In this document: one piece after another, positions 1 to 24,000 of the stretch | Layout of the letters: the number at the start of each line of letters is the position of its first letter | Numbering within the stretch: position 1 is the stretch's first letter | DNA from: Promethearchaeia archaeon | GTDB taxonomy: Archaea; Asgardarchaeota; Lokiarchaeia; Sigyniarchaeales; SOKP01 | NCBI GenBank assembly: GCA_046497275.1 | Contig: JAWOFX010000064.1 | Span: 52-24,051 of the forward strand | Length of the DNA: 24,000 bases | Reading direction: 5' to 3' | Program-made: the position numbers and the translations under genes | The notes under the pieces: model-generated | Database searches by the model: none | Told to the model about the DNA's origin: nothing | The model's input: only the letters and a program-made list of their open reading frames with translations

Positions 1-141
1 TCCGCAAAAATAAAACATATTTTTTTTTATTTAATCTTGGTTATTAAAGACAAAATAAGAAGAAAAATCGAGAGGTTACTGACATTTTTTGACAAAAATT
101 GATTCCACCAAACCCTGACAAAAATATATTACATATAACAC

Positions 142-167
142 AAAAAAAGAGAATAAAAGAAAAAAAT
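142..167 (-). terminator. oligo-T termination signal downstream of the trpB2-like gene
   Basis: On the minus strand the stop codon (172-170) is followed by ATATTTTTTTCTTTTATTCTCTTTTTTTG, which contains two T7 runs (plus-strand A7 at 160-166 and 142-148). Archaeal RNAP terminates at oligo-dT tracts. Confidence 0.4.
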
Positions 168-169
168 AT

Positions 170-1582
170 TTAAAATTGGGATTCATCAATCTGAGGCATA
201 TCTGCATCATTTATGGATTTATTAATCCTCTCTTCTGATAATTCAAAGTTTTCTAAATCACCGGTCATAAATTCTTTGTACGCCAGAAGGTCAAAATAGC
301 CGTGACCACTGAAATTGAAAAGTATTGTTTTGTTTTCATTATTTTCTTTTGCTTTAAGTGCTTGATCCATAGCTTCTTTAATAGCATGATTTGTTTCGGG
401 TGCAGGTAAAATCCCCTCTGCTTTTGCAAATAACATTCCTGCTTCTATAACTTCAAGCTGATGATGCATAGTTACGTCAATTATTCCATTATTATATAAA
501 TTAGATACAATAGGAGCCATTCCATGATATCGTAATCCCCCAGCATGAATTGGACTAGGTATGAAATTATGACCGAGGGTGTGCATCTTTAGGATAGGTG
601 CTTTCTTGGCAGAATCCCCGTAATCCCAAGTATATTTTCCTTTACATACACTCGGACATGCCCGAGGTTCAACTCCAATAATCTGAATATCTGGACTATC
701 ACCACGAATTTTATCTCGTGCAAATGGAATCATTAATCCAGAGAAGTTTGACCCTCCCCCCATACAACCTATGACGATATCGGGATATTCGATACCAGAT
801 TTTTTGAGTTGTATTTGTGCTTCCTGACCAATGATGGTCTGATGAAGACAAACAAAATTAACTACACTTCCCAAGGAATATCGGATTTTGTCACTCCTTA
901 AACTATGTTCGACCGCCTCTGAAATAGCGATACCTAAGCTCCCAGGATGTTCTGGATCACTTTCATAATAACTTTTTCCAGATTCTGTAAATCTTGAAGG
1001 AGACGCATGAACTTCGGCATCATATGATCTCATTAGTATTTTTCGTCCAGGCTTTTGAATAAAACTTGCTCTTACCATATAAACCGTACATGTGATATTA
1101 AATAAGGAACATCCATATGAAAGACCAGATCCCCATTGCCCTGCTCCAGTCTCCGTCACCAGCTCATTTATTCCATCCGCTTTGGCGTAGTATGCTTGAG
1201 CGAGCGCGGTATTGGGTTTATGTGAACCCGTTGGAGAGACTGATTCATTCTTATAGAATATCTTTATTTCTTCTCCCTCAACACCCAATTCTTTTTCTAG
1301 TCCATACGCTCTATGAAGTGGAGTGGGTCTATGTGATCTTGCATAAATCTCTCTTAAATCTTTTGGGATCGGTATAGTGGGTTCTTGGGATACTTCTTGA
1401 ATAACACATTCCTTCGGAAAGATGGCAGCTGCCATTTCAAAGGGTGCAGGCTTTCCATTCATCGGGTTTATTAAGGGTGTCATAGGTGTGGGTAAATCGG
1501 GTAAAATATTTATCCACTCTTTTGGCACTTCCTTTGGATCTAACAAAATTCTTGCATTAAAATAATCTGTCACTTTAAACAC
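170..1582 (-). CDS. trpB2: tryptophan synthase beta-like protein, TrpB2 (long, stand-alone) type
   Basis: 470-aa ORF with a GTG start at 1582; an in-frame TAA two codons upstream rules out a longer N-terminus. It has the PLP-lysine motif SPTGSHKPNTA and the phosphate-binding loop GCMGGGSNFSG. The N-terminal PKEWINILPDLP segment and ~470 aa length are typical of the TrpB2 branch. No trpA or other trp genes are in the window. Confidence 0.85.
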   Translation of the reverse strand: MFKVTDYFNARILLDPKEVPKEWINILPDLPTPMTPLINPMNGKPAPFEMAAAIFPKECVIQEVSQEPTIPIPKDLREIYARSHRPTPLHRAYGLEKELGVEGEEIKIFYKNESVSPTGSHKPNTALAQAYYAKADGINELVTETGAGQWGSGLSYGCSLFNITCTVYMVRASFIQKPGRKILMRSYDAEVHASPSRFTESGKSYYESDPEHPGSLGIAISEAVEHSLRSDKIRYSLGSVVNFVCLHQTIIGQEAQIQLKKSGIEYPDIVIGCMGGGSNFSGLMIPFARDKIRGDSPDIQIIGVEPRACPSVCKGKYTWDYGDSAKKAPILKMHTLGHNFIPSPIHAGGLRYHGMAPIVSNLYNNGIIDVTMHHQLEVIEAGMLFAKAEGILPAPETNHAIKEAMDQALKAKENNENKTILFNFSGHGYFDLLAYKEFMTGDLENFELSEERINKSINDADMPQIDESQF

Positions 1583-1680
1583 GTTTTAATATTTTTTAAA
1601 TTTTTATGTGTCTCATAATAAAATTGGAAATCAATAGTATTAATGCACATAAATAAAGTTTTAATATCTTGAAAATGAAT

Positions 1681-1700
1681 CAAAACAAAAGAAAAAAGAC
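1681..1700 (-). terminator. T-rich tract (GTCTTTTTTCTTTTGTTTTG) between the Trp-rich leader ORF and trpB2; candidate attenuator terminator
   Basis: The minus strand reads T6-C-T4-G-T4, beginning ~30 nt after the leader ORF stop and ~100 nt before the trpB2 start. Oligo-T is the archaeal intrinsic termination signal. Confidence 0.3.
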
Positions 1701-1725
1701 ATTAATCGAAATAGTCCAATGCAAA

Positions 1726-1743
1726 GGCGTTATTGCCAACGCC
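1726..1743 (-). promoter_or_regulatory. perfect 6-bp stem / 6-nt loop hairpin GGCGTT-GGCAAT-AACGCC, overlapping the last Trp codon and the stop codon of the leader ORF
   Basis: Read directly: minus strand 1743-1738 GGCGTT pairs with 1731-1726 AACGCC. The final TGG (1738-1736) and the TAA (1732-1730) lie inside it. Confidence 0.4.
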
Positions 1744-1795
1744 AAGGCCACTGCCAACACCAGAAATTATTTTTAACAGTTGCCATCTTATTCAT
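1730..1795 (-). CDS. candidate 21-codon Trp-rich leader peptide MNKMATVKNNFWCWQWPWRWQ
   Basis: ATG at 1795, TAA at 1732-1730. Five TGG codons sit at alternating positions (1762, 1756, 1750, 1744 and 1738 first bases). This is the only GC-rich patch in an otherwise A/T intergenic region. It lies ~147 nt upstream of trpB2 on the same strand. No clear Shine-Dalgarno. The ORF is below the ORF-track length cutoff. Confidence 0.4.
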   Translation of the reverse strand: MNKMATVKNNFWCWQWPWRWQ

Positions 1796-1830
1796 TTTAT
1801 AAGGACTATTTATTTTTAGTTGTTTTTCAG

Positions 1831-1840
1831 TATTTAAAAA
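1831..1840 (-). promoter_or_regulatory. TATA-like box (TTTTTAAATA) upstream of the leader ORF
   Basis: The minus strand reads AACTTTTTAAATACTG, centred ~40 nt upstream of the leader ATG, which would give a short 5' leader. TATA-like strings are common in this AT-rich DNA, so support is weak. Confidence 0.25.
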
Positions 1841-1940
1841 GTTATTGTTTTTATACGTACTTTTTCCCATTCCTATTTGCGTTAGAAAAAGACATATCTC
1901 TCTTATATAATTTTATAACAAGAAAGGATTACATAGATTG

Positions 1941-2342
1941 TTATTCTTCAAAGATCTTGACTAGATTTCTTGCTGCTACCCGCATCACTTTCACAGTCTT
2001 CATTAGCGTATCTATAATTGTTCCAGCGCATACAATTACTAATTTTCCGGCATTTGTGATAACGATATATCCATCTTCTGCCCTCAAAATTATTTCACTG
2101 AGATCTTCTTGAAATAATTGTTGGATAGTAGATCTTCCTGTCATCAGAAGAGCAGACGCTAATCCACAAAATTGATCTCCATCAACTTTATAATGGGGCA
2201 GAGCGGAGAATGCTATCTGGTACCCCTCTGAGGAGACTAATGCAATCGCTTCAATATCTGCATTAGAGGTTATGAATGTTATTTCTGGTGAAATCTTCTC
2301 TATATCATCGTTAGTTATTCCTAGATCGCTCCCAAACTGAAT
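1941..2342 (-). CDS. Roadblock/LC7 (MglB-like) domain protein, ~133 aa, probable non-canonical ATT start
   Basis: The track gives only a 67-aa ATG fragment (1941-2144). The frame stays open 72 more codons upstream to a TAA at 2363-2361. It reads continuously as a Roadblock fold: ...ITFITSNADIEAIALVSSEGYQIAFSALPHYKVDGDQFCGLASALLMTGRSTIQQLFQEDLSEIILRAEDGYIVITNAGKLVIVCAGT.... No ATG/GTG/TTG exists in that extension. The ATT at 2342-2340 is preceded by AGGT (2353-2350) with a 7-nt spacer, the same geometry as GAGG-N7-ATG at fba. Confidence 0.65.
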   Translation of the reverse strand: MQFGSDLGITNDDIEKISPEITFITSNADIEAIALVSSEGYQIAFSALPHYKVDGDQFCGLASALLMTGRSTIQQLFQEDLSEIILRAEDGYIVITNAGKLVIVCAGTIIDTLMKTVKVMRVAARNLVKIFEE

Positions 2343-2381
2343 CTTGAAAACCTTATAATTTTAATTTTTATTATTTAGTTT

Positions 2382-2399
2382 TATATCTTTATAGATATA
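2382..2399. repeat. 7-bp inverted repeat TATATCT-TTAT-AGATATA in the divergent Roadblock / orphan-operon promoter region
   Basis: Read directly. Chance occurrence in A/T-rich DNA is plausible. Confidence 0.3.
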
Positions 2400-2527
2400 A
2401 AAAAAAGATTTTTAATTTATTCTTTTTGGATTATATTTTATTTTAGAATCAATGCTAATCTTAATTACTAAAAAATAAATAATTAATTTATTATATAGAT
2501 GAAAGAACAATCACGTATAGTTAAAAA

Positions 2528-4849
2528 ATGATAACAACCAGAGAATCTATCAATTATCAATTTTCATTAATATATGGATATTCATCGCCTAATCATGAGA
2601 ATTTGATGGTTGGAGATATAATAAGTCCAGGAAATCTAACAAAAAATCTAATAAATGAGTTATCAAAAGATGTAATTAGATATTTAACTGAATTTAACGC
2701 AATGCTGCGGGATTATACAGGATCTGAATTATACTCTGTTGAATTCGAATTATTAAATTATAAAGAAGGAGATTATAGTATTAAAATTTATCCAAAATCA
2801 ATGTTACTAATGCCTGGAAACTATAAAGAATGTGAAAGTCTTATGCTTGCATTAAAACCCGAAACAGGATATCTGAACGTTCATAAGTCTAGTCAATCAA
2901 TAAACGGGATAAGTAAGCTATTTTTCGAAGTTGAAGATTATGCCAATCATCCTAATCTTGATTATAATGAAAAGAAACAAGTTTATAAAACATTTGCTAC
3001 AAGATTTAGTAAAAAATTGTTTGGTGAATTAATAGAAGATAAATGGAATAAGAAATTAATTGGTTTATCTGAATCATTACCCACAGATAAAAAAAATTTA
3101 AAAATTTATAGCAAGCTAAAATCTAATTTAGAAATAAACTGGTATAAAACACCCTTTGAAATAAAACTTTCACAAATTGAGTTCGGAAAAATTAGAGATC
3201 CTTTTGAAGGGAAGTCCGCAATTGAACACCTTAAATTTAGTATAACAGAGCCGAGTGCGGGATTTGTGATTGAAAAAACGTTAAAATTAGGGTCTAATTT
3301 ACTAGATTTAGCAAATTGGGGTACAATTGATGAATTTCAAGAAAGAATAATTAAGTTTATCTTAAAAAAAACGAGAGATACAATTTTATTAGACTTAGAT
3401 AACAAATCTGAGATCCAAATAATTTCTCTATTTGACAATTTTCTTAAGCAAATAAAACAGAAATTAGAAGAATTTACTATATATTGTAAAAAATTTCTGA
3501 AAACCGGAGAGAAAGGAGATCTTGCTGAAATTTTATTAAAATTAAAAAAATTTCTTAAAGAGCAGAATCAAAATTATAGACAAGAAGAAATTCAAGATAT
3601 ATACATTATTCTTAGGGATTTTATAAAAAAAACAATAAGTAAAAAACAAGAAATTAGAGCAAATGATTTTAATTCTTCTTTTAATTATTTTTCTGAATTG
3701 ATAAATAGATCTTTTAATAAAATTCAAGAAAGTCTACCGAAATATCTTTTAATCAGAAGACTTAATAAAACAGTTCAAACCTTAATTAAAAAACTTAAAA
3801 GTGAATTTGATAAGGAACAAAAGCCTGTTAAGATATTGGGTTATAGATTTATTGAAAAATTTAGAGATCATCTTCTAAAAATGATTAATAAATATTCAAT
3901 CTTAACAGAAAAAAAAATAGTATTTGAAAGGGATATTATAAAAAAGAACTTTATTAGATTAATCTCAAACTATTTAGATGATTTTTTTGATAATGTCCAA
4001 TTAGGAATAGCAGAAATTATTTCTTTTGCTGAAATAAACACAGATGAACATTCGAAAAATATATCTCATTATATTGAAGATTTCAAAAAGTTCTCAGATG
4101 AAATACATTTCCTTTTAAGTTATATCCTAAGATATTCCACTATAAATAGATTTATAAAAGATAAGCCAGATAAAGACATCTCGGACCCTGTTTCTTTCTC
4201 AACTAAATTTCATAGATTTCTAGAAAAAAGATTAGCAGGGATCGATTTAATTTGGAAATCTGTAATTTTAGATTGGATAAAAAATTATGCTAAACTCTTT
4301 TTTAAATTAGAAGTCAATAGAATGTGGACAATTAATGAAATTTATACTGATTTTATCAACTATCTCGAGGAGAAGGAGAAAATATCTAGAAATCCCAATA
4401 GTTTCACAGAATTCCTGGACACTTTCATAGCTAAAGTTGAAAATGAAGATGAGAAGAAAACTCTAATGAAGTTTTACGAGCAATATAAATATTTTATTGG
4501 AGTTAATACTGAATTTCCTAAATACTTACGTGAAAAAATTGAAACTCAAATTAAAAGTTTAAATTTAGATTGGGAAAATGATTTTCCAATAGAAATTTTA
4601 TCTTCAAATGAGAATTCAAATAGTTTTTATGAATATATAAGAGAAAATGAACTAAAATATTTTTCAAATTTAATCCCTGTTCCATCAACCATGATATTAA
4701 AACATAAACTAAACAATGAGGAGTTAGAACTCTTTAAGGGAGATTTATTCCAAGTGTTTGGTTTTAAGAATTGGGGAGTTGGAAATATTGCATTAGATTT
4801 ATCTGATAATTTTCAGGAAGTATATAGAGAGTGGATAAAAGAATTATGA
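2528..4849 (+). CDS. large orphan protein A (773 aa): mixed alpha/beta N-terminal ~130 aa, then a long K/E/I/N/F-rich apparently helical region; function unknown
   Basis: An uninterrupted 2.3-kb ORF in DNA where stop codons are very frequent, so it is almost certainly coding. ATG start with a TATA-like TTATATAG ~34 nt upstream. I saw no Walker A, TM segment, Cys/His cluster or other recognisable family motif. Confidence 0.8.
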   Translation: MITTRESINYQFSLIYGYSSPNHENLMVGDIISPGNLTKNLINELSKDVIRYLTEFNAMLRDYTGSELYSVEFELLNYKEGDYSIKIYPKSMLLMPGNYKECESLMLALKPETGYLNVHKSSQSINGISKLFFEVEDYANHPNLDYNEKKQVYKTFATRFSKKLFGELIEDKWNKKLIGLSESLPTDKKNLKIYSKLKSNLEINWYKTPFEIKLSQIEFGKIRDPFEGKSAIEHLKFSITEPSAGFVIEKTLKLGSNLLDLANWGTIDEFQERIIKFILKKTRDTILLDLDNKSEIQIISLFDNFLKQIKQKLEEFTIYCKKFLKTGEKGDLAEILLKLKKFLKEQNQNYRQEEIQDIYIILRDFIKKTISKKQEIRANDFNSSFNYFSELINRSFNKIQESLPKYLLIRRLNKTVQTLIKKLKSEFDKEQKPVKILGYRFIEKFRDHLLKMINKYSILTEKKIVFERDIIKKNFIRLISNYLDDFFDNVQLGIAEIISFAEINTDEHSKNISHYIEDFKKFSDEIHFLLSYILRYSTINRFIKDKPDKDISDPVSFSTKFHRFLEKRLAGIDLIWKSVILDWIKNYAKLFFKLEVNRMWTINEIYTDFINYLEEKEKISRNPNSFTEFLDTFIAKVENEDEKKTLMKFYEQYKYFIGVNTEFPKYLREKIETQIKSLNLDWENDFPIEILSSNENSNSFYEYIRENELKYFSNLIPVPSTMILKHKLNNEELELFKGDLFQVFGFKNWGVGNIALDLSDNFQEVYREWIKEL

Positions 4850-7236
4850 TTAGCGGGATAAAAAGAAAGTCAACAGCGATGGAAAGTGCATTTAGATACT
4901 TTCAAACTGTTGATTTAATCATCTCTCATTTTAAGAGAGAAGCCGACAAAGAGAAGATTTTTGAGATATTAGATGAGACATTTACATTAAAAGATTTACT
5001 AGTTTCGACAGCAGCAATTCATATTTATCATAACTTAGGGATAAGAGTTGAACAAGCAATTGATATTAAGGAGGGTACTGTTGAATCCTCAAGAAAGCAA
5101 GAAATATTGGAGAAACAAAATATATTTGAGGAAGTGAAATATCTTCTTAAAGATTCCTTTGAATCTGAAATGGATATCTTTATGAGGATAATTGAACTTG
5201 AAAATAGATTTATTAATTTATTAATAGATTTAAGAGATCCAAACATTTCGGAAAATCAAAAACAAGAAAAATTGAATGAAATAGATCAATATTTAGAGAA
5301 AGAATTATTGAAATTTATTTTGGAATATAAAATCTTTAATTTTTATGATCTTATAGGAGATTTAATAGGTTATACCAATGAAGTGAAAAAAGATATTTTA
5401 GATGTTAGTGGAGATTTCAAAGACTTGTCAATTGAATTAGAAAAAAGACTTAAACAAGAGGAAAAAGAGGATAAATACATAGAATTATCAACCTTGAATA
5501 GAATAATTGAAAAAATAAAAACCAATTTTGAGTTCAAATCTTATCAAGAATTAAAAATGCAGGCCATGCCTGTTAGAATGATTAAAAAAGAAATAATTAA
5601 TCATGATTTGGAACGTTTTCCAATCTCTATACCTGGTTTGATGGCATTTAAAGAAGCAAATCGATTAAAAGAGAGATTAATAAAAAAAATTGAGGAAAAT
5701 TTAGAAAAAAAGATAGATTATCAACATTTTGAAGAAGAGATTTTCTCGTTTATGAAAAAGGAGATTATTGAACAATTAAATACAAATCCAAATGACTTTA
5801 TATATTTTTTACAAAATCTTAATGAAGAGAATTTCGAGGAGATTATTTATACACTTCACAAATATGGTATTTTTAATATTTTAGAATTAATCAATATCGA
5901 CGATGATTTGGCTAAAAAAGTAAAAGAAAATATGATTCGGTATAATATTAAAAAATTCGATATAATCCAACTTAATGATCGCAAAAAAAATATTTTAATA
6001 AAAACTAAAAAGGTATTAAATGAGATAAGCAGGAGCAATTTACAAAAAATAGAGGGCATTAATGATGAAATTATAGATTTAAAGAAAATAATAAAAGAGG
6101 AAAAGAATAATAATTTGGAATTATGGAAATTGATTGAAAATAAAACTGGTTCTGATTATATTGAACTTAAAGAATTTATAAGAAAGAAAGAAATTGTGGA
6201 TAAAATCTTTTTAGAGAATTTGGGAATAATGAATTATTCTCAAATATTGTTATTACTGGATTTTGAGAATATTATCAATAATTTGGTTAAAGATACTTTC
6301 TTTTATATCTTATCAAAAATTTTAAGACAATTGAGCAGAATTATCGAAGCTTTTTTAAAAATTACGAATGAAAAAACCCTTTATCTTTTAGCTTTTAAAA
6401 AGATGTATAATACAACAGAATCAGAAGATTGGGTATGGATAAAACTCGAGGAATTGATAATTCAGAGATTAATTAAGAGACAAAGTGAATTAGTAGTCTT
6501 ATTTAATGCCTATGACAGACCCTTTTTAATAAACGGATTTATATTAGCAAGATTAACTGAATCATCATTAGAAAAAGCTAGAAATATTCTAGAGAATAAA
6601 ATAAGTCCCATATATGAAGATATTAAACCAATAAAACTTAAAAAAGATTTGATCTCTCCAATATCCTATTGTTTAGCTTATGATTTAATTAAAAGGTTTG
6701 AAAATTATGAAGAATTAAGAAAAGAAAATGTACTAAAAATAATGGAAGAAAAAGTAGAGCAAAAAGAAAAAATTAAAAAGGAAATAAGAAGAAATCAAGA
6801 AAAAAATACATTCAATTGGATAGAGAGAAAAATAACTTCCTCTTTAATGAGGATAAATAGCCCAGGGATAAATCCAAATCAATTATATTGGACTGAAAGG
6901 GATACAAAAATTACTTCAGATAATATAAAACTTCATAGTGAATTAAATGGAGATACTTTTGATTTGTTTATAGAATATTTTCAATTTGCTATTGATAAAA
7001 TCGAATCTCTCTATTCTGATTTGAAACTTCCTAATCCGGAAAAAATCAAATTTATAATAAGGAAGATTATCAACGTTATTTTAAAAGAGAGATTTGCGCA
7101 TGAGCCTAATCTTGAAGAAATCAACAATATGTTGGATGGGGAAAGATATGAAGTCGCTAAACAAATTGCAAAAAAGATTGGGACTATATTAGATAAAGCA
7201 CTATATTCTAAGTTTAAATTAAAAAGAAAATCATAG
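4846..7236 (+). CDS. large orphan protein B (796 aa from ATG 4846; 801 aa if GTG 4831): K/E/I/N-rich, apparently helical; function unknown
   Basis: ATG 4846-4848 overlaps the TGA stop of protein A (4847-4849) as ATGA, the classic translational-coupling arrangement. It is an uninterrupted 2.4-kb ORF with no recognisable catalytic motif or TM segment. A T6 run at 7242-7247 follows the TAG. Confidence 0.8.
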   Translation: MISGIKRKSTAMESAFRYFQTVDLIISHFKREADKEKIFEILDETFTLKDLLVSTAAIHIYHNLGIRVEQAIDIKEGTVESSRKQEILEKQNIFEEVKYLLKDSFESEMDIFMRIIELENRFINLLIDLRDPNISENQKQEKLNEIDQYLEKELLKFILEYKIFNFYDLIGDLIGYTNEVKKDILDVSGDFKDLSIELEKRLKQEEKEDKYIELSTLNRIIEKIKTNFEFKSYQELKMQAMPVRMIKKEIINHDLERFPISIPGLMAFKEANRLKERLIKKIEENLEKKIDYQHFEEEIFSFMKKEIIEQLNTNPNDFIYFLQNLNEENFEEIIYTLHKYGIFNILELINIDDDLAKKVKENMIRYNIKKFDIIQLNDRKKNILIKTKKVLNEISRSNLQKIEGINDEIIDLKKIIKEEKNNNLELWKLIENKTGSDYIELKEFIRKKEIVDKIFLENLGIMNYSQILLLLDFENIINNLVKDTFFYILSKILRQLSRIIEAFLKITNEKTLYLLAFKKMYNTTESEDWVWIKLEELIIQRLIKRQSELVVLFNAYDRPFLINGFILARLTESSLEKARNILENKISPIYEDIKPIKLKKDLISPISYCLAYDLIKRFENYEELRKENVLKIMEEKVEQKEKIKKEIRRNQEKNTFNWIERKITSSLMRINSPGINPNQLYWTERDTKITSDNIKLHSELNGDTFDLFIEYFQFAIDKIESLYSDLKLPNPEKIKFIIRKIINVILKERFAHEPNLEEINNMLDGERYEVAKQIAKKIGTILDKALYSKFKLKRKS

Positions 7237-7293
7237 AAATATTTTTTATAGAATTATAATTATATAACTAAAAAGAAACGTTGATACATTATC

Positions 7294-7566
7294 TTGTCAA
7301 ACATAAGCTCAAAAGTTAGAGACTTTTTAAAAAATCTACTAAATTCATTACCTGAAATAATCTTTGGCTTCATTTTATTTTTGCTGGCAATTTCAGGGGT
7401 AATTATTGCTCTCATTTTAAGATCTCTCGGTTTTAATGGAGCAAATATAGTATTTTTAAGTTTAATAACGGAAATTTTCTGTTTAATTGCCGGTTATTTT
7501 ATTTTTAATCGAAGATATATAAAGGAAGAACCAGAGAAGGAAAAAATAAAGAAATTTAAGAAATAG
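7294..7566 (+). CDS. small membrane protein (90 aa, 2 predicted TM helices, K/E-rich tail)
   Basis: TTG start; the ORF contains no ATG. Two hydrophobic stretches: PEIIFGFILFLLAISGVIIALIL and ANIVFLSLITEIFCLIAGYFIF. It lies 57 nt downstream of orphan protein B on the same strand. Confidence 0.45.
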   Translation: MSNISSKVRDFLKNLLNSLPEIIFGFILFLLAISGVIIALILRSLGFNGANIVFLSLITEIFCLIAGYFIFNRRYIKEEPEKEKIKKFKK

Positions 7567-7573
7567 CAACTTT

Positions 7574-8287
7574 TTACTCTATAAATTTCTCCCATTTTTG
7601 TGTGTTATATTTGTGATTGGATAAATATTCTTTCAAATCTTCTATCAAAACTTCTGGATTATATTCCCAAGCATGATTTTTATTAAAAGAAATGCATTTA
7701 ACATTATTATAACTGAATATTGATTTAAACAATAACCCATAAGAAGCAACTTGAGGTAGAGAATATAAAAAATTACCTTCTGGTTTATAATCTACAATTT
7801 TTATCATCTCTTTCTTAATTTCTATCAAATCAATGTGTCCAGTTATATATTCTCCATTGATTTTTTTCCAAATCGGAGTTTCAATAGCAATAGAATTACG
7901 ATCTCTTATCAATATATTTTTAAGTATTGGATCATGACCAGGATTTTTGTTTATTTTATTTTTTAGAAAATTTTGGTAGACTTCATTCGCAAAACGAGAT
8001 AATTTGTAATCAGAATCGAATTTTATAATCTTTCCGGTGCGAACCAATTGTTTACTATAACTTCTTAAATATGGCCCCTTAATCCCCTTTAGCTTAAAGT
8101 TTGATATTCTTTGAATATTTTTCATATTAAAAATTTGATTAGGCACTCTTCCTTTATAGATCTCTTGAAAAAATTGTTTTAATTTCTTATAATCTTGATT
8201 TAATTGATTAATTTTTTCTAATCGGCTCTTATGATAATGAAAACTATAACGTATATTTTGGTGATAAAAATCTCTTCTATTTAGCAT
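7574..8287 (-). CDS. PD-(D/E)XK nuclease superfamily protein (RecB/Cas4-like core without the Cys cluster)
   Basis: Ordered motifs: E136 (IAIETP), D153 (GHIDLIEI), D166-Y-K168 (KIVDYKPE) and Q179-x3-Y183 (PQVASY). This is the motif I-IV pattern of RecB-family nucleases. The N-terminal ~130 aa is basic and I cannot assign it. Confidence 0.6.
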   Translation of the reverse strand: MLNRRDFYHQNIRYSFHYHKSRLEKINQLNQDYKKLKQFFQEIYKGRVPNQIFNMKNIQRISNFKLKGIKGPYLRSYSKQLVRTGKIIKFDSDYKLSRFANEVYQNFLKNKINKNPGHDPILKNILIRDRNSIAIETPIWKKINGEYITGHIDLIEIKKEMIKIVDYKPEGNFLYSLPQVASYGLLFKSIFSYNNVKCISFNKNHAWEYNPEVLIEDLKEYLSNHKYNTQKWEKFIE

Positions 8288-8526
8288 GGGTTTTTATATA
8301 GAAATTAATATCTTAAATAAAAATAAGAATTTTTGATAATTAAACTCTTTATATTAAAGAATTATTAACTTTCATTGATTAAATTTCCCGACAATATAAA
8401 GAGAATTACAGGGAATAGAAAATTTAGAATTAATCCCTCTAAGATTCACAATATATTATGAAATAAATTCTTAAAAAGATTTATATAAAATGACCTCCAT
8501 CCCCTACTCCAGGAGCGGGGGTAAAA

Positions 8527-8601
8527 GCGGACCCGGCAGGATTCGAACCTGCGACTTTCGGATTAGAAGTCCGACGCCCTATCCAGGCTAGGCTACGAGT
8601 C
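8527..8601 (-). tRNA. tRNA-Arg (anticodon TCT), 75 nt, CCA not encoded
   Basis: Folded by hand. Acceptor GGACUCG/CGGGUCC (one U-G pair), D stem GCCU/GGGC, anticodon stem UCGGA/UCCGA with loop CUUCUAA, T arm GCAGG-UUCGAAU-CCUGC, discriminator G. A TATA-like AATATAAG is centred ~27 nt upstream (8623-8633). Confidence 0.9.
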
Positions 8602-8716
8602 CAATATAACAAAATAAAATTATCTTATATTAAGAATTATAAAGTAAAATCTTTAAATTTTATTATAATCTCCTCTCTAATTTTAAAATCGGCGATATTT
8701 GAGATAAAATCGAAAT

Positions 8717-9862
8717 TTATGATTGATTCAATTTTTGTATAAAAGCATCAATAACAATCATATCAGATTTGGGAGAATATGATTTTATTATATCAGATCT
8801 TTTAATCTCTTTTATTATGAAATCATAACTTTCAATTTTGTTTCTAAATTTTGCTATAGCTTTTCTTATAGAATTTGGTTTCTCACTAAACTGATAATTA
8901 TGGATAATACCGCCCTCCTCCTTAATTAAATTGCATGCTACATCCAAAAATCTCAATGAATCCTCTGGAAAGTTCATAATAATCCTATCTATTTTATTTC
9001 TTAATTGAATTTCAATTTGATTGTGTGGATTTATTAGGTTTCTAATGTCTAAATTAAAAGGAGTAATTGTACCTTTCAAATTATTTATTTCGATATTTTC
9101 CTTCAAATATTTATAGGCAAATGGATTAATATCGAATGCGTATATTTTCACATCATGAAGTTTTGCTATTTGTATTGAAAAAGTTCCAACCCCCGCGAAC
9201 AGATCCGCAATTCTTTCTCCCTTTTCAAAATTTGATTTTGAGACTAATAACCGTTCATGATTTAATCTAGGAGAGAAAAACGTTCTGTTTATGTCAAGAT
9301 TAAATAAACAATCGTTCTCCTTATGTAAGGTTTCTGTTCTCTTCAATCCAGCTAAATATTCCATTTTTCTTAGACGAAAGGTCCCTCTTACTTTACTTTT
9401 TTTCTCATATACACTATTAACATTCTTATTTACCTGAATTATTGCGTTAGCGATTTTTTTCTTGATTTTTCTTTTCTTTTTCATTTTTTCTTCATTTCTA
9501 AATTCTATTATCGCAATTTCTCCAATTATATCATATGAATGAGGGATTAAATTATAATAATTTTTTGAAATCTGACCCTTTAAAACCTCTTCTAATGTTC
9601 TGTGTTCATAATTCTCTCTTTCTTCTGCTTTTAGTTTTATGATTTCAAAATCTAAAAAAGGTTTGATTACTTTCATTAATTCATTTATTTTTTCTGGAGA
9701 GATTTTTAAAGGGAAAAAGACATTATGATTATCTTCTACTATTTTATACTTTTTATTTAAGATAATTTTTTTGGAATAATTCTTTTTAATTAATTTCATA
9801 AATTTTTGAGCTTTTTCCTTAGCGATCTTTACAAAAAAGACCTCATTATTTTTTAGTTTCAT
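8717..9862 (-). CDS. trm5: Trm5/Tyw2-family (Met-10+ domain) tRNA methyltransferase, probably tRNA (m1G37) methyltransferase
   Basis: SAM-binding motif DLFAGVGTFSIQIA and the catalytic-loop equivalent IIMNFPE (the NLP/NPP motif of Trm5). The 381-aa length includes a lysine-rich insert. It overlaps the upstream gene by 17 nt. Confidence 0.75.
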   Translation of the reverse strand: MKLKNNEVFFVKIAKEKAQKFMKLIKKNYSKKIILNKKYKIVEDNHNVFFPLKISPEKINELMKVIKPFLDFEIIKLKAEERENYEHRTLEEVLKGQISKNYYNLIPHSYDIIGEIAIIEFRNEEKMKKKRKIKKKIANAIIQVNKNVNSVYEKKSKVRGTFRLRKMEYLAGLKRTETLHKENDCLFNLDINRTFFSPRLNHERLLVSKSNFEKGERIADLFAGVGTFSIQIAKLHDVKIYAFDINPFAYKYLKENIEINNLKGTITPFNLDIRNLINPHNQIEIQLRNKIDRIIMNFPEDSLRFLDVACNLIKEEGGIIHNYQFSEKPNSIRKAIAKFRNKIESYDFIIKEIKRSDIIKSYSPKSDMIVIDAFIQKLNQS

Positions 9863-10286
9863 TGGAGTTAGATTTTTTAAATATTATTAGAAATTTACGA
9901 TTAGAATCTCTAATCTTTTTAATTAGATTTCTTGATAATTCGGAAGATGATTTAGAACAATTAATAAGTACCGTTCTATCACAAATATAATTGCTTTTTC
10001 GGAATACTAGATCTTTTTTATTACTTAATATCAAATTTTTATGACCAAATCCATAAAATCTATCGCTTAACCCTTTTAGTTTAATTAAAACTTCAATTCT
10101 TCCCCCTTTCCTTAAATAATCTTTTAAACTTTTATTTAAGTCCTCACAAGCTTTAGTAGCTTTTACCCCAAGAATACAATTTCCCTTGAGTGAAAGAGAA
10201 TCTTCTTTTGTGATTTCGATTGTGGTACTATGAGTACATAAAATATTTGGATGACCTTTGGCATAAACTTTATCCAAAATACTCAT
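9846..10286 (-). CDS. DUF371-like small protein (146 aa)
   Basis: The N-terminal signature AKGHPNILCTHSTTIEITKEDSLSLKGNCILGVKA matches my recollection of the conserved DUF371 core (H-x-N-[IV]-x-x-x-H-x-T-T-x-E-x-T ... G-[DN]-C-I). Its start ATG (10286-10284) overlaps the tgtA stop as TAATG. Confidence 0.5.
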   Translation of the reverse strand: MSILDKVYAKGHPNILCTHSTTIEITKEDSLSLKGNCILGVKATKACEDLNKSLKDYLRKGGRIEVLIKLKGLSDRFYGFGHKNLILSNKKDLVFRKSNYICDRTVLINCSKSSSELSRNLIKKIRDSNRKFLIIFKKSNSNETKK

Positions 10287-11923
10287 TATTGATTAAAATA
10301 ATTTATTATTTCATTAATTGTATTAAATGCACTTATAGGAATTTTATTTTTAGATCTTAAACTTTCGAAAATTTTTTTATAATAAGGATTTTCAAATTTT
10401 TCCTCTTCATGATATTGATTTGTAAAGTATTTTGGCGTCAAAAAGGCGATTTTCTCATATTCTGTAGAAGAATTAATAATTAAACTAATAATTTCACTTG
10501 ATGGTAAAAATTTTGTTTGATATTCTAACAGTTTTGAATTTATTGATTCATATTGTCCCATAGGATAAGTTTGTGATAATTCAAGAGGAATCAGTCCAAA
10601 AAAATCAGAATAAAAAGCAATATGTATATCTTCTCTAGGGATTTTTTCATTGTTTTTAATTTGATCAAGCCAGCAATTAATAGAAGGGGAGTTTATGCCT
10701 TTAAGATCCAGTTCTGGTATTATTAATAAAAATTTTACTCCTTTAGGAATTCTATAACGGTTATTTAATCTCTGCTTATATCTAACTATTATAGGGCGAT
10801 AATAACTTTGGAAAGAATTAAAAAATCGTCCGTGTTTTTTATAGATCTTTTCATAGATCTCCATGAACTCTAGATTTCTGATAATATTTTTTAAACTATT
10901 TGCCAAATTAGGATGAGCAAGGATTCTTTCCTCTATCAATTCCCATAAATTACCATCTCTAATAGCTTGCCTAACTACTTTTAATTCTGAAATAGAAATA
11001 TACAAATTATGTAATGCTAATAATTTAATCTTCTTTTTATTTTCCATTTGCCTAATTTCTTTAGGGGTATATTTAGAACAAATTGGACAATTACATGGAA
11101 ACTCTTTTAATTCATCTAAATTTTTAGTTCCTGTTGTAAGGGTAAAATATCGTTGTTCTTTAGCATATAAAATATATGCTGCTGAATCCATCAAATCACA
11201 TCCGCACGCTACTGCTATTGAAAAGAATTGTGGTAAGCCTAAGCCGAACATATGAAGAGGTTTAGAAGGTGTGATATTTCTTTTGACTGTCAGTAAAATA
11301 TTAATTATTTCTGGGAACCTATAATCTAAAAAGTACTTCACAAGCCCTCCAATTGCATAAATTTCGAAATCCAATTTATTCATTTCCCTGGAGCTTTTCA
11401 TTAATAGATCAGAATATTTGCCTCCATGTATCGGACCCATCCAGCAACATTCTTTTTCTCTTCTTAAAATATTTAATTTTGCCCTTTCAATACTTAATTC
11501 AATTTTCTCCTTTGCTTGGATATAATTATCGTTAGGTTGTACGGGAATATCTAAAATTACCGGAAAATTTGAGCCGATATCTTCTTGAAATTTCTCAATT
11601 TCTAAAGGGGTAATATTTATGTCTTCTTTATTATACATATATTGTTGGAAAGCCCCGCTATCAGTAGCAATTAATCCATTGAAGTTCAAATATTCATTTA
11701 ATCCTTGTTTTAGAACTTTCTGTCTTTCTTCTCTATTCTGATAAAGAATATATGCATTAGTAAAAATACAATTGAATCCTATATGTTGTATTTCTGCAGG
11801 TTTTAAAATATTATCATATGGATGTACAACGGGTATTAAATTTGGAGTAATTAATTTCTTTTTTTTATACTCTAATTCCCCAATTCTTCCTAAAGCATCA
11901 GTATCAAATATTTCATATTTCAT
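10286..11923 (-). CDS. tgtA: archaeosine tRNA-guanine(15) transglycosylase (ArcTGT)
   Basis: N-terminal FDTDALGRIGEL...ITPNLIPVV, the catalytic TDSGAFQ, MFGLGLP, and the zinc site CNCPIC...(22 aa)...H. At 545 aa, the C-terminal ~60 aa does not look like a PUA domain to me. Confidence 0.85.
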   Translation of the reverse strand: MKYEIFDTDALGRIGELEYKKKKLITPNLIPVVHPYDNILKPAEIQHIGFNCIFTNAYILYQNREERQKVLKQGLNEYLNFNGLIATDSGAFQQYMYNKEDINITPLEIEKFQEDIGSNFPVILDIPVQPNDNYIQAKEKIELSIERAKLNILRREKECCWMGPIHGGKYSDLLMKSSREMNKLDFEIYAIGGLVKYFLDYRFPEIINILLTVKRNITPSKPLHMFGLGLPQFFSIAVACGCDLMDSAAYILYAKEQRYFTLTTGTKNLDELKEFPCNCPICSKYTPKEIRQMENKKKIKLLALHNLYISISELKVVRQAIRDGNLWELIEERILAHPNLANSLKNIIRNLEFMEIYEKIYKKHGRFFNSFQSYYRPIIVRYKQRLNNRYRIPKGVKFLLIIPELDLKGINSPSINCWLDQIKNNEKIPREDIHIAFYSDFFGLIPLELSQTYPMGQYESINSKLLEYQTKFLPSSEIISLIINSSTEYEKIAFLTPKYFTNQYHEEEKFENPYYKKIFESLRSKNKIPISAFNTINEIINYFNQ

Positions 11924-11939
11924 ATTTTAAAACACAATA

Positions 11940-12530
11940 TTAATCAAAAAATTCATTTAATCTATTTTTTTTAGAAAGTTCACATAACCAATCGATTTTA
12001 CCAACAGGGTTAAGATTTGGTTCACCATTATTTATTATATCGGTAATTGTTTTTATAATTGAATCAATTGATTTATTCGAAGTGTTAATCTCATAAATTG
12101 GACATTTGAGATCTTTTTCAAGAATATAATTTGTGCTATTTCCTAAAATCTCCGCTTGTAAGTTTTCTCTTATCTTGGATTCTTTATAATCTCTTTTTTC
12201 AAGTCTTTTTCTTAAAATATCAGGATGACATCTTAAGATTATGACTAAATCGATAAATTTTTTTGGAATTATATCCGCAAAATGTCCCTCAATAAAAAAG
12301 TACTTTAATTTTTTTTCTTTTGCTTTCTCTATTATTTTAATAATATAGGGAATCATTTTATCAAAATCCGCTATATAGGTGTCTCTTTTCTTATCATAAT
12401 CTTCATGAAATCCTTTCTTAACTACCAATTCATTTAAGGAAATATATTCAGATTTCTCAAGTTGAGAGATTTCTTTACTTATTGTTGTCTTACCGCACCC
12501 CGGTGTGCCAGTTATTATTATAATTTCCAT
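11940..12530 (-). CDS. fap7: Fap7/AK6-type nucleoside-triphosphatase/adenylate kinase (ribosome-biogenesis factor homolog)
   Basis: P-loop IIITGTPGCGKTT sits right at the N-terminus. LRCHPDILRKRLEKRDY...IRENLQAEI matches the AK6 LID/C-terminal region. I prefer ATG 12530 over the track's TTG 12542 because AK6 P-loops start ~8 residues in. Confidence 0.75.
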   Translation of the reverse strand: MEIIIITGTPGCGKTTISKEISQLEKSEYISLNELVVKKGFHEDYDKKRDTYIADFDKMIPYIIKIIEKAKEKKLKYFFIEGHFADIIPKKFIDLVIILRCHPDILRKRLEKRDYKESKIRENLQAEILGNSTNYILEKDLKCPIYEINTSNKSIDSIIKTITDIINNGEPNLNPVGKIDWLCELSKKNRLNEFFD

Positions 12531-12645
12531 AATTAATATCAAATAATACTTAGAATAATCTTCTGAAAATAATTATATTTTATTCTTAAAATAAAATTAA
12601 TAGTTAAGAAAGGATTTCATTGGGTTATAGTTATAATTCATAAAA

Positions 12646-12722
12646 TGGTGCGGGGAGGGGGCTTCGATCCCCCGACCTCACGGTTATCAGCCGTGCGCTA
12701 TACCAAGCTAAGCCATCTCCGC
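12646..12722 (-). tRNA. tRNA-Ile (anticodon GAT), 77 nt including genomically encoded CCA
   Basis: Folded by hand. Acceptor GCGGAGA/UCCCCGC (A5-C68 mismatch), D stem GCUU/UAGC (U13-U22), anticodon stem CACGG/CCGUG with loop CUGAUAA, T arm GGGGG-AUCGAAG-CCCCC, then A-CCA. The non-canonical positions lower confidence slightly. Confidence 0.8.
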
Positions 12723-12736
12723 AAAGATTTTATTAG

Positions 12737-12780
12737 AATTAACACAATTAGATATTAACTCTTCCTAAATTGTGTTAATT
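12737..12780. repeat. perfect 13-bp inverted repeat AATTAACACAATT-N18-AATTGTGTTAATT
   Basis: Read directly. The left arm is 12737-12749 and the right arm 12768-12780. The proximal arm lies 15-27 nt upstream of the tRNA-Ile 5' end, where its BRE/TATA would be expected. Confidence 0.7.
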
Positions 12781-12872
12781 TTAATAATTTTAATAAAATA
12801 TAGTTAAAAAATTTTTTGACTACTTGAATTAAATATTTATAGAATTAATTACTTAAACACAAATGATTATTA

Positions 12873-13304
12873 ATGTCTGATAAACTTATTTATTCGGTTA
12901 TTGGCTTACAAGATTTCATAATATCTTTTGAAAAATATTGTGACCCCTGTGAAATCCAACAGCATTGCAAATATGGAAAAAACAATCCTTTTTCTATTCA
13001 AATTAATTGTAATGATATTAATAGTTCAAAAGAAAAGATTAAATATGAACAACTAAAAAAATTACAAAAAACAGAAGACGTCACCGTGTCTTACGATGAT
13101 TTAATAAAAAAGATAAAGATAAATTTACAAACAATTTTTTCAGAAATTTGGAAAAATAAGATCAAAAATCAGAAAGAAGAGATAAGATGTCTTGATTCAA
13201 AAAAAGTTGATTCAATTTTAGTAGCACAACAAGGTCAAGATTGGTGGCAAGATTTTAATAAAGTAATGACTAAAATCAATGAAGAATGCGAAATGATTAT
13301 GTAA
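12873..13304 (+). CDS. hypothetical protein (143 aa), K/E-rich with an N-terminal C-x2-C-x6-C patch
   Basis: ATG ORF with a TATA-like AAATATTTATAG ~33 nt upstream. No recognisable family. Confidence 0.5.
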   Translation: MSDKLIYSVIGLQDFIISFEKYCDPCEIQQHCKYGKNNPFSIQINCNDINSSKEKIKYEQLKKLQKTEDVTVSYDDLIKKIKINLQTIFSEIWKNKIKNQKEEIRCLDSKKVDSILVAQQGQDWWQDFNKVMTKINEECEMIM

Positions 13305-13364
13305 ATTTTCAAAAAATACTTTCAGTTTAAATCTTTATTTTGAAAAATTCAATTGTATTAAAAT

Positions 13365-13928
13365 ATGATTTTAAATGATTCTCTCTTCCAAATTTATAAT
13401 AATCTTATCGAAATTGTTTTTATTTTTATGAAATATATCTTAGTCTTGATTCTAATAATAATTGGAATTTTAACTTTATTACGTTTAAGAGGGATATATC
13501 TTAATAAAAAAATTTATAATACTACAGAAATCAAAAATCAGGATCCTCTTAATCAAATAAGGCTTATACTTGGATTCTCTTATATTTTTTTGGGGATTGG
13601 GATTTTATTTAATTATTTGATCTATTTTATGATATGGATTTTGGATCCTTTACCTGATAGAATTGCTTTTTTTCTTTTAAATAAAATAGTGGAAATTCAA
13701 AATTCTCTTAATTTAGATATTGTGACCCCTGATTCATTAAATATTATAAATCTAATTTTCAATTTTTTATCATTTTTATTTTTTTTCGAATTATTACTAA
13801 GCGTTTGGTATTTAATCCATAATAATAAGGTCATAAATAATCCAAGAGGTGCTTTTATAGGTATTATATCTAGTCTTATAGGATGTGTACTTTTCGGTTT
13901 TACCGCTTTCATGCCGCATTTTTTATGA
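13365..13928 (+). CDS. hypothetical integral membrane protein (187 aa, ~4-5 TM helices)
   Basis: Several long hydrophobic segments (ILVLILIIIGILTLL, LILGFSYIFLGIGILFNYLIYFMIWIL, IFNFLSFLFFFELLLSVWYLI, FIGIISSLIGCVLFGFTAF). No family recognised. Confidence 0.55.
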   Translation: MILNDSLFQIYNNLIEIVFIFMKYILVLILIIIGILTLLRLRGIYLNKKIYNTTEIKNQDPLNQIRLILGFSYIFLGIGILFNYLIYFMIWILDPLPDRIAFFLLNKIVEIQNSLNLDIVTPDSLNIINLIFNFLSFLFFFELLLSVWYLIHNNKVINNPRGAFIGIISSLIGCVLFGFTAFMPHFL

Positions 13929-14191
13929 CTTTTTGCAATCATCAATTTTTTATTTTTTCAAAAAGGAGAAAAATCTATTTTGTCGAACTTTATTCATCAT
14001 ATTTAATTAGAAATTTGAGATAGTTGTTTGGGAAAAAGGGATTTGAGATATTTAATAAGAGAAAAAATAAGAAAATAATACAAGATTGGATTCCATTTAT
14101 TAATACTTTGTCCATCAATAAAATTTTTTCATTTTAAGTGATATATTTTTTCTATTTCAATTTTCCTATTTAACTAACAAAACATAAAACG

Positions 14192-14206
14192 AAAGGTTTA
14201 AATATA
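14192..14206 (+). promoter_or_regulatory. strong BRE/TATA-like element AAAGGTTTAAATATA, ~150 nt upstream of tfb
   Basis: The same AAAGGTTTAAA core occurs at 16840 in front of the Flp-like gene, and AAAAGTTTAAAA occurs at 17702 in front of the wHTH gene. Initiation here would give a ~120-nt 5' UTR for tfb. A second TATA-like string (ATTATATAAA, 14313-14322) sits ~29 nt before the ATG. Confidence 0.35.
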
Positions 14207-14345
14207 ATATTTGTGTATAAATAATTTGCAATCGGGTTATTTTCGTTCAGTCACTTAGTATAATTGATTTCCTAACATTAGAGTCATCGCTGGGTTGATT
14301 TAATTTGTGAAAATTATATAAATTTTATATTAATGGGGTTATATT

Positions 14346-15233
14346 ATGGAAATAAAAACAGATATGAATTTGTTAACTAATGTTTGTCCTGAATGTGGGG
14401 GTAAAATTATCCCTATTCAAGAAAAAGGTGAGAATGTCTGTAGAAAATGTGGTTTAGTAGTCAATGAGAGGATCTTAGACATTTCTCATAGTGGAAAGAG
14501 AGCTTTTACAAAACAAGAAAAAGATAAAAGAGCGAGAACGGGATCTCCCATTTCAATCCTTCTACCGGATATGGGTTTGAGTACTGTTATAGATAAATCT
14601 GGGATTAAAAATGCAGATCTTAAAAGAGCAGCAAAATGGAATTCCAGAATGACTTGGGATAAAAGAAATATGTTAATTGCAACCACAGAATTAAAAAGGA
14701 TAGGCAGCAATCTTAATTTACCATCTCATCTAAAAAAAGCTGCGATAAGGCTTTATATTGAGGCTTTTAAAAAGAAATTATTAAGAGGTAGATCAATAAA
14801 TGGTATGGTTGCAGCTTGTCTATATTTTGCCTGCAGAAAAAGTAATGTACCCAGAACTTTACAAGAAATTCTTGATCAAACTTCAGTTAGTGCAAAAAAT
14901 GTAAGAAGATGCTATCGAACTCTAATTAGAGAATTAAAATTGAAAGCTCCATCCACTGATCCCGTTTCTTTAGTCCCTAGATTCGTTGCAGAATTAGCTC
15001 TCAACACCGAGGATGAAAAAACTACAATAAAGATTTTAAAAGCATTTATAAAAAATTTTTCTATAAGTGGTAAAGATCCTAAGGGTTTATGTGCTGGTGC
15101 ATTATATCTGGTTTGTAAGGGTCGAAAGAAAAGGATATCTCAAAAAGAAATCGCAAATTTAGTAGGTGTCACCGAGGTTACCCTTCGATCCAGATATAAG
15201 GAAATTATTAAAAAATTAAATATTAAGATTTAG
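14346..15233 (+). CDS. tfb: transcription initiation factor IIB (TFB)
   Basis: N-terminal zinc ribbon CPECGG-x15-CRKCG followed by two cyclin-like repeats (e.g. RGRSINGMVAACLYFACR and KGLCAGALYLVCK), with a C-terminal HTH-like QKEIANLVGVTEVTLR. Confidence 0.9.
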   Translation: MEIKTDMNLLTNVCPECGGKIIPIQEKGENVCRKCGLVVNERILDISHSGKRAFTKQEKDKRARTGSPISILLPDMGLSTVIDKSGIKNADLKRAAKWNSRMTWDKRNMLIATTELKRIGSNLNLPSHLKKAAIRLYIEAFKKKLLRGRSINGMVAACLYFACRKSNVPRTLQEILDQTSVSAKNVRRCYRTLIRELKLKAPSTDPVSLVPRFVAELALNTEDEKTTIKILKAFIKNFSISGKDPKGLCAGALYLVCKGRKKRISQKEIANLVGVTEVTLRSRYKEIIKKLNIKI

Positions 15234-15234
15234 T

Positions 15235-15816
15235 TCATATTTCTTTTTTCATTAAAAATTTTGTAAAATCAGGTAGAGTTATTAAATATTCTTGAGCATT
15301 AGGTAGATAATTCTTTATTTTAATAAACATCTGAGAATAATGATGAGCCCTTTCTTTTTGTTCGAGTACATCATTCCTAGTTTGTTCTCTAATCATCTCT
15401 ACCGGAATGCCCTTCATAACTGCTCTCGCTGGGATTACAAGTCCGGGTGGTACTTGACTTTTATTTAATATCACTGATCCCTCACCAATAGAAGTTTCTT
15501 CAAATATAATACTACCTTCCATAATCTGAATATAATCCTCTAAGAAGCTTCCTAATAGGGTTACCCCAGTCTCTAAAATACAATACCTACCTATATGTAT
15601 CGAACTCTTAGATGATCGTGTTAATAAATTCACTCCATTAAAGATTGTAGAATATTCCCCAATATTTATTTTTGCATTTTCAGCCCGAATAATGGAACCT
15701 GGCCAAATAATAACATTATCATTAACTTTGACATCTCCAATTAAGGTTGCTTGAGGGGAAACATAGGCGTTTTCACTTATTTCTGGTTTCTTATTATTAT
15801 ATTCAATTAAAACCAT
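15235..15816 (-). CDS. gamma-carbonic-anhydrase-like / left-handed beta-helix (hexapeptide repeat) protein
   Basis: The N-terminus, KPEISENAYVSPQATLIGDVKVNDNVIIWPGSIIRAENAKINIGEYSTI, is the canonical gamma-CA/YrdA/PaaY family opening. Hexapeptide periodicity continues after it. Metal-ligand histidines are not obvious. Confidence 0.7.
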   Translation of the reverse strand: MVLIEYNNKKPEISENAYVSPQATLIGDVKVNDNVIIWPGSIIRAENAKINIGEYSTIFNGVNLLTRSSKSSIHIGRYCILETGVTLLGSFLEDYIQIMEGSIIFEETSIGEGSVILNKSQVPPGLVIPARAVMKGIPVEMIREQTRNDVLEQKERAHHYSQMFIKIKNYLPNAQEYLITLPDFTKFLMKKEI

Positions 15817-15937
15817 GATTAATTCCTAAATTAATATTTTTATACTTTCAATATTTTTAATTCATTTAAATTTAATTGATTTTATAAAGATAATTTTGCC
15901 TTTCTATTAGGTTAAATCCAAACTTTAATTAAAAAAT

Positions 15938-16762
15938 TCAGAAAAAATCAAAAGGATCTTTAGATTCAAATAATAGAAACTCATCATAAGGAAATTCCAA
16001 ACTTAAAAAATTTTTTAAATGCCTTAATGCGATCATCTCAGAATTATGATGTGAGATATTTATCAAAGATATACCTAAATCTTCTGCTAAAATTGCTTTT
16101 GTGTGATCTAAATTGCTTGAGATATAACAATCACAGCTTAATTCGGCTGCTTTTTCAATATACTTATTCTCTAGCGTTCCTCCTCCGACAATACATATTT
16201 TTTGAAGATTTTTAGAAAGTTTACCGACATAAGGTATTTCTCCTCTATTATTATTTAAATTTCTTTTAATACGTTCTAATAAACTTCTCAGGGTTAGAGT
16301 TTCATTAGATTCAGAAAAATTCATAGGCTCACAAATTCTTCCCAAAGGAATTTTATTATTATTAATTTCAACTTGAAAAAGAGAATCTATTTTCAGATAC
16401 AAAGATTTGGCAATAGTTTCTGAAATACCATTTTCTGATGATATAAAAGAGTTATTTAAAACAAAAATGGATACTGGATATTTGGAAAGTAAATTTAATT
16501 TATTTATTAAAGGTTTCTTTAGTTCTAAGAGAGGTGTTTGAATGAAGGGATGATGCGAAATTATTAAGGAGACTTTGTTCTTTATAGCATAATATATTGA
16601 TTGGATGCTTATGTCTAAGCAAATTAAAATCTTTTTAACTTGAGTTTCCCCCTTAATGACTCCATATTGGATCCCGTAAAAATCGTTTTTTCTTGAGAAA
16701 GTTTGTGGTGAGAGTTCATTTTCCAATAACTCTTTTAAATTTTTAAAAAACATAAAAATCAT
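15938..16762 (-). CDS. NIF3-family (DUF34, dinuclear metal centre) protein
   Basis: Two signature histidine motifs: LIISHHPFI near the N-terminal third and INISHHNSE near the C-terminus. Size is 274 aa. An alternative ATG is at 16753. Confidence 0.7.
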   Translation of the reverse strand: MIFMFFKNLKELLENELSPQTFSRKNDFYGIQYGVIKGETQVKKILICLDISIQSIYYAIKNKVSLIISHHPFIQTPLLELKKPLINKLNLLSKYPVSIFVLNNSFISSENGISETIAKSLYLKIDSLFQVEINNNKIPLGRICEPMNFSESNETLTLRSLLERIKRNLNNNRGEIPYVGKLSKNLQKICIVGGGTLENKYIEKAAELSCDCYISSNLDHTKAILAEDLGISLINISHHNSEMIALRHLKNFLSLEFPYDEFLLFESKDPFDFF

Positions 16763-16838
16763 TTGAAAAAATTCTTATTTTTAAATAAAGCTGTTGAGTC
16801 TGTAAGTTTTCAATTTTATGTGATTAAAAGGGGTGTTT

Positions 16839-16852
16839 AAAAGGTTTAAACT
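16839..16852 (+). promoter_or_regulatory. BRE/TATA element AAAAGGTTTAAACT, ~23 nt upstream of the Flp-like ATG (implies a leaderless or near-leaderless mRNA)
   Basis: Same core as 14192-14206. No Shine-Dalgarno lies between it and ATG 16871. Confidence 0.45.
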
Positions 16853-16870
16853 AAAAAATATTATAGAAAT

Positions 16871-17074
16871 ATGAGAGCAAAAAAAATTGGAAAAAAAATA
16901 ATTAAAAAATTAAAAGAATTTCTTTATGATAATTATGGAGGAAATCTGGTAGAATATGCTTTATTGTTGGGATTTGCCCTATTTATTTTTTTTGTGATCT
17001 TTGGGATAATATCTTCAATAATGGATTGGACTTTAGGGTTATCTAATGATTTCTTTGATCTTATTGGAGGATAA
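16871..17074 (+). CDS. Flp/Fap-type (type IVb, Tad-like) prepilin candidate, 67 aa
   Basis: A lysine-rich leader (MRAKKIGKKIIKKLKEFLYDNYG) is followed by G-GNLV-EY-ALLLGFALFIFFVIFGIISSI. This is the G-XXXX-EY processing motif plus hydrophobic helix that is diagnostic of Flp pilins. Confidence 0.6.
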   Translation: MRAKKIGKKIIKKLKEFLYDNYGGNLVEYALLLGFALFIFFVIFGIISSIMDWTLGLSNDFFDLIGG

Positions 17075-17095
17075 TATCTCATTGAAATATAATAA

Positions 17096-17125
17096 AGATT
17101 TTTTTAGCCAATTTGTAAAAAATCT
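17096..17125. terminator. bidirectional hairpin AGATTTTTT-N12-AAAAAATCT between the convergent Flp-like and RHH genes
   Basis: Read directly: a 9-bp perfect stem that presents a U-run on either strand. Confidence 0.4.
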
Positions 17126-17181
17126 AAAGAAATAAATTATTTGATAATCAGATTTTTAAAGATTAAAATTCATTTTTTGAA

Positions 17182-17553
17182 TTATTTATCCTCAGACTTG
17201 ATTATTTTATCATAATCAAGTTTCAAATTAAATCTATTTTTCCAATCTTCAAGATGGTCAAATAAATAGTCTCTATCAATGTTTAAGTATTCAAGAAAAT
17301 CGTTTAATTTAATACTTTTAGTTCCCTTAAGAAGTTTCTCTAATTTTTCATCGACTTTTCCTTCTGTCGGTTGTTTCTTTTTCCTCGATCTTAATTCTTC
17401 TAATAAAGCAAAGTTATTACTGTCATTAAAGAAATATTGGACAATATTATTGATAACTGCTGCTTGCGTTCTTCCAAATACACCTACTAATTCATCGATC
17501 ATATCCATATAAATATTGCTTAAGGTGACAGTGGTGCGTTTGGTATCAGTCAT
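17182..17553 (-). CDS. ribbon-helix-helix (CopG/Arc-like) DNA-binding protein with a C-terminal extension (123 aa)
   Basis: The N-terminus, KRTTVTLSNIYMDMIDELVGVFGRTQAAVINNIVQYF, fits a beta-strand / helix / G-x-[ST] turn / helix RHH pattern. Confidence 0.6.
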   Translation of the reverse strand: MTDTKRTTVTLSNIYMDMIDELVGVFGRTQAAVINNIVQYFFNDSNNFALLEELRSRKKKQPTEGKVDEKLEKLLKGTKSIKLNDFLEYLNIDRDYLFDHLEDWKNRFNLKLDYDKIIKSEDK

Positions 17554-17620
17554 TTATTATTATTTTTTGATTTTTCTGATAAGGATTATATTAATTTTAT
17601 ATTTATATTACTATTTAATC

Positions 17621-17657
17621 TTATGCTTATTTATGCATTATTATCATAATTAAGCAT
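17621..17657. promoter_or_regulatory. three copies of an ATGC[TA]T-containing motif (TTATGCTTAT, TTATGCATTA direct at 10-nt spacing; TAAGCAT inverted), a candidate operator
   Basis: Read directly in the RHH/wHTH divergent intergenic region. ATGCTTA (17623-17629) and TAAGCAT (17651-17657) form a 7-bp inverted repeat. Confidence 0.3.
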
Positions 17658-17715
17658 CATTTATATATTAAAATGATTTAATATTAATTAAAGAACTTGA
17701 AAAAGTTTAAAATTC

Positions 17716-17737
17716 AAAATGTCGAAAAAATGTCGAA
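17716..17737 (+). promoter_or_regulatory. perfect tandem 11-mer AAAATGTCGAA x2 between the TATA-like box (17705-17712) and the SD (GGAGG 17746-17750) of the wHTH gene, a candidate operator over the TSS
   Basis: Read directly. The 11-nt period is about one helical turn. The predicted TSS (~25 nt after the TATA centre) falls in the second copy. Confidence 0.4.
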
Positions 17738-17756
17738 GTTTTAGTGGAGGATAAAA

Positions 17757-18011
17757 ATGGCAAATAATATTTTAATTCAGAATCTTATTGAAGAAATGGA
17801 GATTTTATCACCACTTCAATTTAATTTAATAAAAAAATTAAAAGAAGAAGGTCCATTAACCAGGAGACAACTTGTAAATAAACTAAGGACACCTCGAACA
17901 ACAATATATGATAATTTAGTCAAACTTCAAAAGAAAAAAGTGGTTGAAAAATTTTCAAGAAATAACGGAAAGCGTGGCCGACCAAAAGTTTATTGGAAAA
18001 TCCTAAAATAG
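17757..18011 (+). CDS. small winged helix-turn-helix DNA-binding protein (84 aa)
   Basis: LTRRQLVNKLRTPRTTIYDNLVKLQKKKVVEKF...GRPKVYWKI fits an HTH plus a beta-hairpin wing (TrmB/MarR/ArsR-like). A strong SD (GGAGG) lies 6 nt before the ATG. Confidence 0.65.
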   Translation: MANNILIQNLIEEMEILSPLQFNLIKKLKEEGPLTRRQLVNKLRTPRTTIYDNLVKLQKKKVVEKFSRNNGKRGRPKVYWKILK

Positions 18012-18353
18012 TTTTTTTTAATATTTTATATATTTTTTTTGATAATTAATTAAGAAATCTTTGTTTGGAAGATTATTCTTCAAAATTAGAATTTAATCAA
18101 AAATTGTTTTAATATTAGGTTTATAGACTCCAATTTTTCCATTGCAAAAAAAAGAAAATATGTTAATTTCAAAATATATTTAAATTAATATAAAAATGGA
18201 TCCCAGATTCAAAATTTTTTTTAATTAATAAATATAGCTATTAAAACATGAACAAATTAATTGTTCAAAAAATACAATAAGCTTGCACTGGAAAAAAAGG
18301 AGTCTAAAAAGATTTTAATTTTTAATAATTATTACTTAAAAAGAGGTTTTAAA

Positions 18354-19337
18354 ATGATTAGTTATAAGGAATTAGGATTCAAAAATACGAAAAGAATGTT
18401 TGAGGTAGCATTAAAGGGAAACTTTGCTGTCCCAGGTTATAATATAAATAATTTAGAGCAATTACAAGCAATTATAAATGGCTGTGGTAAAAGTAGGTCT
18501 CCTGTAATTATACAAATAAGCAAGGGTGCGCGAGATTATGCAAATCAGACTATGCTTAGATATTTAGGCCAAGGAGCTGTCGAAATGGCTAATGAATTAG
18601 GATATAAAATACCTATAGCACTCCATTTAGATCATGGAGACTCATTTGAATTATGTAAATCTTGTATTGATCATGGATTTTCAAGTGTAATGTTTGATGG
18701 AAGTCACTTGGCTTATGAAGATAACATAAAATTAACTAAAAAGGTTGTGGAATATGCCCATAAAAATGATGTTTCAGTAGAAGCAGAATTAGGAATATTG
18801 GCAGGAATAGAAGAGCATGTAAAATCAGAGGAACATAGATATACTGATCCAGAAAAAGTCGAGGATTTTGTAAAAAGAACTCAATGTGATTCTTTGGCTA
18901 TTGCGATAGGGACATCTCATGGAGCATATAAATTTAAGGTTGAAAAAAAAGAAGATATACCTGAATTAAGATTTGATATTTTGAAGGAAGTTAAAAAGAG
19001 ATTAGGTGATTTTCCAATAGTACTTCATGGATCCTCTTCAGTTCTACAAAATTATGTGAAAATAATTAATGATTTTGGTGGTGCTTTAGAAAAAGCTTTC
19101 GGAATTCCTGAATCTCAACTGAGAAAAGCTACAGAATATGGAGTAAGTAAGATTAATATTGATACTGATGGAAGATTAGTTTTCACAGCAATGGTAAGAA
19201 AATATTTATCTGAAAATCCTGATGTTTTTGATCCTAGAAAATATTTAGGTTTAGCGAGAGATGAACTTACTAAAATGATTTTAAGAAAAAATAAAGAAGT
19301 TCTTGGTTCCGCTGGAATGGCTGATTTATTAGTTTAA
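18354..19337 (+). CDS. fba: class II (metal-dependent) fructose-1,6-bisphosphate aldolase, type IIB-like
   Basis: Motifs: NFAVPGYNINNLEQ, IALHLDHGDS, VMFDGSHL, VEAELG, IAIGTSHGAYKF, VLHGSSSV, KINIDTD. I prefer ATG 18354 (GAGG-N7-ATG), giving 327 aa, over the track's TTG 18261, whose extra 31 aa are low-complexity. Confidence 0.85.
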   Translation: MISYKELGFKNTKRMFEVALKGNFAVPGYNINNLEQLQAIINGCGKSRSPVIIQISKGARDYANQTMLRYLGQGAVEMANELGYKIPIALHLDHGDSFELCKSCIDHGFSSVMFDGSHLAYEDNIKLTKKVVEYAHKNDVSVEAELGILAGIEEHVKSEEHRYTDPEKVEDFVKRTQCDSLAIAIGTSHGAYKFKVEKKEDIPELRFDILKEVKKRLGDFPIVLHGSSSVLQNYVKIINDFGGALEKAFGIPESQLRKATEYGVSKINIDTDGRLVFTAMVRKYLSENPDVFDPRKYLGLARDELTKMILRKNKEVLGSAGMADLLV

Positions 19338-19365
19338 TTGAATTTCTATTTAAAAATTAGGCCAA

Positions 19366-21186
19366 TCATTTTTTTGGAATATAATAATATTCATTAATAC
19401 TTTTTTGATACTCATCTTTATTACTTCCAAGTTTATTTACTCTAGGCCTTTTCGTTATAGAATCCCTTCTGAAAGTAATACCCATTATTTCTAAAAATGT
19501 ATTAAATCCATCTCGAAGATTTTTAGGTGCTAAGGCTCTTCCTTGTATACCAGGAGAACCCTTGAATACCATTATAGAATCAGCGATAAAATCTTGAGTA
19601 ATTATATCATGTTCGACTACAAAAGCGCATTTTTTAATCTCTTCGATAGATTTTCTAATCAATTGAGCAACTTGTAATCTCATTTCAGCATCTAAAAAAG
19701 CAGAAGGTTCATCAAGTAAGTAAATATCTGCCTCAGTTCCTAAACAACTTGCAATCGCTAATCTTTGCAACTCCCCCCCACTTAATTCAGAAACTAATCT
19801 ATCTTTAAGATCATTCAATTTAAGATTATCAATCAATCTTCTTTTATATGATTCACTCAAATAAGATGCTAATTTAATTTCATTTAAATAATTAGAAACC
19901 TTCGTTTCTTCATTTAATTGTATATATTGATGTTTAAAGGAAACTTTTAAACCGTTTCTCTTATTTATTTCATTCTCAATTTTTGAATTATTGGATTTAA
20001 CATTTTCTGCAATTAAGTTCACGAAAGTTGATTTTCCAATTCCATTTGGTCCTAATATACCAATTATTTCTCCAGCATGAATTTCACTCCCCATAACTTC
20101 AAGGTGAAAATTTCCCAATGTTGTTTCCATATCCTCATAAGAGAAAATGATATTTCCCGAGTCATATAGTGATTCTTGAGGAGGTCTTTCATGAAATTTT
20201 ATTGATTCCTCTCTAAAACGGATATTTTCATCCTTTATATAACCATTTAAATAAATATTTATTCCAACTCTTACACCTTGCGGATGAGATATTATTCCAT
20301 AAACTCCTGGTTTTCCATATAATAATGAAACGTAGTCACTTAAATAATCGAGAATCGCAAGATCATGTTCAACGACTATTATTGTTTTATCCGCATCTGT
20401 CATACTTCTTATTAATTTAGCCATTTTTATCCTTTCACTTACATCTAAATATGAGCTAGGCTCATCAATTAAATACACATCTCCATCTTTTAAAATTCCT
20501 GCTGCGATAGCTACCCTCTGTAATTCTCCTCCCGATAAAACAGAAATATTTCTATCTAATATTTTCGTCAAATTAAGGTTTTCTGCGATATTCTGAATTA
20601 TATCATTTTCGTCATTTTTCTTCAAGACCTCATATACTTTCCCCGAAACAAACTGTGGTATCGATGTTATATCTTGAGGTTTATATACTACCTTAATCTT
20701 TTGTTCTTTCAATTCAGTAAAATACTGTTGCAATTCTGAACCTTTAAAATAATTTATAATCTCATCCCAGTCTGGTGATTCTTCATTAAATCTTCCGAAG
20801 TTTATTTTTAACGTTCCCGATAGGATTTTTATTAAAGTGCTTTTTCCAATACCATTTTGTCCAATAATTCCTAATACTTTTCCTTTTTTTGGGATAGCCA
20901 TTCTAAATAAAGAGAATTGATCTGGACCATATCTATAAGTCATTTCCTTTTTTAGAGGGTCCGGTAAGTTAACAATACTGATTGCCCCAAATGGACATTT
21001 TTTAATACATATTCCACAACCAGAACAAAGATTTTCAGCTATTTCTACTTTATTTATTTCTTCATTAAGAACAATTGTTTTATCTCCAGTTCTTACTCGT
21101 GGACAATATTTAATACAAGGTTTCTCACCAAAAGGACTACACTTATCTGGTTTGCATTTGTCCTTGTTAAGTACAGCAATCCTCAT
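19366..21186 (-). CDS. abcE1: ABCE1 / RNase L inhibitor (Rli1) ribosome-recycling ATPase
   Basis: N-terminal Fe-S cysteines (CKPDKC...C...C and CSGCGICIKKCP), two Walker A loops (GQNGIGKST, GPNGIGKST) and two LSGGELQR signatures. 606 aa. Confidence 0.95.
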   Translation of the reverse strand: MRIAVLNKDKCKPDKCSPFGEKPCIKYCPRVRTGDKTIVLNEEINKVEIAENLCSGCGICIKKCPFGAISIVNLPDPLKKEMTYRYGPDQFSLFRMAIPKKGKVLGIIGQNGIGKSTLIKILSGTLKINFGRFNEESPDWDEIINYFKGSELQQYFTELKEQKIKVVYKPQDITSIPQFVSGKVYEVLKKNDENDIIQNIAENLNLTKILDRNISVLSGGELQRVAIAAGILKDGDVYLIDEPSSYLDVSERIKMAKLIRSMTDADKTIIVVEHDLAILDYLSDYVSLLYGKPGVYGIISHPQGVRVGINIYLNGYIKDENIRFREESIKFHERPPQESLYDSGNIIFSYEDMETTLGNFHLEVMGSEIHAGEIIGILGPNGIGKSTFVNLIAENVKSNNSKIENEINKRNGLKVSFKHQYIQLNEETKVSNYLNEIKLASYLSESYKRRLIDNLKLNDLKDRLVSELSGGELQRLAIASCLGTEADIYLLDEPSAFLDAEMRLQVAQLIRKSIEEIKKCAFVVEHDIITQDFIADSIMVFKGSPGIQGRALAPKNLRDGFNTFLEIMGITFRRDSITKRPRVNKLGSNKDEYQKSINEYYYIPKK

Positions 21187-21272
21187 TTAAACTCACTATA
21201 ATCCTAAATAAAAAATGATAAATAAATATATTCATTATTACACTAAAGATTTAAGCATAGTGGTGAATAAAT

Positions 21273-22979
21273 TTGGAAACAGAATATTCTATTCATTGGT
21301 TATTAGATATCATTAAAAAAATTGAAAAAAGAAACCCAGAAAAAATTACCTTAGCTACGGGGAAGACCCCTTCAGGACATATTCATATTGGAATTCTAAG
21401 AGAGATAATTATATGTGATTCTCTTAGAAGAGTTTTCGAAGAAAAAAATAATGAGGTAAGATCTTATCTTTTTCTTGACAGTTTAGATGCTGCCAAGCGA
21501 TTTCCAGAATATATTAAAAAATCATTTCAAAAAAAACATATAGGAAAACCATTTTGTTTTATACCTTGTCCTTTTGATGATTGCGGATGTGAAAGCTACG
21601 CTTTTCATTTTGGAAACGAATTAGTATCAACTTTCAATGATTTTGGTATAGATAATAAAATAATTTGGACTCATGAATTATATAGAACGAATGAGATGAT
21701 AGAAAAAATAAAAATCGCACTTAATAATACTGAAAAAATTAAACAAATTTTAAAAAAATTCATTTTACCAACTTTAGACGAGGAAAAGAAAGATCAATTC
21801 CTTGAAACACAGAAGGATTGGATGCCAGTCATGGCTGTTTGCCGTAAATGTCATAAAATTCAAGCACGTGATAATGATGGAACAATAATTCCAAATAGGA
21901 TTATATCTTATGATAAAAATAATGAACAAATCACTTATAAATGTCCCGCTTGTGGATTTGAAGAGGTTCTCTCTATATATGAAGGAAACCTGAAGTTAAA
22001 TTGGAGAGTTGATTGGCCAGCTAAATGGGCTATTTTTAAAACCACTTGTGAACCTGCTGGTAAGGACCATTGTGTCAAAGGAGGATCATATGATACTGGT
22101 CTTGAAATATGCCAAGATATCTTTGGTTATAAAGGTCCAATTAAGGTTCCTTATGAATGGCTAAGATTAGGAGAAAGAGATATGAAAACATCTAAGGGTA
22201 TTGTTTTTACTCCAAAAAATTATTTAAAAATTGCAGATCCAGAAATTTTTAGAACATTAATTTTAAGAACAAATCCAATGAAACATATCTCATTTAGAAT
22301 TGAGGAACTTCCTCAATATCATGATTATTTTGAAAAAATGGAAAATATTTATTATTCTTTGGAAGAGGCTGAATCCAAAGAAGAAGTGGATTATTATAAT
22401 TTTATGTATCCTCTAACTAAAATTGATGAAATCCCCAAAGAGAAAAAAAACAGATTATCATTTAATTTATTAATCTTTTTATCTCAAATTCAAAATATTT
22501 TAAGTTTTGATAAAATTTATGAAAAAGCTAAAGAAATAATGATTGAAAATAAATTTGAAAATATTATAAATAAAAACCAATTCAAAAAATTACTTGAGAA
22601 AACAAAAAATTGGATCGAAGAAATAAAAAAAATAATAGAAGAGGAACAAGACAAAAAAACCAAGAGAAGAATTCAACAAAAAATTACTCTCTTTTCAATT
22701 CCAGAAGAAATTAGTTTGGATTTGAAAAAACAATTAGAAGAGAATCAAAAAAAAGGAATTAAATATTTGAGAGAATATTTATTACAAACTGAGGATTTAG
22801 ATGCTGATAAAATTCAAAATAAAATATTTTCTATTGCGAAGGATCAATTAAATATGCCCCCAAAAAAACTATTTCAAGCTATTTATAAAATCTTAATAGG
22901 CAAAAAGTATGGACCAAGATTGGGGCCATTTTTGAAAATGCTTGACAAAGATTGGTTGATCGAGAGATTAAACATTTAA
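21273..22979 (+). CDS. lysK: class I lysyl-tRNA synthetase
   Basis: GKTPSGHIHIGILREI (HIGH-type motif), MKTSKG (KMSKS-type motif), Cys-rich insertions (CPFDDCGC, CRKC...CPACG) and ~570 aa. TTG start; no upstream ATG retains the conserved IHW N-terminus. Confidence 0.85.
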   Translation: METEYSIHWLLDIIKKIEKRNPEKITLATGKTPSGHIHIGILREIIICDSLRRVFEEKNNEVRSYLFLDSLDAAKRFPEYIKKSFQKKHIGKPFCFIPCPFDDCGCESYAFHFGNELVSTFNDFGIDNKIIWTHELYRTNEMIEKIKIALNNTEKIKQILKKFILPTLDEEKKDQFLETQKDWMPVMAVCRKCHKIQARDNDGTIIPNRIISYDKNNEQITYKCPACGFEEVLSIYEGNLKLNWRVDWPAKWAIFKTTCEPAGKDHCVKGGSYDTGLEICQDIFGYKGPIKVPYEWLRLGERDMKTSKGIVFTPKNYLKIADPEIFRTLILRTNPMKHISFRIEELPQYHDYFEKMENIYYSLEEAESKEEVDYYNFMYPLTKIDEIPKEKKNRLSFNLLIFLSQIQNILSFDKIYEKAKEIMIENKFENIINKNQFKKLLEKTKNWIEEIKKIIEEEQDKKTKRRIQQKITLFSIPEEISLDLKKQLEENQKKGIKYLREYLLQTEDLDADKIQNKIFSIAKDQLNMPPKKLFQAIYKILIGKKYGPRLGPFLKMLDKDWLIERLNI

Positions 22980-23176
22980 TCTTGTTTTTTCTTTCTGGTG
23001 AAAATACTTTTCATTTTATTAATCAATCCTTTTTTCTTTTTCTCTTCTTGTAAAACATTGTAGCATTCAGGGCAAAATGTGTATGACTCTTTAATCATTT
23101 TTCCACATTTTTTACAATGTTTATGTGGATAAATATAACTTTCAGTTTTTTTATCATATCTTTCAAATTTACTCAA
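22976..23176 (-). CDS. small zinc-ribbon protein (66 aa, DUF2116-like), lysine-rich tail
   Basis: HKHCKKCGKMIKESYTFCPEC is a C-x2-C-x12-C-x2-C ribbon. The TTG start is preceded by GGTGA with a 6-nt spacer. Its 3' end overlaps the lysK stop by 4 nt (convergent). Confidence 0.55.
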   Translation of the reverse strand: MSKFERYDKKTESYIYPHKHCKKCGKMIKESYTFCPECYNVLQEEKKKKGLINKMKSIFTRKKKQD

Positions 23177-23218
23177 AAGCTATCACCTAAGATGATAATA
23201 AGTATAGGAATTGATTTT

Positions 23219-24000
23219 TTAAATCTTTTTCACTCCACTTTTATTTATTTTAATCTTGAAAAATTGAGCATTTCGAAGTTCATCAATTATTTCTAAAGGA
23301 TAATTGGGAAACTGAGACTTGAATCTTTGATCATCATATAAGATATCTTCCAAACTTTTTTTCCAATAATTAAATATTTGTTCCAATTTATCGGGATTCA
23401 CTAAAGCAAAAACAGATCCACCGCCGCCTGCGCCAGTAAGCTTCGCTGAATATACTTCAGGATGTTTTTGAATTAAATCTATTAAAATATTATTTGCCAA
23501 ACCTATACCATATTTGAATCCAGCTCTTTCCATTATATCATTCATTATTTTTGTATTTTCTTTAAAAAATTGTCCTAATCTCTCCCAATTCTTTTCCATT
23601 ATCGCAAACCGGGATTTCCATGCGATTTGTGCTAATTTTTCATAATTTTTTATGAGATTTTCATTATTAGATAAATATAGATCTCTTAATTTCTTATGAA
23701 CATTTCCACTTTCATGGATGGACCCAGAAAAACAAATAATGATCGGTAATGAGTTTATTTCGTAAATACCATCAATTCTATCATAGACAGCTAAAGGCTC
23801 ATGTTTTATCTTTTTATGATATAATTTTCCGTTATAAGAGCAGAAAGATAGTCCTCCTCTGGAAATCACATAACGATCACTATAACCCGCTGTAATCTTG
23901 AGATCTTTATCTTCAACTTTAGTACATATTTCCGCTAACGTATCTTTATTTATTGGTATATCTTTTTCTTTTAATCCATTCAATTTATTAATAAAATTAT
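23219..24000 (-). CDS. GHMP-family kinase, sugar-1-kinase-like subgroup; 5' end lies beyond the window
   Basis: GHMP motif 3 is KLTGAGGGGSVFALV. AGYSDRYVISRGGLSF resembles the G-x-QD-[RQ]-x-x-x-x-x-GG segment of the HddA/fucokinase/glucuronokinase group. The frame stays open to position 24000, and the N-terminal ATP motif (PxGSGLGSS) is absent, so the gene is truncated by the window. Confidence 0.65.
   Translation of the reverse strand, partial: NFINKLNGLKEKDIPINKDTLAEICTKVEDKDLKITAGYSDRYVISRGGLSFCSYNGKLYHKKIKHEPLAVYDRIDGIYEINSLPIIICFSGSIHESGNVHKKLRDLYLSNNENLIKNYEKLAQIAWKSRFAIMEKNWERLGQFFKENTKIMNDIMERAGFKYGIGLANNILIDLIQKHPEVYSAKLTGAGGGGSVFALVNPDKLEQIFNYWKKSLEDILYDDQRFKSQFPNYPLEIIDELRNAQFFKIKINKSGVKKI

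Follow-up and report, generated by a model that had tools for sequence, protein, structure and literature searches.

The DNA analysed here (the window) is a 24-kb stretch from a Loki-type Asgard archaeon. Its minus strand carries trpB2, encoding a stand-alone TrpB-like PLP enzyme that matches NCBIfam PRK12391 (E = 7.8e-192) and TIGR01415 together with Pfam PALP; the gene lies downstream of the leader. Its start is more likely GTG 1573 (MTDYF..., cf. ATGACAGAT in the relatives L003 and L012) than GTG 1582, as had been assigned. The upstream region contains a short open reading frame (ORF) with alternating Trp codons, a T-run and a series of predicted RNA structures. The features are as follows, in 5′ to 3′ order on the minus strand.

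1831–1849, minus strand: BRE/TATA-like promoter AACAATAAC-TTTTTAAATA, with its TATA block conserved in the alignment
1803–1811, minus strand: 5′ arm of helix P1, AAAUAGUCC, at or near the predicted 5′ end of the transcript; pairs with 1717–1709 in the minimum-free-energy fold
1730–1795, minus strand: leader ORF, with the conserved start ATG 1786
1773–1784, minus strand: 5′ arm of helix P2, GGCAACUGUUAA, covering leader codons 1–5; pairs with 1757–1746 (11 bp)
1736–1762, minus strand: five alternating TGG codons, the proposed sensing codons
1746–1757, minus strand: 3′ arm of P2, UUGGCAGUGGCC, covering Trp codons 2 and 3
1726–1743, minus strand: hairpin P3, GGCGUUG-GCAA-UAACGCC, spanning Trp codons 4–5 and the stop codon
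1716–1721, minus strand: single-stranded CAYYGG motif between P3 and the 3′ arm of P1, in conserved columns of the two alignments A1 and A2
1709–1717, minus strand: 3′ arm of P1, GGACUAUUU, after the stop codon, from the minimum-free-energy fold and covariation
1682–1697, minus strand: T-rich tract T6-C-T4-G-T4, a candidate archaeal oligo-U termination or pause signal
1665–1687, minus strand: variable hairpin UGUUUUGA/UCAAGAUA, conserved in position and not in sequence
1603–1653, minus strand: block 2 with the conserved irregular hairpin P4, supported by position, covariation and a strand test
1579–1611, minus strand: P5 region, in which conserved ACAC (1611–1608) can pair with GUGU (1582–1579)
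170–1573, minus strand: trpB2, the proposed regulated gene

The leader ORF and its conservation

According to the window sequence and its ORF list, the ORF at 1795–1730 translates as MNKMATVKNNFWCWQWPWRWQ* and has five in-frame TGG codons (1762–1760, 1756–1754, 1750–1748, 1744–1742 and 1738–1736), as originally described. Two details of that description needed revision. The ATG at 1795 is specific to the window; by homology with their ATGGCAACT..., the second in-frame ATG, at 1786, is probably the conserved start, giving the product MATVKNNFWCWQWPWRWQ*. Furthermore, the Gly-rich one of the other two frames had been said to lack a start; the third frame does hold a GTG-started ORF of 26 amino acids (1760–1680), whose start and length are not conserved in relatives.

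The Trp-codon ORF is real and far beyond chance. Four TGG triplets at 3-base spacing occur once in the 24-kb window and in none of 100 dinucleotide shuffles, and TGG-N3-TGG-N3-TGG is found nowhere else on either strand of 233 kb of related Asgard DNA. In seven large proteins of the window, 0.72% of the residues are Trp, compared with 5 of the 18–21 codons of the leader.

When Asgard trpB2 loci were collected by protein similarity alone, all 14 had a short ORF with alternating Trp codons followed by a T-run; the lack of a TGG-rich ORF before trpB2 in relatives, which the original prediction had named as evidence against itself, is not what was found. A second set, obtained by a DNA-pattern scan of metagenomes in which most of the matches listed were chance matches in GC-rich coding DNA, comprises at least 15 AT-rich loci with a complete leader ORF. 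Among the matches listed, 13 of 15 have trpB2 150–190 nt downstream of the leader; one of the remaining two lies at a contig end and the other upstream of a trp operon. A sixteenth match (L140), whose 5′ end is cut off, also precedes trpB2. The same leader, together with block 2, is located upstream of trpD-C-F-B(-A-E-G) in five of five Lokiarchaeal loci, namely L155 and all four operons fetched through TrpD similarity. Altogether, an ORF with 2–5 Trp codons was present in all of the loci gathered (at least 35), upstream of trpB2 in at least 28 and of trp operons in 5. Its occurrences within 233 kb of flanking DNA are all directly in front of Trp-synthesis genes, at loci of two unrelated types. 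This conserved combination of ORF and T-run, in 14 of 14 trpB2 loci and 5 of 5 trp operons, supports the original reading of the element as a Trp-sensing leader.

The trp operons are headed by a gene for an 80-amino-acid protein, which was considered as a candidate trans-acting factor. It has no sequence match in Pfam or PDB, and its predicted structure, which is helical (pLDDT 73.6), gave no significant fold match.

The conserved properties of the leader are those of a translatable unit. Start, frame, stop and Trp spacing are conserved while the flanks have diverged, and no in-frame stop occurs in 346 codons, in comparison with 9 and 21 stops in the other two frames, which are not conserved. 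The start is usually ATG (GTG or TTG in a few loci), Trp first appears at codon 9 in 15 of 20 non-redundant loci, keeping a spacing of eight codons, and the stop follows the last Trp codon by 0–3 codons in most loci. With 2–5 UGG per 15–22 codons, the ORF shows the enrichment in cognate codons expected of an attenuator, and its peptide drifts: both termini and the number of Trp residues (2–5) are variable, replacements of Trp by Cys, Leu, Met, Phe and Ser are seen, and the last sense codon specifies Q, R, S, F, W, E, C, Y or A. The peptide core WQWPWR is conserved, and the codons between the Trp codons (CAG, CCU, CGU) are conserved at the nucleotide level, which points to constraints on the RNA. 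Neither a signal sequence nor a processing site is evident in the peptide.

RNA structures from the promoter to trpB2

The originally noted TATA-like element, TTTTTAAATA, is seen at 1840–1831, and in a 15-sequence alignment the TATA block is better conserved than any other upstream element (invariant A24, T28, T29, T31 and A32). The box ends about 16–35 nt before the 5′ arm of P1 in most loci. Archaeal promoters follow an established rule for the distance from TATA to start, and transcription is predicted to begin near 1808, at the 5′ arm of P1; a start about 25 nt after the TATA box would put this arm at the extreme 5′ end of the transcript.

The leader ORF sits inside an RNA domain of three helices, P1, P2 and P3 (fold z-score −3.3). 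The perfect hairpin GGCGTT-N6-AACGCC at 1743–1726, noted originally, is present and is one of the three helices, P3, of a larger conserved fold. P1 encloses the ORF. Its cognate duplexes are more stable than non-cognate ones (−10.0 versus −6.4 kcal/mol; permutation p ≤ 0.0002), at 7 of its 10 pairs both sides have changed, and its covariation score was reached by 0 of 500 shuffles. In one clade (L002, L005 and L011), P1 is displaced or weak. Most relatives are predicted to form P2 as well (p = 0.0006 for cognate versus non-cognate), and sense folds more stably than antisense in 20 of 20 cases for P2 and in 19 of 20 for the whole domain. For P3, 96.7% of the cells in the alignment are paired, with variants such as GGCUUU/AAAGCC, UUGGC/GCCAA, GCGUU/AACGC and GCGCG/CGCGC in relatives; the stop codon (1732–1730) lies in the loop and the 3′ side of this hairpin. 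A further outer pairing in the window fold, between GAAAAA (1828–1823) and the U6 run, was disregarded because GAAAAA is probably upstream of the transcription start.

With a ribosome on the stop codon, the CAYYGG motif would lie immediately beyond its expected leading edge. An all-against-all scan found no covarying partner for the motif, and pairing of CAYYGG or of the Trp codons with the apex of P4 (UCCAAU) was rejected, as the complementarity, judged by eye, is present in some loci and fails in L003, L005, L006 and L155. Among long-range pairings, the all-against-all scan of cognate versus non-cognate duplexes gave a strong signal for P1 alone; the weak covariation signals between the 5′ arm of P1 and the P5 region are not convincing. 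A search of the whole window against Rfam at gathering thresholds returned two tRNAs and nothing else, and at E ≤ 10 the region 1540–1900 gave chance-level matches, with neither Trp_leader (RF00513) nor T-box among them.

The T6-C-T4-G-T4 tract noted downstream of the hairpin is present, and was placed at 1697–1682 (T6 at 1697–1692). A run of at least five T between leader and block 2 is found in 27 of 30 loci (T5–T8; the other three have only T4) versus 29% of random 60-nt windows, and it starts 0–12 nt after the extended 3′ arm of P1 in most loci. Archaeal oligo-T termination is generally considered independent of hairpins. The run has the five or more T on the non-template strand of an oligo-T terminator, which makes it a candidate site of termination, and runs of T5–T8 follow most gene ends in the window, that of trpB2 included. 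A scan for terminators of the bacterial type flagged only P3, with a weak tail. Blocking the Trp-codon region in constrained folding of the full 5′ UTR of 29 loci changed nothing downstream, and neither this nor the all-against-all covariation scan detected a mutually exclusive terminator/antiterminator pairing. The alternative structures that the original prediction proposed to look for by folding were not found, and P1-P2-P3 is the only fold supported.

Block 2 is found only together with the leader, including the leaders of trp operons. It lies about 81–108 nt past the leader stop, mostly at 92–108 nt; the single exception is L012, with 61 nt. P4 has the apex AUUG-AUUUC-CAAU (1635–1623) and the base GCAUUA...AUGA, followed by ACAC. 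Its lower stem covaries (p = 0.0002), and in the duplex test of its arms sense beats antisense in 18 of 20 cases. The folding energy of the wider block 2 hairpin was strand-symmetric in one test. P5 forms tight hairpins in relatives, such as CACAUC-UUAA-GAUGUG, CAUCAU/AUGAUG and CACAUU/AAUGUG (cognate versus non-cognate, p = 0.02), and contains U-G wobbles. After P5, relatives have a Shine-Dalgarno-like GGU/AGG, placed 8–13 nt ahead of the start codon. In the window this site is poor and P5 is weak; the P5 loop there holds an A/T-rich, TATA-like stretch (1606–1584), which could be a proximal promoter. The 15-sequence alignment shows no conserved TATA box at a fixed position before trpB2. The Shine-Dalgarno-like motif and the sense specificity of P4 and P5 argue that the region past the T-run is transcribed as a 5′ UTR. 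Two other views of block 2 were considered. A DNA palindrome or operator combined with a proximal promoter is less likely, given the sense-favoured duplex test and the wobbles of P5; it keeps most weight in the window, where 1606–1584 is TATA-like. As a mimic of the tRNA-Trp anticodon arm, the P4 apex offers a fitting 7-nt loop (UUCCAAU), but the flanks do not make the stem needed, and this view was rejected.

A probable tryptophan sensor and the competing explanations

A cis-regulatory role of the leader is well supported. As to its nature, a cis-acting Trp sensor of the leader-peptide type, operating by ribosome-mediated attenuation in Loki-type Asgard archaea, is on balance the probable one. 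Translation of the ORF, termination at the T-run, promotion of termination by closure of P1 and the direction of the response are inferred. Transcription would start about 25 nt after the conserved TATA box, with the 5′ arm of P1 leading the RNA, followed by an ORF of 15–22 codons in which the first Trp is usually at codon 9 and 2–5 UGG codons stand at alternating positions. These UGG codons would supply the 3′ arm of P2 and the 5′ arm of P3. When charged tRNA-Trp is ample, the ribosome would reach the stop codon in P3 and depart; P2 and P3 would then snap shut and bring the arms of P1 together, and closure of P1 with RNA polymerase on the T5–T8 run, 31–49 nt past the stop, would end transcription. 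When Trp is scarce, the ribosome would stall on UGG and keep P2 and P3 melted, the compact P1-closed domain would form too late, and polymerase would read through into the structured 5′ UTR (P4, P5 and the Shine-Dalgarno-like site) and then into trpB2 or the trp operon. A ribosome stalled on UGG would cover neither arm of P1, and the proposed effect therefore rests on folding kinetics. The attenuation model does not account for the strongly conserved block 2 (P4/P5). Other points that weigh against it are the lack of an antiterminator alternative, the hairpin independence generally assumed for archaeal oligo-T termination, the weak or displaced P1 of one clade, the three loci with only T4 and, in the window, the poor Shine-Dalgarno-like site and the TATA-like stretch 1606–1584.

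Instead, Trp may be sensed through ribosome stalling with a post-transcriptional output and no premature termination at the T-run, so that mRNA stability (5′-3′ or endonucleolytic decay) or downstream translation would respond, possibly via P4/P5. The missing canonical terminator hairpin and antiterminator alternative would fit this explanation, as would the long, conserved and structured 5′ UTR with its Shine-Dalgarno-like site after the T-run, and the near-fixed distance of block 2 from the leader stop (mostly 92–108 nt). It is nevertheless unlikely: occupying the Trp codons in constrained folding left the accessibility of the Shine-Dalgarno-like site and the start codon unchanged, no covarying pairing joins the leader to P4, P5 or this site, and the conserved T-run beside P1 is left unexplained.

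More doubtful is a second possibility, that a trans-acting factor binds to the periodic UGG triplets and the folded domain, the ORF being incidental; the factor could be an RNA-binding protein that is TRAP-like and activated by Trp, or uncharged tRNA-Trp as with T-box elements. The 6-nt periodicity of the triplets in a trp leader is reminiscent of TRAP sites, the codons between them are conserved as nucleotides, the domain is highly structured, and block 2, a conserved RNA hairpin, lacks an assigned partner. Such a platform gives no grounds to expect an in-frame start codon, a fixed 8-codon spacing, a lack of stops or the placement of the stop codon. Furthermore, the repeats number only 2–5 and are UGG rather than (G/U)AG, most of them are paired in P2 and P3 and not exposed, and Rfam gave no match to T-box or any other family even at E ≤ 10. 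We regard this explanation as very improbable.

The least credible explanation takes the leader as an independent small gene, whose Trp/Arg-rich peptide is the product, antimicrobial and indolicidin-like or trans-acting like peTrpL, with its own promoter and oligo-T terminator, and with trpB2 on a separate promoter within or past block 2. A conserved TATA box and the following T-run make the leader ORF look like a complete transcription unit, its WQWPWR core is conserved, and an A/T-rich stretch past the P4 apex, as well as 1606–1584 in the window, might serve as a TATA box; leader peptides with trans functions are reported from bacteria (PMC7298713). The peptide as product is disfavoured by the exclusive linkage of the ORF, in 233 kb of flanking DNA, to two kinds of Trp-synthesis loci, and also by the free variation of its termini and Trp residues, by the want of an evident signal sequence or processing site and of a conserved TATA box at a fixed position before trpB2, and by the sense-strand behaviour of P4 and P5, which implies transcription through block 2.

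Comparison with known systems and significance

Leader-peptide attenuation is a textbook mechanism of bacteria and needs a ribosome closely behind RNA polymerase. The Asgard leader resembles Escherichia coli trpL (Rfam Trp_leader, RF00513) in its short ORF, rich in Trp codons and set in the 5′ leader of genes for Trp synthesis, and in its regulatory codons within helices, its U-run before the first structural gene and its default fold, which forms without the ribosome. It differs in its archaeal host with archaeal promoter and termination signals, in the lack of a GC-rich hairpin abutting the U-run and of a detectable antiterminator, in Trp codons that alternate (W-x-W-x-W) rather than run in tandem, in the long-range P1 enclosing the ORF, and in the second RNA module that follows. 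A precedent is provided by bacterial homologues of trpB2 at four loci (L017, L022, L031 and L038), which belong to the same family (50–56% identity) and have a Trp-rich short ORF upstream. Judging from their sequences, these carry classic attenuators consisting of a Trp leader, a GC hairpin and a U-tract. Their leaders end in a strong GC hairpin and then a U-run, for example AAAGGGCAUGUUGG...CGUGCCCUUUUUG, and lack the P1 and block 2 of the Asgard leader, while that of L031 reads IWRWRWQ, with alternating Trp as in Asgard.

The tnaCAB operon is similar in that the state of the ribosome on a short Trp-containing leader ORF, TnaC, decides termination past the stop codon. A factor-dependent variant with FttA/aCPSF1 in place of Rho is conceivable. 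However, TnaC responds to free Trp at the stop codon by inducing a catabolic operon, whereas the Asgard genes are biosynthetic; a comparison of the leaders for a TnaC-type arrest peptide found no conserved Asp or terminal Pro, the signature W-x3-D-x7-P being absent and the C-terminus variable. The TRAP sites of Bacillus trp leaders are likewise periodic triplets in the leader of trp genes, but consist of 9–11 single-stranded (G/U)AG spaced 2–3 nt apart; the 2–5 UGG of the Asgard leader are in frame and mostly paired, and do not have the properties of TRAP-binding sites. In mycobacterial polycysteine leaderless sORFs (bioRxiv 10.1101/834739), codons for the product of the operon downstream are clustered in a short ORF at or very near the 5′ end of the transcript, as in the Asgard leader; these sORFs are bacterial and sense Cys, and the abstract describes no counterpart of P1-P3 or block 2.

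Full-text literature searches found no report of leader-peptide attenuation in any archaeon, and to our knowledge it is undescribed there. The known control of trp genes in archaea is by DNA-binding proteins. For example, TrpY of Methanothermobacter is a DNA-binding repressor of trp genes that acts at the promoter; like the Asgard leader it controls trp genes in an archaeon, but it involves neither a leader ORF nor RNA structure.

The wider proposal is that the Trp regulon of Loki-type Asgard archaea (stand-alone trpB2 and the trpDCFBAEG operon) is under true ribosome-mediated transcription attenuation built of archaeal parts, with P4/P5 adding further input; we consider the chances of this evenly balanced. 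The archaeal parts would be a near-leaderless Trp-codon ORF, an enclosing helix that joins the 5′ end to the region past the stop codon, and an abutting oligo-U terminator. If true, this would be the first leader-peptide attenuator in Archaea, and direct evidence that the prokaryotes most closely related to eukaryotes use the coupling of transcription and translation to control genes. A conserved, regulon-wide Trp leader would show that coupling-dependent regulation operates on the Pol II-like transcription machinery of archaea, and would be a concrete template for studying a possible influence of RNA structure or ribosome position on archaeal termination, whether at oligo-U or through FttA, and the function of the second RNA module. 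Furthermore, the RNA motif, about 250 nt long and with at least 35 examples, may serve as the seed for a covariance model, with which further archaeal members and analogous leaders for other amino acids could be found.

Leader ORF and its conservation upstream of trpB2

Upstream of the stand-alone trpB2, identified by matches to NCBIfam PRK12391 and TIGR01415, the following features are found:

Minus strand, ~360 nt: intergenic region between a Roadblock/LC7 gene and stand-alone trpB2, in DNA of ~27% G+C
1795-1730, minus strand: leader ORF MNKMATVKNNFWCWQWPWRWQ (ATG 1795 to TAA 1732-1730), with five in-frame TGG codons from 1762 to 1736

The elements named in the original prediction are present in the sequence, namely this ORF with its five TGG codons, a hairpin GGCGTT-N6-AACGCC at 1743-1726, a T6-C-T4-G-T4 tract at 1697-1682 and a TATA-like TTTTTAAATA at 1840-1831. 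Four TGG with 6-nt spacing occur in the window at this site alone and in 0 of 100 shuffles, three such TGG are absent elsewhere in 233 kb of related DNA, and across seven large window-encoded proteins Trp accounts for 0.72% of residues. The TGG periodicity is no compositional accident. Because arcTGT, TYW2, DUF371 and Roadblock genes are also encoded in the window, the organism is an archaeon. In the Roadblock/LC7 gene (1941 to ~2345, minus strand; Pfam match to residues 26-105 of a 134-aa frame), the earliest in-frame ATG, GTG or TTG is located at 2144, already within the domain; this seeming absence of a canonical start codon suggests an ATT, ATA or CTG start or a sequence error. Two large adjoining ORFs of 773 and 801 aa (2528-7236, plus strand; 23-29% G+C) gave no match in a Pfam search.

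A protein-based scan with one genome per species yielded 14 Asgard contigs with TrpB2 70-85% identical, mostly labelled Promethearchaeota or Lokiarchaeota, with single records of Thor-, Odin- and Hermodarchaeota. Below this set there is a gap in TrpB2 identity, followed by bacterial and euryarchaeal homologues at ≤56%. A search of the relatives for a TGG-rich ORF upstream of trpB2, proposed together with the original prediction, found that all 14 contigs have a short ORF in which Trp codons alternate, 110-175 nt upstream of trpB2, for example, MATVRKYSWQWPWLWQ, MSTNNNISWRWQWLWRWR and MAFVKTTFWDFSWPWPWRWQEC; three of the set have weaker leaders with two or three Trp codons. The rest of the intergenic DNA aligns poorly, with a mean column identity of 57% concentrated in a few blocks. 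Metagenome contigs were also scanned with a DNA pattern. Most of the matches listed are chance hits in GC-rich coding DNA, and at least 16 are true AT-rich matches, at least 15 of them with a complete leader ORF (L140 is missing its 5′ end). Among the 16 AT-rich matches listed, trpB2 lies 150-190 nt downstream in 14, one sits at the end of its contig, and the remaining one, L155, is upstream of a gene other than trpB2. A JGI metagenome locus, L086 (11444-11500 of Ga0102944_1000251), is near-identical to the window locus, with TrpB2 96.6% identical and a TGT to CGT change (C to R) in the leader, and is probably from the same species.

The leaders bear a signature of translation. In 20 non-redundant leaders, the leader frame contains no stop in 346 codons, and the other frames contain 9 and 21; the first Trp codon is preceded by exactly 8 codons in 15 of the 20, and in most the last one is 0-3 codons from the stop. 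Leader length varies between clades by whole codons. Most relatives start at the homologous ATGGCAACT / ATGGTTACT, corresponding to ATG 1786 in the window; GTG is used in L006 and L007, and TTG in L162. The codons separating the Trp codons (CAG, CCT, CGT) are fairly conserved in nucleotide sequence too, indicating extra constraints at the RNA level. A frame +2 ORF with a GTG start (1760-1680, minus strand), which reads MLAVALALAITPLHWTISINVFFLLF, was rejected as a conserved product, since its start, end and length vary among relatives; it arises as a side effect of the TGGCNN repeat.

RNA structures of the leader and the downstream module

When the leader regions are folded as single sequences, most loci show the same three helices:

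1811-1803 with 1717-1709, minus strand: P1, just upstream of the start codon and 9-16 nt after the stop
1784-1773 with 1757-1746, minus strand: P2, codons 1-5 with Trp codons 2-3 (permutation p=0.0006)
1743-1726, minus strand: P3, last Trp codons and stop (96.7% of cells paired)

The arms of P1 covary (AAAUAGUCC/GGACUAUUU, AUAUGGUUUAAA/UUUAAAUCAUAU, UGGUUUAG/CUAAACCA, AAUUACAUA/UAUGUAAUU, AAAAUAUGAU/AUCAUAUUUU), with both-side changes in 7 of 10 pairs in a MAFFT alignment. The duplex energy is -10.0 kcal/mol for cognate and -6.4 for non-cognate arms (permutation p≤0.0002), and the covariation score of 0.206 exceeds those of shuffles (0.120 ± 0.018; 0 of 500 as high) and of slid controls (0.07-0.105); because kinship is not removed in these controls, the figures are supportive and not formal probabilities. 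P3 is nearly invariant, with compensated variants GGCUUU/AAAGCC and GCGCG/CGCGC; in L086 its 3′ arm reads AACGCT in place of AACGCC, turning a G-C pair into G-U. The sense strand folds better than the antisense strand for P2 (20/20), for the downstream hairpin P4 (18/20) and for the whole domain (19/20), indicating that these are RNA structures on the mRNA strand. From the established TATA-to-start distance in archaea, the conserved TATA box places the predicted transcription start at the 5′ arm of P1 or a few nucleotides before it. The start codon of the leader is not preceded by a Shine-Dalgarno motif; the ORF would therefore be translated from a very short 5′ UTR.

In 27 of 30 loci, the stretch from the leader to the next conserved block contains five or more consecutive T residues; among random 60-nt windows drawn from these contigs, 29% do. 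This T-run is positioned 15-59 nt past the leader stop, mostly 31-49 nt, and in most loci starts 0-12 nt after the extended 3′ arm of P1. Most gene ends in the window have T5-T8 runs, often paired, in the ~30 nt after them, such as 166-130 after trpB2 (T7...T7) and 18012-18040; thus, genes of this organism seem to end with the oligo-T signal usual in archaea. Directly downstream of the T-run is a hairpin of variable sequence. The conserved block, block 2, is found ~81-108 nt past the leader stop in all loci but one:

1603-1653, minus strand: block 2, irregular hairpin P4 with apex AUUG-AUUUC-CAAU (AUUGAUUUCCAAU) and base GCAUUA/UAAUGA

Block 2 is strongly conserved, has an equivalent in all related loci and is found solely alongside the leader, from which its distance is nearly fixed; it had no Rfam match, and no partner was found. 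It is followed by P5, a small covarying hairpin on a conserved ACACAU, and then by GGU/AGG, located 8-13 nt ahead of the start codon.

The same module in trp operons

In L155, a small ORF and then trpD, trpC, trpF and trpB come after the leader MHAYKFKLGWQWPWRFE. With L155 TrpD as a protein query, four Lokiarchaeal contigs were selected on TrpD identity and no other criterion. Each holds an operon of the form trpD-C-F-B(-A-E-G), which in three cases (not L204) is preceded by the small ORF, and each has the leader module upstream, its Trp codons numbering 2, 2, 3 and 4. In the loci examined, the leader element thus accompanies two different kinds of Trp-synthesis loci exclusively, which is our strongest argument for a Trp-related cis-regulator and not an unrelated small gene.

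Immediately behind the leader module, the Lokiarchaeal trp operons begin with a gene for a small conserved protein with an invariant LGPEK..TA.FI:

L155 4741-4983; L201 5736-5984; L202 5733-5984; L203 5737-5982: trp-operon protein of ~80-87 aa

It forms 29 clusters, and the few with a source name bear the label Lokiarchaeota or Promethearchaeota. Neither Pfam nor PDB sequences gave a match; its AlphaFold model is helical (pLDDT 73.6), and a fold search with the model gave no significant match. Speculatively, this protein is a candidate trans-factor for block 2.

Proposed attenuation, its alternatives and known leaders

P2 and P3 are built in part from the Trp codons, so a ribosome stalled at these codons would hold the domain open. 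When the ribosome had finished, the domain would collapse and P1 would close beside the polymerase at the T-run, where the polymerase would have just released the 3′ arm of P1. No alternative antiterminator pairing was found by constrained folding or an all-against-all covariation scan, a stalled ribosome would leave the P1 arms uncovered, so that its effect must be kinetic or steric, and to our knowledge hairpin dependence is not established for archaeal termination. For these reasons, ribosome-mediated attenuation, the reading we favour, is judged no more than somewhat likelier than not as a full mechanism. That the leader senses Trp with a post-transcriptional output is rather improbable, and use of the folded leader RNA as a protein- or tRNA-binding platform is very unlikely. 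Likewise very unlikely, given the linkage to two kinds of Trp-synthesis loci, is an independent peptide gene with trpB2 expressed from a separate promoter. The narrower claim, that a Trp-codon leader ORF acts in cis on Trp-synthesis genes, is highly probable.

The closest known systems are the bacterial trp leaders. Classic leaders, in which an ORF with a W-run is followed by a GC hairpin and a U-run, accompany bacterial homologues of trpB2. Five bacterial trpB2 loci (L017, L022, L024, L031, L038) have Trp leader peptides just upstream, for example, MNLAGLYNGNWWWWHSLVIRT and ...IWRWRWQ..., and GC-rich terminator hairpins follow the leader peptide in four of them (L017, L022, L031, L038); no Trp leader ORF was seen at the euryarchaeal trpB2 homologues of the same set. 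One Bacteroides leader alternates Trp (IWRWRWQ) like the Asgard leaders; the gene and leader may have been acquired together. The Asgard element shares with leader-peptide attenuators an ORF rich in cognate codons and conserved as a translatable unit; mutually exclusive helices, which they have, were not found in it, and for a terminator it offers a candidate in archaeal sequence form only, the T-run. With the attenuator features present in part, the element probably works like an attenuator, as a variant outside the trpL family. A TRAP site, a T-box and a TnaC-type arrest peptide were also considered, and the element is none of these.

Searches of the full-text literature found leader-peptide attenuation reported for no archaeon; as the coverage was incomplete, this is absence of evidence only. 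The Trp-codon leader is real, conserved and biologically coherent, and would carry over to Asgard archaea, in an RNA architecture of its own, a regulatory principle that is classic in bacteria.

Follow-up and report, generated by a model that had tools for sequence, protein, structure and literature searches.

What do two long genes lying end to end on the forward strand of a Lokiarchaeial contig encode, and do their products belong together? In the window, by which we mean the whole stretch of 24,000 nucleotides analyzed here, gene A (positions 2,528–4,849, ATG start) encodes a protein of 773 residues and gene B (4,846–7,236) one of 796 residues, ca. 1,570 residues together. The reading frame of B is open to 7,236 from either a GTG at 4,831 or an ATG at 4,846, and we regard the latter as the start because the B orthologues all begin with MISG. 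The ATGA at 4,846–4,849 thus places the TGA stop codon of A over the ATG of B, an arrangement suited to translational coupling. An earlier, sequence-only reading of this DNA had singled out both the two uninterrupted frames and this overlap, and the comparison of orthologous loci bears it out, as the same geometry was found in 73 of 78. Among more distant pairs, the end of A and the start of B share one coordinate in a Thorarchaeial locus (L085), the two genes are separated by 2–4 nt in the Freya, Jord and L084 pairs, and they overlap by 8 nt in L088. We define the Asgard A-B family by A being immediately followed by B, the two overlapping or lying at most 5 nt apart, and by an N-terminal domain of A with five invariant residues; the pair in the window has the ATGA overlap and all of G29, E72, L75, P89 and F156.

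The two proteins had been described as orphans, a view that did not survive the database searches: 285 relatives were recovered for A and 345 for B, including hundreds of full-length homologues, and A is carried by 126 GTDB species genomes. A profile search with A through 1.84 billion representatives gave only 105 clusters (50% identity); most of the 105 have no source name, and among the matches with a checkable source, all were from Asgard MAGs and no full-length A member was found outside them. Divergent A-B pairs were detected in Thorarchaeia, Jordarchaeia/Freyarchaeia and further Lokiarchaeial subfamilies. B was present in 81 of the 82 Lokiarchaeial loci fetched, the sole locus without it ending inside A, and A and B were adjacent in every full-length Lokiarchaeial locus examined. 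One apparent exception (L013), in which A and B seem to lie 3.2 kb apart, turned out to be an artefact of scaffold gaps, with stretches of N and the A-B pair duplicated. The absence of this adjacency from other genomes had been named beforehand as grounds for rejecting the pair; the adjacency recurs in Lokiarchaeia, Thorarchaeia, Jordarchaeia/Freyarchaeia and two other divergent groups. In nine divergent loci compared, A was found in all nine and B in seven, with no other gene set common to them, and the genes downstream of divergent A were homologous to B with E-values of 1e-30 to 1e-49. In the Helarchaeota loci, A was present without B within 8 kb, and A may therefore act alone or with another partner in these archaea. 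No fused A-B protein was listed among the relatives.

The two genes have been kept adjacent and in the same order while all other neighbors change. The chromosomal position of A-B, with its housekeeping flanks, is conserved across more than 80 species, the synteny in Lokiarchaeia including trpB2, Trm5, DUF371 and TGT, and in two loci (L028 and L041) the A-B block has been inverted as a unit. Full-length relatives share ca. 50–55% identity across more than 80 Lokiarchaeial species and 14–20% in other classes. The median identities of A (49.7%) and B (54.4%) are comparable to those of the housekeeping neighbors Trm5 (47.7%) and DUF371 (55.6%), and both proteins are under long-term purifying selection. 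Mirror-tree distance correlations gave r = 0.86 for A and B vs. r = 0.88 for A and the neighboring nuclease (see below), and the partial correlations were likewise non-discriminating. The locus had also been thought more AT-rich than its housekeeping neighbors, which is not the case. The GC content of the A-B locus (0.23–0.27) is like that of the rest of the window (0.22–0.33), and the sole outlier is the trpB2 region (0.35–0.41). The extreme K/E/I/N/F/L content of A and B most plausibly reflects the GC content of ca. 26% across the whole window.

Neither protein resembles a known family. Walker A, CxxC and HExxH motifs were found in neither A nor B, and the maximum 19-residue Kyte-Doolittle mean was 0.83 for A and 1.29 for B, indicating no transmembrane (TM) segment in either, against 2.99 for the small protein encoded downstream of B. 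The absence of Walker motifs, TM segments and a nameable family noted in the sequence-only reading is consistent with these results. Profile and structure searches, which that reading had proposed, matched neither protein to a characterized family: Pfam, NCBIfam, PADLOC and PHROGs yielded no credible match for A or B, Foldseek against PDB gave none for either, and Foldseek against the BFVD viral structures gave none for A. Profile searches against PDB sequences, using narrow and broad profiles of A and B as well as the isolated N-terminal domain of A, returned only designed helical bundles and chance matches (best E-value of 9.5e-4, to a de novo three-helix bundle). A Pfam scan of all divergent members produced scattered coiled-coil noise, except for two B members matching the TFIIB zinc ribbon. 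A and B are not detectable paralogues of each other (hhalign probability of 0.2%), and segment-by-segment hhalign comparisons found no internal repeats in either (all ≤12%). Full-text literature searches on Asgard structural catalogues, Roadblock/longin proteins and asCOGs turned up no description of the pair. An SMC/MukB/Rad50-like coiled-coil ATPase was considered and rejected, as no Walker A is present and the Foldseek match to MukB had an E-value of 0.076 and a TM-score of 0.07.

In the AlphaFold2 model of A (pLDDT 73.5, pTM 0.70), an N-terminal alpha/beta domain, which the sequence-only reading had anticipated, is followed by a helical body of ca. 480 residues and three C-terminal strands. 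The order of the elements in the N-terminal domain is beta-beta-alpha-beta-beta-beta-alpha-alpha, the first two strands being read from the sequence pattern. Residues 1–180 (positions 2,528–3,067, forward strand) are the most conserved region across the family, with a windowed conservation of 0.36–0.46 vs. 0.23–0.38 elsewhere, and the broad alignment shows no variation at G29, E72, L75, P89 or F156. Despite the high conservation of this domain, pLDDT falls below 50 at residues 1–39, 97–137 and 157–184.

The model of B (pLDDT 82.7, pTM 0.71) consists of helices only, many of them 20–46 residues long, and is multi-helix and globular. Among the conserved motifs of Lokiarchaeial B that lie outside helices, MRINSPGINPNQLYW at residues 668–682 (positions 6,847–6,891, forward strand) stands out most, with M668, G674, I675, N676, P677, L680 and W682 invariant in 70 sequences; W682 and D686 hardly vary across the whole family. 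A second motif, YHxxG[IV]R near the N-terminus, is kept from Loki- to Thorarchaeia. The broad alignment and a motif scan further revealed an insert of ca. 28 residues with CxxC-x7-CxxH in the Thor, Jord, Freya and Loki-subfamily-ii orthologues, falling between L700 and N701 of B in the window (positions 6,945–6,946). This putative zinc knuckle is ancestral in B and has been deleted in the lineage from which the window derives. The TFIIB zinc ribbon matches of the two B members mentioned above are weak (E-value of 9e-4) and fit such a knuckle.

Altogether, the results support a real, tightly coupled and uncharacterized gene pair. Our preferred reading, to which we give slightly better than an even chance, is that A and B together make up a cytoplasmic complex of two subunits, ancient, inherited vertically and restricted to Asgard archaea, which would serve as a non-enzymatic scaffold or adaptor. 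The range of the pair comprises Lokiarchaeia, Thorarchaeia and Jordarchaeia/Freyarchaeia, while Helarchaeota have A by itself. The stop/start overlap would allow coupled and roughly equimolar synthesis of A and B, and the products would assemble into a heteromer. Residues 1–39, 97–137 and 157–184 of A and 1–20 of B are candidate interfaces or partner-binding surfaces that may fold on assembly, because their conservation is high although the monomer models predict them poorly. The complex may then act as a scaffold or adaptor, in which partners would be recognized by the N-terminal alpha/beta domain of A and the ancestral zinc knuckle of B.

Against the scaffold function, the many invariant charged residues of B would also fit an enzyme. 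An enzyme of two subunits and a new helical fold, in which scattered acidic and basic residues form the active site, could explain why E96, D168, E213, R498, E501 and E536 of B and E72, E112 and R159 of A are invariant in very divergent members, and the YHxxG[IV]R motif and the conserved INSPGINPNQLYW loop of B can be taken in the same sense. We nevertheless regard this alternative as unlikely: no enzyme family was matched by sequence or fold, no metal or nucleotide motif was found in A or B, the neighbors of A-B are not metabolically coherent across lineages, and salt bridges buried in a helical interface would be just as likely to keep their charges invariant.

A connection to small GTPases was suggested by the neighborhood. 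A Roadblock/LC7 gene (positions 1,941–2,339, reverse strand; Pfam Robl_LC7, E-value of 3.2e-9) lies upstream of A and diverges from it, as the sequence-only reading had reported. Its ORF has no ATG, GTG or TTG at the 5′ end, and an ATT (2,337–2,339) sits where the orthologue has ATG. This gene is adjacent and divergent in 79 of the 82 Lokiarchaeial loci, with a median identity of 87%. On these grounds, A-B, possibly together with the Roadblock protein, could form a regulatory platform acting as GEF, GAP or anchor for one of the numerous small GTPases of Asgard archaea, with a longin- or Roadblock-like domain at the N-terminus of A. The element order of A residues 1–170, combining model elements and sequence pattern, equals that of the longin fold, and the N-terminal domain is the best-conserved part of the family. 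The two-subunit arrangement recalls the longin heterodimers Mon1-Ccz1, FLCN-FNIP and C9orf72-SMCR8 as well as the Roadblock platforms Ragulator and MglB. Moreover, in the Freya locus an Arf/Ras-type GTPase is encoded two genes downstream. Roadblock and GTPase genes are numerous in Asgard genomes, the setting in which one Roadblock gene adjoins A-B here, and occasional proximity to A-B is therefore expected.

The Roadblock linkage, on the other hand, is confined to Lokiarchaeia. No Roadblock gene was found at the A loci of Thor, Freya, Hel and subfamily ii, the only one in the Jord locus lies 6.6 kb upstream of A-B with five genes between, and the inversions in L028 and L041 part the Roadblock gene from A-B and leave it beside trpB2. 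Robl_LC7 was absent from A and B, no Pfam longin or Roadblock match was obtained for 39 divergent A members (among the 25 most frequent of 52 families), hhalign of A residues 1–180 against a Roadblock alignment gave a probability of 0.2%, and no structure of the longin or Roadblock type came up in the Foldseek search of PDB. The N-terminal model of A, from which the element order was partly read, is itself of low confidence. In the known longin/Roadblock complexes each of the paired subunits contributes such a domain, whereas B consists of helices only, and these complexes have no counterpart to the helical body and the C-terminal strands of A. The Roadblock-associated complex that the sequence-only reading had put forward is thus not upheld, and we consider the GTPase platform quite improbable. 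The stronger version, in which the N-terminus of A is a true longin platform, with a solenoid-like cradle built from the helical bodies, making the pair a prokaryotic forerunner or relative of the eukaryotic longin machines, is very improbable. If true, A-B would be a relative of the adaptor/coat half-complexes or of the longin GEFs/GAPs organizing membrane traffic driven by small GTPases, and would act on the enlarged set of GTPases and Roadblock proteins found in Loki-, Thor- and Jordarchaeia.

We also hold it improbable that A and B are extremely diverged versions of eukaryote-type helical scaffolds, such as coat/adaptor and tethering proteins, nucleoporin/karyopherin solenoids or kleisin-associated HEAT proteins. 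Karyopherins, nucleoporins of the nuclear pore complex (NPC), adaptor large subunits, Scc3/Pds5 and vinculin share with the pair a size of ca. 800 residues and with B an all-helical, soluble constitution devoid of catalytic motifs, and they lead the Foldseek lists: the top matches, none significant, were MukB, Nup192, NPC scaffold chains, exportin-4, CAND1, Scc3, Pds5, AP2 and vinculin for B, and NPC ring subunits and the dynein tail for A. In the Jord locus, a HEAT-repeat protein is encoded after B. Nevertheless, all of these matches are at the noise level (E-value ≥0.05, probability ≤0.18, whole-chain TM-score ≤0.12), the proteins lack internal repeats, the long helices of B are in our judgment more bundle-like than HEAT/ARM, and there is no full-length non-Asgard member among the source-checkable profile matches. 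A HEAT/ARM solenoid was rejected as well: no Pfam HEAT/ARM/TPR match with an E-value of ≤0.01 was found in A, B or their relatives, such entries occurring as single-member noise (E-values of ca. 0.03–0.09), and Foldseek matched solenoids with E-values of ≥0.5 only.

Two-component pore toxins of the ClyA family (YaxA/YaxB, SmhABC and AhlABC) are likewise encoded by adjacent genes and assemble from long-helix-bundle proteins, and YaxA, SmhB, AhlB and ClyA appeared among the Foldseek matches of A with non-significant E-values of 0.5–1.7. We rejected this candidate: the toxins are half the size of A and B, the hydropathy maxima given above leave no hydrophobic segment for membrane insertion, no secretion signal is evident, and A-B are core chromosomal genes of free-living archaea.

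Downstream of B, gene C (positions 7,294–7,566, forward strand, TTG start) encodes a 90-residue protein with strongly hydrophobic TM segment(s). It begins 57 nt after the stop codon of B, as claimed beforehand, and the intervening region contains a T6 run (7,242–7,247) and TTATATAA (7,260–7,267), which may be a terminator and a promoter, respectively; C is probably transcribed separately from A-B. A survey of TATA positions upstream of 80 A orthologues found no single sharp peak, and promoter calls therefore stay inferential; a bacterial sigma-70 promoter scan (50 found vs. 48.9 expected) is meaningless here. C occupies the same position in 57 of the 82 Lokiarchaeial loci with 31–63% identity, and does not adjoin A-B in Thor, Jord, Freya or the remaining divergent groups. 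A PD-(D/E)XK/Cas4-like nuclease gene (positions 7,574–8,287, reverse strand; weak matches to PDDEXK_1, Cas4 and a PHROG exonuclease with E-values of 1.3e-3, 0.011 and 5e-3) is convergent 8 nt after C, with tRNA-Arg 240 nt further on. The defence or accessory module that the sequence-only reading had drawn from these two neighbors is already largely refuted and has very little probability left: the nuclease is co-located in 73 of the 82 Lokiarchaeial loci, but it and the tRNA are absent from the A-B loci of other classes, A, B and C have no PADLOC or PHROG match, no relatives were found in the 2.9 million viral contigs of IMG/VR, the GC content is as in the rest of the window, and in more than 80 species A-B sit at one fixed syntenic position between housekeeping genes, quite unlike defence islands, which are distributed patchily. 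The Roadblock, 2-TM and nuclease genes are neighbors by lineage-level synteny within Lokiarchaeia, not components of the proposed A-B complex.

A and B have stayed together as a unit from a time before Loki-, Thor- and Jordarchaeia diverged, their rates of evolution are those of housekeeping genes, and no entry of Pfam, NCBIfam or PDB (for A, also BFVD) resembles them, a novelty that rests on negative searches of limited sensitivity. The pair would matter less if it were a lineage-specific structural protein without wider connection. It is a well-defined and tractable target, being co-expressible, present in many Lokiarchaeial genomes and confidently modeled as monomers, and a solved A-B complex would reveal either a new archaeal fold and complex or a very remote kinship with a scaffold of eukaryotes.

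In the window, genes A (2528-4849, + strand, 773 aa) and B (4846-7236, + strand, 796 aa counted from the ATG) are real ORFs, and the stop codon of the former overlaps with the start codon of the latter in an ATGA at 4846-4849, as the sequence-only reading had described. The window comes from a Lokiarchaeial (NCBI: Promethearchaeia) MAG, and protein A matches the entry 'R6W84_07475 [Promethearchaeia archaeon]' with 100% identity. The same reading had seen no recognizable motif or family in either protein; our motif and hydropathy scan likewise found no TM segment, Walker A, CxxC or HExxH in A or B, both of which are soluble, and searches of Pfam, NCBIfam, PADLOC and PHROG gave no credible match. 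The label 'orphan' has to be abandoned, as 285 relatives of A and 345 of B were found in a collection of 5.8 billion proteins, and 126 species encode A when each GTDB species is scanned through a single genome. The best matches listed for A and B are mostly full length with about 50-57% identity, all 'hypothetical' and with no Pfam domain. Nor is the locus more AT-rich than its neighbours, as had been claimed: its GC content is 0.23-0.27 against 0.22-0.33 in most of the window, only trpB2 being GC-richer.

The predicted 2-TM protein corresponds to an ORF of 90 aa (7294-7566, + strand) whose TM segments are strongly hydrophobic and which starts 57 nt past B. Since a T6 run (7242-7247) and then a TTATATAA element (7260-7267) separate it from B, this ORF probably has its own promoter. 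The Roadblock/LC7 gene upstream of A (1941-2339, - strand) was recovered by Pfam with an E value of 3e-9. Its first ATG, GTG or TTG comes no earlier than codon 67, while the ATT at 2337-2339 lies exactly where the orthologue in one fetched locus (L001) has its ATG start (MEFGTDL...), and a second orthologue (L063), 95% identical to that of the window, has Ile at the same position. These sequences suggest a non-canonical ATT start common to two related genomes. Elsewhere, the window has typical archaeal genes, which we read from their translations as TFB, archaeosine TGT, ABCE1 and class I LysRS, as well as ORFs of 143 aa (12873-13304, +) and 187 aa (13365-13928, +) with no credible family match, the latter having a multi-TM look by eye.

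Synteny was compared among 82 fetched Lokiarchaeial loci. B follows A in 81 of them, the sole exception terminating within A, and the geometry of the stop/start overlap is identical in 73 of the 78 scorable loci; the pair is thus no strain-specific artefact. Roadblock was found in 79, the PD-(D/E)XK/Cas4-like nuclease gene (7574-8287, - strand, in the window) in 73 and the 2-TM protein in 57 of the 82 loci. Because trpB2, Trm5, DUF371 and TGT are widely co-linear as well, local synteny at this depth carries little information on function. L028, L041 and probably L023 have the A-B block alone, as one piece, in reverse orientation to what flanks it at either end: TGT-DUF371-Trm5-nuclease at one and Roadblock-trpB2 at the opposite end. 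The breakpoints fall in the two intergenic regions. Roadblock stays beside trpB2 in L028 and L041, the inverted loci in which it is visible, and the 2-TM gene was not detected in any of the three. L013 was rejected as a case of separated A and B: an N run (2736-3640) interrupts one B copy and one Roadblock copy, a second A-B pair (~95% identical) follows, and the arrangement is probably a scaffolding artefact joining two strain variants. L027 (DATKTW010000128.1), labelled 'Candidatus Nanopelagicaceae bacterium', shows the full trpB2-Roadblock-A-B-C-nuclease synteny (C being the 2-TM gene) at 49-82% identity and is probably an Asgard contig that was mis-binned or given the wrong label. The taxon labels (Hod-, Hermod-, Thor- or Odinarchaeota) of one MAG series (isolates DZ*, QM*, TM*; tags ACFF*/ACFE*; L007, L010, L029, L034, L039, L056, L057, L059, L061, L074) also look unreliable, as the A-B proteins and synteny are indistinguishable from those of Lokiarchaeia, or, in the 'Odin' one, of Thor.

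Among 1.84 billion cluster representatives, searched exhaustively by HMM, only 105 clusters were recovered for A, 50 of them with E < 1e-30. By source names and genomic contexts, the divergent full-length members were assigned to Helarchaeota, Freyarchaeota (915 aa), Jordarchaeales (881 aa), Thorarchaeota (850-880 aa), a second Lokiarchaeotal subfamily (~789 aa) and a group of uncertain placement (~770 aa). In five of the seven fetched divergent loci, a B homologue lies directly downstream of A, with an overlap or a gap of no more than 4 nt; the homology was recovered by hmmsearch for the four tested (E values of 1e-30 to 1e-49), and blastp clustering backs the other two pairs. Two Helarchaeota loci have A and no B within 8 kb. 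As the divergent loci have no other neighbour in common, the evolutionary unit is A-B alone. The pair is older than the split between the Loki, Thor and Jord lineages, and it appears to be restricted to Asgard archaea.

Several neighbours were recorded in these loci. Both Helarchaeota loci carry, before the solo A, a divergently transcribed conserved protein of 404-412 aa (L087, 6612-7826; L089, 6570-7808) with no Pfam domain and no similarity to B, and GatCAB downstream. In Jordarchaeales (L090), a 398-aa HEAT-repeat protein (13037-14233) begins 20 nt past B on the same strand and is a possible lineage-specific third component. The Freyarchaeota locus (L083) has an Arf/Ras-type small GTPase (14278-14988) two genes downstream of B and an IS605 OrfB/TnpB (Cas12f-like) gene (515-1693) ~6 kb upstream of A. 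In L086, two tandem eIF5A-like paralogues (1262-2242) directly precede the A-like gene; B measures 590 aa there and a 174-aa ORF of its own comes next, perhaps the result of a split or frameshift in B.

The two proteins were modelled as monomers by AlphaFold2 with family alignments. The A model (pLDDT 73.5, pTM 0.70) comprises an N-terminal alpha/beta region with a beta hairpin (192-220), a helical body (229-710) including a 50-residue helix, and three C-terminal strands; the B model (pLDDT 82.7, pTM 0.71) is all helical, with 38 helices, many of 20-46 residues. Foldseek against 350,542 PDB chains returned nothing below an E value of 0.05 for either protein (TM-scores of 0.12 or less), and no match to A was found in BFVD. 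Profile searches with A and B against PDB sequences were negative, as were Pfam scans covering every divergent member; neither A-B paralogy nor internal repeats in either protein were detected. A-B thus lies outside every family and fold tested, a conclusion that rests on negative searches.

The best-conserved region family-wide is A 1-~180, in which G29, E72, L75, P89 and F156 are unchanged all the way from Loki to Thor, and much of it has pLDDT below 50; the extreme N-terminus of B is highly conserved, yet poorly predicted. Because these segments are conserved but not placed by the monomer models, they are candidates for a subunit interface or partner site. Every full-length B that falls outside the main Lokiarchaeial clade has CxxC-x7-CxxH inside an insert of ~28 residues, which is deleted between L700 and N701 in the lineage of the window. 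Two B members weakly matched a TFIIB zinc ribbon.

Altogether, we lean towards regarding A-B as a vertically inherited, cytoplasmic two-subunit complex that serves as a non-enzymatic scaffold or adaptor. The overlapping genes would allow coupled synthesis of A and B, which would associate physically in equimolar stoichiometry and act as a scaffold or adaptor rather than an enzyme. The mirror-tree test added no support for the association, and no A-B fusion protein was seen. Scattered invariant charged residues would suit a novel two-subunit enzyme, which we consider unlikely. A longin/Roadblock-type GTPase platform is quite unlikely: A 1-170 has the same element order as longin domains (beta-beta-alpha-beta-beta-beta-alpha-alpha), a topological resemblance with no sequence or fold support, and the proposed functional link to Roadblock does not hold. 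Since the Roadblock linkage is Lokiarchaeia-specific and breakable, the earlier idea of a Roadblock-associated complex survives only in weakened form. The Foldseek lists consisted of generic long-helix proteins (NPC scaffolds, karyopherins, MukB, ABC-exporter TM domains, ClyA-type toxins and dynein tail), and we find it improbable that A-B is a deeply diverged helical scaffold of eukaryote type. The defence module also proposed from the sequence is highly improbable, the evidence being essentially negative: no PADLOC or PHROG match, no relative of A or B in 2.9 million viral contigs, a GC content like that of the surroundings, and a place in the gene order that is kept among the Lokiarchaeial loci.

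Specialists expect many uncharacterised proteins in Asgard archaea. Within this setting, a class-spanning, two-gene putative complex of ~1,570 residues, whose proteins are confidently modelled and match no tested fold, constitutes a concrete and tractable target.
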